In this document: piece by piece, positions 1-64,000 of the stretch
How the letters are laid out: every line of letters starts with the position of its first letter
Numbering within the stretch: the first letter of the stretch is position 1
The notes under the pieces: generated by a model
Told to the model about the DNA's origin: nothing
The model's database searches: none
The model's input: only the letters and a program-made list of their open reading frames with translations
Source of the DNA: Eledone cirrhosa
Lineage: Eukaryota
Length of the DNA: 64,000 bases
Assembly: GCA_964016885.1 (NCBI GenBank)
Contig: OZ024745.1
Location: forward strand, 29,450,001-29,514,000
Direction of reading: 5' to 3'
Made by a program: the position numbers and the translations under genes

Positions 1-214
1 CCTTTACTACCACCAACCACTTTACAGAGTGTACTTGGCGTATTTTTTGTTGCACCAGCACTAGAAATATTGTTGTCATGAGTGTTTTGGGAAAGGTTTC
101 TACAGCTGAAAGCTATTCCTAAATACATGAGTAATAACTACAGTAGAGGAAAATAATTGTTACTACATATTGCAGTAATTTACAAGGCTAGTAATCTACA
201 TGGCCAGTAATTTA

Positions 215-395
215 TGGGGAAGGGGGAAGTTGATTAGATCAACTCCAGTACTTAGCTGGTACTTTATTTCATCGACCATGAAACGATGAAAAGCAAAGTT
301 CACCTTAGTGGGATTTGAACTCAGAACATAAAGGGCCATGACTAAATGCCATAAAGCATTTTGTCCAAAGCTCTACCAATACTGCCAATCTACTG
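215..395 (-). mobile_element. tRNA-derived SINE family A, degenerate
   Basis: Reverse complement of the family A motif GAGTTCAAATCC...AACTTTGCCTTTCATC...GTCGATAAAATAAAGTACCAG that recurs through the window. Confidence 0.65.
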
Positions 396-669
396 CCCTG
401 ACAGGAGAAAAAATAATAAAAACAAAACCACTTTACACTCTTACCTAACCTCGAAATATAAAGCAAAAATGTAAAATCTTGTTTTGTTTTTCTTTCAAAT
501 AAATATAGAGTCTCACTGTGGGTACTTTAAGCTGTGATCATGTCACAGCAACCTCATCATCAGGTTAAGGGTGAAAAAATCATAGTGAGACTTTTGTATG
601 GTAAATATACATAAAAATATCATATATGTTTTCATATACACTCCTATGATGACCCCATTATATTTGTAC

Positions 670-787
670 GGTCTGAGTTCAAATCCCGCTGAGGTTCACT
701 TTGCCTTTCATCCTTACAGGGTTGATAAAATAAAGTACCAGTAATACACTGGGATAATTGCTGGCATTGTGCCAAAAAGTAGAAACA
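670..787 (+). mobile_element. 5'-truncated SINE family A with 13-bp target-site duplication
   Basis: B-box GAGTTCAAATCC plus family body. It is flanked by attatatttgtac at 657-669 and 788-800. Confidence 0.8.
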
Positions 788-864
788 ATTATATTTGTAC
801 TACATGCAAATAATCCAACCAATGCAACATATGTATTAACCATATAGGCTTTAGCCTATTTTTG

Positions 865-939
865 TCTCAGTAGTGAGTGTCACTGATGATGGATAACAAT
901 CCAGAAACAGCTGTCTGGCATTCTCGCCACTACCGAGAT
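865..939 (+). ncRNA. Type I minimal hammerhead ribozyme
   Basis: Stem I agtgtca/tggcatt, CTGATGA 883-889, stem II tgga-taacaa-tcca, GAAA 904-907, palindromic stem III cagctg, GUC site at 915. Outer helix tctcagtagtg/cactaccgaga. Confidence 0.85.
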
Positions 940-1464
940 AACTGTGATAAATTTATAGTGAGACTATGGTATGTTTATTATACATAAACATATTGTATGT
1001 GTTTTCATATACACTCCTACAGCACAATTTTGAATAAAGACAAATGAGAATCTATATAAAATACTATTATATATAATATATATATATTTAGTGGTTATGA
1101 TTGTTTTAATTATGGTTAGTAGGGATGTGTTTGTCTATTAATGCATGGAAGTTTCTGCCGATATTGGTTTTAACATTCAACAAGAAGTGTGACTTGAAAC
1201 AGGCAGTATTGAAGCTTCTATTTCTCTTCAACAGCATTGGTTAAGGGTTGTTAATTTTCTCTTTAAGTCTGTTTTTCTCAAGGGCATCTTTGTAAAGTAA
1301 GGAGCTGCTTTGTTAAGGATATCTAGCTAGAGGAGAGTTTGGAAAATCTGCTACTTATGTTTTTGACTAAATTTCTGAACACTATTAAAAGGTGGCAGGA
1401 TCCAGCAACTTTCCTTGTGTTTGTCTTATTTCCTTGTATTATTGGCTCCATTATTGGCTATCAC

Positions 1465-1660
1465 TGGCGGTGATATTGGCAGTATCAGTAGAGGGTCGGA
1501 CGCCATGCTTTGCAGCATAGAGTTACGGCCCTTTATGGTCTGAGTTCAAATCCCGCCGAGGTTAACTTTGCCTTTCATCCTTACGGGGTCGATAAAATAA
1601 AGTACCAGTAATGCACTGGGATAATTGCTGGCCTTGTGCCAAAAGTAGAAATAATTATTG
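1465..1660 (+). mobile_element. tRNA-derived SINE family A, near full length
   Basis: A-box-like TGGCAGTATCAGT, B-box GAGTTCAAATCC, body GCCTTTCATCCTTACGGGGTCGATAAAATAAAGTACCAG and an ATT tail. Confidence 0.8.
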
Positions 1661-1899
1661 GCTATCACTGGCCATCATCTCTGTATAGGCCAAAGTAGAC
1701 ATGGGTAAAAGTCGCCTAGGATGTTCAATATGTATAATACAACCAAATCCCATACATCCACCCCATCAAATGAGTCCATGCTAACATCAAAAGATCTGCT
1801 TGGGTCAGTTTTTTTTACCCATTCAGGACCCCCACTGAAGAGGAATATTCCTCTAACATGAGATGAACTCTATTTGGAAAGTTGATATGAAATTATAAT

Positions 1900-2212
1900 A
1901 GTGGTGGTGATGGTAGTAATGGGGGTGATGATGATAATGGTGCTGTTGGTGTTGATGATACTGAGGATGTTGTTGATGCTGGTGATGATGTTGATACTGG
2001 TGATGATGATGATAATGTTGATTGATAATACTGGTGGGGATGGTGGTAGTGATGATGATGATGATAATGATGTTGGTGGTGTTGATGCTGGTGATGATAG
2101 TGAGGATAATGATGAAGGTGGTGGTGGGGGTGATGATGATTTTGATGACGATGACAATGGTGTTCATGATGATATTGATGATGATGATGATGATGATGAT
2201 AACAATAATAAG
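1900..2212. repeat. Degenerate (GAT/GGT)n microsatellite
   Basis: Read directly; it explains the poly-His/Asp/Met ORFs here. Confidence 0.95.
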
Positions 2213-2683
2213 ACAATAATGCAATTTTACAAGTATGGAAGACAGTAAGAGATACAATACTAGAAAGAAATACATTGAAAATCAAATCACAACTTGTTAA
2301 TTGATTAATTAAATAAATAAATTTCCCCAAATTTCCAGAAGTTGAGAATCTGTGTGAAGCAATGTTTCTGTAAAGTGTGAGACGATAGCGTTGATGTCAT
2401 CTTGTAATTCTATTAAATCTTCACGGTGTGATAAGTCACTTAGTATGACAGTCCAACAGTTCTTATACTTAGTAACTACTACTGCACTCATGTGGAATTA
2501 ATTTAATGAAACAGATGAACTAGATATAGCGTTACTAGTTTCAGAATTGCTGATAGTTGTCTTGTAATAGTATACTAGTGGTGAAGTGGCACAGTTATTA
2601 CAAAGTCTTTGAGATGTTCTGGCTCTCTCCATCCTGGGTTCAAAACTCACTGAGGTTAACTTTACCTTTCATTTTTCTCAAGG

Positions 2684-2875
2684 TTCTTCTTCCTCTTCGC
2701 CCACTTATTCCTGAGAGGGTCATGTGGGGAGAGTCCTCAAACACTCCTTCCAGCGGATCCTGTCAGAAGCAACCGTCTCCAACTGATCTGGTTAGATACC
2801 CAAGTGTGACCAGCCAAGCTCATGGATGTTATCCAACCATCTTGCTCGGGGTCTACTCCTGGGTCTCTTGCAGGT
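2684..2875 (-). mobile_element. 3' end of a non-LTR retrotransposon with (GAA)n tail
   Basis: Inverted homologue of 6190-6390. A further degenerate piece lies at 2980-3085. Confidence 0.65.
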
Positions 2876-3446
2876 TGGTTTTAGAACATCAATCAGAACA
2901 CTTTGTCATGTTTTGGCTCTCTAAATCTTGGTTTCAAATCTCACCAAGGTAACTTCGCTTTTTCATCTTTTCAAGTGTTCTTGAGAGGATCATGGGGGAA
3001 GAGACCTCTGACATGACTTCCAGATGGTCCTAGCAGAAGTAACCATTTCCAATTGATCCAGCTGGATATCCAAATAAGACCAATTGGCAGGGCTGTTCTG
3101 CTAGAGAATGGGAATGGGTCACAGGTGATGGGTAGAGATACTGCCACCAGATATGATTGTTAGCTGTAATATAAGTGGACTCCTGCTGGATGAATAAGCA
3201 GCCCTGGATCTTTTCAAGGGTTGATTCTTCCTCTCTTTCACTATTCTTCACTTTTCCTTTATTAGAAAGTCAGATAGAGTTCTTTGCAGTATTTGTTCCA
3301 GCTTTCTATGCTCTGAGTTCAAATTTCACCAAGGTCAACTTTGTCTTTCATCTTTGATGGTGAATAAAACAGGTTGTGCTGAAGAGGGCATATCCAACCT
3401 AGGCAAGCATGGAAAAGTGGATATAAAGTGATGATGATGACAGTGG

Positions 3447-3483
<37 letters not shown>

Positions 3484-4149
3484 AATAATGATAAATACTT
3501 TTAAAAAAGTAGTTTTATACTGTAGAAACGGATACTTTCCAGCGGTTTCATATCAAAAGGGTTAACCAGTAGGAACCACCTATTTCAGAATTCTTATCCC
3601 ATCCCCAACCCCCACCTCCAGCTTCAGCAATTCAATAATTTTCTTAACCTCACTATCTCACTGTTCGCTCTGTCACATAAAATTCCCTCTATCTCAAAAT
3701 ATGGTGAGATTGCAATAAAAACCTGCGGCAGATGTAAGAGTGTCTTGTATGATAATCTGCAGCAACAAGGTGGAATCTCTCCACCATATTCTCAGTATCT
3801 CTCAGATTATTGATTTTTATTGTAGCACTGTCTTGGAGAGAAAAAAATTATAATGTAATATAATTTCTCTTTCTCCTTCGCTCTCACTCCCTCTCAGTTT
3901 CTCTCACTCTCTCTCTTACTCTCTTCATCTAAATTCTGTGAGATATGAATTTCCTAGTTTTATTTCATTCAATTTCACTGTTTTTCATGTCATTTTATTT
4001 CACTGGCTTTTACATACATCCCTTCCATATACATATATATATATATGTATATATATACACACACATACAGATGGACATATGTCTGTATGAATGTATGTAT
4101 ATATGTATATATGTATAGATGTATATATGTATGTATGTATGTATAGATG

Positions 4150-4183
<34 letters not shown>

Positions 4184-4274
4184 TGTATGTATGTATGTAT
4201 GTATGTATATATGTATGTATGTATGGAAAACCAGTGAGGAAAAATAATACAGGGGAATTTGATACAGACCAATG

Positions 4275-4342
4275 TTAGTTTAACACTTGATATAGTAGGA
4301 AAAGAGTCTTAACATTTCAGACATTAGTCCTACGTCAGAAGA
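4275..4342 (-). ncRNA. Degenerate minimal hammerhead, same family as 22476-22543
   Basis: Minus strand reads tctt-CTGACGT-a-ggac-taat-gtct-GAAA-tg-TT-aaga. Core position 9 is mutated. Confidence 0.5.
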
Positions 4343-4509
4343 TAGTATGAGAGATAGAAGAAAGGGATAGAAGGATAGATGAGATTAAGCAAAGGAAGAA
4401 TGGAAAATATATTTTACAAGAGGAAAGGATGTGTGTCTTTAGTTAGCAATTTTGGATAAACCATATAAAAATTGCGGATCTACTACAAGCTGTTAAACTA
4501 GTTCCTATC

Positions 4510-4745
4510 ATGTGCATCATCAAAGTCCTGAAGCTTTTTGGTCACTTAAAACGTACAGAAAAAGGTTTTTCTAAAACATGTATGGAGAGTGTGATTCAGT
4601 GTAAAAGAAATAGGGGTAGGCCAGCGAGGTGCTGGTGAGACAATGTCTATAAATGGGTTGGTCTAAATTTATATGAACTAAATGAATCCAAGCAAAATAG
4701 GAAATTTTGGAAGGAACTATGTGCAATCTGTCACAGGCAGAGACA
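4510..4745 (+). mobile_element. Decayed RTE-type LINE C-terminal fragment
   Basis: Translates to LKLFGHLKR...KRNRGRPARCW*DNV, typical of RTE C-termini. Confidence 0.6.
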
Positions 4746-4782
4746 GGAAGTATATGATAAAGTTATATATATATGTATATAG

Positions 4783-4932
4783 AAAGAAATTGTACAAAAT
4801 AAAAACCTTTGCAGAAACAAGGAAATACATCTATTTGGCATGTTTACTTCTATTCTGTAGAATAGAAGTAAACATGCCAAATATATGTATTTCCTTGTTT
4901 CTGAAAAGGTTTTTATTTTGTACAATTTCTTT
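4783..4932. repeat. 150-bp near-perfect palindrome
   Basis: Symmetric about 4857/4858 with few mismatches and almost no spacer. Confidence 0.9.
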
Positions 4933-5219
4933 ATGAAAGGGCTATTTAAATGGTACTAATTCTTAAAATCCTCTTCTATTTGAGGAACCAATTTTCACTT
5001 TTTGTCCATCATTGTAGTGATATGAGTTCTGTGTTCTCATAGTCTTGTCTTTCTTTAGAGTTTTGATAAGTTTTGTAAAATTCGTCTCTTAGCTTAGCTT
5101 TTCTAGTGCCTTCCTCTTCCATTTAGTGGTCAATATCATTGTATTTTTGTTCATTCAAAATAGTTCTATCCCATTTGTAGCTGCTTTATTTTATGACAGG
5201 AAAGCCTTGATATGATATG

Positions 5220-6030
5220 CTCACAGAATTCAAAAATCTGATTAATAATCTAAACAGCAATATTGAATTCACAATGGATTTTTATCACAAGAAACTTCCC
5301 TATGGAAAGAAACAGACATTTTCTATAAACCTAGAAACTTCTAACAACACTTATTCACACTGAGTCATACTAAACATATTAAATTGAACATTCCTTTTAA
5401 CCCAGCTAAAAGAATATGCACAATAGCATTGGACCCAATTAAACAGGATCAAAGACTGGATGAACTGAAAAATATACTTATCCAAAGGCCTTTCCATGGA
5501 ATTGAAAAGGAGAAACATGTAGATACTCAGGAGCTAAGGAAAACAAAACCAGGGAAAGTGTTTTACCGTACATGTCAACTTTTAACCCCAGAAACGTTGA
5601 AATATTATCATCCCCATTAAAACTTTCCTATTCTGTATGAAGATCAAAAAATGAAAAAATTCTTGAAAAATGAAAAAGCAAATTGAAAGACCTGAGTTCA
5701 AATTTAAGGATGGACAAACCTTCAGAATAAAAAAAAAATTCAACTGCAAATTTTAAAATTTTTATGTGATTATAAACTGTGGATATCTGCAAAATGACAT
5801 AGAACAGATGGGAGTGCCATTACACAAAAGATAGAGACCATACGCTACTCACAAATCTGTGATGAAAACACCAGAAAAAACCCCTTAGGTAATCACATTG
5901 TAATATATGCGAGAATGAACTTACCCAACTTTAAAATATTCCCCCTTCTACAAATGTTCAGATTCATTTACAGAACAACAGAGAATAAATAAAGAAAAAC
6001 AATTTATTAACAAATACAAGTGGCCAAAAT
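5220..6030 (+). mobile_element. Highly decayed Penelope-like element (RT C-terminus to endonuclease region)
   Basis: Fragments NIEFTMD, TDIFYKP, NIPFNPAKRICTI and QRINKEKQFINKY resemble PLE ORF motifs; many frameshifts. Confidence 0.6.
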
Positions 6031-6189
6031 GGGATTCCTCTGAAGGGTTTTGGAGTAATGTTACTCGATAAAGTGTGTAATTCGGAAATTTGAGAGTCAC
6101 TCCAGATAGAGCTGCTACTTCTCCGAATTGAGAGATCACTGCTCTTATACTATGTGTATGTGGTTAGAGTAGCACAGGAAAGAATCACT

Positions 6190-6390
6190 GGACAAGAGAT
6201 CGGCAAGAGACCCAGGTGTAGACCCCGAGCAAGATGGTTGGATAACATCCATGAGCTTGGCTGGTCAGGCTTGGGGATCCAGCTGGATTAGTTGGAGATG
6301 GTTGCTTCTGACAGGACCTGCTGGAAGGAGTATTTGAGGACTCTGCCCCATGACCCTCTCAGGAATAGGTGGGCGAAGAAGAAGAGAAGA
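6190..6390 (+). mobile_element. 3' end of a non-LTR retrotransposon with (GAA)n tail
   Basis: Translates GKRPRCRPRARWLDNIHEL...DRTCWKE, followed by gaagaagaag. Confidence 0.7.
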
Positions 6391-6411
6391 ACAAATATAA
6401 ACCACACTTAA

Positions 6412-6635
6412 CCCTTTAGCATTTACATTACTCTTTATATACTATTGTATTTTTGTGGTAAAGGCTCTATCTTATATAATTATTTCACAGAATATTGGAT
6501 CAACGTGATTTAGATGTTATTTATTTTGAGAACAATGTTTTAACATAAGTCTAAGCAACCAGTTATGGCCTGTTTCAACAGAAATAAGTGAAAGAATTAT
6601 GGCCGGATGCAGCAGCTGGTTCAAATGCTAAAGGG
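6412..6635. mobile_element. piggyBac-type MITE
   Basis: 13-bp TIR ccctttagcattt/aaatgctaaaggg with TTAA on both sides (6408-6411, 6636-6639). Confidence 0.8.
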
Positions 6636-7156
6636 TTAAACATGTAATTGTTACCTATTAGACATTCAATAATGATCTATAGATGTGAACAGCAAAATTA
6701 CACACATCTGTAAGCAAAACTCTGTATGTAGAAGCACCCCCTCCCACACAGACCACTGGCCACTACACTGCTATTTGTAACTTATTTGAACAGAAAACAA
6801 GTTCTATTTGAATTAATTGAATTTTGTATTAAATCAATTGAATCCTGATCTGTTGAACTGTGCTTCCAACCTCGTTACTTCAATTACATAAAAATATATG
6901 TGATGATGATGATGATAAGAAGAAACTTTTATAGAAAATACCTGTTTAATAGCTCTCAAAATATGAGAAGAGAATTTTAAATGTAAATTAATTAGAATTT
7001 GATACGCTTGTCATATCCAATCAAAACTAATAAAAAATATTTGATAAAACTACAATTTATTTGAAGTAACAAATATAGAAATGTCTATTTAGTTGGATTA
7101 AAGAAAAAGAGTTTCTTTAAATACATTTCTGTGCACTTTTACTTTTTACCTATATA

Positions 7157-7354
7157 CGAGTGTGGGCTGAAAAGTTCATAGGCTGACTATGAAGGAGGTA
7201 TGCTAGAGCTGTGAAATCTTGCTTGCATTAATTTCAACTCTTCTTATTTATAACTGCCTTGTTTCTTTCCAGAGACTATGTTGAAAATTAAACCACATTT
7301 GGTAATTCCATGAGAGTATCTTGGTCAGCCTAGGAACTTTTCAGCCTACTCTCT
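7157..7354. mobile_element. mariner-type MITE
   Basis: About 30-bp imperfect TIR cgagtgtgggctgaaaagttcataggctgac with TA flanks. Same family as 53680-53892 and 62807-63003. Confidence 0.8.
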
Positions 7355-7577
7355 TATATGTAGAGTACATAAAGTACTCCCTTGATTTGTGGTCGCTTTG
7401 GTCTCAGCACTGCAGACTATATATATATATATATTACTAGTTTCAGTAATTAGATTGTGGCCATGCTGGAGCACCACATTGATTTAATTAGTTATATTGA
7501 CCTTAGCACTTATTTTTTTCAAGTTTGGGGCTCATTTTGTCAGACTGTTAAGTTATGGGACATAAACACAGATACAG

Positions 7578-10426
7578 ATTCATCTTTTTGACTCCTACGT
7601 CAAAAGTATCAACCCTGACTTCATTACAGTCACGGAAACTTGGGCACATCCCTTACTCTGTGATGGGGTTTTCAGCATAACTGGCTACAACCTGTTTCGT
7701 AAAGACCGCATTAATCTTCGTGGTGGTGGTGTAATGGTCTACGTTCGGTCAAATTTGTCGGCAATTCCTTGTGTTGATTTGAACCAATCACAACAGGAAG
7801 TTTTTTTCTGCGATATACGTATGACCATGTCAACACTACTACTTGGAGTCGTTTACCGTCCCCCAAATTACCATCAGGACACTCAACTTTGTGATATCCT
7901 CAGAGCTGCTGCCAGGAAAACAGCCACTTATGTTTTCATTGCAGGAGACTTCAATCAGCCTGAGATTGACTGGGAAACCTTTTGTTGGCCGCCAAGTGCA
8001 AATGACTTCCTTGAGCTAGTGCTGGACTCAAATTGGTCCCAAGTAGTCACCTCCCCAACAAGAGGTGACAACACTTTGGACCTACTCTTCACCACTACTC
8101 CTGAAACGGCCATTAGTGTTACTGCTGAGGAATCTTTAGGTGACTCTGATCATGCTATGATCATTGCCAATCTATCCCTCATGGGCAGTAACAAGAACCA
8201 CAACCATCTCTAAACTGCTCATTTTGACTGGAATAAAGCAGACTGGAACTGTTACTGCACCGAGTTGCAACGGCCAAACTGGCTTGAGTTCTACGACTCT
8301 GGAGATGTCAACACTGTATTCCAGAACATTCTGAGCTCAATATGGACAGCATGTGCAGCATCGGTGCCACATAAGCGGAAAAAACATCCCAAAAGTGCAA
8401 TTTGGGAGACTGCAGCAGTCCGTCTTGCCAGAAAAGAACGTTGCAATGCTGAACGTGAGTACAAACTGCACAAATCAGACATTAATAGGAAGAGGCGAAA
8501 TAGATCGTCCAACCACCTCAAACAGGTGACAAAAAAAGCAGTGCTTCAATTTAAGCAGCGCATAGCAACCAACCCTGACAGTAAGGTGTTCTGGAAGTAT
8601 GTTCACTCAAAGCAGAGGCCTCACTCTCCAGTTGGTCCTCTTCACAATCCCCACACAAGCCAGTTACTGACGACCCCAAGGAATGTGCAGAGCTCATTGC
8701 TGAATGCTATGCTGGCATTTTCACTATTGAAGACCAGAGTGTACCATCTCCACCACCTATGACACCGGATTCTATTACAACCATGGATTTTACACCTGCA
8801 ATGTTTTCAACCATGCCTCGCCTGGTCTTGATGGTGTTATGTACCTGCTTCTTAAACGTGGTGGTACTTCCTTCTGCACCAGTTATCATGCTTCTTCCAA
8901 TTCTGTCTGAACAACGGTGCTACTCCAGAACAGTGGAAAACTGCCAGTGTCATTCCTCTGTTCAAAAAGGGTGACCGCACATCACCTGTGAACTATCGTC
9001 CAGTCAGTCTTACTAGTTGCATTGCCAAACTGATGGAATCCTGTGTCAGAGAAACACTTTGGAACTTCTGGAACTCTCATAGTCTTATCCAGCCCTCGCA
9101 ATTTGGATTTATCCCCAACTCCAGCTGCTGTGATCAACTTATCGAGTTTCTTGAAGACATCACCCGGATCACTGATGGCAGCTCATGGGTGGATGTTGTT
9201 TACCTTGACTTTGCGAAAGCTTTCAATTCTGTGCCACACAAAAGGCTTATGGAAAAACTCCCTGCAATGGGTGTGAAGGATGATCTTTTTAACTGGTTGA
9301 AGTCCTTCATTCTCAGTCGAAGAGAAGTAGTCACGGTTCTGGGACAGCATTCCTCACCATATGAGATGTCATCTGGTGTACCACAGGGATCTGTTCTTGG
9401 CCCCCTTTTGTTTGTGGCATATATTAACGACATAGATGCCAATTTAAAGAATGCCACGGTACTAAAGTACGCAGACGACATCAAGCTGTACCTTGAGATA
9501 CACTATAGATCTTGCTTGCAGTCTGACCTGGACACAATGCAACAGTGGATCTCAGACTGGCAACTCAAGCTAGCTGTGGACAAGTGCACCACCATGCATT
9601 TTGGGAGTAAAAACCCAGCGTCCACATACTTCCTCCACAGCACTAATATCAAGAAGTCTTCTTGTGAACGTGACCTGGGCATTACGGTCAGCAGCGATTT
9701 GCGTTGGACAAAGCACATCTCTAAAATTGTCAAGAGGGCCGAGGGTGTCTTAGCATCACTCAGCAAGACATTTGTCAGCCGCTCTCCAGCTATCTATTTA
9801 AGGTTGTACGTGGCTATGGTACGGCCACACTTAGAATTTGCATCACCAGTCTGGAACCCCTATCTTGCTCAGAACATTGACCGCCTGGAAACTGTTCAGA
9901 GGCGTGCAACCAAGCGAATACCCTCCATCAGGCATCTACCATACTATGAGTGTCCTGCTTCCCTGGGCATGGATACATTGAAGCTCCGACGCCTGGCAAC
10001 TGACTTGGTAAACACCCACAAAATTGTTAACCATCTTGCCAACAACAACCCTGAGTACCTTTTTGATTTCCATGTGTCTAACACACATGGGCATGCCCAC
10101 AAAGTCAGAAAACAGTACAGTTCCCATGACTTTTGGAAACATTTTTCACGCTCAGAGTTGCTGAAGCATGGAACAAACTACCTGCATCAGTTGTTAGCTG
10201 TCGAGACACTGCATCCTTTAAGGCCTCCATGCTTCCCGAGATTCGCCAACACTACACCTAATGTTCCCCCTCCATACACATACACACATGTATATCATGA
10301 CTCATACACTATTCACTTCTCTGACATTTGTGTATTATTCTATGTACTATACATGCACCTTTGACGAGTTGTAGTGCACCTGAGCACTTTACACAATAAT
10401 TTCATTATTATTATTATTATTATTAT
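7578..10426 (+). mobile_element. CR1-type LINE, disrupted ORF2 (APE endonuclease + RT), (ATT)n tail
   Basis: APE motifs VTETW, GVVYRPP, AGDFN, TLDLLF, SDH. RT motifs NYRPVSLTS, YLDFAKAF, GVPQGSVLGP, YADD, VRPHLE. Broken by frameshifts and stops. Confidence 0.92.
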
Positions 10427-10719
10427 AAATGTAGAGACAGACATGGATGGGATGGATACACATGCACACACACATACACACGCACACACACATACACACA
10501 CACATACGATGGGCTTCCACAGTTTCCATCTACTAAATTCCATTCACAAGGCATTAGTAAACATGAAGCTACAGAAGAAAGCACTTTACCAAGCTGGTAC
10601 ACAGTGGCACTGAACCCAGAACGATCCTCATCATCACCATTTAACGTCCATTTTTCAAAGCTAGCATGGGTTCGATGAGTTGTTCAGCTTCATACCCGTC
10701 ATTATTGAAGCTACAGGTT

Positions 10720-11090
10720 ATATACAAATCACCAACAAAAATAACAGACCAGACATAGTCGTATGTGTCTGACGAAATATGGCATACACAGTAATGGCGA
10801 TTAGTTACCCAGCAGATTTCAATATAATGCTAAAGTTTAGGGAAAAGAAGAACATTTTTGTTGAACTAATGAGGAATCTGCAGATCCTCCATCCTGACTA
10901 TACTTTTAGATTTGTATCTGTGATCATTGGGGCTCTTGGCTATGTTACTACATACCTCAGTACAAATCTTGAAGAGTTGGGCTTCACAGAACCAGAAAGA
11001 GCACGGCTAGTTAGGAAGTTGCAAGTACAGTCTATTAATGGAACTGTAAAAATATGTAAAACATTTAAGATATTCAGCATGTAATAACTA
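10720..11090 (+). mobile_element. R4/Dong-like LINE 3' fragment (restriction-like endonuclease)
   Basis: NRPDIVV, then ISYPADFN...EK...VIIGALG, ending in TAATAA. Confidence 0.65.
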
Positions 11091-11784
11091 CATACACACA
11101 TGTATAGACACAGAAACATATGTATGTGTTCATATATAACTTTCAATAACATCCAATACCTGCAATAACATCCATACCTGCACACACATAAACATGTACA
11201 GACACACACAGGCACAAACGTATACACACAGGAACAAACGTATACACACACACACACATACTCAAAGGCATACATATGCATTTACCTAGTTGATGTCTTA
11301 ATTCCAATGAAAGAGTCTTGCTTCTATGTTAGAAACTGGCTTTCTCTCTATTGGTGAAAATTTATAAAATAATAAAACCAGAAGAAAATACATACATATA
11401 TACACATACATACATATACATACACACACATACATATACATACTTATATACTTACATACATGCATGGATACATACATACATACATACATACATACATACA
11501 TACATACATACATACATACATACATACATACATACATACATACAAACACATATTCACACACATACATATGTGCCATTTTTTCCTCCTTATGCTATATGTA
11601 CAATGTGGTTCAATAACTGTTGTTGGTAAAAATGAAATTTGACTTTGAAGTCAAATATAAAAGATGTGAATAAAAATAGAGCAATGAATATAAATAAATA
11701 AATAAATATATGTGTGTGTGTGTGTATAATATATATATATGTATATATAGATTTATAATATACATAAGTGTACATACATAAATA

Positions 11785-11830
<46 letters not shown>

Positions 11831-12443
11831 CAGACTTATGTATATACACTTATGTATATTATAAAATTATATATACGTATATATATTATACACACACATA
11901 TATATTTATAAAGAGAAAGGAGAAGAGAAATGAGAGAGTATGTAACAGAAAAAAATCAGTAAAAAAGAGAACAAAAGCTGATGTAAAAGAATAAGAAAAT
12001 GCTTAAGTATTTATATTTGAAGCTACAAGAAAATAACCTGCAGACGAAAGAGTTCTACTATGACTCCATATCTCAGAAAATTAGGCTCTCTTCAACGAAT
12101 AAAAAGGGAGTAAAATATAGATATTATATTTACATCTGACAGATTTCAAAGAAACTTCTTTTCCTCTAATCAAATCTAATTTTCTGTCCGTTTTTCTTGC
12201 ACAATCTTCTTTAGATGATCCTTAATCAACAATTGATCCTAGTTTCTTATTTAACTAAATATACCAACACTAATACCAACACCCACACCAGTACCAACAC
12301 CAATACCAACACCAATACCAACACCAACACCAACACCAATACCAACACCATCATCAACACCAACATAGTTGGAAACATTTTTTCTTCTTTTAAGCATAGT
12401 CATTCTTTCATCTTCTATGTTGCTTATTCTAATATATATGTGT

Positions 12444-12492
<49 letters not shown>

Positions 12493-13096
12493 TAAATATA
12501 TACATGCACATATGTATATATATATATATGTACATACATATATGTATATATATAAATACATACATGCACATATGTGTATACACACATACATACATATATA
12601 TACATATATGTATATGTACATACATATTATATATATATATTACATATATGTATATATATATATATATATAAATACATATGTATATGTATATATAAATGTA
12701 TATATCCCACCTTTGCAAGCAGGGAAAAAGCGGACGTAAAATGAAATGATGATGATGATGATATATATATATTATATATATATACATATATGTATATGCA
12801 TATGAGTGTATATATATATATATATACATGTATGTAAACCTCCATATATATAGCCCCACCAAAAAAAATGTATGAATAAAATTATTCTTAAAAACTATAA
12901 ATAAAATACATAAAAAAAGTGATGGATGTAAAAAAGTAGAACATGTTAAAATAGTTACTAATCATCTTCGACTATGTTAGCAACAGCCAATCAAATTACT
13001 TCTACTCAAGTCAGTTTGACCAATCAGAGCTGATTAATATAACAGTTCTGAAATAGTGATTACTTCATTGTTATAATAGTTTAATATCGTTTGAAT

Positions 13097-13360
13097 TTGG
13101 GTTTGAGTTTGGTTCGTGTTGGGTTTGGTTTGGGTTTAGTTTGGGTTTGGGTTTGGGTTCAGTTGGGTTTGTGTTGAATTTGGGTTTGGTTTCGGTTTCG
13201 GTTTGATTTGTGTTTGTGTGGAATTTGGTTAGGATTGTGTTTGGTTTGGTTTCGGATTGGTTTGGTTGGGGTTTGGGTTTGGTTTGGGTTTGGGTTTGGT
13301 TTGGGTGTGGTTTGGTTTGAGTTTGGTTTGGTTTTGGTTTTGGTTTTGGTTTTGGTTTGG
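13097..13360. repeat. Degenerate (GGTTT/GGGTTT)n repeat
   Basis: Read directly. Confidence 0.9.
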
Positions 13361-13594
13361 AATATTTCCATTTTTCCTGATTTCCTTAAAAACTAAATAT
13401 CATATGATATAAAATAGCAATAAAAGAAAAGTAAAAAAAAAACTAAATAATCATCCTCCATTTTGTTCCTCCCAAATCTACCATAACCTCCCCACTATTC
13501 TCTTCTCCCATCCCATTACCACACCCCTGACAATTTGGTAATAACCAATAGGTAATATCTGGGATACCAATTTCTTTTCTGGGGCTGTTAGATT

Positions 13595-13852
13595 TTGTTG
13601 TTGTTGTTGGTGTTACTGTTATTATTGTTACTGTTGTTGTTGTTGTTAATACTGTTGCTGTTGCTACTGTTGTTGTTGTTGTTACTGTTGTTGTTGTTAT
13701 TATTGTTACTGTTGTTGTTGTTGTTACTGTTGCTGTTGTTACTGTTGCTGTTGTTACTGTTGTTGTTGTTACTGTTGTTGTTGTTGTTATTACTGTTGCT
13801 GTTATTACTGTTGCTGTTGTTACTGTTGCTGTTATTATTACTGTTGTTGTTA
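13595..13852. repeat. (GTT/GCT/ACT)n trinucleotide repeat
   Basis: Read directly; source of the poly-L, poly-N and poly-T ORFs. Confidence 0.95.
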
Positions 13853-14109
13853 ATGTCATCTCCCACCATCCTGCCCCCACCACTCCTCTTCCCTACCCAC
13901 CATCCTACCCACCACTCCTCTCCTCCACTCACCATTACTACCCCTACCCACAATCCCTATCCCCCACTCACCCCCACACACCTCGCCCCACCCCTATCCC
14001 CACCATCCACCCCCACCATTCATCTCTAGTTAATCTCTCACAAAACACTAATATTTTACTTTTCTTCTAAAACTAACAAAACTTTCGCTGTTTTTTATGT
14101 TTCAATATA

Positions 14110-14470
14110 TTTTACAAAGAAGAAGCTACCAAGGTAAAATATGAAACCTCTTCATCTAAGACTGAGTCTCGTCGGCCAGCTACATTTTTCAGCCTGTGGC
14201 TTTCGAGGAGGAGTTGGACCGCTGGCTGCTTGGTTCCTCTCTTCACTGGCGGCTCGCCTAATAGAGGTAACTGGCGAATGTTGCGAGGGCGCTTGGTTGT
14301 TCCAGCGCATTAGCCTCGCCATCACCCGAGGCAACGCTGCGAGTGTGCTGGCTTGCCTCAAATATCATTAGAGAGGTTGCCCGGTACTCCTCGCGACGCT
14401 GCTGTCTTTTGCTCTGGTGTTGGCTTCGTTGTTCAACCCTTCCTTTACATTTTCTTTAATATTGCAACAT
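14110..14470 (+). mobile_element. CRE-like (RLE) non-LTR retrotransposon 3' fragment
   Basis: GC-rich island encoding LFQRISLAITRGNAASVL, a C-terminal motif of CRE-type RLE elements. Confidence 0.6.
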
Positions 14471-14819
14471 TAAAAGAATATATCCTTCTGAAAGAATCGT
14501 GAGCAATTTATAATGTTATCTAAGCATTTGTAATATTATTTATGTATATATTTAAAACATATTTGTTATGTTATTCTACTGTAAATTTATTTATATGCTT
14601 TGTATAATAAATTTCCCACCAGCTATTCCACATCTGTAATTCTCGCAATTCTTCTTCCTCCTTGTTCTCATCATCATCATCAACAACACCACCATCACCA
14701 CCATTCAGTGGGATAGGGGTTCTCTCTGACAACTTGATGTGTGTTTGTGTGTGTGTGTAGGGGGTCTGTGAGTTATACCTGTAATTGAAAGGGCAAGCCT
14801 TGTCACATTTTGCTGTGAC

Positions 14820-15300
14820 ACCTACATGACCACTTTACAGCGTGGACTGGGGGCTGAGGTGGGGGAGGTAGATTTAGGGTGGGGGTTTAGAGACGGGGAT
14901 GGAGGTGGGGTGTTAGGACATGGGAAGTGTAAGGGGGAGGGACATGGATGAAGGGAGAGTGTTAAGACATGGAGGTGTCTGGAAGAGGCAGGGGAAAGTA
15001 GTGCATACAAGAGGTATGCTTCAACCCATGCACATGGGAAGTCTTCTGTATTACTGCATAATACCAGAGATCTCGATCCTGTGTCATTGCCTTTGAGAGG
15101 TGCAATTGTCCAAGGTCAGCTTTTATTACCTCAGTCTTTGGTCAGCTGTGCTATAACTGTGAACTTCATGACTCGGGCAATCAACGTGATGCCTTTATAG
15201 TTTTCTGTTTAGAACACCTCCTTTGCCCTTGTAGCAGTCAATGATGATGCTATGCCAGTCATTGGGTATGACACCTTTTTGTATTGCTTGGTTTACAATA
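14820..15300 (-). mobile_element. Decayed, internally deleted RTE fragment
   Basis: Patchy similarity to RTE copy 1 (16930-17170 and 18470-18620). Confidence 0.65.
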
Positions 15301-16728
15301 CATATACATTCATATTCATACATACATAAACACACACACATACATACTTACATAGATAAATATGCATTCATACATAGACATAAATATATGCACACATACA
15401 CACATAGACACATACAATCATATATACATACATACGTACATACATACAATCATATATACATACATACGTACATACACATACATATATATAGACACACATA
15501 CACACATAGACTCACATATATACACACATATATACACAACCATACATAGACACATAAATACACGCGTGAATACATATATGCATACTCACACACAGACACA
15601 CACACACACATATATATATACACATACATGTGTTTATGTGTGGATGTTTGTCTATATATTTGTGTGTATGTGCATGTGTGTATATGTGTACACGTTTGTA
15701 TGTGTATCTATGTGTGACTAAGTGTATGTCAAAGTAAGTAAAAAACGAAAGTGAAGCCGTATTTCTGAATTAAAATCAATGAGAAGTCATTGAGACGAAA
15801 CAAGACTGAAGTTAAACCGATTCTACCAAACTGAAACAGAAGAATTCCTATCTATGACACATAGACACTTCTCTTATATTTTATAATTTTACTTGTTTCA
15901 GTCAGTAGAATACGATCATGCTGGAACAATGCTTTAGATGAGTATATCAACCCCCAGTACTTTGTTTTCAAGTCTGGTAATTATTTTATTGTTATCTTTT
16001 TTGTTGAACCACTACATTACAGGACACACACATACATATATATGTACACATACACACACACACCTGCGCGTGCATACACACACATGCATATGTTTTTCAA
16101 ATAATTTTGTAACTATTCAAGAATTGGGAGAGATTTGGTGACATAACTTAGTTTCTCATTGTTTATTTGGAATTTAGAACTGAACTGAACAAATATTTAA
16201 AATAAAATTATGATTGAATGTTTTTAGATAAATATAAATACTTTAATCCTCTTCTTAACATATTTCTAATGAAAGACACTGCCTATTATTTTCAAAGCAC
16301 CCAACACTCACTGTAAAGTGGACGTGTAGGTGTCACGGAAAAAAAGCACCCAGCACTCACTGTTAATGAGGTTGGTGTTAGGAAGGGCATCCAGCTGTAG
16401 AAATCAAGCCAGAATCAGTTCTCGTCCCACCCTTGCAAGCAGGGAAAAGCAGACGTAAAATGATGATGATTCAAAATATAACTAATATTCTCAATATTAA
16501 GCTGATGTTTGGTGAATAACCTAACAAATATTCTTACATAAAATTGCTATGGAAGGGTTTTAGATGGATATAAACACTTTAACCCTTTTGTTGCCATATT
16601 TCCAGTGAAAGACACTGCCTATGATATTCAAATAATTTTGAAAATAATCGAGAATTTGGAAGTATTTAGTAATACAACAAACTTTCTCAACATTGAACTG
16701 TTGTCTGAAACATATATATATATATATA

Positions 16729-19700
16729 TCATCATCTCATCATCATCTTCGTTTAACGTCCATTTTCCACGCTAGCATGGGTTAGACGGGAGTTGTCCAA
16801 CTTGAGGCAAGGCTGGTCGGGTGACCGTGTCTCGCTCATATAGAACTATCTGGCAGGTTTTCTACGGCTGGATGCCCTTCCTAACACCAACCACATTTAC
16901 AGTGTGGAACTGAGAACTTTTTACCGTGGTACCTACATGGCCACATTACAGCGTGGACTGTGTGTGTTTTTTTTGTCGTGACACCTACATGATCTCGATC
17001 TCATTTTCTCGTGCTGTTGGTGGGAGTGGGAGGATAGGGTAGGGGTAGTGGATTGGGGTGTATATTTGGTTAAGAGGTGCCTACTGACTATAGGTTTTGC
17101 TTTGTACATAGGCAAGGTGCGTCTTCTGTATTACTGCGTAGCACCAAAGATCTCGGTCCAGAGACACTGTCTTAGAGAGATGTAAGTGTGTAAGGTTGGA
17201 ATTTATCAGATCATCCCAGATTTTTCTGGGTCTACCTACTCCATAACTACCATCAATTTTGATCGCCCTGCACTTTTTTATGCAGCTGTCGTCTTTCATG
17301 CGCATCACGTGACCATACCAACTTAGTCTTCTCTCGAGTAAACAGCATCTGATCCCTCTTATTCCTAATTTCTCACTTAGTTCATTTATGCTTTGCCGTT
17401 CAAGTATATTACTATTACACATCCAACGGAACATGCATGCTTCGTTCCTTTCCAGTCTACGCAGGTCCTTTGCACGTAATGCCCATGTCTCACTACCATG
17501 TAGCATTGCTGTTCGTATACAGGCATCATACAATCTGCCTTTCATTTTTAGAGAGAACCCTTTAGCGGCCAATAGTGGTATAAGCTCTCTCAACTTTTTC
17601 CATCCCGTTCTGACTCTAGCTACTGTACTTTCAGAACACCCTCCACCACTGCTGATTTTGTCACCCAGGTAATGGAAAGTGTCCACTATTTCTATAGAAC
17701 CATCTGGGCAATGGAAGGAGCTAGTATCCTTTGGACACTTGCTACTTATTGCACCTGATCATTGGCCACATATAAAGTCTACGTTCTTAGATAGTTTACC
17801 TGTGATTCCACTACATCTTTTATGTACCCATACTTTGCATTTGGGACATAAAATGGAATTTCTGCCTATTCCTTTCCTACTCACTGAGCATGGCCATTTC
17901 CTTGAGGGCACCTGTTCCCTATTTTCCTTTCTACAAACTAGAACTTTAGTCTTAGACAAGTTAACTTTAAGGCCTTTTGATTCTAGGCCATGCTTCCATG
18001 TTTCGAATTTCTTCTCTAGTTCAGCCATTGATTCAGCTATGAGCGTTAGATCATCTGTGTATAGGAGTTCCCATGGGCAGCTGGTCTTGAACTCCTCTGT
18101 TATAGCCTGAAGGGCAATAATAAATAAGAGGGGGCTAAGGAAAGAGCCTTGATGAACGCCAACTTTTACACTAAATTCTTCACAATATTCATTGTTAATT
18201 CTAACCTTACTGACTGTTTCATTATACATAGCTTGTATAGCTCTCAAAAGCCATTCATCTACACCTAGTTTTCTAAGAGCCCACCAGATAATGGAGCAGG
18301 GGACTCTGTCTCTCCAGGTCTACAAAAGCTAAGTAGAGGGGTTTACTTTTAGCTAGGTACTTCTCTTGTAGTTGTCGTACAAGGAAAAGAGCGTCTGTGG
18401 TACTTTTACCTGGCACAAACCCAAACTACATTTCATCTAGATCAATTCGCTCTCTGATTAGTTACACTATAACTCTTTCTGTGACCTTCATGACCTGGTC
18501 AACTAACTTAATGCCTCTATAGTTTCCCCTATCTAGAGCATCCCCTTTACCCTTGTAGCAGTTAATGATGATGCTGCTACGCCAGTCTTTCGGTATGACC
18601 CCATTCTGTATTACTTGGTTAACTATACGGGTGACCATAGTGTGTCCCACCATACCAGATGCCTTCAACATCTCAGCAACTATCTCCGAAGGCCCAGCTG
18701 CCTTGCCTGTCTTCATATCTTTGATTGCCTTACGTATTATACTACCTTTAACTTGCACCTCTGGTCCTTCTATTGGATCGATTTGGGGCAGACTATCTTT
18801 TTCCCATTTATTCTCCTCATTTAATAGTCTCTCGTAGTGACACTTCCAGGCTATCTTCTTATCAGTATCAGTGAGCGCAAGTACACCATTATCATTATGG
18901 ACACACTTCTCTCCGACAATATCACGGTTTTCCTTGACACATTGTCTAGCAATCCTGAACATCTCACATTTTTGGTCCTCACGTTGCAGAACATGCTTGA
19001 ACTTTCTATCCTCTGCTACCCTTTTTGCAAGGTACACTTGTCTCCTAGCTTCTCTCCTGGCCACTTGATAGTGCTCTCTACTTCCCCCATACTGCCATGC
19101 TTTCCAAGCCTGCTTTTTGGCCTTGATTGTCTCGTCCACCTTACTGTTCCATCACCAAGTTACTCTCCTCCTGCCTATAGGTCTGCTCCAGCCACAGATT
19201 TCATCCGTTGCTTTCAGCAGGTTCACTTTCAAGAATTGCCACTGTTCCTCTATATTGCACGTCTTTAATTGCTCTTCCTTATTGTCAAAGGCATCAAGTA
19301 ATAAGCTTTTAAATTTGTCACTGGCTATGGGGTCCTTCAACTTCCATATTCTTCTCCTCAAGGTAGGCCTCCTCTGTCGTCGAGTACGTCTATTCCTGAC
19401 TATGAGGTCACTAACTACTAGGCTATGTTGGGAGGTGCATTCTTCATGGGGGAGGGAGGGATTTAGTGTTTACAACAGACATTTTGTCCTGTCTTCTAGT
19501 AAGGATATAATCTATCTGGCTGGCGTGTTCCCCTGATCTATAGGTGATCAAGTGGTTTTCACGTTTTTTGAAGTTTGTGTTACAGATAGTTAGGCTTTGC
19601 GTCACAGAATTCCAGGATTTTGAAGCCCTCCTCATTTCTATTTCCAACCCCATAGCCTCCATGGATTCTATCATAGCCATCACTATGTTGTCCAACGTGA

Positions 19701-20420
19701 CCGTTTAGATCACCAGCAATAATTAAGTAGTCACTATCGGTTATTTGGGAGATAGTGTGCATTAGCATCTCATAGAACCTGTCCTTTATAACATCAGGTA
19801 GACCAGGTTGGGGTGCATAAGCAGATATTATTGTCACAGTAGTTCTATTTAGAACTAGTCTTAATTCAATTATTCTGTCATTCACTCTATTTACGTCAAT
19901 TACCTTATCTACCCATTTTTCAGCTAACATAATTCCTACACCACCCTGTATGAATCTGGCAGACCCCACCCTCTCCACCTAGTCTCTTTAATACAACAAA
20001 CATCAACTTCTTTACGTTCAAGCATCTCTACAACCTCATTTGAGCGACCTTTCAATGTGCCTACGTTCATGGTACCAACTCTAAAGTTGTGAGGATGGGA
20101 TGGATGGGTTGGAGGGGCAGGGAGGGGTGTGGGAGACGGGATTTTGTTGGTCATCTGTGTCTTAAATAAAGAGGGGTCCTTGTATTCTCGTCTTGCAGCA
20201 GGAGTTGAATTTATCTTTATCTGTGACATTGTCATTGAGTGCTTAGACTTTTCAAATTTCCGCAGTCAACCCATCAAACAGGTCTAAACTTAAGGAGTAG
20301 TAACCGGGGTGGTAGCTTTGCTATACTGATTTGTTAGAGAACTTACTAAAGTCGCTGAGTTATGATTGGACCATATAGCAATGGTGGTGTGTGGGGGTGG
20401 GAGGGCGGGAAATGGGTGAC
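16729..20420 (-). mobile_element. RTE LINE copy 1, near full length, frameshifted
   Basis: [62 protein letters not shown]. Cys-rich insert, 3'UTR and (GAT)n tail abutting (TA)n. Confidence 0.93.
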
Positions 20421-21054
20421 TTTAGGAGTTTAGTTTTTAGGAAAGGTCCAACAGATTTAGACATATTAAAAACATAATAATTTAAAATCAGAGAGGAAAA
20501 CGGAGAATTTGAATTTTAGAGTGGTATAAATAAGATTTTAAAAACACTGCTTAATTGAGGAGACTACAGAAACAAAGAAAAGACAGGTTTTGCTTACATT
20601 CTCAAAATTGACAGATCGCCCTTAAGATAGATTAGATAGATAAATTCTGTCGTTGGAAGCCAGCAAGATTTATTTTATACTTGCAATCAGGCGGGGGCGG
20701 GGGGGGGGGGAGGGGGAGAGAGAAGGAGCAAAGTGTGTATACATATACACTTATGTATGTGTATGTATGTATATTTGTGCGTAATTTTGGGTACGTGTAT
20801 GTGCATGTGTGTGTGTGTGCGCATGCGTGAGTGCTAGAACACATGTATATGTGTGTGTTTGTATTTGCATGTAGTTGCACATATACTTATGTGTGAACGT
20901 ATAAGTTTACGTATATGCGTGAGTTTGTGCTTCTTTATGTATTTTTTATTTTAATTTTCCCCCCTTTGCATTTCGTCCGTTATTTTATTTCAGCCTCACT
21001 TTCATTTATCCTAGACTCTGTTTTGAAATCCATACCTCACTTCTATTTTAATAA

Positions 21055-21119
21055 ATTTCATTCTGACGATTGAAGGCAGACGTATGTACCAAGCTCATGA
21101 AACCTTTGGTAAATGAAAT
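21055..21119 (+). ncRNA. Type I hammerhead ribozyme
   Basis: Perfect stem I atttcatt/aatgaaat, CTGACGA 21063-21069, stem II tga...tca above a U-U pair, GAAA 21099-21102, stem III cc-ttt-gg, GUA site at 21111. Confidence 0.8.
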
Positions 21120-22398
21120 AATTATCTTATGTTGTTTATTACATAACAACTCTTCTTATATAGAATTATGGTGGAAGATTTTTTAGATAAATACAAATAT
21201 ACTTTATTTCTTTTGTTACCATATTTTTCAAATAATTTGGAAATTAATAACAAATTTAAAGTGATTTAGTAATATAACTAACATTCTCATTATTAAACTA
21301 ATGTTTTGAACATAATTTAACAAATGTTTTGATATAAAATTATGGTGGAAGGTTTTATATAAACATAAACACTTTAAGAAACCAGTTTTGTATTTGGATA
21401 AGCCCTTTCAGTTAAAACATCTGCTGAAGACACACACACAGAGGCGCGTGCACACACACACGTGCACACACACACACACATAGTCACAGACACATACACA
21501 GAGTAGGTAGAAAGGATCAGAGGCAGTACAAAGAAACAAGTGTTTAAAAATCAATAAATTAGATGGATTAAAGGAACACAATAATGTTGTATCAAAAGTA
21601 AAAGTGAAAGTAATAATGTTGGTTAATCAGATTACAGCTCTACAGAGATGAAAACAACAACAACAAACAAAATAATGGAAAAACATATTGGCTGTTATAG
21701 AAATAAATAGGAGTTTTAATATAATTATTCTAATTAGTTATGTTAATTAACTTGTGTAACTTAACTAAATGATAACAACTGGAGGGAAAACAAAAGAAAA
21801 CACGAAGAAAATAGTGACAGCCTCCCACCTGTGGGTATAGGTATGGCTGTGAAGCAAACGAGTTTGTTTTGCAACCATATGGTTTTGGTTTCAGTGTTAT
21901 ATATATATGGGTTGAGAAGAACCTTCAGTTGTGTCACAGCACAACAACCTCTCTAGTGTTGGTGATCATCATGATAAACACACCCAGTATATGCTATAAA
22001 GTGGTTGGTGATAAGAAGGGCATCCAACCATAGAAAAGTTGTCAAACAAAGGGTTGAAAGGACCCTTCAGTTGTGTCAAAGACATGACAACCTCCCTAAT
22101 GTTAGTGATCTATCTACACGATAAATGCACCCAGTACATGCTGTCAAGTGGTTGGTGATAGGAAGGGCATCAAGCCATAGAAAACTTGCCAAACAAAGGG
22201 TTGGGAGGACCTGTTAGTTGCATTAAAGACATGACAACCCCTCTTGTGAAGGTGCATTTGGTTGAGATTGAATGTGAGATGAACAGCCCATTACCTGTCT
22301 GAGAGTTCAGTAGCCTCACTTCAATACTGACATGGGCTATGAAGACAGGTCCAATACATGCTAGCAGGGAGAACGGATGTTTATCGATGATGATGATG

Positions 22399-22429
<31 letters not shown>

Positions 22430-22475
22430 AAAGATAAATAACAACACAATCGGTACAGTATATGGAAGGGATATA

Positions 22476-22543
22476 TTAGGTTAACGCGTGATATAGCAGG
22501 AAGAGGGTCTTAACATTTTAGACGCTAGTCCTTCATCAGAAGA
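22476..22543 (-). ncRNA. Degenerate minimal hammerhead, same family as 4275-4342
   Basis: Minus strand reads tctt-CTGATGA-a-ggac-tagc-gtct-AAAA-tg-TT-aaga (G12 to A). Confidence 0.55.
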
Positions 22544-22877
22544 AAGAATGAGAAATAAGATAGATTGATGGGACGGGCGGGATGGAATTGGAAAAAATGT
22601 CTTTAGATTAGTCATATATATCATCACCATTACCATGAGTGTGTATGTCTGTGTATATTTTGTGTGGGGGCCCATGTGTGTGTATGTGTGTGTGTGTGTT
22701 TGTTTATGCCAGTGTTTATGTTTGTGACTGTGTCTGTAACTTAGCCCAGCAGTTCGACACAAAAAAGTTTGATAAAACTGAAAACCCCTCGATGGTGGTG
22801 TTGCAGCATGGTCGCAGTCTAATGACTGAAACAATGTGAAATAATAAAAAAATATATATATATATGTGTGTGAGAGA

Positions 22878-23140
22878 GGAGACTGCGGTGGTATGGACAT
22901 GTGATGCGCATGGAGGATGACCGATGGGTGAAGAAGTGCCAGGAAATGCCAGTTGAAGGAAGACGTGGTAGAGGTAGACCACGAAAAACATGGGCGGAGG
23001 TGGTGAGAACAGACCTCAGATCGCTGAAGCTCACGGTGGAGATGACGAAGGACCGTGACAAGTGGAGAGATGCTATGCTGAATAAGATCCGTCCCACTCT
23101 TGCAAGCAGGGAAAAGCGGACGTAAAATGATGATGATGAT
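22878..23140 (+). mobile_element. 5'-truncated RTE 3' end with (GAT)n tail
   Basis: LRWYGHVMRMEDD...GRGRPRKTW, then gggaaaagcggacgtaaaatgatgat. Confidence 0.85.
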
Positions 23141-23711
23141 ATATAAAAAATAAAAGAATACAGGAACACAAGAATAGAAGAATTGTTAGATTAAAGAACG
23201 GCAGACATTGAGACGATGGAATTGGTTGTGTTAGCTGAGAGGGATCACTACATAACAAAACGCATAAAAAAATTGCGATACTGTAGGGCTGGTGGGGGTG
23301 GGGTGATTCAATACACATCTACTGGAAACTGCTATGGAATCGGTAAAGGTAGGTTTATAAAAATGTGTTAAAGAACACACAATGGATCAATAGAAATTTG
23401 TACAGCAGAACATGAGAGATTAAAATAAAAAGAGGAATAGTGTTTCCATTTTCAGGAGGCAATATACAGAGTAGAAAAACACACAGCCAATATAGAAATG
23501 CACTGATAGAATATACAAATAGAATACAGAATACAATAGACAAACTCATGTATACAAATGCACATATACATTTACACATACATATACATATAAACATATA
23601 CATACACACACACATACAGATGTAACTCACAGGTATAATACAACAGACATGTTTACTAAATAACTATGATGAGACAAACATTGAAGAGAGACATGTGTAT
23701 ATATATATATA

Positions 23712-24038
23712 TGGAGGCACATGGCTTAGTGGTTAGAGCATTGGACTTGCAATCGAAAGGTTGTGAGTTCAATTCTCAGACCGGGTGATGTGTTGTTTCC
23801 TTGAGCAAGACACTTTATTTCACATTGCTCCAGTTTACTGTAGAAATGAGATGATAGGACTGGGGTCTATATCATTCCACTGCAAAGTGGTCGTGGAGGT
23901 GCCACGGCAAAAAAGCACCCAGCACTCGCTGTAAATGAGGTTGGTGTTAGGAAGGGCATCCAGCTGTAGAAATCAAGCCAGAATCAGTTCCCGTCCCACT
24001 CTTGCAAGCAGGGAAAAGCGGACATAAAATGAAATGAA
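23712..24038 (+). mobile_element. CORE-type tRNA-SINE family B with RTE-derived 3' end
   Basis: A box TGGCTTAGTGG, B box GAGTTCAATTC, CORE-like CCTTGAGCAAGACACTTTA. The 3' part is shared with the RTE 3'UTR; inserted in (TA)n. Confidence 0.85.
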
Positions 24039-24281
24039 ATGATATATATGTATGTATGTATATATATATATATATGTATATGTATATGTATATATACATA
24101 TATATATATGTATATATATATATATATGTATATGTATATATGTATATATATGTATATGTATATATTTATATATATATATTTATATATATGTATATATACA
24201 TATATATATATATTTATAAAATATATATATATAAATGGCTTCTACAGAACTAGAACTGTTTCATTCAAAGGAAATCATTTG

Positions 24282-24333
24282 GGCTTTCCTGATGATTTCC
24301 TTTGAATGAAACAGTTCTCGTGCTGTAGAAGCC
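24282..24333 (+). ncRNA. Type I hammerhead inside a 105-bp inverted repeat (24233-24337)
   Basis: ggctttc-CTGATGA(24289-24295)-t-ttc-cttt-gaa-t-GAAA-cag-ttctcgtg-ctg-TA-gaagcc. Confidence 0.75.
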
Positions 24334-24407
24334 ATTTCTACTCTACTACGTATTGAGTACCTTACTTACTGTGGTTACTCCAGATTGAGCCCAGGAAACA
24401 CACACAC

Positions 24408-24453
<46 letters not shown>

Positions 24454-24519
24454 ATTGACGAATGTGAGAAAAAATACTCAATACTGAAGTAGAGTTTACA
24501 TATATATATATAATATATT

Positions 24520-24563
<44 letters not shown>

Positions 24564-24670
24564 CGTGTGTGTATGTGTATGTGCGTGTGTATGTGAAAAA
24601 AAGAGAGGGAGAGAGATATACAAAAAAATAAAAGAATAAAGAGACACAGAAGAATAGAGAAGTGCAGATA

Positions 24671-24714
<44 letters not shown>

Positions 24715-25111
24715 GGCAGGAGAGAGAGAGAGGGAGTGAGAGAGAGGTGGGAGAGAGAGGCAGGAGAGAGGGGGGGGAGAGATTGGGAAAGAGATAGAAT
24801 TTTTAAGGAACACAAATATTTGTGTTGCTTCAAAGACTTGGAAGCTAGAAGAAGAAATGGAAGGATATTTAATCATGTCACATGAGCAATAACTATATAG
24901 CAGACATGATGTTGCCTTTGAAGTGGCAGAAAAGAGCAAATAGGGGGAAATATGGTGGAACTGGGGGAAGCGAGGCGGGGAGGCATGGTAGAATGGTGAT
25001 TAGGATGAGGGAGGGGGGTATTGAGGAGTAAAGAGACATCCTTACTTTTGAACCTCCATCTTGATTAACTACTTTGTTTTTTTTTGTGACCATATTTCTA
25101 ATGAAATGTAT

Positions 25112-25580
25112 TCATTGCCATCATCATCATTGTCATCATCATCATTGTCATCATCATCATTGTCATCATCATCATTGTCATCATCATCATTGTCATCATC
25201 ATCATTGTCATCATCATCATTGTCATCATCATCATTGTCATCATCATCATTGCCATCATCATCATTGTCATCATCATCATTGTCATCATCATCATTGCCA
25301 TCATCATCATTGTCATCATCATCATTGTCATCATCATCATTGTCATCATCATCATTGTCATCATCATCATTGTCATCATCATCATTGCCATCATCATCAT
25401 TGTCATCATCATCATTGTCATCATCATCATTGCCATCATCATCATTGTCATCATCATCATTGTCATCATCATCATTGTCATCATCATCATTGCCATCATC
25501 ATCATTGTCATCATCATCATTGCCATCATCATCATTGTCATCATCATCATTGTCATCATCATCATTGTTGTCATCATCAT
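25112..25580. repeat. 15-bp tandem array (TGTCATCATCATCAT)n, about 30 units
   Basis: Read directly; followed by degenerate CAT/CAC repeats to about 25930. Confidence 0.95.
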
Positions 25581-25891
25581 CAACATCAACATCAACAGCC
25601 ACATTATAATCATCACCATCACCATCATTATCATTATCATCCTCACTATCACCATCACCATCGCCATTGCTATCTCATCATCATCATCATCATCATCACC
25701 ACCACAATTTCCACCATCACCATCATCATCACAATCACCATCATCATCACCACCACAATTTCCACCATCACCATCACCACCACAATTTCCACCATCACCA
25801 TCATCATCACAATCACCATCATTATCATCATTATCATCATCACCATCACTATCATCATTATCATCATCACTACCATCACCACCATCTCTGC

Positions 25892-25923
<32 letters not shown>

Positions 25924-26219
25924 CCATCATTACCTCCGGGCTGGTATCAAAAGGGTTAACTTCAGATGTTGTTTAACCCTAGGTCAGTCCTCATTCTACA
26001 GGTCTATGAGAAGGGTATTCCATCCATGCCCACACTGTTGATTACTATCACGAGGTAATTTAACTAGTGTTCTAACCCTTTAACTTGTGTGGTTTTGTTT
26101 CATAGAACCAGGGCCAGCTTTGGCCTGGTTGGCATCAAAGGGAGTTAATGAGGTAATTACACATCACTCTCACCCTCATCACCCTCATCAACACCACCAT
26201 CACCATCATCACTATCAGC

Positions 26220-26379
26220 TAATGTTCCCCCTCCATACACATACACACATGTATACCATGACTCATACACTATTCATTTCCCTGACATTTGTGTATTATT
26301 CTATGTACTATACATACACCTTTGACGAGTTGTAGTGCACCTGAGCACTTTACACAATAATTTCATTATTATTATTATT
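26220..26379 (+). mobile_element. CR1 3'UTR fragment
   Basis: Closely matches 10258-10420, including the ATT tail. Confidence 0.85.
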
Positions 26380-27769
26380 ATCAGCAACATATCACCCTCA
26401 ACATCATCATCATCATCACCGCCATCACCATCATCACTATCAGCAACACATCACCATCATCATCATTACCACTATGACCATGATCATCAGCATCACCACC
26501 ACCATCATCACCATAAACTAACAGTAAAGCCCAATACAGATTCTACGGCATTACTACAAGTTCACAATAAACTTGATTGGTTGATACCAGAAGGTTTAAC
26601 ATCAGTCAGCAATCAACTTTCACAGGAAATGGTAAACACAGTAATGGTGAAAGAACAGAGACTACCTGTATCTTGTTATTGAATGGAGACAATCGGTTGG
26701 GCCAAACTCTCTTGTGCCGGTGCAATAATAAAACATGATAACCTACCTAGTGTTAGTGATATACACACCTACTACATTCTCCTGTGTCATAAACATGATA
26801 ACTCTGTAAAGTGTCATCATCATCATCATCATTTAATAACTGCTTGATGGTCAGGAGCTGTGTCTTGTTTACATTTCTACAGTTTACAGAGTGTACTGGG
26901 TGTGATTTAGCATGGCACTAACATTAGAGAGGTTGGGATATCTTTGAAAAAGCTGTAAAGTCCTCTCAACCTTCTGTTTGGCAATTTTGACATGTTTAGT
27001 TGAGGAAGGAGGGTAGTAAGAAGGTACACATCATTTCAATTAATTAAGGAAGAATTTGGGAGGATTTACTAAAAGTAATAATTATTTCATTACTCTTTGT
27101 CACTGTATTTCTAATGAAATACACACATTTTAATTAGTTAATGAAGAACTTTGAGAGATTTAATTAGTTCATTACTAAGATCTGGTTGAGATACTTAAAA
27201 TATGGTTCTTATATAAAATTCTAATTTAAATAGGAACTCTTTAAAATAGTTTCACAGAACCAGAATCAGTTTTCACTGGACCGGTGCCAAAAGGGTCAAC
27301 TTCAGATGTTGTTGTTTAGCCCTAGGTCAGTCCTCATTCTACAGGTCTATGAGAAGGGTATTCCATCCATGCCCACACTGTTGATTACTATCAAGAGGTA
27401 ATTTAAATGGTGTTCTTATATTAATCCTTTAACTTGTGTGGTTTTGTTTCATAGAACCAGAGCCAGCTTTGGCCAGGCTGGTATCAGAGGGAGTTAATGA
27501 GGGATTTACAAATTTTTTAAAATTATTTCACTACTAAGATAGTAATTTAATATATGTTTCTGATATAAAACATTATGCCTGCAGTATCAGCCTTTGCATT
27601 TTTTAACTTTATACATAGTGTATATAGTGTATAACTTTATACATAGTGTATATAGTGTATAACTTTATACATAGTGTATATAGTGTATATATATATGTAT
27701 AAGTTTAAGTATGTAGAATATATATATGAGCTGCAATAACACTGGTACCAAGTTGAGAAGGTAGATTGG

Positions 27770-27813
<44 letters not shown>

Positions 27814-27954
27814 CATATATATATATTTGTGGTTGGTATTAGGAAGGGCATCCAGCTGTAAAAAACCTGTCAGAGACACGGTCTCCCGACCATTCCCGCA
27901 TCAAATGGAACAAAACCGTCTAACCCATGCTAGTGTGGAAGATGGACGTTAAAC

Positions 27955-27990
<36 letters not shown>

Positions 27991-28579
27991 ATATATATAT
28001 ATATATATAATCGAAGGGGAGAACATCAGTGATATAAACATTTTCCAATCACATGAAGGATCCATTGAAGTGGTTGATAGCTTCTGTTTATTATTGTGAC
28101 TTAATTAGCAGTGGAGAGCATAGTGGCTAGAATAAGGATAGTAAGGAAGAAGTTTAGAGAGCTACTCCCTCTGTTGACAATAACGGTTTCTCCCTATGTA
28201 CAAAAGGACAACTGCATGATACCTGTGTGCAAAGTGCAATGCAGCATGGTAGAGAATCATGTGTTGTAGCTGCAGAGGACATGCGTAGGCTGGAGAGAAA
28301 TGAAGCAATGTAAATGTGATAAAAAGGCAGAGCTTGGACAAACTCAGGGAGAAATTAGGTTTAAGAGAAATCCTAAGTAGTGTCAACTCCTCTCTGAATT
28401 TCTGAGGTTTAAGGCGAGCACTTACCACCTCTGCCCAGGCCTTCCTTAGTCTACCTCTACTGCAGCTTCCTTCTACTGGGATTTCCTGGCACTTCTTCAC
28501 CCAGGGGCCTTCATCCTTATATATAAATATATATATTTATTAAAATAACAGATTAAAGTTTAAGTAAAGAATATATATC

Positions 28580-28909
28580 ATTTCATTCATTTCATTTTAC
28601 GTCCACTTTTCCCTGCTTGCAAGGGTGGGACGGGAACTGATTCTGGCTTGATTTCACAGCTGGATGCCCTTCCTAACACCAACCTCATTTACAGTGAGTG
28701 CTGGGTGCTTTTTTGCCGTGGCACCTCCACGACCACTTTGCAGTGGAATGATAGGGACCCCAGTTCTATCATCTCATTTCTACAGCTGAGTAAACTGGAG
28801 CAATGTGAAATAAAGTGTTTTGCTCAAGGAAACAACACATCACACGGTCTGAGAATTGAACTCACAACCTTTCGATTGCAATGCTCTAACCACTAAGCCA
28901 TGTGCCTCC
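28580..28909 (-). mobile_element. CORE-type SINE family B
   Basis: Reverse complement of 23712-24038. Confidence 0.85.
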
Positions 28910-29000
28910 ATATATATATATATTAGTAAGTGAGGTTTTTTTACAAAATGAAAAATAACCGAGGTGTCCTACACGAGTGAAAGTATAAAGAAAAAAAGAT

Positions 29001-29251
29001 GAGATCGAAAATGCAACTGGAGTCTTATTTAAAAAAAAATATATATATTTATTTGGTTCCTTTACTGGTTTCGCAGTTCTTCTGCTTTTCAAAAGTAGAG
29101 TTGAGATGGAGGGTCACCAGATGTGAGAAAAACCACAGACCCTCCATCTCAACTCTACTTTTGAAAAGCAGAAGACCTGCGAAACTGGTAAAGGAACCAA
29201 ATAAATATATATATATTTTAAAAAATAAGACTCCAGTTGCATTTTCGATCT
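29001..29251. repeat. Inverted repeat with about 115-bp arms and 22-bp spacer; each arm carries a U3/A8 hammerhead variant
   Basis: Arms 29001-29115 and 29138-29251. Plus arm reads ctt-TTGAAAA-gcag-aagac-ctgc-GAAA-ctgg-TA-aag (29158-29193). Confidence 0.8.
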
Positions 29252-29254
29252 CAC

Positions 29255-29298
<44 letters not shown>

Positions 29299-29389
29299 AA
29301 TTTTAGTACAGCATTAACAAAGCTTTAGTTCACGGCCAAGCTAACGAATGCAAGTTCGGTCTGTAGCTTTAATATATATATATATATAT

Positions 29390-29738
29390 CATCATTCATC
29401 ATCATCATTTCATTTTAAGTCCGCTTTTTCCCTGCTTGCAAGGGTGGGACGGGAACTGATTCTGGTTTGATTTCTACAGCTGGATGCCCTTCCTAACACC
29501 AACCTCATTTACAGTGAGTGCTGGGTGCTTTTTTGCCGTGGCAACTCCACGACCACTTTGCAGTAGAATGATAGGGACCCCAGTCCCTATCATCTTATTT
29601 CTAAAGCTGAGTAAACTGGAGCAATCTGAAATAAAGTGTCTTGCTCAAGGAAACAACACATCACACGGTCTGAGAATTGAACTCACAACCTTTCGATTGC
29701 CAGGCCAATGCTCTAACCACTAAGCCATGTGCCTCCAT
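29390..29738 (-). mobile_element. CORE-type SINE family B
   Basis: Closely matches 28580-28909. Confidence 0.85.
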
Positions 29739-29799
29739 ATATATAAATATATATATACAATAAAATATATATATACAATATGTAGAAAGGGTAACACAC

Positions 29800-29843
<44 letters not shown>

Positions 29844-29850
29844 GAGAGAG

Positions 29851-29886
<36 letters not shown>

Positions 29887-30049
29887 TGCGAGAGAGCTTA
29901 AAAAATCAATAAAACAGGGAAACCACCAGTGTATGGAATCTATAACCTATGGAAGGCAACGTAGACACACAATAATTAAAAATATAAATTAAAATGTGCA
30001 TACGCACCTCTATAACTATATAACACACACGTACAAATCCAAAGAGATA

Positions 30050-30130
<81 letters not shown>

Positions 30131-30135
<5 letters not shown>

Positions 30136-30722
30136 AACATGGGGAGAAGAATACTGCATGGTTGCACATGGATTACATATTATAAAATTAGTTCCTCATC
30201 AGTGATTTGCCAACCATCATTGGTATTTCATCGCATTAAAAATCAGATACCTCAGGTTGGTGCGAGCAATAACTAAAATAAGCTATTGGGACAAGTGAAA
30301 CGCGTAAAGCGAGTGAGACAAGTAAACAACAGAAGGAAAAGCAAACCGAAGGTTGGGAAAACAGCAAGCAACATGATAGTTATCCGATCAGCATAAGCTG
30401 GGTGAATTTCATGAGCGGTCAGAGAAGCAGACCGTACGCCGTGAATGCGGTGTGAGAAAGAAGGAACCCCACTACTAGCGAACGGGAGGAAGTGAGAAGG
30501 GGAGAAACAGAGAGTGAGTGAGTGGAAGTGCGAGGAAGAGGTCAGTCGAGAGAAAGTGTTAACTGACAGAGGGGGCGAAAGAGGGTAAGAGAAACAGAGA
30601 GAACGGGGGAGCAGTAAGAGAGAAAGAGAGAAACAGATAATCGCAGTTTAGGTAAATATATATGAAAAACAAGGGGAGAAGAATACTGCATGGTTGCACA
30701 TGGATTACATATTATAAAATTA
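30131..30722 (-). mobile_element. Retrozyme-like non-coding element, 532-bp period with 60-bp terminal direct repeats
   Basis: Repeats at 30131-30190 and 30663-30722 (1 mismatch), (TA)n on both sides, no credible ORF, contains the permuted HHR motif. Confidence 0.65.
30191..30292 (-). ncRNA. Candidate non-circularly permuted hammerhead ribozyme, copy 1
   Basis: Minus strand: gtcc-caatagct-tatttt-agttattg-c-tcgc-a-ccaacc-tga-ggtaTC-tgatttt-taat-gcga-t-GAAA-tacc-aat-gat-ggttgg-caaatca-CTGATGA-g-gaac. Confidence 0.7.
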
Positions 30723-31926
30723 TATATATATATATATATATATACCAAGAAAAAGCAGGGCAGAGGTGGTGAGAATTGATCTCAAGTCTCTGAGGCTCAA
30801 AGAAGAGATGACGAAGGAACACGATGAGTAGAGAGATTTAATGATGATGATATGACTGTGTGAGTATGTTGTCTATTGACCATAGTTATATCTATCATAT
30901 TGTGTGTGATATCATGTTACATACACACTGGACTGTAAAATATCATATTGGATATCCTTCTACTGGATACTGGTTATGAGAATAACATTTGATCTGATTG
31001 GCTGTTTATGTATATGATGTAATTAGAGCAGCATCGACAACAACAATAGCCACATCATTGGCAACAATACTAGCAGTAGCAGCAACAACAACAACAACAG
31101 CAGCAATAGCAACAACAACAACTACAGCTACAGCAACAACAATGACAGCAATACCAACAACATCACCACGACTAACAACACCAACTACAACATTAGTGGT
31201 GATGGCATTACTGGTGATAGGGTGTGTGGTGGCAGTATGGTGGGGTTGTTAATGGTTTTAAACCAGTGTAATATGTATACTGTTAATATATATGTATAAC
31301 TGTTATATATATATAACCCATGCTAGCGTGGAAAGAGGACGTTAAACGATGATGATGATAATGATGATATATTTGTGTGTGAGCATGTATGAATTTCGGC
31401 TCATTTAAACAAAAATCTACTGAAGATATTTACCAAAGAAATTGATGTCCAGTGCGTAGAAGTGAAGCAAATTATGTGTACACGTGTCTTTGAAATGCTC
31501 AGCTACTTGCATGTTAATATCATGAGTAAGTTGTTTTGTTCACCACATAACTGGAACACTTGCAGAAACCAACAAAACTCCATTCTATGCTCCAAACCAT
31601 AACTTCCTGACAGAAGTAATTTCATCATCATCTTCAACTTTTTCTCTGCTGGTATGAGTTGGATGGATTGTGATAATTAGAGCAACTTCATCTTATAATA
31701 ATAAGAATGAAATTATTGTGTTGTTCCTACATTCCATATTTGGTATGCTTTCTGTGGTTGAATGCCTTTTCCAATGCCAACAACCTTATAAAGTGTGTTT
31801 TTTCCATGGCATCAGCACTACCACCTTACATAGTGGACTAGGTGTCTTTTTGAAATGGCATCAGCACTACCACTTTACTGCATGGGCTGGGTATCTTTTT
31901 GTCATGGTATCAACACTACCACTTAT

Positions 31927-33755
31927 CTAGGTGGACTGGGTGTCTTTTTGTCATGACATCAGCACTACCACTTAACTAGGTAGACTGGGTGTCTTTTTGT
32001 CATGACATCAACACTACCACTTAACTAGGTGGACTGGGTGTCTTTTTGTCATGACATCAGCACTACCACTTAACTAGGTGGACTGGGTGTCTTTTTGTCA
32101 TAACATCAGCACTACCACTTTACTAGGTGGACTGGGTGTCTTTTTGTCATGACATCAGCACTACCACTTAACTAGGTGGACTGGGTGTCTTTTTGTCATG
32201 GCATCAGCACTACCACTTAACTAGGTGGACTGGGTGTCTTTTTGTCATGACATCAGCACTACCACTTAACTAGGTGGACTGGGTGTCTTTTTGACATGGC
32301 ATCAGCACTACCACTTAACTAGGTGGACTGGGTGTCTTTTTGTCATGACATCAGCACTACCACTTAACTAGGTGGACTGGGTGTCTTTTTGTCATGACAT
32401 CAGCACTACCACTTAACTAGGTGGACTGGGTGTCTTTTTGTCATGGCATCAGCACTACCACTTAACTAGGTGGACTGGGTGTCTTTTTGTCATGGCATCA
32501 GCACTACCACTTAACTAGGTGGACTGGGTGTCTTTTTGTCATGGCATCAGCACTACCACTTAACTAGGTGGACTGGGTGTCTTTTTGTCATGGCATCAGC
32601 ACTACCACTTTACTAGGTGGACTGGGTGTCTTTTTGTCATGGCATCAGCACTACCACTTTACTAGGTGGACTGGGTATCTTTTTGTCATGACATCAGCAC
32701 TACCACTTAACTAGGTGGACTGGGTGTCTTTTTGTCATGGCATCAGCACTACCACTTAACTAGGTGGACTGGGTGTCTTTTTGTCATGGCATCAGCACTA
32801 CCACTTAACTAGGTGGACTGGGTGTCTTTTTGTCATGGCATCAGCACTACCACTTTACTAGGTGGACTGGGTGTCTTTTTGTCATGACATCAGCACTACC
32901 ACTTAACTAGGTGGACTGGGTGTCTTTTTGTCATGACATCAGCACTACCACTTTACTAGGTGGACTGGGTGTCTTTTTGTCATGGCATCAGCACTACCAC
33001 TTAATTAGGTGGACTGGGTGTCTTTTTGTCATGACATCAGCACTACCACTTAACTAGGTGGACTGGGTGTCTTTTTGTCATGACATCAGCACTACCACTT
33101 AACTAGGTGGACTGGGTGTCTTTTTGTCATGGCATCAGCACTACCACTTTACTAGGTGGACTGGGTGTCTTTTTGTCATGACATCAGCACTACCACTTAA
33201 CTAGGTGGACTGGGTGTCTTTTTGTCATGACATCAGCACTACCACTTAACTAGGTGGACTGGGTGTCTTTTTGTCATGGCATCAGCACTACCACTTAACT
33301 AGGTGGACTGGGTGTCTTTTTGTCATGACATCAGCACTACCACTTTACTAGGTGGACTGGGTGTCTTTTTGTCATGACATCAGCACTACCACTTAACTAG
33401 GTGGACTGGGTGTCTTTTTGTCATGGCATCAGCACTACCACTTAACTAGGTGGACTGGGTGTCTTTTTGTCATGACATCAGCACTACCACTTAACTAGGT
33501 GGACTGGGTGTCTTTTTGTCATGACATCAGCACTACCACTTAACTAGGTGGACTGGGTGTCTTTTTGTCATGACATCAGCACTACCACTTAACTAGGTGG
33601 ACTGGGTGTCTTTTTGTCATGACATCAGCACTACCACTTAACTAGGTGGACTGGGTGTCTTTTTGTCATAACATCAGCACTACCACTTAACTAGGTGGAC
33701 TGGGTGTCTTTTTGTCATGACATCAGCACTACCACTTAACTAGGTGGACTGGGTG
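31927..33755. repeat. 49-bp minisatellite, about 37 copies
   Basis: Unit ctaggtggactgggtgtctttttgtcatgRcatcagcactaccacttWa. Degenerate units lie upstream from about 31790. Confidence 0.97.
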
Positions 33756-34435
33756 CTGTTTATCATAGCGCCAGTTCTACCATCTCACAGAGTGGGCTGA
33801 TATATTTTATCATGTCACCAGTACTCATTACAACATTTTGGTGCTTGTTCTGTTCTTGCACTGGCTGGAGAGGCAGTGATGAAAATGGGGGTGTAAGAAA
33901 AGAGGGAGCTATATGTTGCTTGCTAAGAGAGGCGATCACCCCACAGTTGGGGAGCAAGTCTCATGTCATGGGAATAGCCTTGATGAGAATGAGATGCTGT
34001 GTACTGTGGGGTGTGTCTGGCTTTCCAGGCAGGTATGGATTGGACAAGAAAGGGGAATTGGGGATGTGGCAGGGGTTGAGGGAGCACATTGTCATGATCA
34101 TCATCATAACCATCATCATAATCAACATCATGATTATCATCATCATCACCACCAACCCACCTCCATGTGCATCCTGCTTTGTATGCTGGTATGGGTTGGG
34201 GTAGGAGGGAGATCAATGATGTGGATGGGGAAGGATGAAGGTTGGGGACTTAGATAGTGAGCAAGGTATGACGGAGTGGGGTGAGAGAAAGAGAGGGGAG
34301 GTTAATGGTATGGAGTTACAAAGCTGCTCATGATTTGGCTGCACATCAGTAAATATGTTTTGCTCTCTGAAACAATCATGAAACAATGGATTAATTAACT
34401 ACTGCACCTTAACTTTGCCATTGTTCAGCATTATA

Positions 34436-34633
<198 letters not shown>

Positions 34634-34653
34634 TGTGCATATATATATATATA

Positions 34654-34684
<31 letters not shown>

Positions 34685-34686
34685 GT

Positions 34687-37090
34687 ATCATCATCATCAT
34701 CATCATCGTTTAACGTCCATGTTCCACGCTTGCATGGGTTTGGACGGGAGTTTTCTCACTTGCTGCTACTTATTGCACCAGAGCACCGGCCACATATAAA
34801 ATCTATATTCTTAGTTAGCTTACCTGTGATCCCATTACATCTTTTATGCACCCATACTTTGCATTTGGGACATAAAATGGAGTTTCTGCCTACTCCTTTC
34901 CTACACACTGAGCATGGCCATTTCCTGGATGGGACCGGTGCCCTATTTTCCTTCCTACAAACTAGAACTTTAGTCTTAGCCAGGTTAATTTTAAGGCCTT
35001 TTGATTCTAGGCCATGCTTCCATGTTTGGAATTTCTTCTCTAGTTCGGCCATTGATTCAGCTATGAGCGTTAGATCATCTGCGTATAGGAGTTCCCATGG
35101 GCAGCCGGTCTTGAACTCCACTGTTATAGCCTGAAGGGCAATAATAAATAGTAGGGGGCTAAAAACGGAGCCCTGATGAACACCAACTTTTACGCTAAAC
35201 TCTTCACTATATTCGTTGTTAACTCTAACCTTGCTGACTGTTTCTTTATACATGGCTTGTATAGCTCTCACAAGCCATTCATCTACACCTAGTTTTCTAA
35301 GAGCCCACCAGATAATGGAATGGGGGACTCTGTCGAAGGCTTTCTCCAAGTCGACAAAACCTAAGTATAGGGGTTTACTTTTAGCTAGGTACTTCTCCTG
35401 TAGTTGTCGTACAATGAAAAGAGCGTCTGTGGTACTTTTGCCTGACACAAACCCGAACTGCATTTCATCTAGATCAATTCTCTCTCTGATTAGTTGCGCT
35501 ATTACTTTTTCTGTGACCTTCATGACCTGGTCGATTAATTTAATGCCTCTATAGTTACTCCTATCCAGGGCATCTCCTTTACCCTTGTAGCAGTTAATGA
35601 TGATGCTGCTACGCCAGTCCTTCGGAACACCCCATTCTGTATGACTTGGTTTACTATCCGGGTGACCATGGTGTGTTCTACCGTTCCAGAAGCTTTCAGC
35701 ATTTCAGCAACTATTTCCGAAGGCCCAGCCGCCTTACCCGTCTTCATATCTTTGATTGCCTTACTTATTATACTATTTTCGACTAACACTGCTGGTCCCT
35801 CTATTGGGTCGATGTGGAGGAGACTGTCTTTCTCCCATTTATTCTCCTCATTTAGTAGCCTTTCATAGTGACACTTCCAAGCTACCTTCTTATCAGCATC
35901 AGTGATGGCAAGTACACCATCATCATTAAGTACACACTTATCCCCGACAATATCATGGTTTTCCTTGACACATTGCCTAGCAATCCTGAACACCTCACGT
36001 TTTTGGTCCTCGCGTTGTAGAACATGCTTGAACTTTCTTTCCTCTGCTTCCCTTCTTGCGAAGTGCACTTGTCTCCTAGCTTCCCTCCTGGCCACTTGAT
36101 AGTCTTCTCTACTCCCCCCAGCCCGCCATACTTTCCAAGCCTGCTTTTTGGCCTTAATTGACTCCTCCACCTTACTGTTCCACCACCATGTTACTCTCCT
36201 CCTGCCTATAGGCCTGCTCCAGCCACAGACTTTGTCTGCCGCCATCAGCACGTTTGCTTTCAGGAATTCCCACTGTTCCTCTATATTGTATGACTCTAAA
36301 TGCTCTTCCTTACTGTCAAAAGCATCAAGTAATATGCTTTTAACTTTATTACTGGCTGTGGGGTCCTTTAACTTCCATATTTTTCTCCTGGGGATAGTCC
36401 TCTTCTGTTGTCGAGTACGTCTCATCCTGACTATGAGGTCGCTAATTATGAGTCTATGTTGAGAGGTGCATTCTTCATGGGGGAGGGATTTAGTGTTTAC
36501 AACAGACACTCTGTCACGTCTCTGGTAAGGATATAATCTACCTGGCTTGTGTGTTCCCCCCATCTATAGGTGATCAAGTAATTGTCTCATTTTTTGAAGT
36601 TAGTGTTACAGATAGTTAGGTTATTTGCATCACAGAATTCCAGGATTCTGGAGCCTTCCTCATTTCTAGTACCAAACCCATAGCGTCCACGGATTCCATC
36701 ATAGCCATCACTATGTTGACCAACGTGACCATTTAGGTCGCCAGCAATAATTATATAGTCACTGTCGGTTATTTGGGAGGTAGTGAGCATCAGTGTCTCA
36801 TAGAATCTGTCTTTTATAGTGCCGGGCAGTCCGGATTGGGGTGCGTACACAGATATGTTAGCCATCCGCGGCCGAAACAAAGAGGAGGAGTCCTTGCATG
36901 CTCGTCCATGAGGTGAATTTGTCTTTATCTTTGGCATTGTCACTGAGTGTCTAGATTTTTTTCTTTTCAAACTCTCCAGAATTCCGTCGTCCATCCATCA
37001 TATCGAAAGGCAACCAGGTAAGCGATAGCATAGGGCGCTGACTTATGATTGGCTTACATAATAATGGTGGTGTGTGGGGGTGGGTGGGAG
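34687..37090 (-). mobile_element. RTE LINE copy 2 with two internal deletions
   Basis: ORF pieces 36587-36994, 35535-36563 and 34756-35523 are homologous to copy 1 (YADD intact); (GAT)n tail. Confidence 0.92.
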
Positions 37091-37255
37091 GGATATTGGG
37101 TACTTAGCGAGAAGGTTAAAGTTTAAATAAGGTTTAAATATGTGTGTTGGTATGTATATCATATAGATCTATGTAAAAATATTACAAACTATCAGAGGAA
37201 ATATACATACCTTCACATATATATGCTGTCTTCAGAAATGATATATATGAAAATG

Positions 37256-37288
<33 letters not shown>

Positions 37289-37434
37289 CATATCAGTTCC
37301 CATATGAGCAAGACAAGGTCAGTCGACCAGACACTTCCCACAACAGGACAACCCATCTAACCCATGCTAGTGTGGAAGAATAGACGTAAAACGGTGATGA
37401 TGATGATACATATTTATTACATATACATATAAAT

Positions 37435-37717
37435 ATAATAATAATGAATATGAATAATAATGAAATTATTGTGTACAGTGCTCAGGTGCACTACAACTCA
37501 TCAAATGTGCATGTATAGTACATAGAATAATGTACAAATGTCAGGAAAGTGAACAGTGTATGAGTCATGATATACATGTGTGCATGTGTATGGCGGGGTG
37601 GATATCAGGTGTAGTGTTGGCGAATTTCAGGAACCATGGGGGTTTTAAAGGATGCGGTGTCTCGGCAGCTAACAACTGATGCAGGTAGTTTGTTCCATGC
37701 TTCAGCAACTTTGAGCG
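37435..37717 (-). mobile_element. CR1 3' fragment
   Basis: Reverse complement of 10148-10410. Confidence 0.85.
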
Positions 37718-37937
37718 ATATATATATCATCATTTCATCATTTCATTTAACGTCCACTTTTTCCCTGCTTGCAAGGGTGGGACGGGAACTGATTCTGGCT
37801 TAATTTCTACAGCTGGATGCCCTTCCTAACACCAACCTCATCCCACACACCACCATTATTATGTAAGCCAATCATAAGTCAGCGCCCTATGCTATCGCTT
37901 ACCTGGTTGCCTTTCGATATGTATATATATATATATA

Positions 37938-38227
37938 CAGGGTGCCCCCAAAAATATATATACTATTCTAATAAATAATTGTTTCTACTTTAGGCACAAG
38001 GCCAGCAATTACCCAATGCATTACTGGTACTTTATTTTATCGACCCCGTAAGGATGAAAGGCAAAGTCAACCTCGGCGGGATTTGAACTCAGATCGTACA
38101 GGGACGTAACTATGCTGGAAAGCATGGCGTCCGACCCTCTACCGATACTGCCAATCCACCGCCCTATTCTAATAAATAATGCCTGTACAGGTAATCAAAG
38201 TATGTATACATTTTTGGGAGACACCAT
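37938..38227. mobile_element. Tc1/mariner-type MITE interrupted by a family A SINE (37980-38163, minus)
   Basis: Imperfect TIR cagggtgcccccaaaaat/atttttgggagacacc. The SINE is flanked by the 17-bp TSD ctattctaataaataat (37963-37979, 38164-38180). Confidence 0.75.
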
Positions 38228-38404
38228 ATATATATTTATATATATCACACTCTATAGTTTTGGTATACTCAATGACACGTAATGAGATATCACTTTTCTT
38301 CCACAAATATATATATATATTTCATTTATGTTGTGTGGTTTAGCAATGGGTAGATCTTGTCATTCCAGTTAAATAAATATATATCTATGTATATTTATTT
38401 ACTG

Positions 38405-38697
38405 CATATCATTCCACTGCAAAGTGGTCGAGGAGGTGCCACGGCAAAAAAGCACCCAGCCCACACTGTAAAGTGGACGTGTAGGCGCCACGGAAAAAAA
38501 GCACCCATTACTCACTGTAAATGAGGTTGGTGTTAGGAAGGGCATCCAGCTGTAGAAATCAAGCCAGAATCAGTTCCCGTATGAGCAAGACAAGGTCAGC
38601 CGACCAGACACTGCTCACAACAGGACAACCCGTCTAACCCATGCTAGCATGGAAGAACAGATGTAAAAACGGTGATGATGATGATGATGATGATGAT
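38405..38697 (+). mobile_element. 3' part of SINE family B (long-tail subfamily)
   Basis: Matches 54890-55172; (GAT)n tail. Confidence 0.8.
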
Positions 38698-39156
38698 GTA
38701 TATATAGATATACACACAAATACACACATACACACACATATATATATACATATATTTATATATATATAATATAATGTAATATATATATCTGTTGATATTT
38801 GTCCTGGGCTGAATAACACTCTGAAACATTGTTATCTGTTTATGTGTGAGAATCAGCCATATTGGAATCACGTTCATGTGTAAGTAGGTTAGTTAATAAA
38901 GGAGAGATAGAAGATTGGAAGAAGAAGAAGAAGAAGAAGAAGGAAGAAATATCTGAAATAAAATAAATGGACAGCCCCCCCCCCCCTCTTCCAAAAAAAC
39001 AAAAACAAAAAAAAATAACAACCCACCATAACAGACTGGCTTAGAATTCATTAATATGGCTTTCATGACAACAAATACAAGATTAATACAATGTACAACT
39101 GACATCATTGATTTTCTCAGCCAAGTTCATTCAAATCAGTCTCTTGATAACACGTT

Positions 39157-39912
39157 TTAACCCATTCATTACCATATTTCTAATAAAAGACACTACCTAT
39201 GACTTTGAAATCATTTTCAAAATAATCAAGAATTTAGAGGGATTTAGCAATATGACAAATTTTATCATTATTATGCTGACATTTGGGGTATAACTTAACA
39301 AAGATTTTTACATAAAATTATTATGGAAGGCTTTTTAGATAAATATAAACACTTTAACCCATTCATTACCATATTTCTAATAAAAGACGCGACTTTGAAA
39401 TCATTTTCAAAATAATCAAGAATTTAGAGGGATTTAGCAATATAACAATTTTTTTCATTATTATGCTGATTTTTGGAGAATAACTGAACAAAGATTCTTA
39501 CATAAAATTATAATTGACGGTTTTTAAATAAATATAAATACTCTAATCCTTTGGTTACCACATTCCTAATAAAAGACACTGCTTACAATTTGAAATCATT
39601 TTGAAAATAATCAATAATTTGGAGTGGTTTAGTAATATAACTAACTTTTTCATTATTAAGTTGGTGTTTGGAATGTAACAAAATTATAGTGCACAGCCTA
39701 TGATTTTCAAACCACTTTGAAATCACTTGGAAAATTATCAAGAATTTGGAAGGATGTAGTAATATAACAATCTCTCTCATTATTAAGCTGATGTTTGGAA
39801 TGTAACAAAATTACTGTGTAAGGTTTTCAGATAAATATAAACACTTTATAACAAACAGTTTTGTATCATAAATCCAGAGGCATTTTCAGGAGGTTTACTA
39901 TCAAAAGAGCTA
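39157..39912 (+). mobile_element. AT-rich piggyBac-like MITE with about 190-bp internal tandem units
   Basis: Units start ttaaccc...ttaccatatttc at about 39157, 39354 and 39544; right end atcaaaagagctaa. Related tracts at 16090-16710, 21160-21400, 27040-27300 and 51400-52040 (minus). Confidence 0.55.
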
Positions 39913-40801
39913 ATGTTACTATTCTAGTATTGTTGTATTGACTCAGCTTGATATTTCTATTCTATGACAGTCAACATTCAACATATACAATAGATGCTGG
40001 AGATGTCAGGCAGAATACGGAATAGAAGTATATGTGTTGTGTCAGAATTAGAGAATAATAGTATATAGATTATTACATGTGTCATATTTGATCAGAAACT
40101 CGATAAAATTGAGTGATGGATAATGATTGCCTACTCTTAATGATAAAGGACTAATGCACATACATACATGGAGGCTAACACATGCATACTTTCAAATAAA
40201 CACATGTATATGCATGTACACACATACACAAATATACATACACACATATGCATGCACATCCACAGAAACACGCATGTACATGTATGTACAAATATACATT
40301 CATATACATACACACATATAAATGCTCACTCACAAACGCACACATGTACATGCATATACACATATACAAACATATACATACACACAATTATATATGTACA
40401 TGCATTATACACTTATACACATATACACACATATACATTTATACATACACAGACACATATACACATATGCAAAAACACATACATGTACATGCATGTACAC
40501 ACACATACAACATTTGACCTATAAGGAAATCAGGTTTTCAAATATAAAATATTCTGATGCAATCATGGTCAGTGCCAGATTTACAGATAGACTAAGTGGT
40601 GCTGCAGCCCAGAACCCTGAGGCTGCAGCCAAGTGCCCCATACTCATGAGGGTCCCATACAGCCAAGTGCCCCATAGTCCAAGGGCTCCCATGTAACTCA
40701 GTGTCTCCTTTACTGTGTGGACTTGGGTGGGGGAGGTGTTTGGATTGGGGGGGGGGGTAAGCATAGGGGCGTGTGTGAGGGGTGGAGTGTTAGGAGGTGG
40801 G

Positions 40802-40851
<50 letters not shown>

Positions 40852-40954
40852 TTTTGTGACATTATATGTATCATGTATTGTGTGTCCCCCTACTTGTCCT
40901 TCTTCCTTGTTCTGGTGGCTAGGCTCGATGGAGCCTGCAACCTTCGATATACTT

Positions 40955-41020
40955 TTGTTTATAGGCTCTGATGATTCCTGCCCTAGGGTATGGATGAAAC
41001 ACTGTTAGCAAATAAAACAA
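40955..41020 (+). ncRNA. Type I minimal hammerhead ribozyme
   Basis: gct-CTGATGA(40968-40974)-t-tcc-tgccc-ta-gggta-t-gga-t-GAAA-cactg-TT-agc. Outer helix ttgttt/aaacaa. Confidence 0.7.
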
Positions 41021-41064
41021 TGTATTTCTAAGCACTCTTTCGTTATTCCTGAAATTCTATATAT

Positions 41065-41122
<58 letters not shown>

Positions 41123-41123
41123 G

Positions 41124-41155
<32 letters not shown>

Positions 41156-41173
41156 TGTATGTATGTATGTATG

Positions 41174-42606
41174 TAGTTAGGTCTTTCCATGACGACATGA
41201 AGGCTTGGGTTAATGTCGGAGGTAACATGTCGGAGCCTATCTCAGTAAAAAATGGAGTGAAACAGGGGGATATCCCAGCACCGACCCTGTTTGCCATATA
41301 CTTTGCATATACTGTATTGCATTCAGGAATTGTGAGCATGGTGTTTACATCCGATATCGAACCTCAGGCAGCATATTTAACATCAGGCGCTTTGCTGCAA
41401 AGACAAAAGTATTTACATCAATCATAATGTATGCAGATGATTGCAATCTTGTAGCGCACACAGAGAGTGATATGCAGCACATTTTGAATGCATTTTCTGA
41501 CGCTTGCACTGCCCTAGGATTGACTGTCAGTCTCAAGAAAACCGTCGTCATGTACCAACCTGCCCCTGGTAAGCAGTACACTGAACCAAATATCTATGTG
41601 TATGGTAAATGACTTGAAGTGGTTGATCAGTTTGTCTACCTGGGAAGCACTGTCAATCGATACAGCAACCTTGACAGTGAAATCTCACTTAGGATTAGAA
41701 AAGCAAGTGATGCTTTCGGAAAGCTAGAAAGGCGACTCTGGAGTCGGCGAGACATATGCAGGAGGACAAAAGTAAAGGTGTACAAGGCATGTGTGCTCTC
41801 TTGTCTTCTTTATGCCTGCGAGACCTGGGTCACATATCGACACCACCTTAAGCAATTGGAGCGTTTCCATCAGATGCGTCTCAGATGGATCCATGGCGTT
41901 CACTGGAGGGACCACATCAGTGATGTCAAGATTTTGGAAAGCTCTGTGACAGTATAGAAGCTTTTGTGCTTAAGCAACGACTCCGTTGGGGTGGTCACCT
42001 TGCCCGGATGAAGGATTATAGAATACCAAAACAACTCTTTTATGGAGAGTTGGTTAAAGGAAAATGACCGTCACATAAACCAAAAAAGAGGTATAAGGAT
42101 TCCTTGAAAGCCTCTTTGAAAGACGCTAACATCTCTGCTGATACATGGGAAAATATTGCTGCTGATCGTAATAAATGGAGAAAGACTGTATATGAGGGAA
42201 ATGTTGCCTTTGAGGCATCTCGAATCGCATACGAGAAAGTAAAGTGGGATGTGAGGAAGGGCATTGCTGTTGCACTTCCAGACGGCAAGGGTCCTCCTAT
42301 GGTGCTGACATGCAGCGTCTGTGCGAGACTTTGCCTAAGCAAAGCTGGACTCGAAAGTCATCTTCGCAGTCATAAAGTAAGACCAGTGGTTGACTACCAG
42401 GCTGCTGTCGGAGATACTACTCATCATGCTTGCCAAACATGTGGTAGAGAATGTAAATCAGCAGGAGGGCTCAAGCGACATGCAAAAGTACACGAACGCC
42501 AACCACAGCCGGCTATTCTCAGTGAATGTTTTGGTTGCCGACTCTGTGCAAGACATTTTAGATCATTGGCTGGGCTAAAAAGCCACATTCGATCGCAGCG
42601 CTGTTA
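41174..42606 (+). mobile_element. 5'-truncated RTE (BovB-like) LINE with three C-terminal C2H2-type zinc fingers
   Basis: GVKQGDIPAPTLF, MYADD, FVYLGS, LLYACETW, RIPKQLFYGEL, then three CxxC-x12-H units. Contains stops and frameshifts. Confidence 0.88.
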
Positions 42607-42671
42607 GTTGCTATCGTGTGTGTGTGTGTATAGATATGTCTATGTGTGTGCATGTGTGTATATATATATGT

Positions 42672-42880
42672 ATCATCATCATCATCATCATCAGGTTTAG
42701 CGTCCGTGTTCCACGCTTGCATGGGTTTGGACGGGGGTTTTCCCACTTGAGGCAAGAGTGGTTGTCTTGCTCGCATAGGACTGTCTGGCGGGTTTTCTAC
42801 AGTTGGATGCCCTTCCTAACACCAACCACATTTACAGTGTGGGGCTGGGAGGTTTTTACCGTGTTGCCTACACGGCCATA
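42672..42880 (-). mobile_element. RTE 3'UTR fragment with (GAT)n tail
   Basis: Reverse complement of 59553-59755. Confidence 0.85.
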
Positions 42881-43170
42881 TGTATATTATTATTGTTGTT
42901 GTTGTCGTTATTATTATTGTTGTTATTATTATTATTATTATTGTTATTAATGTATATGTGTGTATATATATATATATGTGTATATATATATGTATGTGTG
43001 TATATATATATATATTTATATATATATATATTTATATATATATATATTTATATATATATTTCTTTTTTTTTCTTTTCTTTTCTTTTTTATTTATTTATTA
43101 TTTTTATATTTTATTTATTTTCTCGTGCAATGGCCATACTCGATAACGAGGGGCAGCCATCATCATGCAT

Positions 43171-43214
<44 letters not shown>

Positions 43215-43239
43215 ATATATATATATGTATGTATGTATG

Positions 43240-43275
<36 letters not shown>

Positions 43276-43355
43276 ATGAAGGAAATGTGGTAAGGAACCA
43301 GGTGGACCATAACGCACCAAAGTACTCAATACTTAGGGTAGTAGAGTGGGTAATA

Positions 43356-43424
43356 GGAATGAGTAGGACCCCGACGGCTGAGCTCAAGCCGTTTCGACGG
43401 CTAATTCTGGACTCAATTAGCCGT
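43356..43424 (-). ncRNA. 5'-truncated canonical hammerhead (lacks CUGANGA)
   Basis: Minus strand: acggctaatt-gagtccag-aattagccgt-c-GAAA-cggct-tgagctc-agccg-TC-gggg. Confidence 0.6.
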
Positions 43425-43426
43425 TG

Positions 43427-44120
43427 AGGACTCCCCCCTTTTTTATATGTAACCCATTTGCAACGCCGCAGCTCCATTATTATCATATTTACACATATTT
43501 TTTCCTCTGCTGCCACCCGTCTGTTTCTCTCTTTGTATCTTTACCCTTTCTAGCAGTCTCTCTCTCTGTTAGCCTCTTCCTCAACTTTCACTCACTCATA
43601 CCCTGTCACTACCTCTCCTCCACTCCTCTTTCTTCCCGCTTGACCTGTCCGATTTCTTTTCTCGCGCACTCTTGGCCAAGCCGGTATGAATTTTTTTCTC
43701 TCTCTCTCTCGTCTGCGTCTTCACAGAACTTATGTTTACCGAATTCGCAGACCAGACCCCTTCTTCTTCTTCTTCTCGTTAGACCTGTGCGAAATTCCTT
43801 CCTTGCTCACATTTCAACCAGGTCTGATGGTCTTTATTCTCTAGTAGTTCACGATTTTATCGAGTTTATATTCATAGAAATCTGGGACTTGTCTCTTTCC
43901 TCTCACTTTCTGTTGCTTAAACCATTTTGTTTGTTCACCCTAACGTTCTCTTTATTTATGTGTCCCAACGACTTTTTTTAGCCGTTGTTCGCACCAACCT
44001 GAGGTATATGGCCCTTAAAGCGATGAAATGCCTGGGACGGTTGGAGGGTCACTGATGAAGGACTCCCCCCTTTTTTATATGTAACCCATTTGCAACGCCG
44101 CAGCTCCATTATTATCATAT
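43427..44120 (+). mobile_element. Retrozyme-like non-coding element, 632-bp period with 62-bp terminal direct repeats
   Basis: Matching repeats at 43427-43488 and 44059-44120, CT-rich body, ends in (TA)n, contains the permuted HHR motif. Confidence 0.65.
43962..44063 (+). ncRNA. Candidate non-circularly permuted hammerhead ribozyme, copy 2
   Basis: gtcc-caacgact-tttttt-agccgttg-t-tcgc-a-ccaacc-tga-ggtaTA-tggccct-taaa-gcga-t-GAAA-tgcc-tgg-gac-ggttgg-agggtca-CTGATGA-a-ggac. Predicted cleavage after 44008. Confidence 0.75.
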
Positions 44121-44121
44121 A

Positions 44122-44215
<94 letters not shown>

Positions 44216-44217
44216 TA

Positions 44218-46623
<2,406 letters not shown>

Positions 46624-47257
46624 CACCCAGCACTCACTGTAAATGAGGTTGGTGTTAGGAAGGGCATCCAGCTGTAGAAATCAAGCCTGAGTTCAATTCC
46701 TGGGCCAGGCTATGCGTTATGTCCTTGAGCAAGACACTTTATTTCACGTTGCTCCTTCTACCCGGAGTTGCGACCGATAGATAGTATTAGCAATTGGAAA
46801 GACCAATGGAAACATTGTTTCCTCGGTCCGATTTGACGAAAGTCGATATATATAAAACAAAGTAAAATATTGAAAATATCAAGTGAGTTAAGTCATGCCA
46901 GTAATTTTCAAGCTCAATGTGTTTCAACAATCAGTAAAGAGAATGAATCTATTCATGCAAGTTGTAATTCTTATGGAATCAGGAATTAAATCTTAGGTAA
47001 ACCATTCCGATGTGTTGTACAAATGCAGGTGTATAGAACATTTAAACGATAAATACACAAGAATGGCGAAGAAATTTAAGACATTTCAATAGTGTTACAC
47101 TTGTTTCTACAATAGGAAATATGAAATAAGAAATTGGCAAAGATTTCATTTAAGGTACATTTTAGAATAAAGGAATACATAAATATACCCAAATCTCAGT
47201 ATCAAATCATTTAATTTACCTTAGAACCTCATTCTGCATGACTTTTGTATCTTTGAA

Positions 47258-47291
<34 letters not shown>

Positions 47292-47343
47292 AGCAGAGTC
47301 AGTATCTCATACACATCTTCAGTTTATCGGTCGATTGCTTGGA

Positions 47344-47375
<32 letters not shown>

Positions 47376-48239
47376 CGAGAGTTACATAGATAGATAGATA
47401 TCTGTACATATAGCTGTTTTTCTATGTGCATACATTTACATCTACTACATATACATATATACTCATATATGCATTCAAGTATATGCTTAAGGTTTCACAA
47501 AACATTGCAGAACACATCTACACACAAACATAAATGCATGCATACACACACACGCACACACTTCTGCACATGCATAGATCTATACACACACCCACACACA
47601 AACAAACAAACATATCCACATACACTCTAGAAGACATCTCCCACCCATTTCACACATATCCATGCAAACATACATATACACCTACACATACTTCACATAC
47701 ACATACTCCGTTTACACCCATACACACAAACTCACTTATACACTCCAACACACACATACACTCATACACACACTCACTCCACATTCACTCTTACACACAC
47801 ACAATCAAACATATATACACTATTGGGAATAGATAAAAAAATGCTATATCTTCATTACCATTAGATTATCCTATTTATTTAGCAAAGCGTAAATTACAAT
47901 GTAACCTCGCCTGAATCAAGTCTTATTAGGTTATTGTCCAAACAAACCAAAGGATATTTCATTGAAAAACATCCATTTTATCCAATTATTCTCCTTTTTA
48001 TTTATTCCTTCTCTTTTTCAGTCATTTGTTTCTTTAGTGAAGGTACGTGGCTTAGTGGTTAGAGAATTGGATACGCAATTGTGAGGTTGTGAGTTTGATA
48101 CCTAGACTGGGTGATGTGTTATGTCCTTGAGCAAGACACTTTATTTGCTGTTGTTCTTTAGTTCAATTTAACAAGTGTCACCCCACTCAAAGGTCTGGGA
48201 TCTTGCCAACCGTCTCTCCTTTCTTCTTTTCAGTCATTC

Positions 48240-48670
48240 CTACAAGATCAGAAAACAACACAGCTCCCATGACTTTCGTAGAGATTTTTTCACGCTCAGA
48301 GTTGCTGAAGCATGGAACAAACTGCCTGCGTCAGTTGTTAGCTGCCGAGACACTGCATCCTTTAAGACACTCATGCTTCCCGAAATACGCCAAACTACAC
48401 CTGATGTACCCCTTCCATACACATGCACACATGTGCACTGTTCATTATACTGATGTTTGTGCATTGCCTTATGTACTGTACATGCACTTTTTTGATGAGT
48501 TGTGGTGCACCTGGGCACTGTACACAATATTTCATTATTGTTATTATTATTATATCATGACTCATACACTGTTCATTTTCCTGACATTTGTACATTATTC
48601 TATGTACTATACATGCACCTTTGATGAGTTGTAGTGCACCTGAGCACTGTACACAATAATTTCATTATTA
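48240..48670 (+). mobile_element. CR1 3' fragment with duplicated terminal segment
   Basis: Matches 10098-10410; the last about 115 bp are repeated at 48555-48670. Confidence 0.85.
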
Positions 48671-49442
48671 TTCCTTTTTTTCTTTCTTCATTCTTTTTCT
48701 TTATCATCAATTCATTTCTCTTTTTCATTCCTCTTTATCTTTTTCATTCACTTATGTTCTTTTTTATTCAATTCTTTCACTATTTCATTGAATTCTTTTC
48801 TCTTTTTCATTCATTTCTCTCTTTCCCATTCGTTTAAAAACTTTTCATTCATCTTTTATTTTTCATTGAAATCTTTCTTTTTTTCATTCATTTATTTCTT
48901 CTTCATTCATCTATTTTATATGTTTCATTTATTTATTTCTCTTTTTCATGGTATTTTCATTCTTTTTTATTGTTTATTTATTTCCTCTTTTTTTTTATTT
49001 ATTTTTCATATATTTCCTTCATCTTTCTCTATTTTATTCATTCATTCCTTTCTTTTATCTTCCTTCCTTCTTTAATTCTTTTACATCTCGTTTATTATCT
49101 ATTTTTATCTGTTGATCTGTGTGTTTTTCCATTTCACTCCACATCCACTATGCCAATAGGAGTTTAATACTACAACTTTCATATAGTTTTCTCTCTTTCA
49201 CTCTTTCCTCTCTCCCCCTCTGTGTCCATCACTTTTCTCTCTCTCTCCTTGTCTCTTGTTGTCACTGATTTAAAATCCTAATATTTTGTGAGAAAAAGAA
49301 AGAGGCCACAGTCTTCCATTGTTCAGCACTGTTATTTGATTATAGTTAAATGTACAAGCACACTATGACTTCATTATTGTAATGAAACTGAATTATAAGG
49401 TATTATAAGGTTTTATATATATATAATCATCATCATCATTAT

Positions 49443-49478
<36 letters not shown>

Positions 49479-49544
49479 TATAAAATCCTTCTCATAATAT
49501 TACATATAATCCTCTATTATATGCTGCTGACCCACCATCTTGTA

Positions 49545-50335
49545 GCTGTAAAAATCACCAGTGTCAAACAACATGGTTTAATCTCCCTTATGGAATTCAC
49601 ATTATCTCTTATATTCCTAAACTATTCTTTAGCATGACAGATAAAAATTTCCCACCTGAACTTAGGTATCATAAATTGATAAATAAAAGCACCATAAAAA
49701 TATCCTTCATGCCACCTAATCTTTAGTAAACACTGAAAAATTTCAAAGCTAAACTTATCTAACAACATTCAAAACGATACTTTGAGGAGTTAATCAAACA
49801 AATATGAACTATCATAATAAATTAACAAACTATCTGAACCGAAACTACACACCACTTAACTAGCATGTACTCAAATAAACTACCTGAACCGTAACTATAC
49901 ACCACTTAACTAGCATGTCCTCAAATAAAGTTACTAACTCTAACTCTGAATGTAACTGAAGAGTTTCTATTAATTGTTTCCTAAATGGCTACTGCCTTAG
50001 GAAAAATATAGTATGTAAATGCACTATCTACACCCCTAAGTCAACCAATTTCTATATAGGGGCTATGAGTGATTCTTATAAGACTCATTATAATTCCCAT
50101 TTCCATTGTTTTAAGAAAGGATTTCAGCAGCTCTACCTCCTTGGCTCAGTTTATTTCTACCTTTAAAAAAGCTTCTTATCAACTACAGTGGCCTATAATT
50201 GATTCTGCAAAGGGTTATGATGGCAACAGAAAATCTTGTACCCTTTGTTTTTCAGAAGCATTTGAGATTACTATGTCCCACTGTCAACTCTTAAATCATA
50301 GAAATGAGCTACTTATTGCATGTCCACATTTCTAG
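49545..50335 (+). mobile_element. Decayed Penelope-like element 3' region (GIY-YIG endonuclease)
   Basis: TWFNLPY, CFLNGYCL..NIV, FYIG, CTLCFSE...LLNHRNELLIACPH. Confidence 0.7.
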
Positions 50336-52042
50336 CATATTATTTTTTCTATATGATATATGTCCCAACATAATTTAGCTTACATGTTTAACCTATGTAT
50401 TTGTTTAGATTTGTTTGATTTGTCTAGTATTTTACCTATTTCATTCCAAATATTGATTACTCAACTATATCCTCCTATTTTTGCATTTTTATTTTTTCAA
50501 ATTTACCGTTTATGTTTAGCTTTGTTAATTTATATTTTTTATCTCTTATTTTAATGTCCACTCTCCCTGCTAGCAATGGTTGGGCAGGTTCATATAGAAC
50601 AAGTCAGTACTGAAGTGGAGTCACTGATCTCCCAGGCAGGCCAGGGTCCTTCTGTCTGACAACTTTCTATGACTGGATGCCCTTTCTATCATCAACCACT
50701 TTACAGTGTGATTGGGTGCATTTATCGTGTAGATCACCGACACTAGGGAGACTGTTACGTTGATGACATGACTGAAGGGTCCTCCTGACTCTTTGTTTGT
50801 TTGCTTGGTATGCTCTCCATGGTTATATATATATATAATAATAGTCCCCTCCTCTCATTTTTCTTATATATATTCATGTGTGTGTGTTGTGTGTGTGTAT
50901 GTATGTGTATGAGTGTGTATATCATCATCATCATCATCATCATCATCATTTTACGTCCGCTTTTCCCTGCTTGCAAGGGTGGGATGGGAACTGATTCTGG
51001 CTTGATTTCTACAGCTGGATGCCCTTCCTAACACCAACCTCATTTACAGTGAGTACTTATATATATATGTATATATATAAGTATGGAAACATGAGAAAAG
51101 GAGACTCAAACATTCAAATCACATCATAATCATGTTATTGGTGAGTATTATGTTAGAAAATCTTATTAACATCCAAATATTCTCTGACTTCTGTTCAATG
51201 GTATTTTAATTGGTGATAAATCAAATAAATATGAGGAGATACAATATCAAATTCCTTTTCATAGTGATTGGAAAATACACCATTCTGATATCCATAATTT
51301 CCTGAGAGATATCAATTTTAAACTGGAAGAAACCGTGCTCAAATTTGAAATCAGATTGCTGAGGTACAGTCATATGTTGTAATGATTAACTCTATTTCAT
51401 CTGAATCCAACCCCAGTTCTGTTTATTTTAAAGTTTATATAAAAACCTTTGTTTAGTTATGTTCCATACACCATTTTAATCTTTTTGATACTAAAGTGCT
51501 TCAAACTGACCTTCAGTTCTATGATACAAAACTGTATTAAAGTGTTTATATTTATCTAAAGAATCTTCAAATATAATTTTATGTAATTTTATGTTCCAAA
51601 TTTCAACTTAACCCTTAACAGGAAACCATATTAACAAGACATTCTTGAAAACTACAAAAGAGTACTATACTGCATCACATAAAAATTAGTTTTTTGTTTA
51701 CTGCAAATTTTTACAATGATCAGTCCACCATTAAAAATACTATAAACATTTGAATTAACATATCTGTTTTTAGATATTTTCTGCTAAATCCCCAATTAAA
51801 ACTATCCTTGTTTCTATGATACAAAACGGTTTGTTTTTAAGTTTTTATATTTATCTAAAAACCTTCCCTCATAATTTTATGTTAGAACATTTGTTAAGTT
51901 ATGTTCCACACACCAGGTTAATTATTTGATACCAAACCATTTGAAACCACCCCTGGTTCTATGACATGAAACTTTGTTTTAAAGTGTTTGTATTAATCAA
52001 AAAACTTTCTGTTGTAATTTTTTGTAGGAATATTTGTTATTT

Positions 52043-52650
52043 TGGCAGTATTGGTAGAGGGTTGGACGCCATGCTTTCTAGCATAGTTACGTCCCTTTAC
52101 AGTCTGAGTTCAAATCCCGCCGAGGTTAACTTTGCCTTTCATCCTGACGGGGTTGATAAAATAAAGTACCAGTAATGTACTGGGTAATTGCTGGCCTTGT
52201 GCCTAAAGTAGAAACAATTATTAAAGGGCATTGGGTTGGCAGTATTGGTAGAGGGTCGGACGCCCTGCTTTGTAGCATAGAGTTATGGCCCTTTAGGATC
52301 TGAGTTCAGATCCCGCCGAGGTTAACTTTGTCTTTCATCCTTACGGGGTCGATAAAATAAAGTACCAGTCACGCACTGGGGTCGATTTAATCAACTTTCC
52401 CCTCCCCCAAAATTGCTGGCCTTGTGGCTACATAAGAAACCATTATTATTAAAGGGAGTTGGGTTGGCAGTATCGGTAGAGGGTCGGACGCCATGCTTAG
52501 CAGCATAGAGTTACAGCTCTTTATGGTCTGAGTTCAAATCCTGCCAAGGTTAACTTTGCCTTTCATCCTTTCGGAGTCAATAAAATAAAGTACCAGTAAT
52601 GCACTGGGATAATGGTTGGCCTTTTGCCAAAAGTAGAAACAATTATTATT
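52043..52650 (+). mobile_element. Three head-to-tail family A SINEs
   Basis: Units at about 52043-52222, 52226-52450 and 52455-52650, each with A/B boxes and an ATT tail. Confidence 0.85.
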
Positions 52651-52654
52651 AGGA

Positions 52655-53122
52655 CTAGCAGAAAAACGGCCCTTCGGGTGGTGTGTAGTGTGTATATTAA
52701 TATTATACGCAACTATATATGCATGTAGATATGATACATCAAATAAAATCGTAATTGACAATATACACAGAAATTGATTGAAGATTGTTACACTGTCTTA
52801 TGTAATCAGTAACGTAATCCATGATACATTAAAAAAAGACAATATTATATATAAACTGCATTAGAAGAAAATTAGTGACAAAAATATATTAATATTTATT
52901 TAAATGATCGCTAACCGGAAGTGTTGACATTTGAAAATTTTAAAGAAGTGAATCTTTAAATAAATAATAAAATATATTTAATGAACAGCCACGAAATTTA
53001 GTAGATAAATTATGTAATATTCATTCATTATTTATTCAAAGTAATCCAACTTATTTTACTAAGGGTGTAAAAAATTATAAACCGTACGCAGTCCCACGCT
53101 TCTTACTTTATTATAGTTTAGA
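52655..53122 (-). mobile_element. Non-autonomous Helitron
   Basis: Minus strand starts TC and ends CTAG, inserted between A and T with no TSD. Subterminal hairpin at 52669-52679 (plus gcccttcgggt). Confidence 0.7.
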
Positions 53123-53679
53123 TGGTGCATTGGTAGTATTGGAAGAACATTGGAAAACATGATTTGTGTCGTGTAGCTACAGTTCTTTACTTTCCAAGTT
53201 CAAATCCTGCCAAGATTAGCTTTGCTTTACATTATTATGTAGTTGATAAAATAAAAGACTATTAATGAACTGTGGTTGATTTAATCGACTATCATTATAC
53301 CTTCAAATTGCTGGCCTTTTGCCAAAAGTAGAAACAATTATTATTATCGTTATTGAAGATGAGACTAGAGATGACCGAAACAACAGAGAGACAGCCTTTA
53401 CAGTACTTAATTTTTTATTCCATCTAAGTTAGGAAATGAAATATTTATCCAATTAATATTAGTGGGAGTTGATAAGTAGTTGACTGGATCAAATAAGAAC
53501 TTCAATTTAGAATCTTAGAGATAGATAGATGTTGAAGAGAAAGTCAGCTTTATCACAGGCCTCACCTTTTCAAAATATTTGACCTTGTTTCTTGACAAAT
53601 GAAATCATTATAATCCAAGCCACACCATAAACTTCTTCGTCATCAATCATTCAGTAATTATAGGACATTCATTTAAATA

Positions 53680-53892
53680 CGAGGGTCAGCTGATAAGTTC
53701 ATAGGCAGAAAAGTTCATAGGCTAACCAAGGTACTCTCATGGAATGATCAAATGAGGTTTATTTTTCAACATAGTCCTTGGAAAGAAACAATACAGTTAT
53801 TAATAACAAGAGTTCAAATTAATGCATGCAATATTTCACAGCTCTAGCAACACTCCTTCATAGTCAGCCTATGAATTTTCAGCCCACCTTCG
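53680..53892. mobile_element. mariner-type MITE
   Basis: TA-flanked; inverted relative to 7157-7354. Confidence 0.8.
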
Positions 53893-54729
53893 TATGTTAT
53901 TAAACTCGAAGTAATAAGTATTTCATTCTTTATGTTATGAAAGCATGTGGCTTAGTAGTTATGATGTTCAGTTGACAATTGTAATGTCAAGAGTTGGATT
54001 CCTGTCCACTCATCTGGAAAATACAAGTTGTAGCTGTAATTCTAAATGCCAGCTTTGTTACACGTGTTAGACTGAATCTCCCTGTGGAATGTTCATTTTC
54101 TTGTATGCAAATTCCATGAGTAGGATGGCTTGTTGCTCAAACAACTGAAACATTCATCATTGGAAGGAGGTTTAATACATTTAAACATCAACCAATAAAA
54201 AAAAATCCATATGTGGATTGGGAGAGGCATATCTCTGAAAACTGATCATGCTTCAGGTTCAGACATGTCTGTGAGGCTAAGGAGTTTGCAGCTGCATGGT
54301 TTGGGTTTCAGTTATACTGCATGGCACTTTAGGCTAAATGTCTTTTGACTATAGCCTGGGAACAGAAAAATAGTGATGGTGTCTAGGCTCTCACTGTTGC
54401 CTCAATCAAACCCTGCTTACTGCAGTTGCTATGGGAAACCAACTGCATCCAAATCATTGATGGCAGTATGATAAAGTAGTTTACAAGGGGTAAGCTAAAT
54501 ATTATCAAGAAGTGAAGAATCACTACACATACATATACACACTGTAAATATGGATGGCATTAGGAAAGGCATCCAAACATAGAAACCAAGCCAAAATCAG
54601 TTCTGTATGAGCAAAACATGGTTATCTGACCTGACTTGTCTCACAATGGGACAGCGCGTCTAACCCATGCTAACATGGAAAATGAACATAAAACACTAAT
54701 GATAATGATGATGATATATGTATGCATGT

Positions 54730-55172
54730 GGGTGCATGGCTTAGTGGTTAGAGCATTGGGTTTGCAATCGAAAGGTTGTGAGTTCATCCTTGGACTGGGT
54801 GATGTGTTGTTACCTTGAGCAAGATGCTTTATTTCACATTGCTCCAGTTTACTCAGCTGTAGAAATAAGATGATAGGGCTGGGGTCCCTATCATTCCACT
54901 GCAAAGTGGTCGTGGAGGTGCCATGGCAAAAACGCACCCAGCTCACACTGTAAAGTGGACGTTTAAGCGCCACGGAAAAAAAGCACCCAGCACTCACTGT
55001 AAATGAGGTTGGTGTTAGGAAGGGCATCCAGCTGTAGAAATCAAGCCAGAATCAGTTCCCGTATGAGCAAGGCATGGTCAGCCGACCGGACACTGTCCAC
55101 AACAGGACAACCCGTCTAACCCATGTTAGCGTGGAAGAACGGATGTAAAACAGTGATGATGATGATGATGAT
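54730..55172 (+). mobile_element. Full-length CORE-type SINE family B (long-tail subfamily)
   Basis: tRNA head and CORE-like block. The 3' about 270 bp match the 3'UTR of RTE copy 3 (44218-44482). Confidence 0.88.
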
Positions 55173-55183
55173 GTGGGTGCGTG

Positions 55184-55217
<34 letters not shown>

Positions 55218-55520
55218 ATTATCTGTGTATTTGTGCTCTTGTATGAATGTGTCTGTTTCTTGTTACCTAGCAACACCACCTACTAAGTTGTGAAATGTGA
55301 GTAATCTCATCAAGAAATCTTATAAATACACAATTTACACATGACTAACAGGAAGTGACCAGCAATGGATGATATAATGAAATAAAGAACTATAGAAATA
55401 TAGAAATGAAATAAATAAGATATAAAAAATTTCATGCATCATATATATAGAGAGTAAATAAAGCTAATCCAATGACTCAGACAACACATGCTAGCATGGA
55501 AAAATGCATATAAAATGATG

Positions 55521-55578
<58 letters not shown>

Positions 55579-55622
55579 CTATATATATGTATATATGTAT
55601 ATCTATGTATATATATATATAT

Positions 55623-55658
<36 letters not shown>

Positions 55659-55659
55659 A

Positions 55660-55698
<39 letters not shown>

Positions 55699-55791
55699 AG
55701 ATATATATATATATGTATATCTATATATATATATACATATATATATGTATATATATATATGTATATACATATATATGTATTTATATATCTG

Positions 55792-55841
<50 letters not shown>

Positions 55842-55989
55842 ATAGAAAAAACGTGGAAGTTTCATTTACATATAAAAAATATTTATTGCGTATCGAAATA
55901 TATATATATAACACAAATTGGAAAGCTGTCCTGAAATCAAATCAGTCCTCTATTTTCTATTTTCTATTCTCTGTTTGGGTTCAATGTAA

Positions 55990-58400
55990 TATTGTTATAT
56001 AATTCCACAAATAACTCCTGATGAAATCGTCTTGCATCATGATCAGATGATAGGGTTGGGCCATCAAAAATTCTAATCCAAATTTTCCAGTTCGCTATAT
56101 ATATATTTCGTTTCCGAATTTGTTTAGCAAGATTCTTTATCTGAAAACGTGTGTTGAAACCGATATTGTTATACTTTGTAGTTACTAGCAATGACCATAA
56201 GACGAGCAGTGACTCTGTCACAGGACCACCAACACGGCCAGTCTGTGGAGCTAACATTGCTAGTAACTACAGACTTTCCTACTTTCTCTCTCTGATCATA
56301 CGCCCCATCATTGAAATGTCCCCAGATATATGTGACATCACGGAGGACCTCCTCAGCAGAATCGGTGAAAATAACCGATCTTGGGACCTAACAGACTGTA
56401 TAATAGGTAGTATGGATGTTGTGTTCCTATATCCATCTATTGACGTGGATTTTGCTGTGGAGAAATGCGTAGAAATGATCAGTGAGAGCAATGTTGAATT
56501 CCGTGGGATTGATACCAGTGAGCTGGGACTCCTACTTAAACTTACCTATAGTAATGATTATCTAGATACGTATGACCTTAGCAACCTGTGCTCTACAAGA
56601 CCAGCAAGAGGCAGACCACCTACCATTACCTCAATGGCCAAGAAAACCCATGCAGAAAGATGGAACGGGTGGACCAGAGCCATACGGACCCCTGAAAACC
56701 GCGATGAACTAAAGAAAATGATTGCACATGCAGTGGGGGCCAGTATAAAACTAACCCTTAAGGAATATATGTTCAAAGTTAATGGAAAAACATATGCCCA
56801 AGAGGAGGGAGCAGCCATTGGTGTTAGCATTGCAGGTGACATAGCTAACCTATTCATGGTATGGTGGGACAATAAACTTAAATTTAAACTTAAAGAACAA
56901 TTAGAAGACAGCAACCTCTTAACCCTGATAATGTACTCCCGCTACGTTGATGATATAAACATCGTAGTAAAAACACCCCCACTAGAGAACAGTCAGGAAT
57001 TAGAGAAAAACACCATGGAAAGCATCCAGTAAATCAGAGTATTAGAGTTACTATAGACTACCCAAGCAAACACCCCAACCATCGATTACCTGTACTAGAC
57101 ACAGAGCTCTGGTTAGAAACCATTAATAACAAAAAACAAATCCTCCATTCCCATTATGCCAAACCCATGCCTTCCAAATCCACCGAAACTCAGCTGTCTC
57201 GGATCACACCAAAATCAACATACTGATTGCGGATTTGATACGGGTGATGAGAAACGTGTCCCGCATGTGAAACTCCAATGAACTAGAGAGACACATACAA
57301 CACTTCATCCACCGTATGCAGTTCTCTGGTTACAATCAGAGAGATAAGATCAGAGTATATAGAGGAGCCAGAATCAAATGGGAAAAAATGGTAAATAATG
57401 ATACAAATGGGACCTGCCCCTTGTATAGGAGCAAATTTTGGAATAGAATAGAAAGAACTAGGAATAAGGTTAATAGAATAAACTCATGGTATGATAGCAA
57501 TAAATACCAGAGTGTAATGTTCATCAATACAACCCCTAGAGGTGAATTAGCTTACAAATTTAGAAGGGCCCTAGATAAACTTAAACTTAATATTAAGATA
57601 GTAGAAAGACCAGGTACCTCCATAAAAACACTTATTAGCAATACATACCCTTTTCAAATACTTCCCTGTATAGATAAGAAATGCATAATCTGTAAACTAA
57701 GCCCCCATATTAACTGTAAAACTAGAAATGTAGTATGTAGCATAAGATGTACTGAAGGACAATGTAAAGATAAGAATATAGTGTACATAGGTAAGACAAC
57801 TCGTAGTATAGGAGAACGGTTAAATAAACACTGGCAAGAACTTCAAGATAAAAAAGAATCATCAATACTCCACCAACATGCTAAAATAGAACATAAGGGC
57901 AAATTAGAGAACATAGAAATAAAAATAGAATCTACGCACAGAAAAGATGCAATGTTTAGACAAATCATAGAGGCAATAAACATAAATGAACTCCAACCAA
58001 ATTAAATAGAAAACATGAATGGAATAGCAACATCACAACTTACAATTAAGGACAAAATGAAAACACACACACACATAGAACAAACAACCAACCAGTAACA
58101 TGTAAATAAACAAATAAATAAACAAATAAAAACACACACAGACACCCGGATGTAACACATGCGCAAACTAAGCACACAACACACACAAAAACAAGATGGC
58201 GTAGGACAGAACAAAGGAGAGGCACAAAACAAAGAAAAGAATCCCCAGTCACTGAAGAGGTAACAGAATATGTGACGAAAGAACTTTGACAATATATGAA
58301 CAACCGTCCAGTTATGGAACCAACCAACCAACCAACCGGAAATTTATAAATTCTTAAATTTATAAATTTAATTTATAATAAATTGGAGTGAAAGCAACTG
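55990..58400 (+). mobile_element. Penelope-like retroelement (RT + GIY-YIG), disrupted, with probable 5' inversion
   Basis: GSMDVVFLYPSI, QEEGAAIG..IAGDIANLFM, RYVDDI, LPVLDTEL, VVCSIRC...VYIGKTTRSIGERL..H, RQIIEAINI. Confidence 0.9.
58248..58290 (+). ncRNA. Minimal type I hammerhead in the Penelope 3' region
   Basis: gtca-CTGAAGA(58252-58258)-g-gtaaca-gaata-tgtgac-GAAA-gaac-TT-tgac. This is the expected location for a PLE HHR. Confidence 0.7.
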
Positions 58401-58442
58401 GTGCGTGTATTTCTTATTGGCAACATGACCCTCCCAAATTAT

Positions 58443-58475
<33 letters not shown>

Positions 58476-58479
<4 letters not shown>

Positions 58480-59757
58480 GGAAAGGCGTAGGTAGAAACT
58501 CCATTTTATGTCCCAAATGCAAAGTATGGGTGCATAAAAGATGTAGTGGGATCACAGGTAAGCTAACTAAGAACACAGATTTTACATGTGGCCGGTGCTC
58601 TGGTGCAATAAGTAGCAGCAAGTGCCCACAAAATACTAGCTCTTTCAATTGCGCAGAGGGTTCTATAGAAATAGTGGACAGCTTCCGTTACCTGGGTGAC
58701 AAAATCAGCAGTGGGGGAGGGTGCTCTGAAAGTACAGTAGCTAGAGTCAGAACTGGATGGAAAAAGTTCAGAGAGCTTATACCACTATTAGCCGCTAAAG
58801 GGTTCTCCCTAAAAATGAAAGGCAGGTTGTATGATGCCTGCATACGAACAGCAATGTTGCATGGCAGTGAGACCTGGGCATTGTGTGCAGAGGATATACG
58901 CAGACTAGAGAGGAATGAAGCTTGCATGTTCCGCTGGATGTGTAATAGTAATATACGCGAATGGCAAAGCATAAACGAACTAAGGAAAAAATTAGAAATA
59001 AGAGGGATCAGATGTTGTTTACTCGAGAGAAGGCTACATTGGTATGGTCACGTGATGCGCATGAAAGACGACAGCTGTATAGCAAAGTGCAGGGCAATAA
59101 AGATAGACGGTAGCCACGGAGTAGGCAGACCCGGAAAAACCTGGGACGAGCTGATAAATTCTGACCTCACACACTTACACCTCTCCAAGACAATGTCACT
59201 GGACCGAGACCTTTGGCGGTACTCAGTAATAGAGAAGACCCGCCTTACCTAAATACAAAGTAAAACCTACTACAGTCAGTAGGCATCTCTAACAAAATAC
59301 ACCCCCGTCCCACCACTCCCACCCCATCCACACAAAGCCCCTTTCAATGTAAAGTTATGTTGGTGCCACAAAATCCAGGCCGAAACAAATGAGATCGTGT
59401 AGGTGTCATGACAAAAAAACACACAGTCCACATTGTAATGTGACCGTGTAGGCAACACGGTAAAAACCTCCCAGCCCCACACTGTAAATGTGGTTGGTGT
59501 TAGGAAGGGCATCCAGCTGTAGAAAACCCGCCAGACAGTCCACGCTGTAATGTGGCCGTGTAGGCAACACGGTAAAAACCTCCCAGCCCCACACTGTAAA
59601 TGTGGTTGGTGTTAGGAAGGGCATCCAACTGTAGAAAACCCGCCAGACAGTCCTATGCGAGCAAGACAACCACTCTTGCCTCAAGTGGGAAAACTCCCGT
59701 CCAAACCCATGCAAGCGTGGAACATGGACGTTAAACGATGATGATGATGATGATGAT

Positions 59758-59760
<3 letters not shown>
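58476..59760 (+). mobile_element. RTE LINE copy 4, 5'-truncated
   Basis: C-terminal ORF to 59252 (FRYLGD, MLHGSETW, WYGHVMR, GRPGKTW). The 3'UTR has an internal duplication and a (GAT)n tail; (TA)n flanks. Confidence 0.92.
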
Positions 59761-59791
<31 letters not shown>

Positions 59792-59881
59792 CACGCATTT
59801 TATTAAGGCTAAATAGTGAGTCTTGTTACTCTGGAGTTTTGCCTGTTAATCACAGGTTTATCAGACAAGAACATGGATATA

Positions 59882-60075
59882 ATAATAATAATTGTTTCTA
59901 CTTTTGGCACAAGGCCAGCAATTACCCAGTACATTACTAGTACTTTATTTTATCTACCCCGTAAGGATGAAAGGCAAAGTTGATCTCAGCGGGATTTGAA
60001 CTCAAAATGGAAAGGGCCGTAACTCTATGCGTCAAAGCATGGCGTCCGACCCTCTACCGATACTGCCAATCCACC
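59882..60075 (-). mobile_element. SINE family A
   Basis: Reverse complement of 1465-1660. Confidence 0.85.
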
Positions 60076-60076
60076 A

Positions 60077-60640
60077 ATAATGAAAATATTGTGTACAGTG
60101 CTCAGGTGCATTACAACTCATCAAAAGTGTATATAGTACATAGGGTAATGTACAAACGTCAGGAAAATGAACAGTGCATGAGTCATGATATACACATGTG
60201 TGCATGTGTATGGAAGGGGTACATCAGGTGTAGTTTTGGCGTATTTCGGGAAGCATGAGGGTTTTAAAGGATGCAGTGTCTCGGCAGCTAACAACTGACG
60301 CAGGCAGTTTGTTCCATACTTCAGCAAGTCTAAGCGTGAAAAAATGTTTCCGAAAGTCATGGGAGCTGTGCTGTTTTCTGATTTTGTAGGCATGTCCACG
60401 TGTGTTAGACACATGGAGATCAAAAAGGTGCTCAGGGTTGTTGTTGGCGAGATGGTTAATAACTTTGTGGGTGTTTACCAAGTCCATTGCCAGATGCTGG
60501 AGCTTCAATGAATCCATGCCCAGGGAAGCAAGGCGTTCAGAGTATGGTAGGTGTCTGATGGAGGGTATGCGCTTGGTTGCACATCTCTGAATAGTTTCCA
60601 GGAGGTCAATGTTCTGAGCAAGATAGGTGTTCCAGACTGA
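60077..60640 (-). mobile_element. CR1 3' fragment, about 560 bp
   Basis: Reverse complement of 9846-10405. Confidence 0.88.
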
Positions 60641-61235
60641 TATATATATTATATAACTAAACTATAAATAGTATAACAGTATAATATAGTATGGTATGGT
60701 ATGGTATGGTAGTATTATATAGTATAGTAAAATGTAGATTATTCTTGTCTCAGTACTGATTGAGTAAATGTCACCATTGATGGATAAAATACCAGAAACA
60801 CATTCTCTATGGAAACTGAGATAGCTTTGACATGACAACAGCTTAAATATTCCCACAGTTCTGCTGCTACCATAACAAAAAGCAAAAGGCACTTAGTCTA
60901 CCCAGTAAGGTGGTTGTGCTGGTGACACAAGAAAAAGCATCCAGTCCATGCAGTAATGTTGGTGGTATTAGGAAGGACATTTAGCCATAGAAAACAAACT
61001 AATATACAGATCGGTATGAGCAAGATGTGGTCACTTGAACCAACTTGTCTCATAACATGACAACCCATCTAACTCATGTAAGCATGGGAAATATGTTACA
61101 CACATTGATGATGATGATGATAATGAATACACACATACATATGTATATATAAATATATACTTATATACTTATATACACACACACAACTAACATACATCAT
61201 CATCCTCATCACTTAACATCTATTTTCTCTGCTAG

Positions 61236-61294
<59 letters not shown>

Positions 61295-61764
61295 GTGTGT
61301 GTGTGTGTATGTGTGTGTATTCATTATCATCATCATCATGATAATCAGAATACAGCATGCAAATAATGATAATTCTGAACACAACACAAACCTGTTGGTG
61401 GTCAGTCAGTGTATACACAGTAAGTCAGTTGGAATAATAAGAAAATTTCTTAAACTGACAATTTCTAAAGTAAAGTGGATTTTAACATCTACTTTCTTTG
61501 GAAAATTACCGCGTCTTTACAGACCCATGGCTTGGCAGATTGCATTGGTGAGAGTCATATTGTAGTATTATTGAAAACAAAACATGTACATTAATGGTAA
61601 TTCTGCAGAAGGCAGTAGGAATTCCTTTTACAGACATGACAGTTTGGCTTTCTTTACATTTCACAGACTAATCTCCTTAGATTTACTGTGCTTCATGTCT
61701 CCCATAAATCATGCATCATTTCTCCTAGATTGTTTCAAAACAAGATTATATTTTATCTTCCTTT

Positions 61765-62210
61765 AAACCACCAACACTCTGAACTACCAACCCTCTAAAC
61801 CAGTAATGAATTAAACTGCCAACCCACTAAACTACCAACCCATTAAACAACCAATGCATTAAACTAACAAACTAATTGAACTACCAAACCAATTAAACTA
61901 CAAAAATCAATTAAACTGCCAACCATCTAAACTTCAAATCTATTAAAACACCAACCAATTAAACACCACTAACCCATTAAACCACAAGTCAATTAAACCA
62001 ACATCTCACCAAGCCACAAACCCACTAAACCAACAAACCTCTAAACTACAAAGCCCCAAAACAGCCAAACCACTAAACCACAAACTACTGAGCCACCAAT
62101 TCATTAAACTGCTCAAGTCATTAAATCAGAAACTCACTAAACCACCCTAAACTAACAGCCCTCTAAAATAGCAGCCCACTAAACCAAAAACTCACTAAAC
62201 CACCAACCCA
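61765..62210. repeat. Degenerate minisatellite of about 19-20 bp (accaacccattaaact-like)
   Basis: Recurring taaacNaccaa motif. Confidence 0.7.
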
Positions 62211-62806
62211 ACTGTATTTTCCCCATAAACGATTAATACATTGAGCTCTCTCACATTTGGTAATGAATGAGTGATATACCCACACCTATTCATGTCCTAC
62301 TATATATATATCTATATTAAGGTACGCTACTGTCAGATGTGTGCTAGCTGGGATATCTATGACCTCAGAGATGGAGCTGAAGGATTGTCAGTTGGTTTAG
62401 GTGAGGGGGCTTCATCCACAATCCAGACCAGTTCTCTACCCTCATTCTCTTGGATGCTGGTTTGATCCTGTCTGTAGTGACAGCCGTTATAAATCAAAGA
62501 AAGGTGAAGTGAATGATGAACAAAAGGAGAGAAAGCAGATGAAATCTTTATGGGAGCCATATTTTTAGTTGAAAGAAGAAATTGTTTGCAGTAATTTTTG
62601 CCCCTAAAGGCAGAAATGAATAAAGCTGACCCACCCCTTAAAAATGGGGTAGTTTCCTTAAATATTTAGGAGGGTAAAGAAGGTATTAAGTCCTAAACAT
62701 AATGGAGGACAAAGCAGACCCTTTGAATTATTGTGTAAGTGGCAGAGCATTCCACAGACACATGTACCCTTAAAATACCCAAGCTGAAACAATATGACAC
62801 GATATA

Positions 62807-63003
62807 TGAGGTCAGCTGAAAAGTTCTTAGGCTGACCAAGATACTCTCATGGAATGACCAAATGAGGTTTATTTTTCCACATAGTCCTTGGAAAGAAACA
62901 ATGCGCTTATGAATAAGAAGAGTTGAAAACAATGTATGCAAGATTTCACAGTACTAGCATCACTCCTTCATAGTTAGCCTATGAACTTTTCAGCTGACTC
63001 TCA
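62807..63003. mobile_element. mariner-type MITE
   Basis: TIR tgaggtcagctgaaaagttc with TA flanks; same family as 7157-7354. Confidence 0.8.
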
Positions 63004-64000
63004 TATATATATAACTGACATTCCCTTGGTTATGTCGACAAGTGTTCCGGTGGATATGATCAACAGAACAGCCTGCTCTTAAAATTAACATAGCGGTGGC
63101 TGAGCATTCCACAGACATGCATACCCTTAATGTAGTTCTCAGGGAGCTTCAGTGTGACACAGAATATGACAAGGTTGGCCCTTTGAATTACAGGTGTAAC
63201 TCACAGAACCCCCCCCACCTCTTGTATGACAGAGTTGGTTCTTTGAATTATAGGTACAATCTATCAAACAGGTTTCCACACAGTTTTTGCCTATCCAAAT
63301 TCATTCACAAGGTTTGGGTTGACCCAAGGCAGCCATGTTAAAATATATTTACCCAAGTTGCCATGCAGTCTGATTGAATCAGAAATATAAGGATTGCAAA
63401 GTGAAATTGTTGACCATTCCACCACAGTCGCCATTATCTGGCACTAATATAATACAATAGTCATACACACATACAGGCAAACAGACACTTACAAACACAC
63501 AAGCATACACTAACACTGACATACACACAAACAAAAAGTGACACATACACACACACACACATACAGAGACACATACACGCACACATGCATACGCAAATAC
63601 GTATAGAAGCTCATACAGACACAAACACATACAGAAACACATATGCAGACAAACACATGCAGAAACACATACACACTCACACTTGCAAACACAAACATAT
63701 ACAGAGACACATGCGCACACACAAACACATACATGCACACAGATGCACACACAAACACATACAGAGAGAGCCATACATACACACATGTAGACTCACACAC
63801 ACAAACACACAAACTCTTATGTTTGCCATGTTTTAACAGTGGCACTGTTGAAAAGGTCTGGTAATGGAACATGGAATGGAACAGATCTTTTATTTGATTG
63901 GCAATATCATAAACATATATGTCTTTCTCTCTCTTCTCATTCTCTCCCTCTCTTTCCATACACACATATATCCATATATCTATCTATCTATCTATCTATC

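Follow-up and report, generated by a model that had tools for sequence, protein, structure and literature searches.

A likely self-cleaving type-SGC hammerhead with a split stem II on a high-copy non-coding retroelement

A 102-nt motif on the minus strand of the window (the whole stretch of 64,000 nucleotides that was analysed, from Eledone cirrhosa contig OZ024745.1) is best explained as a decayed, likely self-cleaving hammerhead of type SGC in which stem II is split. It is carried by a high-copy non-coding retroelement that was probably copied from circular RNA. We hold this reading as a whole to be the probable one. The minus-strand copy is an ordinary, slightly decayed member of a family of about 7,000 genomic copies, which fall into subfamilies with compensatory changes.

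The motif in the window and its fold

Two copies of the motif, one on each strand, are present in the window (Table 1). As an earlier note on this DNA had claimed, they are equal in length and spacing: both are 102 nt long and align without gaps (30292-30191 on the minus strand against 43962-44063), with 77/102 positions identical. The catalytic residues which it listed (CUGAUGA, GAAA and U16.1), the tcgc/gcga and ccaacc/ggttgg helices and the tandem GA were all found in the sequence, and the cleavage triplet differs as described, being AUC in the minus-strand copy and AUA at 44006-44008. The core comprises CUGAnGA, GAAA and an NUH triplet, and stems I and III flank it. In both copies the core residues occur in the order cleavage site, GAAA, CUGAUGA. 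Along the RNA, Block S is followed by a five-base linker, Block G (four bases, U, GAAA and the 3′ strand of stem III), thirteen bases and Block C. The permutation seen by the earlier note is real; it is the published type-SGC block order, hence the order itself is not new. By analogy with hammerheads, cleavage is predicted after C17, between 30246 and 30245. A full structural descriptor, written from these sequences, matched the window at exactly the two motif sites, and matched nothing in 30 shuffled windows or in 1.07 Mb of reversed loci.

Table 1. Positions of the motif, its parts and the host repeats in the window.
Feature	Position	Strand	Basis or detail
Type-SGC split-core hammerhead motif, 102 nt, subfamily A	30191..30292	minus	Alignment, covariation, structural descriptor
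Block S	30240..30251	minus	Stem III 5′ strand 30251-30247 with U16.1 (30247); C17 30246; stem I 5′ strand 30245-30240
Block G	30222..30234	minus	Pb 3′ strand 30234-30231; U11.1 30230; GAAA 30229-30226; stem III 3′ strand to 30222
Block C	30191..30208	minus	Stem I 3′ strand 30208-30203; CUGAUGA 30202-30196; G10.1 30195; P0 3′ strand 30194-30191
5′ domain of the predicted four-way junction replacing stem II	30262..30292	minus	P0 5′ strand 30292-30289; hairpin Pa 30288-30267; Pb 5′ strand 30265-30262
Stem III extension	30210..30260	minus	CCAACC 30260-30255 with GGUUGG 30215-30210, via the kink-turn-like motif
Kink-turn-like motif, two strands	30252..30254; 30216..30221	minus	UGA 30254-30252; 3-nt bulge, GA and U 30221-30216
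Non-coding repeat, subfamily A	30121..30722	minus	One 532-nt unit plus terminal direct repeat; (TA)n on both sides; one ribozyme
5′ copy of terminal direct repeat	30653..30722	minus	70 nt including TA letters; 97% identical to 30190-30121
3′ tail	30121..30190	minus	Ends at internal CATATAT tract merging with the (TA)n target
Second motif copy, subfamily B	43962..44063	plus	Predicted cut after 44008; alignment and descriptor
Subfamily B element	43427..44130	plus	633-nt unit plus 72-nt terminal repeat

The fold derived from genomic copies consists of six helices and one lone pair. In columns of the 102-mer these are P0 (1-4/99-102), hairpin Pa (5-11/20-26), Pb (28-31/59-62), an outer helix (33-38/78-83), stem III (42-46/67-71) and stem I (48-53/85-90), with the lone pair at 63-98. 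Covariation was assessed in 19 real copies picked to span the subfamilies. In this set 93.1% of the cells are paired and 15/33 pairs show two-sided changes; none of 500 shuffles reached the real values of pairing or two-sided change, and slid structures were at most 48% paired. Further pair types number 24, below the shuffled mean of 27.7, in copies which are related by descent. Stem I is 92% paired with 5/6 pairs covarying, stem III is 99% paired with one two-sided change, and Pb of the small elements shows no two-sided change in these copies. The outer helix CCAACC/GGUUGG covaries in five of its six pairs. The core-flanking pair 63-98 occurs as four pair types and is paired in 40 of 41 distinct copies, a set from which 15/56 motifs had been dropped as non-colinear. 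In a mutual-information analysis of 14 medoids, the three highest-ranking places went to proposed pairs, although many others were tied with them through shared descent.

At the position of stem II, the sequences indicate one variable, covarying pair, beyond which P0, Pa and Pb would meet in a four-way junction. A continuous stem II closing A9 and G12 was not found; there is one pair only, and none in the metagenome element L346 or in the RT/REL element described below. The following counts refer to 78 distinct colinear copies (24/102 dropped). Tandem GA/GA lies between stem III and the outer helix in 75/78, with a three-base bulge beside it, and the 3b-3n position is U-U in 57, U-C in 14, G-U in 4 and another combination in 3. 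With its 3-nt bulge and tandem GA, presumably sheared, between two helices, the motif in stem III fits the kink-turn consensus and is a putative kink-turn. The cleavage triplet in the same copies is AUA in 43, AUC in 34 and AUU in 1.

Nested folding finds hairpin Pa together with the outer helix and stem III, and in the intact copy also P0. The nested energies are unremarkable (z of -1.06 for the minus-strand copy and 0.11 for copy B), as expected where stem I and Pb are pseudoknots. Among 140 Rfam matches in the window at E up to 1 there was no hammerhead family, and Rfam gave no hammerhead match for L346, L354 and L373.

The mismatch in the closing helix of the minus-strand copy (gaac/gtcc) is real. 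Its attribution in the earlier note to post-insertion decay has been borne out: the A in the 3′ strand of P0, at column 100 (window 30193), is a G-to-A change private to this copy against the 78 copies, among which the closing helix reads GGGAC in 42 and GGAAC in 2, one of the latter being the minus-strand window copy. At 30193, nearly all the depth of three public DNA runs, which may come from the window's own sample, is G (X1: 175,437/175,521). A shifted three-pair P0 is possible, so this copy may still fold. With one ribozyme and a weakened P0, it is probably a dead-end insertion.

The host repeat, its copies and their ends

The motif sits near the 3′ end of the 532-nt unit. In the subfamily A element the longest ATG frame is 49 aa, and the nearest copies are 98.7% identical. 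Arrays with periods of 532 nt and 633 nt are present, the 633-nt unit occurring also in long arrays and inverted pairs. The units are pyrimidine-rich and 41-45% paired as circles. The repeats are non-coding and tandem, and each unit has a single hammerhead, as in a non-LTR retrozyme; the type I order was not found.

Pattern searches of the genome gave 1,752 matches to the strict core and 6,825 to the relaxed core, and the reversed-pattern controls gave 0 in both; a pattern of Blocks S plus G, used as denominator only, matched 7,068 times. The high-copy family that had been proposed on the strength of two divergent members is thereby confirmed. The proposal that selection acts on RNA structure holds as well, in that comparison of the two window elements gives 75% identity for the motif and 51% for the body of the unit (mean of shuffles 47%, maximum 50%), and the helices covary. 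Neither half of what the earlier note had said would speak against it, a motif rare genome-wide and no better conserved than its flanks, was observed. Selection acts on source elements rather than on each inserted copy. Viral contigs gave 0 pattern matches and metagenome contigs 18, of which 17 arose by chance, the exception being L346.

Among the first 100 listed family-A copies of contig C1, 23 run into the next unit and 70 of the 77 others stop at the AU tract of the unit. The 3′ end is fixed and the 5′ ends are scattered, with 82/100 copies of an unbiased sample reading through the predicted cut. Tandem and 5′-truncated copies lie in (TA)n, and partial tandems, inverted 5′ copies and a microsatellite target occur together, a layout which is that of Penelope-like elements and non-LTR retrozymes. 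The CATATAT tract at the 3′ tail is the likely priming site.

Copies that begin at the predicted cut are in excess. Genome-wide, 83 copies start at 0 or -1 of the cut under a three-letter mismatch filter, against about 19 expected when the rate sampled in family A is applied to all subfamilies. Small internal deletions or duplications account for 6 of 30 inspected cut-end loci, which leaves about 66 of the 83, and cut-start copies are roughly three to four times commoner than expected. Under the same filter an upstream control position gave 2 starts (family A only), near the rough estimate for that pool; 18 of the 83 cut-start copies are of the family-A type, drawn from a larger pool than that control. 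In the unbiased sample of 100 copies, 2 start exactly at the cut and 8 at most 10 nt after it against 3.1 expected (P 0.015-0.04), a weak excess in which two of the 8 are one duplicated locus. TA microhomology makes other hotspots, for example at +39 (5 copies). The location of 21/23 TA-flanked junctions at or just after the cut was considered as strong proof of cleavage, a reading which was softened since TA microhomology shapes junctions. At L304 a fold-back is centred on the cut, and at L314 both arms end at it. The end excess supports cutting in vivo at the predicted bond, without proving it.

Several other repeats were noted alongside the family. A fold-back repeat in (TA)n at 43285-43430 of the window, with 2,253 candidates, is fused head-to-head with the subfamily B element; it was tried as a partial type I hammerhead (GAAA, hairpin, UC) and rejected as such, the copies listed containing no CUGAnGA. 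A long fold-back in a TA tract at 24233-24341 carries CUGAUGA followed, after a short spacer, by GAAA, which is the classical order, and is possibly derived from a Penelope-like type I hammerhead; similar fold-backs occur in L095 and L153. A near-perfect inverted repeat with arms of about 65 bp adjoins (TA)n at 29052-29200, tandem arrays of 49-nt and 15-nt period lie at 31695-33900 and 24990-25700 respectively, and 56145-58000 holds open frames of 295 and 244 residues, seemingly pieces of a further reverse-transcriptase element. A group of older SGC-like repeats (L152-L162), decayed and with a stem III similar to that of Naiad, includes some members that seem to have no hairpin Pa; 1/11 passed the full descriptor. 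In run X4 (organism B), one 220-nt contig of low depth is nearly identical to the element.

Related elements and competing explanations

L346 has a complete split-core SGC cage at 558-661, which overlaps the stop codon of an upstream frame. This frame is the end of a decayed RT/zf-RVT protein with named relatives from fish. The window's genome (G000) yielded 55 matches to the L346 protein, and 10 of 30 fetched 3′ ends passed the full descriptor. In the RT/zf-RVT elements of this genome (L351-L368) the cage directly follows the stop codon, and several more ends carry it in a visibly decayed form. The order P0-Pa-Pb-III-I of the small repeats recurs in L346 and the RT/REL element with unrelated helix sequences; the triplet in the RT/REL element is GUA. 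Loci L351-L380 represent two RT/REL-type families in G000, the first of which ends in the cage, and L381 is a 3.6-kb head-to-tail partial tandem of the RT/REL element. By eye, the second family (L369, L372, L373, L376-L380) appears to have a decayed cage with other helices. The RT/zf-RVT element with the cage is, we presume, a member of the Hero clade of R2-group non-LTR retrotransposons.

The same helix order was seen by eye in five of the nine Naiad 3′ ends visible in the available portion of the PMC8557442 supplement, namely Naiad_Obim, Naiad_Ovul, Naiad_Plae, Naiad_EuTe and the record before Naiad_Plae; in that portion the motif was not seen by eye at the 3′ ends of Naiad_Dcar, Naiad_Ppla and Naiad_Omin, and the ninth end was ambiguous. 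In Naiad_Plae and Naiad_EuTe, P0 follows CUGAUGA and Pb precedes GAAA, both directly, so that the core is fully split. Among the published sequences compared from this portion, the closest relatives of the motif by eye are the Octopus Naiad consensus sequences, which share the Pa loop with subfamily A and the kink-turn-like motif. Naiad-like remnants in G000 (78 matches) are decayed, with a longest open frame of 223 aa; no autonomous partner was found among them, and the motif lies downstream in 0/22. At another locus (L131, G000:C4:246577000-246586900), a Penelope-like sequence broken into two frames, with RT and C-terminal GIY-YIG-like motifs recognised by eye, has inserted into a TA tract that also contains an SGC copy and is a candidate for the type of mobiliser. 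The Penelope-like ORF of L131 beside L009 was considered as the repeat's own and rejected as a separate insertion; no Pfam family named this ORF.

What was observed is the full core in its block order, helices that covary, the number and layout of the copies, and the excess of ends at the cut; cutting, ligation and the enzyme involved are inferred. Transcripts of tandem units would fold into the cage, in which P0, Pa and Pb meet at a four-way junction where stem II would normally lie and the kink-turn folds stem III back toward stem I. The RNA would then cut after C17 to give unit-length monomers, which a host ligase (RtcB, by analogy with retrozymes) could circularise. An autonomous element that targets (TA)n, most likely a Penelope-like one, would supply the reverse transcriptase and endonuclease. 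These would nick the microsatellite, prime at the AU tract inside the unit, which lies some 115 nt downstream of the cut, and copy through the junction. The expected products are truncated copies, 1.1-mers like the minus-strand window copy, or arrays.

The template might instead have been a linear tandem transcript, uncut or partly cut, the ribozyme cutting only to trim or limit transcripts and no circle being formed. Linear multimers would yield the same genomic picture of tandem copies and terminal repeats, and cut-start copies show that linear cut RNA sometimes serves as template. On the other hand, the 82/100 copies which read through the cut require that cutting be slow or that the ends be re-ligated, small deletions with an end at the cut, seen in 5/30 inspected loci, fit imprecise re-joining, and type I retrozymes form circles according to the available text of PMC7229834; we regard a linear template as unlikely. 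Slightly less probable again is a hammerhead-derived element that is non-catalytic or protein-dependent and acts as a 3′ recognition element for the reverse transcriptase, its core being kept for structure or binding. In each of the three element types the fold sits close to the 3′ end, which, like the split stem II, would agree with such a role; so would the kink-turn-like motif, since motifs of this kind could be bound by an L7Ae-type protein. However, all catalytic residues and the NUH triplet are kept across unrelated sequences, and the genomic end excess falls at the scissile bond itself.

The weak nested-fold z-scores, the lack of an Rfam match and the chance origin of 17/18 metagenome matches could also be taken to mean that the motif is a chance collection of short words in a repeat, amplified by copying. 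Compensatory changes between subfamilies, conservation of the motif against a diverged body and the same six-helix order in unrelated elements argue the opposite, and this explanation, which we hold to be highly improbable, is largely refuted by covariation and L346.

A self-cleaving split-core hammerhead on a circular template remains the preferred reading. A wider proposal, to which we give an even chance, is that an undescribed, non-circularly permuted hammerhead, with a four-way junction for stem II and a kinked stem III, is active and widespread in Naiads, Hero-like LINEs and non-coding parasites, that it is the ribozyme which Naiads reportedly lack, and that it enables retrotransposition from circular RNA primed inside the circle. 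A hammerhead in which CUGAnGA is parted from stem II, present in an animal genome in thousands of copies and shared by two unrelated classes of retrotransposon, would extend the range of the hammerhead fold. It would explain the stray core motifs noted in Naiads and point to many ribozymes missed by present descriptors, and retrotransposition from a circular template would become testable with a 100-nt RNA.

Comparison with known systems

In the available text of Eckert et al. 2023 (PMC10085705), S-G-C is one of three non-circular block orders, and metatranscriptomic SGC RNAs cleave in vitro at 0.007-0.19 per min. The same text reports no SGC in genomes of known organisms, non-circular permutations having been known previously from environmental RNAs and DNA and from one doubtful bacterial case. 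The openly accessible papers searched contain no description of the present fold in animals. Like the type-SGC HRIMA-1 and its variants, as far as their available descriptions go, the motif has the S-G-C order, a full core, a short linker from stem I to the strand preceding GAAA and an extra helix that ties the far ends together. Published SGC RNAs, which come from metatranscriptomes, have a normal stem II in the available text (descriptor CGAAA, CUGAUGAG and 2-6 more pairs; PMC10085705), whereas the present motif has a one-pair or absent stem II, a kink-turn-like stem III extension and an animal retroelement host. By eye, the published descriptor (G10.1-C11.1 with at least 2 further stem II pairs) does not fit it, the motif having UGAAA and one pair only; this is due to the reduction of stem II to one pair and the kink-turn-like continuation of stem III. 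The demand for CGAAA and a longer stem II would explain why the RefSeq search missed such motifs. Eckert et al. assume, in the available text (PMC10085705), an uninterrupted block C in which CUGAnGA is inseparable from stem II. A one-pair or absent stem II breaks this assumption, so the activity of published SGC RNAs is not automatically transferable.

Animal non-LTR retrozymes, in the available texts of PMC7229834 and bioRxiv 10.64898/2026.07.22.740005, are likewise non-coding and tandem, with one hammerhead per unit and thousands of copies, and dependence on Penelope-like elements is proposed there too. Those described have type I hammerheads, units of about 150-450 bp and highly self-paired circles, whereas the present units are 532-633 nt long, pyrimidine-rich and (TA)n-targeted, with an SGC core missed by type I descriptors. 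The (TA)n bias, partial tandems and inverted 5′ copies are shared with Naiad, from which the window element differs in having no ORF; according to the available text of Craig et al. 2021 (PMC8557442), Naiads have no canonical hammerhead but contain core or half-core motifs that the paper leaves unexplained. The RT/zf-RVT element, with its C-terminal endonuclease-like region, differs in being protein-coding, in belonging to another retroelement class and in its helix sequences and tail; its P0, of up to 12 pairs, comes directly after CUGAAGA. By analogy, the family would work like a type-SGC hammerhead in a non-LTR retrozyme, departing from these models in the lack of a continuous stem II and of the type I order. 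What is new here is that stem II is split, with a predicted four-way junction, that the scaffold is kink-turn-like and that the hosts are animal retroelements.
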